DNA of 26,722 nucleotides from Candidatus Hodarchaeota archaeon (GTDB lineage: Archaea; Asgardarchaeota; Heimdallarchaeia; Hodarchaeales; Hodarchaeaceae). The stretch lies in the NCBI GenBank assembly GCA_016839815.1, contig JAEOTM010000134.1:1-26722 (forward strand). Direction: 5' to 3'. This document shows positions 1 to 26,722 of this stretch, one piece after another; within the stretch, counting starts at the first letter, position 1; every line of letters begins with the position of its first letter. The notes under the pieces were generated by a model. That model saw only the letters and a list, made by a program, of their open reading frames with translations, did not search any database and had not been told where the DNA came from. Both the position numbers and the translations under genes were made by a program.

Positions 1-1745
1 GCACCTTGCTGAGCTTGTTGAGCATATAGTTTCTGAGCTAGTTCATGAGCAATTTTTTCGAGATCTTCACTCTTCTTTGTTATCTCAGCAAAATTGCGTG
101 ATTGCATTGAGGATTTAAGTGATTCAATTGTACTCTCTGCATTACTCTTTATGGAAGCATCTACTTGCTCACCCATGTCTTTTATCATTTTGTCAACTTG
201 ATAAATGAGTGAATCTGCTTTATTAAATGCTTCAGCTTCTTTTAATCGTTCTTCATCTTCTGCTTCATATTTAGAAGCTTCATCAACCATTCGCTGGAAA
301 TCTTTATCGGAAAGTCCACTATCACTTTTTATAGTGATTTTTTGTTCATTACCAGTTCCGAGATCTTTTGCTGATACGTTAACTATACCATTGGCATCAA
401 TATCGAATTTAACTTCAATCTGAGGAACGCCTCGGGGGGCAGGGGGAATACCCACTAGCTGAAATTTTCCAAGTGTTATATTATCAGCAGCCATCTTCCT
501 TTCTCCTTGTAATACGTGAATTTCAACAGATGGTTGATTATCAGCTGCGGTAGAGAAAATTTGGCTTTTATCAGTCGGGATAGTGGTATTTCTCTCTATT
601 AAACGAGTAAATACTCGACCAAGAGTTTCTATTCCTAAAGAAAGTGGAGTTACATCGAGAAGTAGGACATCTTGGACATCTCCAGTTATAATTGCCGCTT
701 GAATTGCAGCTCCTAACGCTACACATTCATCAGGATTAAGTTCCTTCGTCGGTTCTTTGTTAAAGTAATTCCGAATGGCAGATTGGACTGCAGGAACACG
801 TGTAGATCCACCAACAAGCAAGATTTTATCAATTTCAGAGGGTTGCATTTTTGCATCTGATAATGCTCGCCGTGTTGGTCCCATTGCCTTTTCAATTAGG
901 TCTGCAATCATGATTTCGAATTTTGATCGCGAAATTGTCAAATTTAAGTGCTTAGGCCCAGTATTATCTGCATATACATATGGTAAATTGATTTCAGCAG
1001 AACTTTTTTGAGATAATTCAATTTTAGCCTGTTCAGCGGCATCCTTCAGCCTTTGCATTGCTATAGGATCTTTTGAGAGATCTAAACCACTCTGTTTTTG
1101 AAATTCTTCTACCATCCAATCCATAATCCTCTGATCAAAATCATCTCCACCTAAGCGATTATTTCCTGAAGTAGCTTTGACTTCAAATAACCCTTCAGAT
1201 AATTCCAAAATTGAAACATCAAATGTTCCCCCACCTAAATCAAAAACAAGAACTGTAGATTCTTCTTCCTTATCCATACCATACGCTAAAGATGCACTGG
1301 TCGGTTCATTAATAATTCGCAAAACTTCTAATCCTGCAATTTTTCCTGCATCTTTTGTTGCTTGACGTTGGGAGTCAGAGAAATAAGCAGGAACTGTTAT
1401 TACAGCCTGAGTAATAGTTTCTCCTAAATATGCTTCACCATCTCTCTTGAGTTTTTGTAGAATCATTGCACTAAGTTCAGCAGGTTTATAGACCTTATCA
1501 TCAATAGTTACAGAGAAACCAGTTCCCATTTCTCTTTTTATGGATCTTACTGTTCTCTCTGGGTTGGAAATGGCCTGTCTTTTAGCCAGTGTTCCAACAA
1601 CTCGTTCACCTTCTTTTGAAATTGTTATTACAGAAGGAGTAGTTCTTTGACCTTCCGCATTGGGAATAATCTTTGGTTTTCCGCCTTCCATTGTAGCAAT
1701 GGCGGAAAAGGTTGTACCTAAATCTATACCTATTGGTCTAACCAT
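1..1745 (-). CDS. dnaK: Molecular chaperone DnaK (Hsp70), 3' end runs off the window
   Basis: Not in the ORF track; translated by hand from the ATG at 1745: [15 protein letters not shown]...TVPAYF...EPT...[10 protein letters not shown]...LVGGSTRVP...[14 protein letters not shown]...[13 protein letters not shown] at the edge. GGTGA SD at 1753-1757. Lacks the ~23-aa N-terminal insert ([18 protein letters not shown]), as in archaeal/Firmicute-type DnaK. Confidence 0.98.
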
Positions 1746-1763
1746 TTTGTGTTCACCTTAATA

Positions 1764-2405
1764 TCATTTTTTTGCAATTATTACTTTACTAGGTCTTAAT
1801 AAGGAAGAATTCAGGATATATCCAGCCTGAACTTCTTCTAAAATAACGTTATCTTCTTCTCCTGAGTCTGTTCGGACAGATACTACTTCATGAAAATTGG
1901 GATCGAATGGAGTTCCAAGGGAATTCAGTTTCTCTACACCCTCATTTTTCAAGATAGCTAGGAAATGTTTTTCGACCGCGAGAAAACCATCTTTAAGGAC
2001 TTCCTGCTCATTTCCAGAGTCAACAAAACTATCTCTTGCTTTTTCTAAGGTATCTGCGAAATCAAGAAGCTTAATTATAAGATTAGAAGTAGCATTCTTT
2101 AATAATCTAGATCTTTCGGCGTTTGTTCGTTTTTCTAGATTTTCATAATCAGCTAAAGCGCGAAGATATCGATCTTTATTTTTCTGATTCTGCTCTTCCT
2201 TTTCTTCTAACTTGCTCCGTAATTTCTCAACTGTCTCTTCTAAATCATGAGGGTCAACTTTTTCTAAAGTTTGATTACTATTTGTAACATCGCTAGATGT
2301 AGGTTGAGGAGTTGTAGACTCTGATTCTTTGATTTGATTGTCGATATCATAGAATTCTGATTTATTTTCAGTACTTCTTGGGATTCGGTCTTCCATTAGA
2401 TTCAT
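1764..2405 (-). CDS. grpE: Nucleotide exchange factor GrpE
   Basis: YLRALADYENLEKR, FDPNFHEVV and GYILNSSLLRPSKV motifs; directly upstream of dnaK. The ATG at 2396 (SD GGAGTGA at 2406-2412) is a plausible alternative start. Confidence 0.97.
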   Translation of the reverse strand: MNLMEDRIPRSTENKSEFYDIDNQIKESESTTPQPTSSDVTNSNQTLEKVDPHDLEETVEKLRSKLEEKEEQNQKNKDRYLRALADYENLEKRTNAERSRLLKNATSNLIIKLLDFADTLEKARDSFVDSGNEQEVLKDGFLAVEKHFLAILKNEGVEKLNSLGTPFDPNFHEVVSVRTDSGEEDNVILEEVQAGYILNSSLLRPSKVIIAKK

Positions 2406-3143
2406 TCACTCCGTTTGACTCTTGAGTGTTACTTCTAGCTTATTCATTAGGCTTAATCCGCTTTCTGGTAGCAGATTCTTCTCATTTAGCCTTTTTAGAG
2501 AAGCTAGAAGTTCCGTACGTTTGGTTTTGATTTCTTTTTGAATAAGTCCAATTGAGATTGGAGCGGAACTCCTGAAGATCGTATAAGCCAGTTTCCGATC
2601 TTTTCGGTGATCGTCTCCCTCCAGCTTCATAGATATCGTTTCATGTAGTTCACCTGTTATTGAAAGCTTTTTTCCAAGGATAAAACTTTCAACAGATCCC
2701 AGTTTGTCAAGGATATCATTTAAAGACTGGATTTGTTCTGCATAATCTTGTTGATTACTCTGGACTGCGTGTGAAAGTGTGGAGGCTAAATCATTACTGA
2801 TTTCCTCTAGATGGGAATGTAGATTATCAATTGGTTTGGTTTGATGGCCAATTTCGATATCAAATACATCAATATCAAAAGTATGTTCACTTAGAGTTAT
2901 ACGTACTGACAGATTTTTCGCGATTCGATAGAGTTTTCTTGCTGGGCCATGTGGTCCGTCTACTAGTTCTTGAACCAACCATCCATTCTCTAATAAACAC
3001 TGTAGATGCCTTTGAAGATACTGTTGAGATCTTTCAAGTTCTTTAGCTAGCTGGAAAAGATATTTAGGTTCATGGGCGATTGATCGTAGAATTTTTCTTC
3101 GTGTTTCATTGCCTACAAGCTCGAAGAACTCTTTTTCATCCAA
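2406..3143 (-). CDS. Phr/HSR1-like archaeal heat-shock transcriptional regulator (ArsR-type winged helix)
   Basis: N-terminal GNETRRKIL...QLAKEL...HLQCL...ARKLYRI...LSVRITL resembles Pyrococcus Phr; central helical region and a second HTH-like C-terminal segment. TTG start with AGGAG SD; its TGA abuts the grpE ATG. Confidence 0.85.
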   Translation of the reverse strand: MDEKEFFELVGNETRRKILRSIAHEPKYLFQLAKELERSQQYLQRHLQCLLENGWLVQELVDGPHGPARKLYRIAKNLSVRITLSEHTFDIDVFDIEIGHQTKPIDNLHSHLEEISNDLASTLSHAVQSNQQDYAEQIQSLNDILDKLGSVESFILGKKLSITGELHETISMKLEGDDHRKDRKLAYTIFRSSAPISIGLIQKEIKTKRTELLASLKRLNEKNLLPESGLSLMNKLEVTLKSQTE

Positions 3144-3146
3144 ATG

Positions 3147-3195
3147 AATGTCAAACTCCTATCTTTTACACTTTTTATTTCAGGAGATCGACATT
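3147..3195. promoter_or_regulatory. 14-bp imperfect inverted repeat covering the regulator's SD and touching a TATA box
   Basis: AATGTCAAACTCCT (3147-3160), 21-nt spacer, AGGAGATCGACATT (3182-3195); 12 of 14 positions complementary. A minus-strand TTATAAAT box lies at 3200-3193. Confidence 0.55.
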
Positions 3196-3275
3196 TATAA
3201 CCTACTAAAATAATCTTTGACTAGACACATATTTTTTTGACTAGCAAATTCCATCCAGGAAGTTGTTAAAAGAGA

Positions 3276-4235
3276 CTATTCCTCTTCATCCTCAAAACTG
3301 TCATCAGTACTTAAGAAATCTGGATCCTGGTTCATCATAATACGCATTTCTTCAATTGAGAGTACTTTTTTCTTCTTCGAGCTTAATTTTTCTTGGATAA
3401 TTGCTTTCTGTTCTTCTAAAATCTCGGCACTAGCCTTTTCTCGTTCAAGTTGAACCCGTTCTTTTTGAGCTCGGTTTTGCTCTCTAAAAATACTCGATTT
3501 TTCTCGTAGCGACTTATTTAGAGTACGGAATTCCTCTCGTAAAGTGCGTATCTCATCAGCTCGCTCTAGAAAAGCCTTATGGCATCTATCCGCTTCATCT
3601 TTTGCTTTCTTCCCCGTATCATAAAGTTCCGTTAATTCTTGATGAGATCTTTGAGAATTCTCAACTAAATCCTGAAAATCTTTCCAACTATGGTCTAAGA
3701 AACCTCTTAGATGGTTTATTTCCCTGTTAATTTCTTTTCGTGCTTTAAGCTTTTCAGTGGAGACAGAGATATCGCCTAATTGCTCCATTAGAACATTTAC
3801 TTGCTCAGTAAGCTGTCTTTCTTCTGCAATCCCCATTCGAGATGTTGTTTGAATTTTCCAGTCGAGACTATCAATACGTTTCCTTAAGCTATGCGATTTT
3901 TTGATATCATTTTCTGTGATATCCATTGATTTAATCTCTTCTTGCAGGGATTTAGCCTTTTCTATGAGCTCTTTCATCTCTTCAAGTACACTTCGGCGTA
4001 CTGCCTTAAGTTCTTGAATCGCACGGTTATTCTTATCGCGTTGATCTTTTAATCCTCTTACCTTAGCAAAATTCTCAGATGCCAACTTGTTCAGATTATC
4101 CCTCTCTTCACGATGTTGGTTTCGCTCTTTTTCCAGTTTTCGGAGATTACTGAGTAATTCAGCTTTCTGATCTCGAAGTTGAACAATTTCCTCTCTTAAA
4201 CTTCGTAGATCTTGAACTTCAAAAGCTTTTGTCAT
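3276..4235 (-). CDS. Conserved archaeal long coiled-coil protein (COG1340-like)
   Basis: Almost entirely heptad E/K/R-rich, with the family-like IDSLDWKIQTT...EERQL segment, ADRCHKAF, and a C-terminal KVLSIEEM. Start placed at MTKAF (4235); the ORF extends to 4271. Confidence 0.8.
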   Translation of the reverse strand: MTKAFEVQDLRSLREEIVQLRDQKAELLSNLRKLEKERNQHREERDNLNKLASENFAKVRGLKDQRDKNNRAIQELKAVRRSVLEEMKELIEKAKSLQEEIKSMDITENDIKKSHSLRKRIDSLDWKIQTTSRMGIAEERQLTEQVNVLMEQLGDISVSTEKLKARKEINREINHLRGFLDHSWKDFQDLVENSQRSHQELTELYDTGKKAKDEADRCHKAFLERADEIRTLREEFRTLNKSLREKSSIFREQNRAQKERVQLEREKASAEILEEQKAIIQEKLSSKKKKVLSIEEMRIMMNQDPDFLSTDDSFEDEEE

Positions 4236-4615
4236 ATATATCACACGTACAGAATTAAACTGCCAGTACATAACACTGGTGTCAGTTTGATAACAGAAAA
4301 ACCCGTCAGACTCTACTTCACTGAAAACTGAGGACTTTTTAAATTTGCTTTGCAGGAATATTCTTTCAAAATGTTCGTTAACTATTCTATCCGATGAAAT
4401 AATCGATTTGATTTGACTGAATTACTGGTTTTAGATTAGGAAAAGCTCATGACTTACAGATAGATCTGATTCTGATGAAAAAATAACACGTAAATTACAC
4501 TGATTGCTTTGATTAGACTTTACATAACTCTTAGATTCACTTACAAGTTTTTTGTCTTGTATATTCCTAGTATTGATATCCTCATCAAATTGCTTATTTA
4601 AGATAAATTTTGGTG

Positions 4616-5359
4616 ATGGCCTCACAGATAATGAGAAATCCTTCAACTAGTGCAGTAATTTTTGACTTAGATGGAACTTTAATCGATTCTATGCGTTCAT
4701 TCAATGATATAGTTATTTCTAATCTTGAAAAAAATGGTTTATTTATTACCATAGAAGAAATGGAGAAAATTGGTATCCATTTGCTAGAGAAATTTCAGAC
4801 ACCACAAACAAATAGTGGATTCAGACTAGTTTTCAACATATTTTGGAACATCGGAAGAAAGATGGGTTTAGGAAGAATGAAAGCTATTCGATTTGCTCTT
4901 ACCTGCATTAGTAAAGTCAAATCGGTGTATAGAAATGCCCCGATTTTTCCTGATACCAGAGAAAGTCTCTCTAAATTATCAAAATATGGATTTCAATTAG
5001 GTATTTGCACAAATGCATCACGTAAGCAATTAGAAGACACTATCGAAAAGCACGGCATTAAGGATTATTTCCATCCAAAAGCTCTTATTTCAAGGGATGA
5101 TGTATTTCGGCTTAAACCTGATCCTGAAGGATTACTTCTTGCAATTAAGGCGTGCTCAACTAATCCTCAATTTAGCTACTTCATAGGTGACATGCCAGTT
5201 GATATCTTGGCGGGTAATGATGCAGGGGTCGAAACAATCGGATTAACAACAGGTTTGATCAGTAAATCAGTTTTACAGCGTTATAGCGATCCCTCAACTG
5301 TCGTGGATTCTTTAGAAGAAGCTACAGCATGGATAATAAATACTAAAGCTCTTGACTAA
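4616..5359 (+). CDS. HAD-superfamily hydrolase (Gph/PpaX-like)
   Basis: Motif I FDLDGTL, motif II CTN, motif III KPDP, motif IV GDMPVD. Start uncertain (4610, 4616 or 4631). Confidence 0.9.
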   Translation: MASQIMRNPSTSAVIFDLDGTLIDSMRSFNDIVISNLEKNGLFITIEEMEKIGIHLLEKFQTPQTNSGFRLVFNIFWNIGRKMGLGRMKAIRFALTCISKVKSVYRNAPIFPDTRESLSKLSKYGFQLGICTNASRKQLEDTIEKHGIKDYFHPKALISRDDVFRLKPDPEGLLLAIKACSTNPQFSYFIGDMPVDILAGNDAGVETIGLTTGLISKSVLQRYSDPSTVVDSLEEATAWIINTKALD

Positions 5360-5549
5360 ATATATGATCAATATTGACCATAGATCGGTTTCATTACAGC
5401 TCCTCATGATCCTCTATAGCGACAAAAATAAGGATAAATTTATTTTAACCATCGTTCAAATGCTTGTATAAGTCTGAAACACGATAAATGCTAATTTTTG
5501 GATAAAAGGCAATAAAAACATCTTCATTAACAAAAATGGAAGAAAAAAA

Positions 5550-6599
5550 ATGAACGATTCGAATTTTAAAGAAGTGTTTGCGAAATTAAGTATTCTTGGT
5601 AGGTCTATTGAAGAGAAAATGTATGAATTCCTACTTAGAGATATTCATGATGACTTTAAGGATTTGGTAAAATGGCAAACATCAACAGGTGGAAAGAGAT
5701 TACGCCCAGCATTAACATTACTATTTGCACGGGCATTCGGAGCTTCAGAGGAGAATCTCGAACCTAGATCAGCTGCTGCAGGTATTGAATTAATACATAC
5801 TTACTCTTTAATCCTAGACGATATTATTGATCGTGGAGATCTTAGACGGGGAAAAAAAACCACTAGAGCAAAGTTTGGTGATGAATTTGCGATTCTTGCG
5901 GCAATAATCTACAGAGAAGCAATTTATGAAGCCGCTAAATCTACTGGTAAGTATTTTAAAGATGCACTTGAAGTTTATTCTACAGCAATTCGTCAGTTGA
6001 CAGAGGGCGAACGATTAGACATACTTTTTGAACAAAAAGAAGATAGAGAGAACACATACTTCCAACTCAATCGTTTCACAGAGGTGTCCCTATCGAATTA
6101 TATCGAAATGATTTCAGGAAAAACCGCTGCATTATTAGCTGCTGCTTGTAAACTGGGAGCAATAGTAGCTGGAGCTTCTCTCGAGGAACAAAGGTATGCG
6201 GAAAAGTATGGTCAGGCTGCAGGTATTGCTTTTCAGATTGCAGATGATTACTTGGATATTTTTTCTTCTGCTGACACTTTTGGAAAGGTTATTTATAAAG
6301 ATATAATCGAACAGAAGCTAGGCAATTTCGTGATTGTCCATGCTCTCAGGTTACTTGATTCTACAGATTCTCAGCATTTGAAAAGTTACCTAACGGATAA
6401 AGATATTTCTGATGAAGAACGGATTAAAAAATGTAACCCCCTTATAGAAAAATCCAATGTTAAAGAATTTGTGATTGCTGAGGCACAAAAATGGGCCGAT
6501 CAAGCAAAAAGTAATATCCTAACCCTTGAGTTTAAAGATGCTTCAATGAAAGAGTTGCTAGCCAAAGTTGCTGATTTTTCAGTAAAAAGAGCGTTTTAG
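5550..6599 (+). CDS. idsA: Polyprenyl diphosphate synthase, probably short-chain GGPP synthase
   Basis: GGKRLRP, FARM DDIID followed by RRG, KT, SARM FQIADDYLD. A bulky Tyr five residues before FARM (YSLIL-DD) is typical of short-chain archaeal GGPP synthases. Confidence 0.9.
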   Translation: MNDSNFKEVFAKLSILGRSIEEKMYEFLLRDIHDDFKDLVKWQTSTGGKRLRPALTLLFARAFGASEENLEPRSAAAGIELIHTYSLILDDIIDRGDLRRGKKTTRAKFGDEFAILAAIIYREAIYEAAKSTGKYFKDALEVYSTAIRQLTEGERLDILFEQKEDRENTYFQLNRFTEVSLSNYIEMISGKTAALLAAACKLGAIVAGASLEEQRYAEKYGQAAGIAFQIADDYLDIFSSADTFGKVIYKDIIEQKLGNFVIVHALRLLDSTDSQHLKSYLTDKDISDEERIKKCNPLIEKSNVKEFVIAEAQKWADQAKSNILTLEFKDASMKELLAKVADFSVKRAF

Positions 6600-6609
6600 T
6601 TACCAAGTA

Positions 6610-7221
6610 TTAACTATTCGCTGCTTTTTCCATCTTCTCCTCAATTCCCTCAATTTCTTCTAAACCAGTTTTTAGAATTTTCTCTAACTCGGAAATCTTG
6701 CTTTGTAAGACAGAAATGGTTTCTTCATTTTCTTTTTGAGCAAGCTCCTGACCACAAACTGTACATAAGAATCCAAATTCAAATGCATCAGAGAATGTAA
6801 CTGGAGTATGTCCTTCTTCACAAACATAAAGTAGGTTTCTCTGTTCATAGTCCAAGCGTTGTTTTAATTTCTTTATAGTTTGTTTTCGACGACTTACAAT
6901 TAAATCTCTTATTCTTTCCCAAATAGGAGACCAATAATATACAAAATATCCTGTTTCTTTATCTCGAACGCGTCGGTATCTTGCGAGGGACCTTTCATTC
7001 AATTTATAAAGTGATTTTCTGACTTCTTTAAGAGCAATCCTTACAATATCTCCCTCATCAGAAGGTTCTGTTTTATCACTTTCTTGCTCTGTATCCTTAT
7101 TCAATATATTAACTATATCCTCATCAATGATCTCGCGTTCCTCTAATAAAATATTCAGGACTTTAACTGTTACTTCATCAGTTAATTTTAAAATAACATC
7201 ATCTAGCTGGGAATAGGACAC
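6610..7221 (-). CDS. tfe: Transcription factor E (TFE/TFIIE-alpha)
   Basis: Winged-helix VRKSLYKL...RDKETGYFVYYW and zinc ribbon CEEGH...AFEFGFLCTVCG; GTG start. Confidence 0.93.
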   Translation of the reverse strand: MSYSQLDDVILKLTDEVTVKVLNILLEEREIIDEDIVNILNKDTEQESDKTEPSDEGDIVRIALKEVRKSLYKLNERSLARYRRVRDKETGYFVYYWSPIWERIRDLIVSRRKQTIKKLKQRLDYEQRNLLYVCEEGHTPVTFSDAFEFGFLCTVCGQELAQKENEETISVLQSKISELEKILKTGLEEIEGIEEKMEKAANS

Positions 7222-7295
7222 TTTTAAACCTTCTACTATTAGTTACACAGGTTAAAGTACTGTTTGTATATACTGATAATATATGTTATTAGCAG

Positions 7296-7303
7296 AAAAA
7301 AAA
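7296..7303 (-). terminator. Possible oligo-T terminator after the roadblock gene
   Basis: An A8 run on + (T8 on -) about 16 nt after the roadblock stop; archaeal terminators are typically U-tracts. Confidence 0.3.
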
Positions 7304-7319
7304 TGTTATCATTAGATGG

Positions 7320-7793
7320 TTAAAAGTTTTCGAGTTCTTTGAGTGCTGCCATTATTGATTGGGATTCGGGTTTTTTCATTTTAACAGCAGAGGGTTCAGT
7401 CAATCTATCCATAAGTGATGCTAGCGACTCCGATGATTCTTTCATCCGCACACGAATTAACCCCAGTTGAGCATCCGATTCAGCTACTACCACTAATACT
7501 CCTCGTTCTCCACTTTGAGCGGTTAAAATTTTACCATCTGTGAATTCAGCTAGCATAATACCCAACTCCCCAAGAGTTAATGCGCTTCCTTGTTCTGCGG
7601 CTCCGCAAAACACAGCAGAAGCGATGGCTCCAATACTTTCAAGATCAAAGGCCCCCATAGTTTCTGATACTAATAACCTAGAGGCTCTAGCAATCGTTAA
7701 ACCTGTTCTATCACCTAGTAATGTCACTTTAATTGATGTATCACTTTTTAACAGACGAGTTAACTCGCGGTGTATTTCGTCTCTTTGTTGCAT
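7320..7793 (-). CDS. Roadblock/LC7 (MglB/LAMTOR2-like) domain protein
   Basis: Typical pattern LLGDRTGLTIA...SIGAIASAVF...LGELGIMLAEFTDGKIL...VLVVVAESDAQLGLIR; GGTGA SD at 7801-7805. Confidence 0.9.
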   Translation of the reverse strand: MQQRDEIHRELTRLLKSDTSIKVTLLGDRTGLTIARASRLLVSETMGAFDLESIGAIASAVFCGAAEQGSALTLGELGIMLAEFTDGKILTAQSGERGVLVVVAESDAQLGLIRVRMKESSESLASLMDRLTEPSAVKMKKPESQSIMAALKELENF

Positions 7794-7930
7794 CCAGTTT
7801 TCACCTAATTCTGTTTAACCTTCGATTCATTCTTCCGCTCAACAATCCTTATTTTCCATGTTCCTTATATTCTTTTTCTTATATTTTCTGGGGTCTCGTA
7901 ATAACTAACATTACTTGAATTCTTTTCAAC

Positions 7931-8650
7931 TTAAAGAATGACTACGACAACCACTAAGGCAATCACAGATCCTGCTAGAAGGGCTAAAAGAGTTCGATTC
8001 TGAGTTAGCTTTCTAGAAATTTTTGTTAGTGTAGATTGAATTTTTTGTAGTTTATTATCGACGTCTGTAATTTTTGTATCAATTTGATCGATTTTAACTC
8101 CCTGCTCGTCAAGTCTCCTAGTCAATGTAGCTAAATTGGCTGAAATATTATTCATTTGAGCATTCATTTGATCCATTGATTCCAAAAATGAATTTTCAAG
8201 CATCTGAAGCCTCTCTTCAAGTGTAACTACATTTTTCGAAGTTATCGCTTCACCCGGATAGGCTAATTCATAAATTCTATTTCCTACTTCTTCACCTTTG
8301 AGAGGACTCGCCTGAAGATCCATAGACTCAATAGATTCACCAATATTCGTCAAAGTGCCACGTAAAGATTTCATTTTAAGCTTTGTTTCACTAAGCTCAT
8401 TTAATTTCTCATTTTGAAGACGAATAATAGGGGGTTGAATGAGTCTAGGTAGATTGGCAATGATTCTGGAAGAAAGAGAGCGTTTATCTATAACTTGTGA
8501 TTTAAAACCTTCAGATATGTCATCAGTCATATTTTCCATTGATTCGAGTACAGAATGTAAATCATTGACAAATCCTTTAATCATTTCTTTTTCTGTTTGC
8601 TCTGCAGGTCTTTTAAACCATTTAGATAACCTCTTTGTCAGTAAGGCCAA
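7931..8650 (-). CDS. Tail-anchored coiled-coil protein with a Q-SNARE-like motif
   Basis: Heptad region aa 159-211 with central LDEQG, a basic linker and a C-terminal TM helix (aa 221-239); no signal peptide. TTG start preceded by a strong AAGGAGG SD. Confidence 0.8.
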   Translation of the reverse strand: MALLTKRLSKWFKRPAEQTEKEMIKGFVNDLHSVLESMENMTDDISEGFKSQVIDKRSLSSRIIANLPRLIQPPIIRLQNEKLNELSETKLKMKSLRGTLTNIGESIESMDLQASPLKGEEVGNRIYELAYPGEAITSKNVVTLEERLQMLENSFLESMDQMNAQMNNISANLATLTRRLDEQGVKIDQIDTKITDVDNKLQKIQSTLTKISRKLTQNRTLLALLAGSVIALVVVVVIL

Positions 8651-9133
8651 AAGTTGATCCTCCTTCTCATCGTCACTTATTTTTTGTACGATTTCTATTT
8701 CTCAAAAGAAAAAACTTTTCATTGAGAAAGACTAAATTAAATATAGATTTCATGATTGAATAATATTTTGTTTAACCTAAGTAATAATAAAGATGAGGGT
8801 TAATTGAATCAAATTAATTAGTTCCTAATATTCAAATCTATCCATCTAGACTTGTTAAATTCATTCTCATTCACTTTTAGCTCGAAATCAGTCTATTCGG
8901 TTTTTTTACTTTCATTAGTTTTAAAACAACCTTTGAAATAATGAGTGGGCTTAAGATAATTCATTCTACATTACCAAATCTTTATTTAAAACTAAGAGAT
9001 CAAAAGAATGTACTACTGAAAATCATCTAAAAACAATTTTGAATTAGTGATATAATCGAAGTTTCCATGAGTTGTTCAAATAATATACCCTGAGACTCAT
9101 ACAAAATATCAAAAAACTATGGATTGAACATGA

Positions 9134-12100
9134 ATGTCAAAATACGCCTCGATTAAAAAGTTTGCGTTAATTATAACGCTACTCCTACTTGTTATGAATA
9201 ATAACTTCAGTTCTATTACTGGGGATACACATTTGGATAGCAGAAAGGAAGTAAATAAGCTATCTCAAGAGATTACCGAATTAGAACAACAATATAATGA
9301 ACGAATAAATTCAGAAGAAAAAATGTACCTCTTATTCTTCCAAAGAGAGGCTGATTATTCAGGATTCATCACTAAATTTCGAACTGAAATGAATTTTAAT
9401 GGATTGATGGGAACTATTGTAGAAGTAACACCTAATAAGCTCTCTGATATTGTAAAAAAGACATCTGGTCTATCTTTTGATAATGTTCATCCAATTTCAA
9501 ACACAGAGAGAAAAATGGTTCCTTTTTCCTCTTTAGTCTCACCAATAAAGTCCAGTATTCAATCTAAATCATCAGCAAAAGCTATTGGAGTTGATACTTT
9601 ATGGAGGATGGGATACCGAGGACAAGGGGCTACTATCTCAATCTTTGATGAGGGGATAAACGCCAGCCATCCTGACTTTAGTTTCCCAAATGGAACTTCA
9701 CGAATTAAGGCTGCTAAGGGATTCATTAACACTATTTATGGTAATAAAGCAAATTTAACAAATAAAGCAGGGGAACATGGAACTTGGGTTGCAGGTATTG
9801 CAGGAGGAGGTGGCATTAAAACAGCAGATAATCAAGGTATAGCAAATGAATCTTGGTTGCTTGACGCTGATTTGGATGAAGGACCAGAAGATTACTTAGA
9901 TTTTACAATCTTAGGTGAACTCGCAGCAATTAATTGGGCAATAGAAAATGGAGTCGATATAATCAATCGGAGTTATGGGATTTCAGATGGGGAAGACGCA
10001 TATTGGTATATGAGATTGATTCCTGATTATCAAGCACGCGTAGCAGCTATACGTCAAGCTACAAAACTTGGCGTCTTATTTGTACATTCTGCTGGTAATG
10101 AAGGAAGTTCTCCTTACACAATATCAGCGGATAATACTATCCATGAAATTTCTGTTGGCGCTACAGACCAAGGTATGTATAATCTTGCCATGTATAGTAG
10201 CCGTGGACCAATTTGGAGGACGAATGCTTTAGCTCCTGATGTAGTAGCCCCTGGTACCAATGTTCTGACACCTGATGTTAATGGGGGATATGATAGTCCG
10301 CAGGGTACTTCATTTTCTGCTCCACATGTTGCTGGAGTTGCAGCGATCTTAATTGGTGCAATGAGACAGAATGGAATTGATGTAAATCCTGGTACAATTA
10401 AAGCTTCACTAATGGCGACAGCATCAGATCTAGGAGCAGAAATAATCGATCAAGGGACTGGCCAAGTTAATGCTTCAGCAGCTTTTGAAGCATTATTGAA
10501 TGCACCTCGGTCTGGAAATCACGCAATCATTGGTGTCACTAATCCAAAGAATTTGCATTTTACTGATTTTCCCACAGTACTTCAAGGATCAAAGTTTAAA
10601 CGGCCTTTTACATTTGTGTCTTCGGAATTAAATAATGTATCTGTTCAAATCGAAGGGAATTTTTCCTCATTTCTTACAATTAAAGAGCAGATCTGGGTCA
10701 ACAATTCTAATACACTAAGATTAAGTGAAACTGAACTTTCTAATGGCACTCTGAGTGATTATTACTCACATACGCTCACACTACATGTTATTGTTCCTGA
10801 TGATGCTCCGATTGGTTTCTATTCAGGAAATATCAAATTCAGAGTAAATTCTACTGATATTTATTCTGTTCCCTTCCAATTTAACATCGAAACGGCAAAT
10901 AAGAAGATATTATTTGTCACGAAAAATAGAGCCAGTTTTCCCTTTAACACATTAGGGGAATTTCGTGACTTTCAGATTGGTTTAAGCAATCAAGGAATTG
11001 TATTAATTGAGAACAATTCTGCAATTACATCTTCATCACTCGCTGGATATGATTCTATTTGGATAGCTGCTGGTAATAGAACGTATCAGAAGTATCTGTA
11101 TCTTGTGGGATTGGATGATATTGCAAGTTCAGGAGAGGAAACAATAGTTTCAGCTCAAGAACAAAATGCAATAAAATCTTTTGTTTCAAATGGTGGAAGC
11201 TTAATTCTTACACCATTTAGTACCCCTCTAGGAATGGAATCTCTCCTCAATGGATGGGGGATCTCAACACAAGAAATTACACCAAATCTGGGTATAAAAC
11301 CTGCGGAAATCGCCCATTTCAACTCCATAGGAAAGTCTACGCACTATTTTAATCCATCAGGTTCATATTTTTCCATTACCTCTCCTGCAACTCCATTAGC
11401 TTATGTAAATGAACGGGAAAATGTTGTCATGGCATCGTATGATGATCCTGATGGAGGAAGAGTTGTTATAGTTTCAGGAAGTTCATTCATAACCACACGA
11501 GGATACAATAATAGAATAACTGATGCATTTCAATATCAAGATATGTTATTTAATGATCGGTTAGCTACAGATATTTTAGATTGGAGTACCTCATCTCAGC
11601 AATTGTTTGGATCATTCGAACGTATTAATAATGAGATAACTATTTCTCTTCACGCCTCGACCAATTTTAGTCCAGAAGATATGGCTAGCATAAAAGGAAA
11701 ATCCATTAATGTAGCAACAGGTTTGGAATCGAATATTTCTATTCCCCTAAGCGGTACTAATGGATGGTTTAACTTTTCTCTTACATTGTCTGAAGGAGTG
11801 TACATGTTCAATTTTACTTGGGAATCAGAATTCGTCTCATTTGAATTTATTACTGACGAAACTAAACCAAAAATAGGTATTCTGGGTATGGAGAATAATT
11901 CTTATCTGACAGAAAGAACTGATATAACATTCTGGTTCCGTGATGACGAATCGGGAATTAATAGGTATAATTGTCAAATGATGGTTGATGGAAATCCTGT
12001 TGGGTTCAATGGTCCCAAAGTAAACTTGACAGGCACTGGATTTTATATTGAAAAATACCTTATTCCGAGTGATTTTACCTCAGGTACTCATGAAATCAGT

Positions 12101-12286
12101 TTAACAGTTTATGATATTGCAGGGAATTCTGCTGTTATCAGATTTGTATTCATTCGAGGAACTCCTCCTGATTCAGATACTACTAGAGGAAAAGCATCGG
12201 GTTTCTTATTGGGGTCAGTATTGGGAGTGATTTTAACTGCATGGATTATTCAATATAAAAAGAGAACGAAAATTTACAGTAAGTAG
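9134..12286 (+). CDS. Membrane-anchored S8 subtilisin-like serine protease, Site-1-protease-like architecture
   Basis: Signal peptide and prodomain; triad IFDEG / HGTWVAG / GTSFSAPHV, oxyanion SAGN; then an Ig-like region, a class-I-GATase-like alpha/beta domain, further beta-rich domains, and a C-terminal TM plus basic tail. About 20 N-x-S/T sequons. Confidence 0.92.
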   Translation: MSKYASIKKFALIITLLLLVMNNNFSSITGDTHLDSRKEVNKLSQEITELEQQYNERINSEEKMYLLFFQREADYSGFITKFRTEMNFNGLMGTIVEVTPNKLSDIVKKTSGLSFDNVHPISNTERKMVPFSSLVSPIKSSIQSKSSAKAIGVDTLWRMGYRGQGATISIFDEGINASHPDFSFPNGTSRIKAAKGFINTIYGNKANLTNKAGEHGTWVAGIAGGGGIKTADNQGIANESWLLDADLDEGPEDYLDFTILGELAAINWAIENGVDIINRSYGISDGEDAYWYMRLIPDYQARVAAIRQATKLGVLFVHSAGNEGSSPYTISADNTIHEISVGATDQGMYNLAMYSSRGPIWRTNALAPDVVAPGTNVLTPDVNGGYDSPQGTSFSAPHVAGVAAILIGAMRQNGIDVNPGTIKASLMATASDLGAEIIDQGTGQVNASAAFEALLNAPRSGNHAIIGVTNPKNLHFTDFPTVLQGSKFKRPFTFVSSELNNVSVQIEGNFSSFLTIKEQIWVNNSNTLRLSETELSNGTLSDYYSHTLTLHVIVPDDAPIGFYSGNIKFRVNSTDIYSVPFQFNIETANKKILFVTKNRASFPFNTLGEFRDFQIGLSNQGIVLIENNSAITSSSLAGYDSIWIAAGNRTYQKYLYLVGLDDIASSGEETIVSAQEQNAIKSFVSNGGSLILTPFSTPLGMESLLNGWGISTQEITPNLGIKPAEIAHFNSIGKSTHYFNPSGSYFSITSPATPLAYVNERENVVMASYDDPDGGRVVIVSGSSFITTRGYNNRITDAFQYQDMLFNDRLATDILDWSTSSQQLFGSFERINNEITISLHASTNFSPEDMASIKGKSINVATGLESNISIPLSGTNGWFNFSLTLSEGVYMFNFTWESEFVSFEFITDETKPKIGILGMENNSYLTERTDITFWFRDDESGINRYNCQMMVDGNPVGFNGPKVNLTGTGFYIEKYLIPSDFTSGTHEISLTVYDIAGNSAVIRFVFIRGTPPDSDTTRGKASGFLLGSVLGVILTAWIIQYKKRTKIYSK

Positions 12287-12412
12287 GCATCATGATTGTA
12301 AGTATTTCTCATTGAGACATAGACTTACCAGAAATGGAGAGTTTGATATTTCAAATCTAAGTAGTAACTCTACCATCTTACTTAAAAAAACGAGTCAGGT
12401 ATGTTGGTTGGA

Positions 12413-13687
12413 TCAAGTGACTCTCTTTCCATCATCTACAACAAGTTCTCCTTTCTTATACACTTTTTCCACATGATTTATTCCATAATTATAAGCAAAA
12501 AATCGATGATTTGGAGCATTAAAAATCACAATATCAGCATCTTTCCCAACTTCAATTGAGCCAATTCTATCTTCACGATCAATTGAATGAGCTGCATTTA
12601 TTGTTGCAGCCGTTAAAGCTTCAGCGGCAGTCATTTTCATTCGTAAGACCGCCAGTGTCATCATCATTTGCATTGACTCACATAGGTTAGCGGCACTGAC
12701 ATCAGTAGCAATTGCAACAGGCAATCCACAATCAATGATTTCTCGGGCTTTTGCATAAGTACCGACATAACAAAATGGAGATGTGGGAAGTAGAACTACT
12801 ACTGTGTCATGTCCTCGTAAGGCCTCCACTTCTTCCTTTGGAGTCCAGATTAAATGGTCTACAGAAACAAGATTTCCAATTTCGACAGACAATCGTGTAC
12901 CTCCACTATGTGCTAACCAATCACAATGATTACGAAGTTTCATACCATGCTTTCTTGCCGCTATCAAAATTTTTCGAGTTTGATCCAATGAATAATAGCC
13001 CTTTTCACAAAATACATCTGCATATTCTGCAAGATTTCTTTTCGCTATTTCTGGTATCCACTTTTCTACTATTTCATCAACTAGTGCATCGCTATCATTT
13101 TCAAATTCTGGGGGAATCCCTTGAGCTAAAAATGTAGGGATTAAATCTAAAGGATGATCCTCATTGAGCTTTTTAATTATTTCTAGTTGTTTGATCTCCC
13201 CCTTGAATGACATTTCGTATCCACTTTTTGCCTCAATTGTTGTAGTTCCATGTATAAGCATCTTGTCCAATATTCTGGTAGTTATTTCTATCTGATCTTC
13301 AAAAGAAGTTTCTGAAGTTAATTTAAGAGATTTGTTCATTCCTCCTCCCTGTTCTTTTATTTCCAGATAAGAAACCCCAAGAACTGCCATTTTTTCTAAT
13401 TCATCTTCTCTAGTTCCTGAAAACACTAGATGAACATGCGGATCAATTAATCCAGGAGTAACAAGCTTGTTCCTGGCATCTATAATCTCATAATCTCCAA
13501 TTAATTGTTTTAAGACCTCATTTGTATCTCCAACAGCAACGATCTTATCATTTTTTACTGCAACTGCTCCATTAGATATAATGGCGAGATTATTCATTTG
13601 TTCTTTAGTTCTAGGACTAGTAAATGAACCAGCTAACGTAACTAGCTCATTAGAGTTTATTATAACAAAATCTGCATTTAGAGTCAT
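12413..13687 (-). CDS. hutI: Imidazolonepropionase-like amidohydrolase (divergent active site)
   Basis: PGLIDPHVHLVF, SYLEI..GGG, GTTTIEAKSGY, DVFCEKG, SVDHL, ATD, GSIEVGKDAD motifs; hutH lies nearby. Confidence 0.8.
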   Translation of the reverse strand: MTLNADFVIINSNELVTLAGSFTSPRTKEQMNNLAIISNGAVAVKNDKIVAVGDTNEVLKQLIGDYEIIDARNKLVTPGLIDPHVHLVFSGTREDELEKMAVLGVSYLEIKEQGGGMNKSLKLTSETSFEDQIEITTRILDKMLIHGTTTIEAKSGYEMSFKGEIKQLEIIKKLNEDHPLDLIPTFLAQGIPPEFENDSDALVDEIVEKWIPEIAKRNLAEYADVFCEKGYYSLDQTRKILIAARKHGMKLRNHCDWLAHSGGTRLSVEIGNLVSVDHLIWTPKEEVEALRGHDTVVVLLPTSPFCYVGTYAKAREIIDCGLPVAIATDVSAANLCESMQMMMTLAVLRMKMTAAEALTAATINAAHSIDREDRIGSIEVGKDADIVIFNAPNHRFFAYNYGINHVEKVYKKGELVVDDGKRVT

Positions 13688-13709
13688 CTATAATCCTACT
13701 CTTAATTTG

Positions 13710-15038
13710 TTAAACATCAATATACTTTTCTCTCTCCCATGGATGAACGTATACACAAAACGCTTTCCATTCACGTTTTTTCAATTTAAGGTAACTTTCA
13801 TGAAATTGCTCTCCTAAGGATTCTTGGAGGTGATTATCTCCAGAAAATTCATTAATTGCTTCTCCTAAGGAACCTGGAAGTATCTCAATACCCCTATTCA
13901 TACGCTCCTCTTCCGACATATCATATATGTTCTCCTCCACAGATTTCGGTGGTTCTAATTGTAGATTAATACCATTTAATCCTGCGGAGAATAAACCTGC
14001 ATATGCAAGGTAAAAGTTACAGGATCCATCGGTAGGTCGATATTCCAATCTTGCGGATTTTCTACCCCCTGGAGGTATCCTGATAAGAGTTGATCTATTA
14101 TATTTTGCCCATGAAATGTACACAGGAGCTTCCCAGCCCGGAACAAGTCTTTTATAGGAATTAACAGATGGATTTGTCAACAGGGCGAGAGCTTTTGCGT
14201 GATTTAAAATACCTGCTAGGAATTGTCGAGCTATTGGACTAAGATGAGAATTATCTTCTCTACCAGAAAATAGGTTTTTATCGTTTTCTTCATCTCGGAG
14301 ATTCAAGTGAGTATGTAGTCCTGCCCCATATTCTCCATGTATCGGTTTCGGCATGAAGGATGCTATTAACCCATGTTTATCAGCTATTAACTTGATCATG
14401 AATTTAATTAGATAGATTGTGTCTACCATTTGAAGTGCCTCGGAAAAAGGAATATTGAACTCACTCTTCCCGGCTGGAACTTCGTGATGATGCTTTTCAA
14501 TTATTATTCCAATTTCTCTGAGCATTTCAGTTATTTCTAATCTAAGCTTGGTTCCTCTATCAGCAGGAGGAGAGGCAAGATAACCTGCTTTATCAATTAA
14601 TTCAACTTCCCCCTTATCTTTTTTGTTAAATAAGAAGAATTCGATTTCACTAGATGCAATTCCGCTTACAGATTGTCCTAATTGCTCCTTCATCGATTTT
14701 AATGACTTCTTTAGAATATAGCGTGGATCTAAAAGGAATGGGGAGTCTGAATCTGGTTCATATATATCACAGACAACTCTGGCAATGTTATAATCGAATA
14801 AATTAGAAGGTAATAGCACAAAACTGTTTATATCTGGTAATAATTTCACATCACTTTTACTAACATCGACTACTCCCAGAGAAGACCCATCAGTATGAAC
14901 TCCATCTTCTACCGCTTTAGAAAATTCCTGAGAGGGGATCCATAGTGTGTGTAAGATTCCTGACAAGTCAGTAAATTGTAACGCGATTTCTTTAACTTCT
15001 TTGTTAGAAATAATCTCTAAAATTTTGTTGACATTCAT
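13710..15038 (-). CDS. glnA: Glutamine synthetase family protein (type I)
   Basis: QFTDLSG, DGSS, EIEFFL, HHEV, FMPKP, NSYKRLVPGWEAP, NRS..IRIP, RLEYR. Confidence 0.9.
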   Translation of the reverse strand: MNVNKILEIISNKEVKEIALQFTDLSGILHTLWIPSQEFSKAVEDGVHTDGSSLGVVDVSKSDVKLLPDINSFVLLPSNLFDYNIARVVCDIYEPDSDSPFLLDPRYILKKSLKSMKEQLGQSVSGIASSEIEFFLFNKKDKGEVELIDKAGYLASPPADRGTKLRLEITEMLREIGIIIEKHHHEVPAGKSEFNIPFSEALQMVDTIYLIKFMIKLIADKHGLIASFMPKPIHGEYGAGLHTHLNLRDEENDKNLFSGREDNSHLSPIARQFLAGILNHAKALALLTNPSVNSYKRLVPGWEAPVYISWAKYNRSTLIRIPPGGRKSARLEYRPTDGSCNFYLAYAGLFSAGLNGINLQLEPPKSVEENIYDMSEEERMNRGIEILPGSLGEAINEFSGDNHLQESLGEQFHESYLKLKKREWKAFCVYVHPWEREKYIDV

Positions 15039-15119
15039 TTAAACGACCTTAAAATCTGTTTTTTTACGAATAGATAAATTTGATTGTCATTTACAGGTTT
15101 TATGGCTAGTAATACCTCA

Positions 15120-15136
15120 TTCCAAAGATTTTGGAA
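15120..15136. promoter_or_regulatory. Perfect inverted repeat TTCCAAA-N3-TTTGGAA, candidate operator
   Basis: Lies in the divergent intergenic region between glnA-hutI and the M20 gene. Confidence 0.35.
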
Positions 15137-15270
15137 AGACTGGGTTTTAGGAGACTGTCCTCTTCATATCTTTTTAAAATTAAGGTTGTGTTCATTCTAA
15201 TGCGGAAAATGACATTAAGTTTCTGTTTTTTACTGTTGACTGCAATATGGATTACGCTCGTGGTTCAAGG

Positions 15271-16464
15271 ATGAAAAAAAACATGCAGATTGAAGAATTA
15301 AAAGAAATAATCTTAAACGATGCAAAAAAGTTAGAATCTGACATTATTCGAATCCGTCGTCACATTCATATGCATCCAGAGACACTTTATGAAGAAGAAA
15401 ATACAGCTAAATTTATAGAGGATGAATTAACTAGAATTGGTATTGAATCCCACCGAATCGCTGGAACAGGTATTCTCGCAACGATTAAAGGAAGTAAAAA
15501 GGGTAAAATTGTAGCTCTGCGAGCTGATATTGACGCTCTTAATGTAAAGGAGGAAGCTCAAGTCTCTTATAAGAGCCTGGTTGATGGAAAAATGCATGCT
15601 TGTGGGCATGATGCACATACTTCCATGCTTTTAGGTGCTGCGAAAATTATCACGAAATATCAAAATCAACTGCTAGGGGAAGTAAAACTGATATTTCAAC
15701 CTGCAGAAGAAGGAGGTGGTGGAGCTAAGAAAATTATCACTGAAGGACACTTTAAAAATATCAATTGGGTTTTTGGCATTCATGTATGGGCTCCCTTGCC
15801 TTCTGGGACTATTGGAATCCGAAAAGGGCCAATATTTGCTTCATCCGACCGATTTCATATTACAATCTCTGGGAAGGGAGGGCACGCTGCAGCTCCACAT
15901 CAAACCATTGATCCAACTAGTGTATCAGTAGATATCTACAATGCCCTACAGAAAATCGTATCGCGTGAAGTAGATCCATTTGAACCTTGTGTACTATCAG
16001 TTCCTGTATTCGAAGCAAGCAAAGCCCATAATGTGATTCCAACTTCAACTAGGATACGAGGCACGTTGAGAACATTTAATCCTGAAGTTAGATCTTTCAT
16101 TAGGAGTCGGATAGAGGAGGTTGTAAAAGGTTACAGTTCTGCTTGGAGATGTAGTTCTAATGTGGAATTCGATCCTATGTCTTATCCTCCTGTGATTAAT
16201 GACGAAAAGACGGTAGATACACTTTTTGAAATTCTACAGGATGTAAGTGATATACAAATCATGGATCAGACAATGGTTGGGGAAGATTTTTCATTCTACC
16301 TACAGGAAACTAAAGGTGTATTTTTAACATTGGGGATTCGAAATGAAGCAAAGGGGATTATCTTTCCTCACCATCATCCAAAATTTCAAGTAGATGAAGA
16401 TATCCTATGGAAAGGAACAGCAATCTACACTCTTTTAGGATTCATTAATTCCTTTTTGATTTAG
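15271..16464 (+). CDS. M20D-family amidohydrolase (aminoacylase/carboxypeptidase-like)
   Basis: RRHIHMHPE, LRADIDAL, MHACGHD, FQPAEEG, GKGGHAA, GEDF, HHHPKF. The ORF opens at 15247; 15271 or 15283 are more likely starts. Confidence 0.92.
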   Translation: MKKNMQIEELKEIILNDAKKLESDIIRIRRHIHMHPETLYEEENTAKFIEDELTRIGIESHRIAGTGILATIKGSKKGKIVALRADIDALNVKEEAQVSYKSLVDGKMHACGHDAHTSMLLGAAKIITKYQNQLLGEVKLIFQPAEEGGGGAKKIITEGHFKNINWVFGIHVWAPLPSGTIGIRKGPIFASSDRFHITISGKGGHAAAPHQTIDPTSVSVDIYNALQKIVSREVDPFEPCVLSVPVFEASKAHNVIPTSTRIRGTLRTFNPEVRSFIRSRIEEVVKGYSSAWRCSSNVEFDPMSYPPVINDEKTVDTLFEILQDVSDIQIMDQTMVGEDFSFYLQETKGVFLTLGIRNEAKGIIFPHHHPKFQVDEDILWKGTAIYTLLGFINSFLI

Positions 16465-17951
16465 AAACTATGATTTTGAATCAACGCAGTACATTTCTCA
16501 ATATCAGGTGATAACTCCCGATCTTTATCTAAGAAGGAAATCGATTCACGAATTTTAGTAAAAATTTCTTTATTCTTAGGAGATATGTCTTCATGGATTT
16601 CCGCCATGTCTATCGCTTGTGCAACGCATAATAATTCAATAGCGAAAATATTTTGCAAATTATTGATGATCTGACGTAGCTTGTTCGCTGAGTTCATTCC
16701 CATACTTACATGATCTTCTTGATTTGCAGAAACTGGAATATTATCTACAGCTGCTGGTGTAGCAAGCTGTTTATTTTCAGATACCAATGCTGCTGCGGTA
16801 TACTGCGCAATCATAAATCCAGAATTCAATCCACTTCCAGACGATAGAAAAGGAGGTAATTTACTCAAAGATGGGTTCAATAGACGCTCGATTCGTCGTT
16901 CAGCAATTGTTCCTAATTCAGTAAGTGCAATGGCAAGAAAATCCAGAATCAATGCTATCGGTTCCCCATGAAAATTCCCGCCACTTAATACAGTTTCAGT
17001 TGAGAATATCAGAGGATTATCTGTAGATGAATTCATTTCAATTTCAATTATTTTTTTAGCATGTTCTAAAGTATCATATACCGCTCCATGTACTACGGGA
17101 GCGCATCTGAGTGAATAACTATCTTGATGTCCAATTAATTGTTTAATTCTCTTACTTCCCTCAAGATGCTTATGAATCGATTCTGCAGAACGAATTTGTC
17201 CAGTATGAGGACGAGCTTGGTGAATTAGTGGGTGTAAACTATCGATATTTCCTTGGTGAACTTCCATACTCAAAGCTGTACAAATATTTGCAATTTTCAC
17301 TAGATATAACGACTCAATAGTAGACAATGCTGCGATGGAGGTCATTGCTTGTGTTCCATTTAATAACGCAAGTCCCTCCTTTGCAACCAGCTTAAGTGGT
17401 TTTAATCCAATTTCACTTAAAGCTTCAAGACCGCTCATTTGTCGATTACTAAAACTAGCTGATCCTCTTCCTAATAATACTAGCGATAAATGAGCTAAAG
17501 GGGCTAAATCTCCACTAGCACCAAGACTTCCTTTTGAAGGAACATTAGGAGTAATACCATGATTTAAAAACTTAATAAGATATTCTATTACTTCTGATCG
17601 AATACCAGAATAGCCTTTAGCAAATTTATTTATTTGTAATGCCATTATCCCTCGTACTATTTCCTTTGAAAAATTGGGTCCAATTCCTGCGGCATGACTT
17701 TTTATTAAATTCTCTTGTAATATCCCTACATCACTTAAAGAAATATTAACCTCCTGTAAATACCCAAAACCAGTAGTAATTCCGTAAATTCTTTTATTAC
17801 TATTTAATATTTCTTGAACAATGTTAGCAGAATGTTCAATCCTATTTTGGGAGCTTAAAGTCAATTCAACATTTGAATTACATTGCGTTATTGATTTGAA
17901 ATTATCTAGTGTGAGGTTATCACCATTAAGAGCAAAAGAGTCTTCGTGCAT
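16461..17951 (-). CDS. hutH: Histidine ammonia-lyase
   Basis: YGITTGFG, His-specific SHAAG, MIO-forming GASGDLAPL, KEGLALLNGT, QDSYSLRC, GGNFHG, SANQEDHVSMG. Confidence 0.96.
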   Translation of the reverse strand: MHEDSFALNGDNLTLDNFKSITQCNSNVELTLSSQNRIEHSANIVQEILNSNKRIYGITTGFGYLQEVNISLSDVGILQENLIKSHAAGIGPNFSKEIVRGIMALQINKFAKGYSGIRSEVIEYLIKFLNHGITPNVPSKGSLGASGDLAPLAHLSLVLLGRGSASFSNRQMSGLEALSEIGLKPLKLVAKEGLALLNGTQAMTSIAALSTIESLYLVKIANICTALSMEVHQGNIDSLHPLIHQARPHTGQIRSAESIHKHLEGSKRIKQLIGHQDSYSLRCAPVVHGAVYDTLEHAKKIIEIEMNSSTDNPLIFSTETVLSGGNFHGEPIALILDFLAIALTELGTIAERRIERLLNPSLSKLPPFLSSGSGLNSGFMIAQYTAAALVSENKQLATPAAVDNIPVSANQEDHVSMGMNSANKLRQIINNLQNIFAIELLCVAQAIDMAEIHEDISPKNKEIFTKIRESISFLDKDRELSPDIEKCTALIQNHSF

Positions 17952-18060
17952 TTTTCTTCCCTTTTGTGAGAGGGATTCTTGAAAGCTAAAAAAAATTCTG
18001 ATCTCAAAGGTCTTTCCATAATGTTTTATTTATACACCAAAAATCTTCTTTTGATGTCTG

Positions 18061-19110
18061 ATGAGACAATTTAGTGGTCTTTCGTTACCCTTTTCTGCAC
18101 TTCTCGGATTATCTGATCCAAAAATCGCTTTAATTTTATCCATCATTGATCCAAAAATTGGTGGAGTACTAATTTCTGGACCAAAAGGTACAGGAAAAAG
18201 TTCATTAGTTCGATCTTTGAACTCAATCTTACCTTCCATCAAAGTAATGGAATGTCCATTTCAATGCTCTCCTGTAGACCCGAGAATTATGTGTGAATCT
18301 TGTCAGGAACAATATTCTCTGAGCAAATCTTCCATGAATTATATTGAAAGACCAATGCGCGTGATCACACTTCCGTTAGGAGCTACGGAAGATAGAGTAA
18401 TTGGTTCGTTGGATATTGAAAAAATAATTGAGCTAGGGATCGAAGCATTGTCTCCTGGGATTTTAGCAAGTGTTAATCAAGATATTTTATATATAGATGA
18501 AATTAATCTTCTCCCTGACCACTTAGTTGATACAATTTTAGACTGTGCCTCCTCTGGAGTAAATATCATTGAAAGAGAAAATATCTCAGTCCAGCATCCA
18601 AGTAATTTTATTCTGATTGGAACAATGAATCCTGAAGAAGGAGAATTACGACCTCAATTACTTGATCGCTTAAGTTTATTTGCACAAGCAGGAAACGTTC
18701 AAGACCTCCAAGAGAGAATGAAAATAATTGAATTAAATATGGCTTTGGAGGAGAGAAAAATTGAAAACTTAGCCAAATATATTCAAGAAGATAAGTTAAT
18801 TCAACAAAAGATCATTCAGGCTCGAAAACGACTTTCATCAGTCCAATTAAGTGCAAGGAATAAACTCTTGATTGCAAAATTATGCATCATATTGGAGGTA
18901 GATGGATTTCGTAGTGATATAGTCCTAGCACGAGCAAGTAGAGCTTATGCAGCATATAAAGGGCAAGCTGAGGTTTATGACGATGATATTCTTAGATGCT
19001 CATATCTAACATTATTACATCGTACCCGAGAAGGAGGTTTACAAGAACCCCCGAATCGAGTTGAAATTAAAAACAATTTTTCTAAGATTATGGAAAAAGG
19101 GAATAGATGA
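18061..19110 (+). CDS. chlI: Magnesium/cobalt chelatase subunit I-like AAA+ ATPase
   Basis: PFSA..G, GGVLI, Walker A GPKGTGKS, LPLGATEDRVIGSLDIE, Walker B LYIDEINLL, GTMNPEEGELRPQLLDR. Confidence 0.88.
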   Translation: MRQFSGLSLPFSALLGLSDPKIALILSIIDPKIGGVLISGPKGTGKSSLVRSLNSILPSIKVMECPFQCSPVDPRIMCESCQEQYSLSKSSMNYIERPMRVITLPLGATEDRVIGSLDIEKIIELGIEALSPGILASVNQDILYIDEINLLPDHLVDTILDCASSGVNIIERENISVQHPSNFILIGTMNPEEGELRPQLLDRLSLFAQAGNVQDLQERMKIIELNMALEERKIENLAKYIQEDKLIQQKIIQARKRLSSVQLSARNKLLIAKLCIILEVDGFRSDIVLARASRAYAAYKGQAEVYDDDILRCSYLTLLHRTREGGLQEPPNRVEIKNNFSKIMEKGNR

Positions 19111-19129
19111 ATTTCTTTGACTAGTGCAT

Positions 19130-19612
19130 CTAACTTCGAGTTTCACTAGTGGATGGTGCAATTCCACTTGATAAAACGCCACCAAGGGATCCTGTAAACA
19201 GACTTACAAACGTACCAGGCCACACGCCAATTAAACTTAGATTGATTAAATACAGAGAAATGGTTCTAAAATTTTCTGGGTCTTCTCCAAATATATTCAC
19301 TCTTACTAATGCTCCGAAGAGAGGAAACAACATTGAACCGATAAAAACGGAGAAAACTCCTGCTATTAAACCAGAAGTTATAGGAGAACTAAGATTTAAT
19401 CTATTAACACGCAATCCTACAAAAAACCCAGTGAAAAAACCACTAAAAACGCCAAAAAAGAATGCAGACCCTAATACAAGCGACATAATATTGGGTCCTT
19501 CACTCAAATTTATAGGAAAAATGAAATACGCAAGTAAAGTGTAAATACTTACATATAATAACCCAGCTAGAAGAATCTGAGTCAAATGAAATTTTTTATC
19601 AGGAATAGCCAT
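19130..19612 (-). CDS. Small integral membrane protein of unknown function (about 4 TM helices, Gly-rich)
   Basis: Four hydrophobic stretches with GxxxG-type repeats (GVFSGFFTGFFVG, GLIAG, GSLGG). Confidence 0.75.
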   Translation of the reverse strand: MAIPDKKFHLTQILLAGLLYVSIYTLLAYFIFPINLSEGPNIMSLVLGSAFFFGVFSGFFTGFFVGLRVNRLNLSSPITSGLIAGVFSVFIGSMLFPLFGALVRVNIFGEDPENFRTISLYLINLSLIGVWPGTFVSLFTGSLGGVLSSGIAPSTSETRS

Positions 19613-20235
19613 CTTTCACTCTACAAATCCCAATTTTTTATTAATTATTAAATGGCTTATGATAAATACAAAAATCAAGAGTCTTGAGGATTAAATAATC
19701 TTAAAAAAATATTTCAAATTTCGTAATTTTGACTGTAATATGGGAAAACCTAAATGGCAAACACTTGATGACCAAGATGTAAAAAAGTTAAAAAGCGAAA
19801 TGTAGACGATCTATGGGCTAGTAGGTACATTAGGAAATGTAAATACTCAATATTTTTATTTTTTGATTAGTTTGAATATAGTTCATTATTATATATATGG
19901 AACGGGACGCTATCCCAGAGAAATTACATTTAATTATACGTACGCAATGGTATTCCTCATTTCATGGCGTATCTATATATAGTACTTCCTGAATTCTTGC
20001 GTAAAAAAGAATACTGTAAATTGTATCGAATAATCCAATAATAGGCTGAGGGTAAACTTATAAATTATATCAAAACAGCAAAATCTCGCACAAAACTCTA
20101 GCTGCTCTGCAGATACTCACAGAGTTCTTACAATGAGATTCCTATATTAGTTTAGATAGATCCAATCTGGCTAGATTTTCAATGATTCTTTAACGTGAGC
20201 AGATTAGAAATAGTTGTGTTATGGAGAATAAAATT

Positions 20236-22182
20236 ATGAATAAAAACTATAGAATAGCCCTTTCTCTAGTGGTGATATTCGCAATTTCAGTTTTTAGCGG
20301 TTGTGTTGGTGAAACTGAAAAACACGAAGAATTAGTACTCGAATTAGACCAAGATTTAATCTTTATTGATATTCGAGATCCACAGGCTAGTTCAGCATAC
20401 GATGTCGAGGTAAATTATCAATATGCCGGATATCTAATGCAGCTAGCTCCAGGTGAGACCCTTGTCATCATGCCTGGTGTAGCTGAGAGTTGGACAGTTA
20501 CGAATCCTGCCACTGAAAACGAAACATGGACTTTTAACATCCGAGAAGGTGCTAAATTCCATGATGGTTCCGAGATCACTGCAAAAGATGTTCAATACAG
20601 CTATTACGCTGGTAGGTATGTCGAGGAACAATATGATAATGTAAGCGAGGCCATGGATGACTATGTCGGTGATGGTTATAATATCACATTCCCCGCAAGT
20701 GATCCAAATGGTGAAGGTAGCGTTGTTACTTTCTCTGGTTCATTCTTCCCTGCTCCCACATTCCCGTTCGCTGTCGCTGGACAATATTGGGGCGCATACA
20801 TGTTAGTTCCTTATGGTTCACACGGAACGTACGATGATAATAATGACACCTGTGCAGAAAAATACGAAGATTGGGTTGATATGCCTATCTCTGCAGGAGC
20901 GTTTAAATTCGCAGAACACAGAGACGAAGACTACATCCTATTTGAACGCTTTGATCAATGGTACGGCTGGGGTGAAACCTTTGAAGCCTCCAACGGTGAA
21001 AGCTATACTTTTCCCTCAGTTGATGATGCATTTAAGCGTTTAAGATACCGTGTTATTCAAGATTCAGCAATGGCCCTTGTAGAACTCCGTACTGGTGGTA
21101 TTGATGTTACTACTGGAAACTTCCTTAGCAAGAGTGCTCTAATGGAAACAAACGATACAGAAGGCTTCTACGCATATACTACGGAAACATTAACTACCGC
21201 CTTATTAAATATGAATAAAGAAGGCGATTGGCCAACGTACTTTGGTGGACCTGGAAACTTCCCACTTTCAGAAGCATGGTTCCGAAAAGCCCTTTCTCAC
21301 GCAATTAACCGTACTAATATAGTTGAGAATGTGTATCTAGGACTAGCAGTAGAAAAGACAAATGTCTTTTCTGAGAAAAGCTTAGCGAATTTCCCAGGGA
21401 TAGATACCTCGGATTACTATGACTTTGATCAAGGAGTCGCTGAAGCAGAAGCTATACTAGATGCAATGGGATATACCCCAGGGAAATTCTCAGATGAACC
21501 TGATAACCGCTTCGGACATGGTGTATATGCCAATGAAACCCAGATTAATGGAGTAAACCAAACCAAAGGTAAACACTTCAGAATAATTACAATGGAGTGT
21601 GACTTCTGTGCTCCTCGTGTTCTAGCAATCCAGAAAGATCTAAAACAGATAGGAGTTTATCTTGATATCGACATCATGGAATGGGGTGCATATTTAACAG
21701 ACTTAAGATACAGCGCGGATTCTGGGTTCGATTATAACAGCACAGGTCCACAGCCTGATCCAAATTTCCGTGGTCCAAATTGGGACTTTTCTACTGGTGG
21801 ATCTGGTGGTTGGTTAGATATACCACTTAATGATATCAGCTTCTATTCCTATGTCTATTACATGTATTACGGATATGCTGAAACCAGCTGGTTTAATATC
21901 GATTACGAAGTTGCTTATGCAAAAGCTAGTGATGGTGAAGGATTCCTTTGGATGAATTGGGAAGGTGGACCTACTGACTGGCCCTATCCTGTTCCTGAGT
22001 ACAGTGCAGATAATGAACAATTCGTCGAAGCATGTGAAGATGCAGGAGAGATCATTTCCGAATATCTACCAAGAGTTCCGTTAGTTGCGTATACAGATGC
22101 GTACTGTATGAATGATCATCTGAATAACTTCATGGGTTCAAGTGGCGGCCATTATCACGCAGCTTATTCCTATTGGGCATAA
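20236..22182 (+). CDS. ABC transporter substrate-binding lipoprotein, family 5 (Dpp/Opp/Nik type)
   Basis: Lipobox-like FSGC; PGVAESW...WTFNIREGAKFHDGSEITAKDV family-5 signature; FRKALSHAINR. The ORF opens at 20221; GGAG SD favours the ATG at 20236. Confidence 0.9.
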   Translation: MNKNYRIALSLVVIFAISVFSGCVGETEKHEELVLELDQDLIFIDIRDPQASSAYDVEVNYQYAGYLMQLAPGETLVIMPGVAESWTVTNPATENETWTFNIREGAKFHDGSEITAKDVQYSYYAGRYVEEQYDNVSEAMDDYVGDGYNITFPASDPNGEGSVVTFSGSFFPAPTFPFAVAGQYWGAYMLVPYGSHGTYDDNNDTCAEKYEDWVDMPISAGAFKFAEHRDEDYILFERFDQWYGWGETFEASNGESYTFPSVDDAFKRLRYRVIQDSAMALVELRTGGIDVTTGNFLSKSALMETNDTEGFYAYTTETLTTALLNMNKEGDWPTYFGGPGNFPLSEAWFRKALSHAINRTNIVENVYLGLAVEKTNVFSEKSLANFPGIDTSDYYDFDQGVAEAEAILDAMGYTPGKFSDEPDNRFGHGVYANETQINGVNQTKGKHFRIITMECDFCAPRVLAIQKDLKQIGVYLDIDIMEWGAYLTDLRYSADSGFDYNSTGPQPDPNFRGPNWDFSTGGSGGWLDIPLNDISFYSYVYYMYYGYAETSWFNIDYEVAYAKASDGEGFLWMNWEGGPTDWPYPVPEYSADNEQFVEACEDAGEIISEYLPRVPLVAYTDAYCMNDHLNNFMGSSGGHYHAAYSYWA

Positions 22183-22198
22183 TTAAATCCCAATCCCC

Positions 22199-22211
22199 TT
22201 TTCTTTTTTTT
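22199..22211 (+). terminator. Oligo-T terminator after the substrate-binding protein gene
   Basis: TTTTCTTTTTTTT about 17 nt after the TAA stop. Confidence 0.5.
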
Positions 22212-22496
22212 ATTCAAAATTACAGATGTTGATTTTAAATAAGACTCAAAGCATCCTCACTGATTAACACTATCAATTTTCTGATAAGCGAGATATAAAA
22301 ATTCCTCCAGTAGAGCTCCCAGACAACTATCAATGGGTTGTTAAATATTTTTGGTTAGTGGCAATAACCAACCAGTCGACGTTCCACATTAATTAATAGA
22401 ATGCTCTGTGCAATCGTCTTTCAAGATATAAGATTGAGAGGAACTTCTAGTTAATGGTAGGTGTGCGACCAACCACTCAAAGGAATGAAAATCAAG

Positions 22497-23507
22497 ATGG
22501 CAGGACTAAAAAGATACATTCTTAAACGATTAATGCTTGCACCTATACTTTTAATAGTAATTACAATGATTACATACTCTTCAGCTGCCTTAGCAGTTGG
22601 TGATCCGGCAGTACTTATTTTCGGTGGGCAGCTTAATCCAGATTTTGATAGGTCGCCAGGCCGAGAGCAAACACAAGAAGACTTCGAAGAAGCTGAACAA
22701 AAGTATCTAGATCTAAGGAAAAAACTAGGTTTAGACCATCCAATTTGGATTCAATACTTAATCTGGCTTGCTCATTTAGCAATAGGTGATTTTGGAACGA
22801 ATTGGGTTACTGGGGAACCTATTGTGGAAGAGATGTTGAATCTATTCCCTGCAACGCTTCAGCTTTCGATTACAGGTTTATTATTTGCCACAGCTACAGG
22901 GATTATTGTGGGAATTATTTCTGCAATTAAACATAATCAAAAAACGGATCGTGTATTGGTATTTGCTACTCTAACCCTATACTCAACTCCTGGCTATTGG
23001 CTAGCTTTCATATTAATACAATTTATTGCAGTTGATATGCTGCCACTTCATGGGGGATTTATCACTCCAGGTTGGCGACCTAATGCGAATCCAATTGGTA
23101 GGCTTATTATTCCTGGAGTAGCAATGGGTATTTCGTCTGCTGGATTCTATGCACGAATTACACGTTCTAGTATGCTCGAAGTCATCCGCCAAGATTATAT
23201 TGTTACAGCACGTTCAAAAGGTTTAGCCGAGAAGGTTGTCATCTATAAACATGCCCTTAAAAATGCATTAATACCCGTTGTGACCGTTATTGGATTGAGC
23301 TTGGCTGGTCTATTTGGTGGAGCGGTCATAATGGAAACAATTTTCCTGTGGCCTGGTATGGGAAGGTATGGCTATGCAGCTCTGAATACACGTAATTATC
23401 CAGTCATTATGGCGGTAGTTCTCTTTAGTTCTACCTTACTTATTATTATGAACCTTGTTGTAGATATTGCCTACGCTTATCTAGATCCACGAATTCGATA
23501 TGGTTAA
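22497..23507 (+). CDS. dppB: Peptide/nickel ABC transporter permease (DppB/OppB)
   Basis: LGLDHPIWIQY..W, GDFG, PATLQL, EAA loop RSSMLEVIRQDYIVTARSKGL, HALKNALIP, DPRI. The ORF opens at a GTG at 22461. Confidence 0.93.
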   Translation: MAGLKRYILKRLMLAPILLIVITMITYSSAALAVGDPAVLIFGGQLNPDFDRSPGREQTQEDFEEAEQKYLDLRKKLGLDHPIWIQYLIWLAHLAIGDFGTNWVTGEPIVEEMLNLFPATLQLSITGLLFATATGIIVGIISAIKHNQKTDRVLVFATLTLYSTPGYWLAFILIQFIAVDMLPLHGGFITPGWRPNANPIGRLIIPGVAMGISSAGFYARITRSSMLEVIRQDYIVTARSKGLAEKVVIYKHALKNALIPVVTVIGLSLAGLFGGAVIMETIFLWPGMGRYGYAALNTRNYPVIMAVVLFSSTLLIIMNLVVDIAYAYLDPRIRYG

Positions 23508-23525
23508 ACTAATGAGGTTATTAGC

Positions 23526-24509
23526 ATGGAAATAAGCACAAAAACACAAGAAGAACTGGTCGCTCAAGTAAAACGGGAAAGACGTTTCCGTAATCGTATA
23601 TGGGCATATTTTCGGTCTTTATTAAGTAATTGGACCGCTACAATTGGTTTCATTATTGTCGTACTATTTCTCTTCACAGCAGTATTTGCAGAAGTGATTG
23701 CTCCTTATCATCCAACTAATGATGATTACTGGGACGGAATGCCCCATTTTGCCTTACCATTGACTACACCGAATGAAGGTCAAACATTTGCTGACAATAA
23801 AACTTTTCCTTTAGTTCTTGGTACTAATTGGGCTGGAGAAGATATCTTATCAAGAATCATTTATGGAGCACGGAACGCATTATTTGCTGGTTTGATATCG
23901 ATAAGTGTAGGCCTAATAGGAGGCATAGCTATAGGTTCTGTTTCTGGATATCTTGGCGGAACTGTAGATAATATCTTAATGCGAGTAGTCGACGCGTGGA
24001 TGTCAATTCCAAGTTTCTTTATGTTACTTATTATTGTGGCCGCACTCAGAGATCAACCTTGGAACCCTGCGGGTAAGTATACTTTGTTTATTGCCATGTT
24101 TTTCGTAGGTTTCATGGGTATCCCTGGATATGCTCGAATTCTTCGTGGATCGGTTCTCGCTGTAAGAGAAATGGACTTTATTGAAGCAGCACGAGCCACA
24201 GGTTCGAATGAAATACGAATTATTCGGAAACATATCCTTCCAAATGTATTCCCCATTGTTCTTGTCTATGCAACTATGGGGATTGGTGGAGCAATAATGA
24301 GTACAGCTGGACTTAGTTTTATTGGTTTAGGGGCACGTCCAGGACAGCCTGATTGGGGTGGTGATATGAACGGTGCCCGTTACTACTTCTTTCTGTATCC
24401 TCATGTTATGTTTTGGCCTGGATTTGCGATTTTTATTGTAGTTTTAGGATTCAATCTGATTGGAGATTGGCTTCGTGACGTTTTAGATCCTCGAACAAGG
24501 GATGTGTAA
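23526..24509 (+). CDS. dppC: Peptide/nickel ABC transporter permease (DppC/OppC)
   Basis: LGTNWAGEDILSRIIYGAR, DFIEAARATG, HILPN, LSFIGLG, GDWLRDVLDPR. Confidence 0.93.
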   Translation: MEISTKTQEELVAQVKRERRFRNRIWAYFRSLLSNWTATIGFIIVVLFLFTAVFAEVIAPYHPTNDDYWDGMPHFALPLTTPNEGQTFADNKTFPLVLGTNWAGEDILSRIIYGARNALFAGLISISVGLIGGIAIGSVSGYLGGTVDNILMRVVDAWMSIPSFFMLLIIVAALRDQPWNPAGKYTLFIAMFFVGFMGIPGYARILRGSVLAVREMDFIEAARATGSNEIRIIRKHILPNVFPIVLVYATMGIGGAIMSTAGLSFIGLGARPGQPDWGGDMNGARYYFFLYPHVMFWPGFAIFIVVLGFNLIGDWLRDVLDPRTRDV

Positions 24510-24514
24510 GTACT

Positions 24515-25495
24515 ATGGCAACTGGAACATTACTCGATGTCAATGATCTTAGAACATATTTCTATACTAAGAAAGGTGTAGTAAAAGCGGTTGATGGGGT
24601 AACTTATTCGATTAATCGCGGTGAAAGCCTCGGTCTTGTCGGTGAATCAGGCTGTGGAAAAAGTGTCTCTGCTCTCTCTTTAATGCGCTTGATACCTTCT
24701 CCCCCAGGAAAGATTGAGAGCGGAGTTGTTGAATTTGATGGAATTGAGTTACTTGGAGCAAATCAAATTTCAAATACAGAAATGCGTGCAATACGTGGAA
24801 ACAGAATTTCGATGATTTTCCAAGATCCTATGACCTCTCTTAATCCAGTTCTGACTGTTGGTGAACAGGTTTCTGAAGCAATTGCATTACATCAAAATCT
24901 TACCAAACATGAAGTTTTGGAAAAAGTCATTGACTATTTCAGTCTCGTAAGTCTTCCCAATCCACGAGATCGTGTAGAAAATTATCCTCATCAGCTCAGC
25001 GGCGGAATGCGCCAACGAGTAGGGATTGCTATGGCCCTTTCCTGTAATCCAAGTCTGCTAATTGCCGATGAACCTACAACAGCGTTAGATGTGACCATTC
25101 AAGCCCAGATCTTAGAAATTTTAGCAAATTTGATGAATGAGATACAAACTTCACTGATTTTGATTACTCATAACTTAGGTCTGGTCGTGGAACTTTGCCA
25201 GAAGGTTGCGGTCATGTACGCGGGAAGAATCACGGAATTTGGATTGGTTGAACATATATTCAACAACCCAAAACATCCCTACACTCTTGGATTACATGCC
25301 TCAATACCGAAAATCTCTGAAAAACGTGATCGCCTTATACCCATTCCAGGGGATGTGCCTGATCTAATTAGTCCACCCCCTGGATGTCCTTTTCATCCTC
25401 GTTGCTCAAAAGCAATGCCTAAATGTCGGGAATCTTACCCAAATACTTTCGAATTTGAACCAGGACATCTGGTTTCGTGTCATCTTTATGGATAG
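24515..25495 (+). CDS. dppD: Peptide ABC transporter ATP-binding protein (DppD/OppD)
   Basis: [45 protein letters not shown], Cys-rich C-terminus GCPFHPRC. Confidence 0.95.
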
Positions 25496-25507
25496 GAGTG
25501 ATTGGAA

Positions 25508-26500
25508 ATGAAATCAGAAACTATGCTTGAAGTAAAAAACCTGAAAATGTACTTTGAAGTTGCGAAAGGCCTCTTTTCTTCTGATACTCTTACTTTGAGA
25601 GCAGTAGATAATATTAGCTTTAAAATTAAACGAGGAAGCACTCTTGGTCTAGTAGGAGAATCAGGTTGTGGTAAAACTACCGCCGCCCGATGTATTTTAA
25701 GGTTATACAACGCTACAGATGGTCAAATAGTATTTGAAGATGAAGATATTACCCATCTTAAAGGACGTAAACTCAGACGATTGAGAAAGGATATGCAGAT
25801 TATTTTCCAAGACCCCTACTCATCATTAGATCCTCGAATGAGTGTAGGAGATATAATCGGTGAACCTCTTGAAGTTCATGGTGTCGCAAATGCCTCTGAG
25901 CGTTCAGAAATTGTGTTTAATCTTCTTAAAACAGTAGGCCTTGCACCTGATCATTTCTATCGTTTTCCCCACGAATTCTCAGGAGGACAGCGTCAAAGAA
26001 TTGGTGTTGCTCGTGCTTTAGCACTGAATCCGAAGTTTATTGTAGCTGATGAGCCTGTATCCGCATTGGATGTATCAATTCAAGCGCAAATACTTAATCT
26101 TCTTCAAGACCTCCAAAAAGAATTTGATTTGACCTATCTTGTTGTTGCGCATGATCTAGGAGTTGTACGACATCTGACACAAGAAGTTGCAGTTATGTAT
26201 GTAGGCAAAATTGTTGAAAAAGCTCCAACAGAAGAACTTTTCCAGAATTTTGCTCATCCTTATACGGAAGCATTAATCTCGGCTGTTCCTAGCTTAGACC
26301 TTCAAAGAAAAATGGACAGGCTTGTTCTCCGTGGTGATGTCCCTAGTCCTATTTTCCCACCTCCTGGATGTCGTTTCTCACCAAGATGTATGTATGCGAA
26401 GTCTATTTGTTCTCGAGAAGAACCACCATTAGAAGAAATTGCTCCAGATCATTTTACTGCATGTCATTTCCCATTGGGAGGCTCTGATTACAGCTATTAG
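25508..26500 (+). CDS. dppF: Peptide ABC transporter ATP-binding protein (DppF/OppF)
   Basis: [53 protein letters not shown]. The ORF opens at TTG 25502; SD AGGAGTGA favours the ATG at 25508. Confidence 0.95.
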
Positions 26501-26722
26501 GTAAGTGTCAAGAAATTATGTAGAATAAACTCTATTAATTCCTTGAGTTTTTTCTACACTATCTTCCATTTTGATACACACTAAAAAATGCCTATTTTTA
26601 GCGATCATTTAACTGCCGAATCAGTGAGATTTTTCAGAGTGAAAAAACAGAACATAATAACCCTCACAGTATGTCAGAATCAGATAAAAAAGAAAAAAAA
26701 TCTTCTAGATAATGATGTGTAC

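Follow-up and report, generated by a model that had tools for sequence, protein, structure and literature searches.

A prototypic SNARE gene beside an MglB-like Roadblock gene in Hodarchaeales: probably an old gene order of separately expressed genes

The locus described here lies in a window of 26,722 nucleotides, the whole stretch of DNA that was analysed (contig JAEOTM010000134.1 of a Candidatus Hodarchaeota archaeon, assembly GCA_016839815.1). A preliminary description of this DNA had placed genes for a SNARE-like protein and a Roadblock protein in tandem, divergent from a gene for an S1P-like protease, and had proposed that the three form a co-regulated module. Its coordinates and strands for the three ORFs proved exact to the base, and the gene identities it assigned hold (Pfam PF03259, Robl_LC7, at 29.8 bits with a cut-off of 23 for the Roadblock protein; Peptidase_S8 at 138 bits for the protease). 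The gap without a T-tract between the two same-strand genes and the AT-rich divergent region were also as described. The features are the following, with the Roadblock protein designated Robl-S.

6610-7221, minus strand: gene for Transcription factor E alpha (TFE), by Pfam TFIIE_alpha and NCBIfam PRK06266
7296-7303, minus strand: T8 tract, 17 nt past the Roadblock stop codon
7320-7793, minus strand: Robl-S (Roadblock) gene, ORF of 157 aa
7794-7930, minus strand: SNARE-Robl spacer, 137 bp
7801-7807, minus strand: Shine-Dalgarno sequence TAGGTGA in the SNARE-Robl spacer
7817-7834, minus strand: conserved leader element, from the spacer alignment
7863-7880, minus strand: BRE/TATA-like box, conserved in the spacer alignment
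7931-8650, minus strand: SNARE-like gene, ORF of 239 aa, TTG start with GGAGG 9 nt upstream
8651-9133, no strand: divergent SNARE/S8 spacer, 483 bp, AT-rich
9134-12286, plus strand: S8 protease gene, ORF of 1050 aa

TFE is the downstream neighbour of Robl-S; it is context only and stands outside any module.

The SNARE-like protein begins with a helical region, carries its SNARE motif at about residues 156-212 and ends in a transmembrane helix at about 221-239, with a basic linker, SRKLTQNRT, leading into 19 hydrophobic residues up to the C-terminus. Linker and tail anchor are conserved in 17 of 17 aligned family members, and the 0-layer residue Q183 is nearly invariant in the same alignment (A1). 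The protein scores 20.8 bits against Pfam V-SNARE_C, under the cut-off of 27.1, and the Pfam SNARE, V-SNARE_C and Synaptobrevin models match 5-9 of the 17 members, all below threshold. Searched against the PDB, the family profile gave in-register matches to chains of syntaxin-6, syntaxin-7, SNAP-25/29, syntaxin-1A and VAMP2, the match to syntaxin-6 (E 1.6e-4) standing amid designed coiled coils. [quoted passage not shown] F155 and Q183 of the window protein carry identical residue numbers. Judged by this numbering and by family membership, not by accession, the SNARE-like gene is orthologous to HPS1, which has been crystallised, and is therefore already known. Like HPS1 and HPS2, it encodes a tail-anchored protein of about 239 aa in which a helical N-terminal region precedes a SNARE motif of 16 layers, usually as one gene per genome, and no structural difference from them was found. 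A Hodarchaeales clade of these SNAREs and a tandem duplication in a few genomes have been reported (Neveu et al., 10.1101/810531; Bentahar et al., 10.64898/2026.10.19.760048), and both were seen in the present analysis too. A Roadblock neighbour, or any genomic context, is mentioned in neither of these two papers.

The PF03259 identity of Robl-S was confirmed on a genome scan, and its match to the NCBIfam MglB model was weak. Its AF2 model (pLDDT 84) has an alpha-beta-beta-alpha-beta-beta-beta-alpha core and a C-terminal helix, which ends in an ALKELENF tail found family-wide (alignment A2). The best Foldseek matches were 9jue, MglB (3t1r, 1j3w, 6izw), 7f8m and LAMTOR2, with E values of 3e-10 to 1e-8 for 9jue and the MglB structures; the probability was 1.0 and the TM score (target) 0.8-0.9 against MglB and Asgard Roadblock proteins, the latter represented by MK-D1 (9jue, 7yh1) and Thor (7f8m) structures (Tran et al. 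2024, PMC10933270). With these, and with the MglB/MglA systems of Thermus thermophilus and Myxococcus xanthus (PDB 3t1s, 3t12, 6izw), Robl-S shares the Roadblock fold and, added to it, a C-terminal helix. In the tree, the Robl-S clade comprises groups g1 (the genus of the window), g3 and g2 (support 92/87), and its sister group takes in all other MglB-like proteins across the class. Robl-S is a Hodarchaeales-only paralogue of an MglB-like Roadblock protein, a GTPase regulator.

This differs from the earlier picture of a longin-like Roadblock partner for the SNARE. The protein is MglB-like, its model begins with a helix and follows the Roadblock element order, unlike the longin order beta-beta-alpha-beta-beta-beta-alpha-alpha, and no longin domain occurs among its listed Foldseek matches (Roadblock, MglB, LAMTOR). 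In longin SNAREs and in longin/roadblock GEF platforms, a sandwich domain is tied to the fusion machinery in cis or in trans. Robl-S has in common with VAMP7, Sec22 and Ykt6, and with Mon1-Ccz1, TRAPP and the Ragulator subunits LAMTOR2/3, a small alpha-beta-alpha sandwich domain, LAMTOR2 being among its fold matches. Unlike in the longin SNAREs, the domain in the window is a separate protein of Roadblock topology, and the SNARE itself has a helical N-terminal region and no longin domain.

The nearest paralogue of Robl-S (on C122) directly adjoins an MglA-like GTPase gene in g1, g2 and g3, retaining the classical MglB-MglA gene pair. Unlike that pair, Robl-S in the genus is without an adjacent GTPase gene and has the SNARE instead. 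A cognate MglA-type GTPase gene is absent beside Robl-S in the window and approximately present for the orthologue in genome G022, which heads a row of gelsolin, Ras-like and MglA-like genes. Within the genus, identity is 87-98% for Robl-S, compared with 82-88% for DnaK and 58-72% for the SNARE; since Robl-S is more conserved than DnaK, it should have an important partner, which counts against a reading of separate genes. By analogy with MglB and with the MglA-adjacent paralogue, Robl-S would most likely act as a homodimer, docking a small GTPase and regulating it.

In the S8 subtilase, a signal/TM segment and a pro-region precede the catalytic domain. A stretch of about 370 residues follows that matches the non-catalytic domains of human S1P in order; then come further beta-rich domains and, at the C-terminus, a TM helix with a basic tail. 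The catalytic residues are D172, H215, N322 and S393, and alignment A4 shows all four unchanged in 11 homologues. Its AF2 model is of medium confidence (pLDDT 73.5). The best Foldseek matches of this model were S1P structures (9csd_A/8uw8_A, E 1e-31 to 5e-30, about 798 columns), the next family following at 5e-22, and VIA aligned 575 residues with S1P (142-823 against 190-875, Z 36.5, rmsd 5.0). The term 'S1P-like' can be kept, in the sense of collinearity with human S1P at fold level only and in a medium-confidence model. The Pfam MBTPS1_3rd/4th models gave no match to the protein at E<=0.1, its matches to S1P in sequence and profile searches of the PDB end at residue 456, and there was only a weak Atlas lead (0.77). 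With MBTPS1/SKI-1 (PDB 8uw8, 9csd), its best fold match in the PDB (about 575-800 positions), it shares a length of about 1050 aa, an S8 catalytic domain with signal peptide and pro-region, collinear post-catalytic domains, and a C-terminal TM helix with basic tail. It differs in that only its catalytic domain shows sequence similarity, which is lower than that to archaeal Tk-SP, and in that its last ~200 residues (824-1010) fall outside the alignment. The protein has an S1P-like domain order and would be a type-I membrane-anchored protease with a predicted extracellular catalytic domain, probably acting at the surface of a peptide-degrading archaeon.

The S8 gene is present at 6 of 17 informative same-genus loci. 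Of 15 other genomes of the genus, 11 gave no S8 orthologue at E<=1e-40, with closed or 96-99% complete genomes among them, and the SNARE loci of g3, L108, L109, L110 and L112 have no S8 gene. From these searches the gene is judged an accessory neighbour, dispensable within the genus. In G022, Robl-S has a distantly related S8 protease (about 940 aa) of the same broad clade at a distance of 3.6 kb, an observation that runs counter to a reading of separate genes. The divergent spacer has a GC content of 25.9%, compared with 36.7% for the window, and holds no ORF of at least 30 aa and no Rfam match; it contains one imperfect 21-nt inverted repeat (8915-8935 / 8975-8995). Across the genus, there is little conservation upstream of the SNARE gene.

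The SNARE-Robl spacers of 19 loci were compared, and their 3' 100 nt aligned. This part shows conserved blocks, the 5' part being unalignable. They include the BRE/TATA-like box, which lies some 70 nt before the Roadblock ATG and whose conservation suggests that Robl-S has its own promoter and speaks against a plain operon. T5-T7 tracts occur in 5 of 19 related spacers; the longest coding-strand T run in the window spacer is 2. With no terminator-like T-tract between SNARE and Robl-S in the window, read-through co-transcription is possible, which counts against separate genes. The T8 tract after the Roadblock stop is likely an archaeal terminator, and tracts of T8-T9 at this place are found only in the window's subclade (window, L029, L031). 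Robl-S would have a BRE/TATA promoter of its own, in the spacer, and some transcripts may also reach it by read-through from the SNARE gene.

The order SNARE, Robl-S, TFE is found in 18 of 18 genus loci, and the SNARE-Robl-S pair also occurs, between different flanking genes, in two other lineages of Hodarchaeales. In g3 the spacer is 73 bp and the flanks are a TM protein and a Ski2-like helicase; in L109 the pair is kept while both original flanks have changed. The survival of the pair in both despite changed flanks is a classical signature of functional coupling, at odds with a reading of separate genes. Recurring in lineages with different flanks, the adjacency must be old. The suggestion that it could be chance is not borne out: with about 10 Roadblock genes among roughly 4000 genes in the genome, one would be the immediate neighbour of a given gene about 0.5% of the time, and since the neighbour recurs in relatives it is no accident of a single genome. 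The proposed synteny check across Asgard genomes thus had a divided outcome. Conservation of the pair extends past the genus to a total of 3 Hodarchaeales lineages out of 7, so that the case of a Roadblock gene linked only to tfe is ruled out, but the pair is broken in the other four (L108, G022, L110, L112), and in three other families of Heimdallarchaeia (f5-f7) none of 16 SNARE loci had a Roadblock ORF near the SNARE. L108 keeps the Robl-TFE and SNARE-hutI-GS adjacencies instead of the pair, and inherited synteny therefore suffices as an explanation. Robl-TFE adjacency is found only in genus g1 and in L108.

How should this arrangement be understood? We give a probability of roughly 0.6 to the reading that the locus is an old Hodarchaeales gene order of three separately expressed genes, with no co-regulated three-gene machine. 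The opposite proposal, that protease, SNARE and Roadblock protein are co-regulated from the divergent region and act on a proto-endomembrane, could draw on the spacer common to the SNARE and protease genes in the window, on the truly S1P-like architecture of the protease and on the related S8 gene in G022. It has next to no chance of being correct: S8 is missing from 11 of 17 genus loci and, at E<=1e-40, from those genomes entirely, as it is from the SNARE loci of the five other lineages listed above; the protease (signal peptide, C-terminal anchor) has its predicted catalytic domain on the other side of the membrane from the cytosolic SNARE motif and Roadblock protein; the SNARE upstream region is not conserved; and Robl-S has a promoter-like box of its own. 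The S8 presence/absence pattern has already largely refuted it. It is also very unlikely that the adjacency that counts is the one with TFE, making Robl-S a transcription-linked factor and the SNARE a bystander. This adjacency holds in 18 of 18 genus loci, it persists in L108 even with the SNARE gone from the site, and Robl-TFE spacers go down to 44 nt; against it, the Ski2-like helicase and not TFE comes after Robl-S in g3, TFE lies on another contig beside hutH in G022, and the T8 terminator-like tract separates both genes in the window. To our knowledge, no Roadblock protein has a role in transcription initiation.

A possible, though still unlikely, reading is that SNARE and Robl-S form a genuine two-gene pair, in which the place or time of SNARE assembly would be set by Robl-S, either by itself or together with a small GTPase. 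Eukaryotic analogues would be the GEF platforms Mon1-Ccz1, TRAPP and Ragulator, acting upstream of SNARE-mediated fusion, or the autoinhibitory longin domains of VAMP7, Sec22 and Ykt6. The co-directional adjacency in three lineages with unrelated flanks, the short g3 spacer and the T-tract-free window spacer are all consistent with such a pair, as is the confinement of Robl-S to the order that bears the 'Hod' SNARE clade. Across genomes, Robl-S connects the SNARE with the gelsolin, Ras-like, MglA-like row, and L112 has tandem SNAREs amid four Arf/Rag-like GTPase genes. However, the genome has 55 Arf-model matches, and with small GTPase genes so abundant such neighbours are weak evidence; no GTPase gene was found on the SNARE/Robl-S contig. 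The pair is moreover broken in four of seven lineages while the neutral SNARE-hutI and Robl-TFE adjacencies persist in one, a separate, conserved promoter-like box is present, and the f5-f7 SNAREs have no nearby Roadblock gene. No SNARE-Roadblock fusion was seen among 18 SNARE clusters at E<=1e-30 (all 117-282 aa), and the two proteins evolve at very unequal rates. More doubtful again is the specific version in which a Robl-S dimer with an MglA/Arf-like GTPase, and possibly with the gelsolin-linked cluster that adjoins it in G022, decides where the HPS1-type SNARE assembles. If this were true, a control chain leading from GTPase through Roadblock platform to SNARE would be older than eukaryotes.

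The genes considered here lie on a contig that the window covers in full (26.7 kb); it belongs to a metagenome-assembled genome of the Hodarchaeales (Heimdallarchaeia, Asgard). On re-checking, the positions of the Roadblock, SNARE-like and S8 reading frames and of both spacers in the preliminary description proved exact, and are listed together with the conserved blocks of the SNARE-Roadblock spacer.

6610-7221, minus strand: ORF of TFE-alpha, the next gene after Roadblock
7296-7303: T8 tract between Roadblock and TFE-alpha
7320-7793, minus strand: Roadblock ORF (Robl-S)
Minus strand, upstream of Roadblock: its Shine-Dalgarno sequence, a conserved block of the spacer
7817-7834, minus strand: leader element GTGAATAGAAAGT, a conserved block between the BRE/TATA-like box and the Roadblock Shine-Dalgarno sequence
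7863-7880, minus strand: BRE-like purine-rich run and TATA-like box, consensus GAAAAAGAATTTAAA, a conserved block about 70 nt upstream of the Roadblock ATG
7931-8650, minus strand: ORF of a tail-anchored coiled-coil protein of 239 aa (SNARE-like)
9134-12286, plus strand: ORF of an S8 subtilase of 1050 aa

The SNARE and Roadblock genes are separated by 137 bp, and the absence of a T-tract between them was confirmed, the longest coding-strand T run being 2. The divergent SNARE/S8 spacer (483 bp, GC 25.9%) was checked for repeats and small ORFs; it holds a single imperfect 21-nt inverted repeat (8915-8995; 81% complementary, 39-nt loop) and lacks ORFs of 30 aa or longer. An Rfam scan of 6500-9300 returned only a chance snoRNA-like match (E 0.37).

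The proposal that S8, SNARE and Roadblock form a three-gene module was rejected. In the window's genus the order SNARE, Robl-S, TFE is found at all 18 loci, as part of a larger conserved block from dnaK to hutH, but S8 lies between SNARE and hutI at only 6 of the 17 informative loci. No S8 orthologue was detected at E<=1e-40 in the genomes lacking S8 at the locus, one of which is closed while two others reach 96-99% completeness. Its presence differs even between close relatives (genome G019 with, G004 without), and because of this patchy distribution S8 is an accessory neighbour that has been repeatedly lost. The S8 catalytic domain is predicted to lie outside the cell, whereas the SNARE motif and Roadblock are cytosolic. 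The likeness of the protease to S1P is a matter of architecture: in sequence searches S1P was one among several matches, confined to the catalytic domain and ranking below archaeal Tk-SP, but with an AF2 model built from 11 homologues (pLDDT 73.5) Foldseek ranked human S1P first in the PDB with a lead of ten orders of magnitude, over some 798 columns, and VIA aligned 575 residues (model 142-823, S1P 190-875). The label S1P-like therefore holds for the modelled architecture. The catalytic residues are intact, and similar anchored S8 proteins of about 1000 aa exist in other Heimdallarchaeia families. A literature search combining site-1 protease and Asgard found no paper.

The SNARE-like protein has coiled-coil and SNARE matches in Pfam that are all below threshold (V-SNARE_C, 20.8 bits; cut-off 27.1). 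The profile of its 17-member family alignment, in which Q183 is nearly invariant, matches syntaxin-6, syntaxin-7, SNAP-25/29, syntaxin-1A and VAMP2 chains weakly, yet in register. In the published Heimdall prototypic SNARE, HPS1, residues 157-215 assemble into a homotetrameric bundle with Q183 as zero layer, and F155 was mutated to W; the same study describes a 'Hod' clade of Heimdall SNAREs and tandem SNARE duplications in two genomes (Bentahar et al., bioRxiv 10.64898/2026.10.19.760048). Because F155 and Q183 carry the same residue numbers in the window protein, we regard it as an orthologue of HPS1, and hence as already known. The HPS1 accession PWI47941.1, sought for direct confirmation, was not among the cluster members listed. 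Among 83 genomes of the class searched by profile, the SNARE family occurs in families f1, f2, f5, f6 and f7, and in none of the 31 f3 or 12 f4 genomes. In the single-contig genome G015 the orthologue (L037, 8004-8507) matches residues 73-239 only, its N-terminal part being unrecognisable; the protein is marked as partial in its source record, and it may be truncated or rearranged. Published work found no SM proteins or tethers for Heimdall SNAREs, and mouse NSF did not disassemble their complex. Roadblock and genomic context go unmentioned in both Heimdall SNARE papers (Neveu et al., bioRxiv 10.1101/810531; Bentahar et al., bioRxiv 10.64898/2026.10.19.760048).

Robl-S, which scores above the Pfam cut-off, is one of about ten Roadblock genes in its genome. 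Its AF2 model (pLDDT 84) best matches the MK-D1 Roadblock3 dimer, MglB (alone and complexed with MglA), Thor Roadblock and LAMTOR2; therefore Robl-S is an MglB-like GTPase-regulator paralogue. Among the matches listed there is no longin domain, and nothing marks the protein as longin-like. A class-wide search found orthologues in Hodarchaeales only. A maximum-likelihood tree unites them in one clade (support 92/87), with all remaining MglB-like Roadblock proteins of the class as its sister. Each of the 33 Heimdallarchaeia sequences in the alignment of MglB-like Roadblock proteins closes with an ALxELExF tail, preceded by a variable, low-confidence linker; by analogy with the MglB C-terminal helix, this tail may be a docking helix. 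No protein of the neighbourhood is as conserved as Robl-S (window 7320-7793, orthologues L021-L037), whose genus-wide identity is 87-98%, compared to 82-88% for DnaK, 65-88% for TFE and 58-72% for SNARE; in the class-wide search its orthologues showed 87-99% identity inside the genus, 59% in G023 and 53% in G022. Such conservation would imply a strongly constrained partner. The closest Robl-S paralogue of the window's genome (contig C122) has an MglA-like GTPase immediately downstream of it in three Hodarchaeales genera. This genome has three MglA-like GTPases (C122 26803-27384, C118 6204-6965 and C127 about 31508-32206). Robl-S itself has no steady linkage within the genus to those of the C118 or C127 type (distances from 6 kb up to over 2 Mb). 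Asgard GTPase and Roadblock genes generally lie outside operons (Tran et al., 2024, PMC10933270).

Further lineages were collected by a profile search of 1.8 billion proteins with contig look-ups, and scanned with local Roadblock and SNARE HMMs and tblastn. Outside the genus, the following arrangements were found.

Genus g3 (L105): TM protein followed by SNARE, then after 73 bp Robl-S, and next a Ski2-like helicase
L109: SNARE followed after about 690 bp by a Robl-S fragment, with polyprenyl synthase before SNARE on the opposite strand
L108: 479-aa gene, Robl-S and TFE in that transcriptional order; beyond the 479-aa gene two genes, then SNARE (opposite strand) adjoining hutI-GS
G022/L115, L110 and L112: tandem SNARE duplicates lacking any Roadblock ORF within 5-6 kb

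The two genes therefore stand side by side in the same orientation in 3/7 Hodarchaeales lineages, and near each other in one more; their adjacency is thereby shown to be ancestral and independent of TFE. Its conservation in g3 and L109, where the flanking genes differ, rules out a Roadblock linked only to TFE, a pattern that would have counted against the pair. Even at E<=1, no Roadblock-fold ORF was found at 16 SNARE loci of families f5-f7. The genes upstream of SNARE in g3 and L108 (283 and 285 aa) share no homology.

In G022, Robl-S comes first, with gelsolin-like, Ras-like and MglA-like genes lined up behind it, and TFE adjoins hutH on a different contig (L123, G022:C640). The latter points to an ancestral TFE...hut block, from which Roadblock and SNARE would have moved away separately in this lineage. 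The same-strand row (L085 7841-14765, G022:C333) comprises the Robl-S orthologue, gelsolin-like (376 aa), Ras-like (183 aa) and MglA-like (271 aa) genes, a 157-aa ORF and a 936-aa S8 with a C-terminal anchor; this S8 has a long branch and clusters with the S8 clade of the window (aLRT 87). The window's genome has a gelsolin, Ras-like, MglA-like block at C118:4671-6965, without a Roadblock gene. Tandem SNARE duplicates occur in three lineages (L039/L115 of the G022 lineage, L110, L112) and arose at least twice independently (G022a/b are sisters, as are P0079/P0083). All three lack an adjacent Roadblock gene; in all four single-copy lineages Robl-S is adjacent or within 3.3 kb. In L112 (1-8848 of a GCA_048940615.1 contig) the two SNAREs lie amid four Arf/Ras/Rag-like GTPase genes, all within about 4 kb on either side.

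Does the adjacency reflect function? Slow decay of an ancestral order is a sufficient explanation of the pattern, because L108 retains the SNARE-hutI and Robl-TFE adjacencies, which are surely non-functional, while SNARE-Robl is broken. Within the genus, the 3' 100 nt of the SNARE-Robl spacer can be aligned and the 5' part cannot; similar elements, including a recognisable leader element, exist in the 73-nt g3 spacer. T5-T7 tracts occur in 5/19 SNARE-Robl and 8/18 Robl-TFE spacers. The conserved BRE/TATA-like box and the T-tracts of some spacers make it probable that Roadblock has its own promoter, and read-through from the SNARE gene is possible in the window. Some genus members carry a 3-codon mini-ORF (ATG-CGG-AAA-TAG) overlapping the Roadblock Shine-Dalgarno sequence (region of window 7801-7880). 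No motif was common to the SNARE and Roadblock upstream regions, the former being unalignable and not conserved across the genus. The expression tables accompanying the paper on cultured Hodarchaeales list, as far as searched, no roadblock, SNARE or TFE entries. No SNARE-Roadblock fusion protein was found. We conclude that SNARE-Robl-S is a real and old neighbourhood, conserved in part, which brings together two genes of known kinds, and that it is unlikely, at roughly one chance in four, to be a genuine functional pair.

The genomic case for the pair is bounded by its retention in 3/7 lineages, a probable separate promoter and the lack of a fusion. A conserved neighbour would be a cheap first candidate for a partner of the Heimdall SNARE; here the candidate is narrowed to one Hodarchaeales-specific MglB-like Roadblock paralogue, and the protease is dropped from the hypothesis. 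The cultured Hodarchaeales were reported to have no endomembrane system, and vesicle-like structures were rare. If SNARE and Robl-S do not interact, the locus amounts to a known gene in an ordinary gene order that was inherited; if they do, it would provide an archaeal precedent for the control of membrane fusion by longin/roadblock platforms.

Follow-up and report, generated by a model that had tools for sequence, protein, structure and literature searches.

A gene for a tail-anchored SNARE-like protein of 239 amino acids was identified in contig JAEOTM010000134.1 of Candidatus Hodarchaeota archaeon (GCA_016839815.1), the whole of which (26,722 nt) was analyzed and is referred to as the window. 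The protein very probably belongs to the published Heimdallarchaeial prototypic SNAREs, as an orthologue of HPS1, and would work by the tetramer and anchor mechanism proposed for it below. The family has already been described, including a crystal structure; the window adds one more orthologue and its new content is modest.

HPS1 is PWI47941.1 of Heimdallarchaeota archaeon B3-JM-08 (Neveu et al. 2019/2020; Bentahar et al. 2026, preprint). Its SNARE region spans residues 159-211, with F155, a 0-layer Q183 and bundle residues 157-215, and is followed by a short linker and a transmembrane domain. The crystal structure at 2.4 Å is a parallel homotetramer with 16 layers, -7 to +8 (2026 preprint). 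Syntaxin-6 served as the molecular-replacement model for this structure, and the core volumes were SNARE-like. The complex is extremely thermostable, with unfolding at or above about 95°C. HPS1 forms mixed complexes with neuronal SNAREs and is targeted to the ER in human cells; murine NSF failed to disassemble the complex and fusion was not shown (2026 preprint). In published trees the family branches as its own clade outside Qa, Qb, Qc and R. The initial annotation of this stretch had suggested a tail-anchored, Q-type, undifferentiated and possibly homo-assembling SNARE-like protein from a family that was possibly not new, and both suggestions agree with the published work on Heimdallarchaeial SNAREs.

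SNARE motif, linker and tail anchor

The features of the gene and its neighbour are collected in Table 1. The TTG start codon (8650-8648) is supported by the homologues, whose conservation begins at residue 1. The N-terminus, which is basic and amphipathic, was found to be free of a hydrophobic signal-peptide core when read from the sequence, as had been claimed initially.

Table 1. Positions in the window of the SNARE-like gene, its parts and the downstream gene
Feature	Positions	Strand	Basis
Whole gene, 239-aa tail-anchored SNARE-like protein (HPS1-family orthologue)	7931..8650	-	ORF list and translation; stop codon 7931-7933 included
Ribosome-binding site AGGAGG	8659..8664	-	8-nt spacer to the TTG start; read from the sequence
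N-terminal helical hairpin, aa 18-112 (modelled)	8315..8599	-	Helices 20-54 and 74-109 with a conserved LP..QP loop between them; AF2
Conserved hinge motif YELAYPGE, aa 127-134	8249..8272	-	Follows the N-terminal domain and precedes the SNARE helix
SNARE motif, aa 159-211, layers -7 to +8	8018..8176	-	Layer residues verified; layer conservation; modelled interface; published HPS1 range
0-layer glutamine Q183 (CAG), followed by nearly invariant G184	8102..8104	-	Conservation; equals Q183 of the HPS1 crystal structure
Basic juxtamembrane linker SRKLTQNRT, aa 212-220	7991..8017	-	Conservation
C-terminal transmembrane tail anchor, aa 221-239, ending at the stop codon	7934..7990	-	19 uncharged, mostly hydrophobic residues
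Roadblock/LC7 protein, 157 aa, 137 nt after the SNARE stop	7320..7793	-	Pfam Robl_LC7 29.8 bits, above cut-off; genomic context

With Q183 as the central layer, every layer residue named in the initial annotation was found again in the translation: M159, M162, M166, I169, L173, L176 and L180 for layers -7 to -1, and I187, I190, I194, V197, L201, I204, L208 and I211 for layers +1 to +8. Conservation was analyzed in an alignment of 40 homologues with 24-85% identity. Twelve of the 15 hydrophobic layer columns consisted entirely of V, I, L, M or F; layers +3 and +4 were each 97% hydrophobic with one exception apiece, and layer +6 was 78% hydrophobic with nine exceptions, all A or T. The flanking b, c, e, f and g columns were mostly 0-15% hydrophobic. 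Conservation of Q183 had been set as a test beforehand: the position is Q in 38 of the 40 family members and H in the other two, and it is invariant in a separate 28-sequence alignment of the Hod clade.

A pattern scan was performed on the whole genome of the source organism (4.24 Mb; 6,428 stop-to-stop ORFs of at least 80 aa, 1.56 M residues). One other strict match and three permissive matches were obtained, and these four were ruled out as further SNAREs, all being polytopic membrane proteins. The motif combined with a C-terminal anchor occurred only in the ORF at 7931-8650. Given the conservation of the layers in 40 homologues and this uniqueness in the genome, the 16-layer register is more than chance. 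The hydrophobic register runs longer in both directions: beyond layer -7 it takes in F155, L151, L148, L144 and V141, where a 4-4 stutter occurs at 151/155/159, and on the C-terminal side it reaches L215. The 16 layers are therefore a SNARE convention laid over a somewhat longer coiled coil.

Eukaryotic Q-SNAREs carry Phe at layer -3 in the Qa subtype and a small residue in Qb and Qc. The Leu found there in 36 of 40 family members would fit an undifferentiated SNARE. On asymmetric layers, general statements were found in Yadav et al. (2024), but not the specific residues of layer -3.

Nine residues separate I211 in layer +8 from L221, where the anchor starts, and the basic linker followed by a transmembrane helix that ends at the C-terminus was confirmed. 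K214 to T220 are invariant in the Hod-clade alignment, and across the wider family the conservation of T216 and N218 is 90% or more. Across the family most anchor columns are 80-100% hydrophobic, the exceptions being the small residues A223, A226, G227, S228 and A231. A profile alignment to VAMP2 covered both motif and transmembrane domain (residues 155-239 against 3-87, 85 residues each). The half of the protein that carries motif and anchor is more constrained than the N-terminal half, with a mean column identity of 66% compared to 41%.

Structural models and likeness to other coiled coils

Four copies of residues 150-216 were modelled as a complex, and an ipSAE of 0.82 was obtained, compared to 0.56 for the best control. 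Three model runs agreed in 100% of contacts, with a partner pLDDT of at least 86. Contacts between identical residues (187-187, 190-190, 194-194, 197-197, 201-201 and 204-204) indicate a parallel, in-register bundle in the model, and all 16 layer residues lie inside the modelled interface. The four-helix assembly expected for a SNARE was in this way reproduced by modelling. In calibration, the mark for complex scores was reached by 20 of 30 proteins whose solved structure is a pair of one chain and by 1 of 23 solved as single chains, a two-copy calibration that holds only roughly for four copies. Part of the four-copy score may come from likeness to solved SNARE bundles. The model is supportive of a parallel homotetrameric bundle for the protein at 7931-8650, as has been demonstrated experimentally for its orthologue HPS1.

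The N-terminal half had been thought to be an Habc-like domain, a suggestion that the models do not support. A model of residues 1-152 (pLDDT 82.8) contained two long helices (20-54 and 74-109) and two short ones (119-130 and 138-151); the confident part appears to be the two-helix hairpin, with AF2 pLDDT values of 81-95 over residues 18-112. The best structural matches were two-helix hairpins, such as CHMP4B (Z 10.1, rmsd 2.3, 79 aligned residues), and generic helical hairpins, with no Habc domain, were present among the fold-search matches listed for this model. The models interrupt the helix at residues 131-137, overlapping the hinge motif. In the Hod-clade alignment Y127, E128, P132, G133 and E134 of this motif do not vary, and A130 and Y131 hardly vary. 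In the full-length monomer model the chain closes into a generic four-helix bundle, and its SNARE helix bends at 183-189. When the monomer model was searched with Foldseek, VIA and Atlas, only generic four-helix bundles were matched, at TM below 0.5; the best Z of 12.8 is within the noise stated for helical bundles. The bacterial SNARE-like proteins IncA and LegC3 were far down the fold-search lists.

Whether the protein is better matched by generic coiled coils was examined with sequence profiles, which do not separate it cleanly from them. PF05739 scored 16.2 bits (cut-off 26.8) and PF12352 20.8-22.5 bits (cut-off 27.1), both below the curated cut-offs, and both models also match ordinary bacteria and archaea at the same level. 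At E of 0.01 or less, PF05739 matched 20 of 28 family members and PF12352 16 of 28, with best E-values of 2.7e-5 and 1.5e-6, respectively. Four Pfam SNARE families (SNARE, V-SNARE_C, Synaptobrevin and Sec20) recurred among the weak matches. Unrelated coiled coils, namely DUF1664, HAP1_N, COG6_N, reovirus sigma-1, chemoreceptors and designed coiled coils, scored equally well or better in Pfam and PDB. A profile of the full-length protein found SNAREs in the PDB at E 0.014-0.7, intermixed with other coiled coils. With a profile of the motif only, SNAP-25 (1.3e-4), syntaxin-6 (1.5e-4) and syntaxin-7 (6e-4) were matched, as were syntaxin-13, SNAP-29 and syntaxin-1, and the EEQG of a designed t-SNARE in the PDB was aligned on the EEQG of the family. 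The best single-sequence PDB matches were IpaB and sigma-1 (E of at least 0.02). The sequence search gave no significant match to any eukaryotic SNARE, and a sequence search of the PDB copy used found no entry for the HPS1 crystal structure.

Language-model features of residues 140-239 were compared with those of named clusters. Among the 30 nearest named clusters, 24 belonged to a set carrying the PF05739 SNARE family, which sits on 14-17% of the members of the neighbour clusters among the matches listed; the other six belonged to a set with the syntaxin-18 family as its top cluster. The neighbour score was 0.91, with 184-189 of 256 features shared.

Distribution of the family and the Roadblock/LC7 neighbour

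Sixty-seven close homologues were found (E 1e-61 to 1e-141, 53-87% identity), many of them 239 aa long, and the named ones are proteins from Hodarchaeales and Heimdallarchaeota MAGs. About 20 further clusters hold full-length relatives with 24-39% identity that align end to end, and a single-protein scan for related loci returned eight named loci. A protein of the MAG B3_Heim, which we take to be the source of HPS1, is 239 aa long, has both F155 and Q183, and is 71% identical overall and 77% identical in the motif. The pI of its motif is 6.1, compared to the published 8.1 for HPS1, so the pI does not confirm that the two are the same protein. PWI47941.1 was not among the members of ten clusters.

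In a sample of 400 genomes of the phylum, a strong family match was observed in 37 of the 83 genomes of the class, distributed over five of its families. Outside the class, about 317 sampled genomes gave two weak matches only (E about 1e-6). Two well-sampled families of the same class appear to be without the SNARE family. The gene is single-copy in its own genome (4.24 Mb, 89.5% complete), where one significant match was found, and nearly all relatives likewise have one SNARE gene per genome. The same Heimdallarchaeia-restricted distribution, usually with one gene per genome, is reported by Bentahar et al. (2026, preprint). Diverged tandem SNARE paralogues were observed in two relatives; such paralogues could serve as natural experiments on how a homo-oligomer becomes a hetero-oligomer.

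The neighbours on the 26.7-kb contig are archaeal (TFIIE-alpha, Roadblock/LC7, polyprenyl synthetase and GrpE), and several independent MAGs, a 1.39-Mb chromosome among them, show the same synteny. Adjacency of SNARE and Roadblock genes is kept in relatives of the same genus; a second family of the order was represented by two genomes, and one of them has it too. As a family-wide feature it was rejected, since it is missing in the other genome of the second family and in three other SNARE-bearing families. Relatives of the Roadblock protein at 38-41% identity occur in the SNARE-less families too.

One further proposal concerns this neighbour. In Hodarchaeales the SNARE and the order-specific downstream Roadblock/LC7 protein could form a two-gene module, in which the Roadblock protein would play, in trans, the part of the longin domain in a eukaryotic R-SNARE. 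By binding the N-terminal hairpin or the YPGE hinge it would control whether the SNARE is an open tetramer or a closed monomer, the latter made of the hairpin and a SNARE helix bent at Q183-G184. This is speculative and we consider it quite improbable; if true, such a module would be a precursor, in archaea, of the autoinhibition of SNAREs and of trafficking regulation by longin and roadblock domains.

Proposed mechanism, alternatives and known SNAREs

The protein would be synthesised in the cytosol without a signal peptide. The 19-residue anchor would then be inserted, probably by a Get3/ArsA pathway, for which a candidate homologue is present in the genome (281 bits), leaving the whole helical part cytoplasmic. 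Residues of about 157-215 of four identical chains are proposed to zip up, parallel and in register, as a four-helix bundle whose core has 15 hydrophobic layers and, at the centre, a polar one formed by four Q183 side chains. Rigid coupling of the bundle to the membrane anchors would come from the short, invariant basic linker. Such bundles may bridge two membranes in trans, for example as 2+2, and cause or help the fusion of internal vesicles or protrusions; we give this tentative step distinctly less than an even chance. An archaeal Cdc48-type ATPase could conceivably recycle the bundles, and the N-terminal hairpin might regulate assembly. With four identical tail-anchored chains, assembly in cis within a single membrane can occur as well, and no fusion would follow.

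The protein could accordingly be an HPS1-family homotetramer and not a fusogen at all. The cis bundle would then be a stable scaffold, a tether or a membrane-shaping or anchoring element, for instance for protrusions or for recruitment of partners through the N-terminal hairpin, and fusion would have arisen after Q/R duplication in the eukaryotic stem. A single gene per genome, in this organism and in nearly all relatives, is in line with such a role, and an extremely stable, NSF-resistant complex fits poorly with a fusogen that has to cycle. Publications report no fusion activity, the full-length monomer model closes into a four-helix bundle, and a Sec1/Munc18 homologue was not found in the 89.5%-complete genome, a weak negative since the control of this search matched nowhere. 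PF14938 (alpha-SNAP) matches were obtained; they are TPR proteins of 400-900 aa, and as the model also matches control bacteria they were rejected as generic. However, fusogenic SNAREs have the identical geometry of motif, linker and anchor, which is strongly conserved in the family, with the linker invariant in the clade, and the parallel in-register bundle puts all anchors at one end, as zippering needs. Vesicle-like compartments in cultivated Heimdallarchaeia are also cited by the 2026 preprint. A role of this kind is a serious candidate whose chances we place somewhat short of even.

That the protein is a generic tail-anchored coiled coil, with a convergent likeness to SNAREs and without common descent with them, appears unlikely. 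It would account for Pfam matches that are all below cut-off and spread over many unrelated coiled-coil families, for chemoreceptor and reovirus sigma-1 E-values that equal or beat those of natural SNAREs, for fold searches that return generic helical bundles only, and for a heptad register that exceeds the canonical 16 layers. Against convergence are a Q (rarely H) at the exact central layer in all clades, in a QG dipeptide shared with the aligned designed t-SNARE, the recurrence of four SNARE families in the weak matches, and language-model neighbours that are nearly all eukaryotic SNARE clusters. It is also opposed by the mixing of the orthologue with neuronal SNAREs, by a structure phased with syntaxin-6 and by the confinement of the family to the archaeal class closest to eukaryotes. 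A eukaryotic SNARE that entered the bin by contamination or by recent horizontal transfer would explain why the nearest named language-model neighbours are eukaryotic, and is effectively refuted by the conserved archaeal synteny in independent MAGs. The gene moreover lies between archaeal genes, has a TTG start with a Shine-Dalgarno sequence, lacks a significant match to eukaryotic SNAREs in the sequence search and belongs to a family with a clade of its own. Membership in the HPS1 family, with a homotetrameric bundle, is the reading kept here.

SNAREs were long held to be a eukaryotic invention. With a homotetrameric SNARE encoded by a single gene in the archaeal class nearest to eukaryotes, the origin of vesicle fusion has a concrete point of departure, and that case is already in print. 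Small points are added by the present analysis: the SNARE-less families, the order-specific Roadblock neighbour, the hairpin model of the N-terminus and the diverged tandem paralogues.

Chlamydia IncA, Legionella LegC3 and the Legionellales SNAREs are also coiled-coil membrane proteins with SNARE-like heptads. These bacterial proteins are pathogen effectors, acquired from eukaryotes or mimicking them, and differ in topology; no sequence relation to the protein at 7931-8650 was detected.

The eukaryotic Q-SNAREs (syntaxin-6/Qc, SNAP-25 Qb/Qc and syntaxin-1/7/13 Qa) were the best natural SNARE matches of the motif profile (1e-4 to 2e-2). They share the 53-residue motif, the 16 layers with a central Gln, the QG..ID.I after the 0-layer, a basic linker of about 9-10 residues, the tail anchor and the parallel four-helix bundle. 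The archaeal complex is homomeric with a 4Q layer, whereas the eukaryotic complex is heteromeric QabcR with a 3Q:1R layer. The archaeal SNARE is without the subtype-specific asymmetric layers, is below the Pfam cut-offs, has no evident SM or NSF partners, and its N-terminal domain is modelled as a two-helix hairpin and not as the three-helix Habc bundle of syntaxins.

Closer are HPS2 (OLS22354.1, Heimdallarchaeota LC_2) and the Heimdall/Kari clade, with the same domain order, 0-layer Q, hydrophobic layers and tail anchor. The SNAREs of this clade are more divergent (24-39% identity), some have lysine-rich N-terminal extensions, and they are without the Roadblock neighbour; HPS2 is more selective than HPS1 in its binding of neuronal SNAREs. 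The closest known system is HPS1 itself. Architecture and residue numbering are identical, both belong to the same clade of 239-aa proteins, and the tetramer was modelled for the protein of the window. It is a different species-level sequence, in which 23% of the motif residues differ, as measured against the B3_Heim protein.

The SNARE gene and its register

The SNARE gene and its neighbours are listed in the table below. The TTG start was considered sound because conservation among homologues begins at the first residues. The register proposed in the initial annotation was recovered by script, with Q183 (CAG codon, 8104-8102) at layer 0, layers -7 to -1 occupied by M159, M162, M166, I169, L173, L176 and L180, and layers +1 to +8 by I187, I190, I194, V197, L201, I204, L208 and I211. 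The linker SRKLTQNRT follows, and then a 19-residue hydrophobic tail reaching the stop codon. As had also been proposed, there is no signal peptide, the N-terminus being basic and amphipathic. The heptad register outruns the canonical layers N-terminally (F155, L151, L148, L144 and V141, with a 4-4 stutter at 151/155/159) and reaches L215 on the C-terminal side.

Features of the SNARE locus and of the neighbouring genes
Feature	Position	Strand	Remark
SNARE ORF, 239 aa	7931-8650	-	ORF list and translation
TTG start codon	8650-8648	-	Read from sequence
AGGAGG	8664-8659	-	8 nt before the TTG start; read from sequence
Roadblock/LC7 gene	7320-7793	-	137 nt downstream of the SNARE gene, same strand; followed by TFIIE-alpha
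S8 subtilase, 1050 aa	9134-12286	+	Upstream of the SNARE gene, divergent, 483-nt spacer
DUF7121 coiled-coil protein, 331 aa	3276-4271	-	Syntenic block

Two further stretches are wholly or almost wholly conserved among the close homologues. YELAYPGE (8249-8272, minus strand; aa 127-134) interrupts the helix where the N-terminal hairpin gives way to the SNARE helix, and KLTQNRT, the invariant linker, lies ahead of the transmembrane domain. Neither is mentioned in the accounts of the family that were consulted.

An Habc-like N-terminal half had been suggested; the models did not support this reading. Residues 1-152 were modelled (pLDDT 82.8) as two long helices (20-54 and 74-109) and two short ones, for which the matches listed by the fold search were generic helical hairpins and included no Habc domain. 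In the full-length monomer model the chain closes on itself as a generic four-helix bundle, and the SNARE helix bends at 183-189.

Conservation, likeness to SNAREs and assembly

Layer conservation was measured in 40 family members with 24-85% identity to the window protein. Twelve of the 15 hydrophobic layer columns were 100% V/I/L/M/F; layers +3 and +4 reached 97% and layer +6 78%, the remainder being A or T. Positions between layers were mostly 0-15% hydrophobic. The expected conservation of Q183 was borne out (Q in 38/40, H in 2/40), G184 was nearly invariant in the family, and both Q183 and F155 were invariant among the close homologues. The 4.24-Mb genome has 6,428 stop-to-stop ORFs 80 aa or longer, and all were scanned for the pattern of 3-4 spacing with a central Q or R. 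The other matches, one strict and three permissive, were all polytopic membrane proteins, hydrophobic throughout, and the motif combined with a tail anchor was found in the SNARE ORF only. Because of these two independent counts, family conservation and the genome-wide scan, the 16-layer pattern is more than chance.

The two members with His at the 0-layer are P0068 (loci L006/L029) and P0079 (EEHG, GDHG). One of them is a sister-family protein retaining the Roadblock neighbour.

Pfam gave only sub-threshold matches, spread across many coiled-coil families: PF05739 at 16.2 bits (cut-off 26.8) and PF12352 at 20.8-22.5 bits (cut-off 27.1), levels at which both also match ordinary prokaryotes. 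Among 28 family members, E <= 0.01 was obtained for PF05739 in 20 and for PF12352 in 16, and Synaptobrevin and Sec20 recurred too. A profile of the motif and anchor matched SNAP-25, syntaxin-6, -7, -13 and -1 and SNAP-29 in the PDB at 1e-4 to 3e-2, with equal or better scores for chemoreceptors, reovirus sigma-1 and designed coiled coils. Since such non-SNARE coiled coils score as well, sequence statistics alone are no proof of SNARE homology. Protein-language-model features of residues 140-239 placed the protein among eukaryotic SNARE clusters (score 0.91; 184-189 of 256 features shared). Of the 30 nearest named clusters, 24 belonged to a PF05739-carrying set and the other six to one whose top cluster is named for the syntaxin-18 family.

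Four copies of residues 150-216 were modelled with a 40-row alignment, beside three controls. The score was 0.82 against 0.56 for the best control, with 100% contact agreement over three runs and partner pLDDT of at least 86. Of proteins solved as same-chain pairs, 20 of 30 reached the calibration mark, as did 1 of 23 solved as single chains; the calibration was made on two copies and applies only roughly to the four-copy model. The model is parallel and in register, since the lowest-error contacts joined the same residue in adjacent chains (187, 190, 194, 197, 201 and 204) and all 16 layer residues lay within the interface. Homo-assembly, raised as a possibility in the initial annotation, is what the model gave, and its score may partly reflect likeness to solved SNARE bundles.

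Gene neighbourhood and distribution

The order SNARE, Roadblock, TFIIE-alpha is common to other members of the genus. Of two genomes from a second family of the order, one retains the SNARE-Roadblock pair and the other has the Roadblock orthologue on a separate contig; the SNARE has no Roadblock neighbour in three further SNARE-bearing families. The Roadblock neighbour is an order-specific paralogue, with 88-100% identity within the genus (against 58-87% for the much less conserved SNARE) and 53-59% in the sister family. Beyond the order, relatives reached only about 32-41% identity, and SNARE-less families of the class have such relatives too. A second paralogue (43% identity) lies elsewhere in the same genome (G000:C122:26292-26666). 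Being patchy across families, the adjacency was rejected as evidence of a family-wide functional link; its patchiness outside the genus makes it a lineage feature.

The DUF7121 block (HAD hydrolase, polyprenyl synthetase, TFIIE-alpha, Roadblock, SNARE) is kept in the relatives' loci L004 and L005. The S8 subtilase, which has an N-terminal hydrophobic segment and a C-terminal transmembrane segment with a basic tail, is also present in L005; L004 has a Cas12f1/TnpB-like fragment and an amidohydrolase instead.

The SNARE gene is present in one copy in its genome, which also encodes a Get3/ArsA homologue (281 bits). The genome, 89.5% complete, yielded no Sec1 family protein, and matches to SNAP models were dismissed as TPR noise. 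In a survey of 400 genomes of the phylum, matches were obtained in 19/21 genomes of the protein's own family (f1), 2/2 of f2, 1/1 of f3, 3/3 of f5 and 11/12 of f6. Every family of the class has a match except f4 (0/31, including single-contig genomes 92-93% complete) and f7 (0/12), which points either to loss or to a later origin inside the class. No other family in the 400 genomes gave a match, except two weak ones (E ~1e-6).

Tandem same-strand paralogues were observed in two relatives (L012:3267-3932 and 4001-4717; L019:2978-3697 and 3757-4470), which share 27% and 36% identity. The 0-layer Gln and the tail anchor are retained in each copy, and one copy is shorter by about 25 residues in the loop of the N-terminal hairpin. 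Duplication in two genomes was mentioned by Bentahar et al. (bioRxiv 10.64898/2026.10.19.760048); the source of L012, assembly GCA_048938655.1, is outside the two named there. In this distant relative, the SNARE pair has an Arf/Ras-type small GTPase gene (L012:8463-8717) at a distance of about 3.7 kb.

Proposed function and relation to HPS1

Parallel zippering of four identical cytosolic helices, giving a bundle with a four-Gln central layer, is shown for the orthologue and modelled here. Membrane insertion would proceed via Get3, trans-assembly across two membranes could draw these together, a Cdc48-type ATPase might recycle the bundle, and regulation may involve the N-terminal hairpin together with the YPGE hinge, which is invariant. 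Fusion is itself putative, and the bundle may instead have a cis scaffold role. The complex of HPS1, the published Heimdall prototypic SNARE, resists murine NSF (bioRxiv 10.64898/2026.10.19.760048).

Among 5.8 billion proteins searched, 67 were close homologues (53-87% identity, many exactly 239 aa). Those with names belong to MAGs of Hodarchaeales, Hodarchaeota or Heimdallarchaeota, and their annotation is either 'hypothetical' or a stray coiled-coil name. About 20 more clusters, of full-length relatives with 24-39% identity, came from an exhaustive HMMER search. The MAG 'B3_Heim', presumably the source of HPS1, contains a 239-aa protein with F155 and Q183, 71% identical to the window protein overall and 77% in the motif.

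Tail-anchored SNARE-like proteins were identified in Heimdallarchaeota by Neveu et al. (bioRxiv 10.1101/810531; Curr Biol 2020), who named PWI47941.1 HPS1, with a SNARE region at aa 159-211, and obtained mixed complexes of HPS1 with neuronal SNAREs. Bentahar et al. (bioRxiv 10.64898/2026.10.19.760048) described about 50 Heimdallarchaeia-restricted members, usually one per genome. HPS1 was found to be a very stable homotetramer, in the 2.4 Å crystal structure a parallel four-helix bundle of 16 layers (-7 to +8) with four Q183 side chains in the central layer; an F155W variant was used, and residues 157-215 were simulated. Apart from the Habc suggestion, the interpretation in the initial annotation was essentially right. 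The window protein is an orthologue of this already published, structurally characterised family, and its residue numbering is identical to that of HPS1.

Follow-up and report, generated by a model that had tools for sequence, protein, structure and literature searches.

A Predicted Surface Subtilase of Hodarchaeales with the Domain Order of the Eukaryotic Site-1 Protease Head

Gene and Domain Organization

The window, defined here as the whole stretch of DNA that was analyzed, is 26,722 nucleotides in length (contig JAEOTM010000134.1, assembly GCA_016839815.1) and belongs to an Asgard archaeon of the Hodarchaeales. A single ORF of 1050 aa spans exactly positions 9134-12286 on the forward strand. 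A sequence-only reading made earlier had described a signal peptide, a prodomain, an S8 domain, an Ig-like region, a GATase-like domain, and a C-terminal transmembrane segment with a basic tail in these 1050 aa. This description holds, and the parts are listed below.

9134..9223 (+): predicted signal peptide or signal anchor at the N-terminus (aa 1-30); a basic start, then a hydrophobic stretch
9224..9574 (+): prodomain region spanning aa 31-147, with a helix ahead of an I9-like unit at aa 61-132
9509..9520 (+): RKMV at aa 126-129; a candidate site for autoprocessing, of the R-x-hydrophobic-hydrophobic type, proposed from the ortholog motif
9575..10504 (+): Peptidase S8 catalytic domain, aa 148-457; Pfam PF00082, E 3.9e-40
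9647..9649 (+): catalytic D172, invariant in 14 orthologs
9776..9778 (+): catalytic H215, invariant in 14 orthologs
10097..10099 (+): oxyanion N322, invariant in 14 orthologs
10310..10312 (+): catalytic S393, invariant in 14 orthologs
10505..10897 (+): beta-sandwich domain, aa 458-588; AF2 pLDDT 86-97; located where site-1 protease (S1P) has its 'P-like' subdomain
10898..11599 (+): GIFT (GATase1-like) domain, aa 589-822; alpha/beta fold, with fold and family-profile matches
11600..12169 (+): pair of additional Ig-like beta-sandwiches, aa 823-1012; strands across aa 822-1008 in the AF2 model
12170..12286 (+): linker rich in Thr/Ser, followed by an SGF motif, a hydrophobic helix, a basic tail (together aa 1013-1050), and the stop codon; Heimdall-CTERM-like signal

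The protein contains only two hydrophobic segments (aa 3-28 and aa 1020-1041, Kyte-Doolittle). The first peak coincides with a helix at aa 3-22 in the AF2 model, and the N-terminal signal region is kept among the orthologs. The protein has 20 N-X-S/T sequons, where 13.5 are expected, and one Cys. The gene diverges much faster than the adjoining genes. The two hydrophobic ends, the sequon excess, the single Cys, and the fast divergence together suggest a surface location.

The prodomain fold at aa 61-132 is beta-alpha-beta-beta-alpha-beta-beta in the AF2 model, with a pLDDT of 80-88 across aa 61-120. Model residues 59-456 align by VIA with the pro-Tk-subtilisin and ProN-Tk-SP chains, propeptides included. 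The RKMV sequence, which the sequence-only reading had compared with the autocleavage site of S1P, is present at aa 126-129. An R-x-[ML]-[VI] pattern occurs at this position in 9 of the 14 orthologs, and a strand is predicted at aa 127-130 (AF2). Taken alone, a match of four residues is weak evidence for an autoprocessing site.

The catalytic domain belongs to the S8 subtilases, with a PF00082 score of 138.4 bits (gathering score 21.8) across aa 163-443. Residues D172, H215, N322, and S393 align with D218, H249, N338, and S414 of S1P, giving the Asp-His-Ser order and the oxyanion Asn. Downstream, a two-domain AF2 model of the beta-sandwich (aa 458-588) and the GIFT domain (aa 589-822) has a pLDDT of 89.6. 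The Ig-like pair at aa 823-1012 has weak Pfam matches to Big_13, DUF4625, and FlgE_D2.

Similarity to Site-1 Protease

Within the PDB, no structure matches the model better than human S1P, the sole chain that aligns across the S8, P-like, and GIFT domains (reference structures 8UW8, 8UWC, and 9CSD). With the full model, S1P chains are top in Foldseek with an E of 8e-27 over approximately 790 columns, and the entire 744-residue chain is covered. VIA aligns 496 residues with S1P at a Z of 23.1, compared with 220-345 residues for all other S8 chains. The sequence-only reading had called for a Foldseek search with the region outside the protease. The two-domain model again places S1P first (E 3e-12), and its residues 6-366 superpose as a single rigid body on S1P residues 478-875 (VIA Z 17.4 with 298 residues at an rmsd of 3.7 A).

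The S8 domain aligns with S1P at an hhalign probability of 99.8%, with 31% identity over 277 columns. Profile-profile comparison aligned the S8 segment pairs that had been matched by eye (LWRMGY/LWQMGY, FDEG/FDTG, HGTWVAG/HGTFVAG, and VNPGTIKASL/VNPASMKQAL). Beyond the S8 domain, a 68-sequence Asgard family profile matches metazoan S1P with a probability of 98.6% and an E of 1e-15. This alignment joins aa 541-792 to S1P 557-857, so that its start falls inside the beta-sandwich. It contains the remaining pairs that had been proposed by eye, namely KKILF/KRILW, EFRDF/NFRDM, NGGSLIL/NGLSLIV, ESLLNGW/NELLSVW, and ENVVMASY..GGRVV/ENVPILGLY..GGRIV. With hmmsearch, the family profile beyond the S8 domain reaches S1P at 1e-9 to 1e-12 and has no match among non-GIFT S8 proteins. 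In the reverse direction, an HMM of the S1P C-terminal part matched five family members with full-sequence E values of 2.9e-8 to 6.7e-4. In language-model features of aa 150-830, the top ranks go to nine clusters of eukaryotic S1P (score 0.95, 197 of 256 features), and bacterial S8 clusters follow with a score of 0.83. The similarity to S1P past the catalytic domain is real by fold, by profile, and by language-model features.

Significance beyond the S8 domain required the family profile of 66-68 sequences. A 14-sequence Hodarchaeales profile reached S1P in the S8 domain only, and its C-terminal part gave an hhalign E of 0.05-0.1. The single sequence of aa 455-1050, searched with phmmer against PDB sequences, returned only a chance-level match to AdoMet decarboxylase (E 0.14). 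The S1P-specific Pfam models MBTP1_N (PF23001), MBTPS1_3rd (PF23094), and MBTPS1_4th (PF23090) have no match to this protein at E values up to 1. MBTPS1_4th matches 5 of 66 family members, and in the six members scanned whole the match spans only about 70 residues. By hhalign, the prodomain has no significant profile match to S1P, and the Ig-like pair has no match to the S1P C-terminal part and no S1P counterpart. One family member with a long S1P-like N-terminal part (P0117) was considered as a bridge to S1P and was rejected; its best match is Tk-SP, and S1P is 17th.

Both proteins are approximately 1050 aa in length and consist of a signal peptide, prodomain, S8 domain, beta-sandwich, GIFT domain, and C-terminal anchor (putative in the Asgard protein) in the same order, with an R-x-hydrophobic motif closing the prodomain. 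They differ in that S1P has long inserts within its GIFT domain, while the Asgard protein carries the two extra Ig-like domains at aa 823-1012. The Asgard protein also lacks the SPRING partner, the Golgi setting, and a substrate of the SREBP/ATF6 type. Its C-terminus resembles a Heimdall-CTERM sorting signal, whereas S1P has a type I anchor.

Affinities of the S8 Domain

The closest S8 sequences are those of Tk-SP (Thermococcus kodakarensis) and pyrolysin-type archaeal subtilases (PDB 3AFG and 9UES). Tk-SP shares the I9-like propeptide and a beta-sandwich following the catalytic domain, but it lacks a GIFT domain, additional Ig-like domains, and a membrane anchor. Among PDB sequences, the S8 domain matches Tk-SP (3afg) and Vpr (8jmw) best, and S1P ranks fifth (E 1.3e-32). 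Against the family-profile S8 domain, Tk-SP has an E of 2.1e-41. With the S1P S8 profile, S8 proteins without a GIFT domain, from other archaea and from bacteria, score above the Asgard S8-GIFT family.

S1P was represented in the trees by metazoan sequences only; every source-named sequence among the best 120 matches listed is metazoan. An S8-only tree of 97 rows places S1P with the non-GIFT S8 proteins, and one of 55 rows places it at the family border. In the tree from the concatenated alignment, S1P is placed on the side of the family at a support of 88, yet it lies outside the 97* clade that contains the Hodarchaeales protein. The outgroups have no GIFT columns, so the concatenated tree is biased towards the family by design. 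The S1P stem is very long in the trees, with 1.5-2.1 changes per site.

The claim that this protein is a relative of S1P divides. The S8, P-like, and GIFT similarity by fold, profile, and language model stands, but the S8-only trees give no link between S1P and the family. An affinity to generic pyrolysin-like proteases had been named in advance as evidence against the claim, and for the S8 domain it was found in part: Tk-SP-type sequences score best, and the S1P S8 profile prefers non-GIFT proteins.

GIFT Domain

The region aa 589-822 is a GIFT domain by fold and by family sequence matches. Its VIA matches are IFT52 (Z 20.8, 199 residues aligned), OST48 (Z 18.1), and S1P (Z 17.4). In a search of PDB sequences with the family profile, IFT52 is best for this domain with an E of 3.2e-12, and S1P follows with 2.3e-8. 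Across 66 family members, the Pfam matches are ABC_transp_aux (20), IFT52_GIFT (19), DUF4350 (10), and MBTPS1_4th (5). The Hodarchaeales protein by itself reaches DUF4350 only weakly in this region (E 0.057).

For aa 589-822 alone, the nearest folds are those of IFT52, OST48, and GldG (PDB 5FMS, 5FMR, and 6S7O chain G; PF23355 and PF09822). These proteins differ in that they are not proteases and have no preceding S8 domain and beta-sandwich. The GIFT domain is generic, since IFT52 is matched at least as well as S1P. Because it is as close or closer to IFT52, S1P could have acquired its GIFT domain separately.

C-Terminal Tail

The C-termini of the orthologs consist of PGF, TGF, or SGF, then approximately 20 hydrophobic residues, then K/R. 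This tail shares with Heimdall-CTERM and PGF-CTERM (NF045529 and TIGR04126) the Thr-rich linker, the (P/S)GF motif, the hydrophobic stretch, and the basic end. Ortholog tails score 19.3 (P0006), 17 (P0007), and 12.6 bits against the NCBIfam Heimdall-CTERM model, all below the cut-off of 24, and the SGF tail of the Hodarchaeales protein itself has no match to that model. A PGF-hydrophobic-basic ending is common to approximately 25 other ORFs in the genome. An archaeosortase-family ORF is also present (TIGR04178, 40.5 bits, cut-off 23); it lies at approximately 43.8-44.1 kb of contig C6 of this genome. A genome search with the Pfam model Exosortase_EpsH was negative, and the same model also missed the Haloferax control.

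The hydrophobic C-terminus and basic tail are most likely an Asgard C-terminal sorting signal, possibly cleaved, to judge from these sequence patterns.

Distribution and Gene Neighborhood

The S8-GIFT build was found in 299 of the 301 Asgard genomes searched. The Hodarchaeales genome has three paralogs, and Asgard genomes have up to six or more matches each. All source-named homologs are from Asgard archaea. The build is therefore pan-Asgard and multi-copy, and it is not special to the Hodarchaeales gene.

Outside Asgard archaea, the distribution consists of Atlas shape matches and one weak Chloroflexi match (P0098, E 8e-4). By shape, bacterial S8, M28, M6, and GH88 enzymes likewise carry a fused beta-sandwich and GATase-like module, and a bacterial S8 cluster with T9SS bears a similar module. 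Calditrichota and Chloroflexota are among the sources of the bacterial S8 clusters with a GATase-like part. The sequence-only reading had held that an architecture scattered broadly among prokaryotes would speak against special kinship with S1P. The module is indeed borne by these bacterial enzymes as well, while the S8-GIFT build is pan-Asgard.

The divergently oriented neighbors are a SNARE-like gene and a roadblock gene. This neighborhood is part of a 15-kb syntenic block that is kept in Hodarchaeales only; six other Asgard loci lack it. Functional coupling to the two neighbors was considered and rejected, since the genes adjoin one another only through order-level synteny. No ABC transporter genes adjoin the S8-GIFT gene. 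M50 genes, which the sequence-only reading had named as a companion to look for, are present in the Hodarchaeales genome, but they are also present in 14 of 14 control genomes. The presence of M50 is uninformative for this reason.

Discussion

In eukaryotes, S1P acts as a gatekeeper for sterol, ER-stress, and lysosomal-enzyme signaling. Its unusual non-catalytic domains reportedly received a structural description only in 2024. A search of one literature library found no paper linking S1P with Asgard archaea and none on the S8-GIFT family described here.

The best explanation, to which we assign a probability of roughly 0.6, is that the gene encodes an active, surface-anchored subtilase zymogen of an uncharacterized pan-Asgard family. 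Its core would probably be shared with S1P through Asgard-type descent, with this copy as a side branch. The family core of S8, beta-sandwich, and GIFT domains is the three-domain build of the S1P luminal head. The protein would be exported by Sec through its N-terminal signal. The I9-like prodomain would fold, inhibit the protease, and then be removed autocatalytically, probably after R-K-M-V129. The beta-sandwich and GIFT domain would pack against the catalytic domain as in S1P, where the GIFT domain supports the loops of the oxyanion hole (residues 338-348 and 372-384), and the two extra Ig-like domains and the Thr-rich, probably glycosylated linker would form a stalk. The C-terminal (P/S)GF-hydrophobic-basic signal would keep the protein membrane-bound, whether it stays in place as a helix or undergoes archaeosortase-type processing. 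The enzyme would be located at the outer face of the cell membrane, where it would likely cut proteins and peptides that are external or exposed at the surface.

The strongest competitor is convergence, which we consider unlikely. Here the S8, beta-sandwich, and GIFT combination would have arisen separately in Asgard archaea, eukaryotes, and perhaps bacteria, and the protein would be an ordinary secreted archaeal subtilase. It would be composed of a pyrolysin-type S8 domain with a C-terminal beta-sandwich and a mobile GIFT/GATase1-like module, with no special kinship to S1P. The S8-only trees and scores agree with it in leaving S1P unlinked to the family, as does the GIFT domain, for which IFT52, GldG-type ABC_transp_aux, and DUF4350 are matches as good as S1P. 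The bacterial M28, M6, GH88, and S8 enzymes bear a comparable module, and a beta-sandwich stands behind the catalytic domain in many subtilases (for example, Tk-SP, kexin, and fervidolysin). Against convergence, the order, spacing, and rigid-body packing of the two domains match a cryo-EM structure outside the AF2 training set, and the collinear profile alignment begins in the beta-sandwich and continues through the GIFT domain. By language-model features, the S1P clusters are the nearest named families, before all bacterial S8 clusters, and the Asgard host lineage is thought to be nearest to eukaryotes.

The idea that the protein is a functional counterpart of S1P is improbable. It would act as the first protease of regulated intramembrane proteolysis, cutting tethered regulators at R-x-hydrophobic-x before M50, possibly with a tie to the adjoining SNARE-like and roadblock genes. 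S1P cleaves after R-x-hydrophobic-x, and its Q282 belongs to the P4-Arg pocket (PMC11231238). In the Hodarchaeales protein, the acidic loop DADLDEGPEDYLD at aa 244-256 aligns by hhalign with the S1P region that contains Q282 (PMC11231238). This loop, the S1P-like head, the R-x-[ML]-[VI] motif at the prodomain end, the M50 genes, and the divergent neighbors all favor such a role, but M50 is equally present in the controls, the neighborhood is confined to the Hodarchaeales block, and no candidate substrate was found. The number of paralogs here and in other Asgard genomes suits a general protease family instead. Still harder to sustain is a non-catalytic surface or transporter accessory protein that retains only the shape of a subtilase. 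GldG-type ABC accessory proteins do contain GIFT domains, but the four catalytic and oxyanion residues are invariant in 14 of 14 orthologs, and ABC transporter genes are lacking beside the gene.

For the active, surface-anchored subtilase, a deeper reading is that eukaryotic S1P descends from the pan-Asgard family with its S8, P-like, and GIFT domains already fused, and that the Asgard GIFT domain is maybe the source of those in IFT52 and OST48. We regard this as tentative, at somewhat less than even odds. The domain order hints at an archaeal root for S1P; descent and a signaling role lie beyond what it establishes. If the deeper reading is true, the Golgi enzyme that starts SREBP/ATF6-type proteolysis would be a cell-surface inheritance from the archaeal host, turned inwards with the endomembrane system. 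The Hodarchaeales gene itself is of lower value here, being one of three paralogs and probably a side branch, not the closest kin of S1P. A near-universal Asgard family with an S1P-type head would place a protease of the secretory pathway among the features that eukaryotes may have inherited from archaea, and it would offer an archaeal model for the roles of the P-like and GIFT domains in a subtilase.

Domain organization of the protease

The S8 protease is encoded by one uninterrupted ORF of 1050 codons (9134-12286, + strand). It represents an S1P-type build in an archaeon and differs from eukaryotic site-1 protease (S1P; MBTPS1/SKI-1) in having additional Ig-like domains and a probable Asgard sorting signal as its tail. 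A literature search found no paper tying Asgard archaea to S1P/MBTPS1, subtilisin, GIFT domains, or IFT52. Full-length relatives of near-equal length, with 36-75% identity, are from Candidatus Hodarchaeales MAGs, which places the host among the Asgard archaea. The protein contains only two hydrophobic stretches (aa 3-28 and aa 1020-1041), one cysteine, and 20 N-X-S/T sequons, where 13.5 are expected from composition. Its sole Pfam match is Peptidase_S8 (aa 163-443, E 3.9e-40). The protease looks catalytically active because D172, H215, N322 (oxyanion), and S393 are unchanged across 14 orthologues.

In the full-length AF2 model (pLDDT 63.7), the parts are ordered as an N-terminal helix, prodomain, S8 fold, beta-sandwich, alpha/beta domain, two beta-sandwiches, and a terminal helix. 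The parts delimited in AF2 are as follows.

aa 61-132, I9-like prodomain (beta-alpha-beta-beta-alpha-beta-beta)
aa 458-588, beta-sandwich after the S8 fold
aa 589-822, alpha/beta domain (GIFT, a GATase1-like domain)
aa 823-1012, two more beta-sandwiches

A second model, covering aa 458-830 and built from 66 sequences of the family, reached high confidence (pLDDT 89.6, pTM 0.87). In S1P itself, prodomains A and B are followed by the S8 subdomain (187-478), and a "P-like" beta-sandwich (479-616) then leads into the GIFT subdomain (617-998), after which come a TM helix and a short tail (PMC11231238).

Similarity to S1P

The S8 domains of the protein and S1P share 31% identity (hhalign 99.8%). Single-sequence and narrow Hodarchaeales-profile searches gave no significant S1P match past the S8 domain. 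With a 68-member profile of the Asgard S8, beta-sandwich, and GIFT family, aa 541-792 align with S1P 557-857 (hhalign, 98.6% probability, E 1e-15). The motif pairs with human S1P that had been matched by eye in the sequence-only reading are all recovered in profile-profile alignments, including this one. In hmmsearch, eight metazoan S1Ps match the family HMM (1e-9 to 1e-12). Of 25 S8 proteins that had been classed as non-GIFT, 23 show no match to it. Against PDB sequences, the 68-member profile finds IFT52 at 3.2e-12 and S1P at 2.3e-8. The reverse search, using a metazoan S1P C-terminal HMM, matches five family members (full-sequence E 2.9e-8 to 6.7e-4). By language-model features of aa 150-830, the top named Atlas clusters are nine eukaryotic S1P clusters (0.95, 197/256 features), with a Thorarchaeota S8 plus DUF4350 cluster at 0.89 and bacterial S8 clusters at 0.83-0.84.

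S1P chains are also the top Foldseek matches to the full model. The alignment with 9csd_A (E 8.1e-27) spans 791 columns and covers the entire 744-residue chain; Tk-SP, the pyrolysin-type subtilase of Thermococcus kodakarensis, is next (E 3.6e-19). VIA-align gives Z 23.1 over 496 residues with S1P (model 151-900, S1P 196-882) versus Z 21-22 over 220-345 residues with other subtilases. These Z values are nearly tied, and the distinction of S1P therefore rests on aligned length. For the aa 458-830 model, Foldseek ranks S1P at the top (E 3e-12, 455 columns) and IFT52 second (1.8e-10), and VIA ranks IFT52 (Z 20.8, 199 residues) above OST48 (Z 18.1) and S1P (Z 17.4). Only S1P aligns with both domains of this model (298 residues, model 6-366 with S1P 478-875, rmsd 3.7 A, VIA). 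The proposed likeness to S1P past the catalytic domain is thus confirmed, as four kinds of comparison agree.

Distribution of the module

The S1P-like build is not peculiar to this gene. An exhaustive profile search identified approximately 60 representatives with the S8, beta-sandwich, and GIFT build, each about 1000 aa long, and all named ones are Asgard (Heimdall, Hod, Thor, Odin, or Njord). In 299 of 301 Asgard genomes, the beta-sandwich plus GIFT model finds a match, mostly several per genome. The source genome has three genes of the full build, on contigs C100, C66 (1251 aa), and C17 (910 aa), and the C17 paralogue matches the S8 model over its second half only. On another contig (C33), a 2134-aa ORF beginning near 46645 (+) contains two to three GIFT-like modules and is not matched by S8.

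Among 66 family members, Pfam models matched were ABC_transp_aux (20/66), IFT52_GIFT (19/66), DUF4350 (10/66), and MBTPS1_4th (5/66), and six members scanned whole show weak matches to all four GIFT-type models. Judged by these sequence profiles, the GIFT domain of the family is generic. With a profile built from aa 589-822 of the protein and relatives, the match to eukaryotic IFT52 GIFT domains (3.2e-12) is stronger than that to S1P (2.3e-8). One Thorarchaeota cluster in the Atlas consists of stand-alone proteins of 393 aa, every one with IFT52_GIFT.

A like-shaped two-domain module occurs in bacteria (ESM Atlas shape matches, TM about 0.55-0.60), fused to four hydrolase types.

Chloroflexota, M28 peptidases
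Zixiibacteriota, M6 peptidases
Bacteroidota, GH88 hydrolases
Calditrichota, S8 plus T9SS proteins

The beta-sandwich plus GATase1-like module may be a common add-on to secreted hydrolases.

Phylogeny

The best-scoring matches of the window S8 domain are Tk-SP and Vpr. With an S1P S8 profile, non-GIFT S8 proteins, including those of Pyrobaculum and Archaeoglobaceae, score higher than the family (median 92 versus 83.5 bits). All S1P rows in the trees are metazoan. In the 97-row S8-only tree, S1P falls amid non-GIFT proteins (SH-aLRT 87 and 93), with a stem 1.79 changes per site long; in the 55-row tree, it lies at the border, adjoining a long Asgard branch with zero support. The concatenated S8 plus beta-sandwich/GIFT tree places S1P on the family side (support 88), a grouping toward which it is biased because the outgroups have no GIFT columns. 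In neither S8-only tree is S1P joined to the family. Descent of S1P from the Asgard S8-GIFT family is plausible. The window copy does not appear to be the nearest relative of S1P, which in the concatenated tree lies outside the 97* clade (23 members) that includes this copy.

C-terminus and proposed function

At the C-termini of the orthologues, a Thr/Ser-rich linker leads to a (P/S/T)G(F/Y) motif, which is followed by approximately 20 hydrophobic residues and a final K/R-rich stretch. The tails of two relatives, P0006 and P0007, score 19.3 and 17 bits with NCBIfam Heimdall-CTERM, both below the cut-off of 24, and the SGF tail of the window protein does not match this model. About 25 other ORFs in the source genome end in PGF, approximately 20 hydrophobic residues, and RRRR/KKRK, often preceded by Thr-rich runs. 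One archaeosortase-family ORF was identified in the same genome (TIGR04178, 40.5 bits versus a cut-off of 23).

Contig C6, about 43802-44122, + strand, archaeosortase-family ORF, 257 aa (loci L023 and L024)

The genome thus seems to encode a sizeable Heimdall-CTERM/PGF-CTERM-like surface proteome. The TM helix and basic tail noted earlier are present, but their likeness to the S1P anchor is general only. Given the orthologue pattern, these ORFs, and the archaeosortase-family ORF, the tail is most simply read as an Asgard surface-sorting signal. In three longer family members (P0187, P0198, and P0225; about 1250-1300 aa), the chain ends in a zinc-ribbon, and the tail there is therefore a cytoplasmic domain, not a sorting signal. 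Among the members of the P0198 cluster is one named Odinarchaeia.

The subtilase zymogen would be exported, probably glycosylated, and would free itself from its I9-like prodomain. A cut after RKMV129, the stretch set against the S1P autocleavage site in the sequence-only reading, is likely, since 9 of 14 orthologues have R-x-[ML]-[VI] at this position. A low-confidence hhalign alignment places an acidic loop (aa 244-256) opposite the part of S1P that contains Q282 of the P4-Arg pocket (PMC11231238). The C-terminal signal would hold the enzyme on the cell surface, where it may cleave external or surface proteins. A signalling role of the site-1 type is conceivable but improbable. An M50 site-2 protease had been suggested as a pointer to such a pathway; M50 proteases are present in the source genome and universal among control genomes (14/14), and are thus uninformative.

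Gene neighborhood

The genes flanking the protease are listed below.

6610-7221, - strand, TFE (TFE-alpha), upstream and divergent
7320-7793, - strand, roadblock/LC7 protein, upstream and divergent
7931-8650, - strand, SNARE-like tail-anchored protein, upstream and divergent
12413-17951, strand opposite to the protease, histidine-utilisation-type genes, downstream

The downstream genes encode a HutI-like amidohydrolase, glutamine synthetase, M20 peptidase, and aromatic amino-acid (histidine) ammonia-lyase. In Hodarchaeales these genes are syntenic, and locus L015 has urocanase beyond them. The entire 15-kb gene order is preserved in three Hodarchaeales contigs (L014, L015, and L016 compared), and none of the SNARE-like, roadblock, TFE, or histidine-utilisation neighbors is found beside the S8-GIFT genes at six loci of other Asgard families. 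The adjacency is for this reason regarded as order-level synteny and no evidence for shared function, and a functional tie to the SNARE-like and roadblock neighbors was rejected. Among the Hodarchaeales contigs compared, identity is 37-55% for the protease, 73-99% for roadblock, and 64-90% for TFE. The faster divergence of the protease suits an exposed surface protein.
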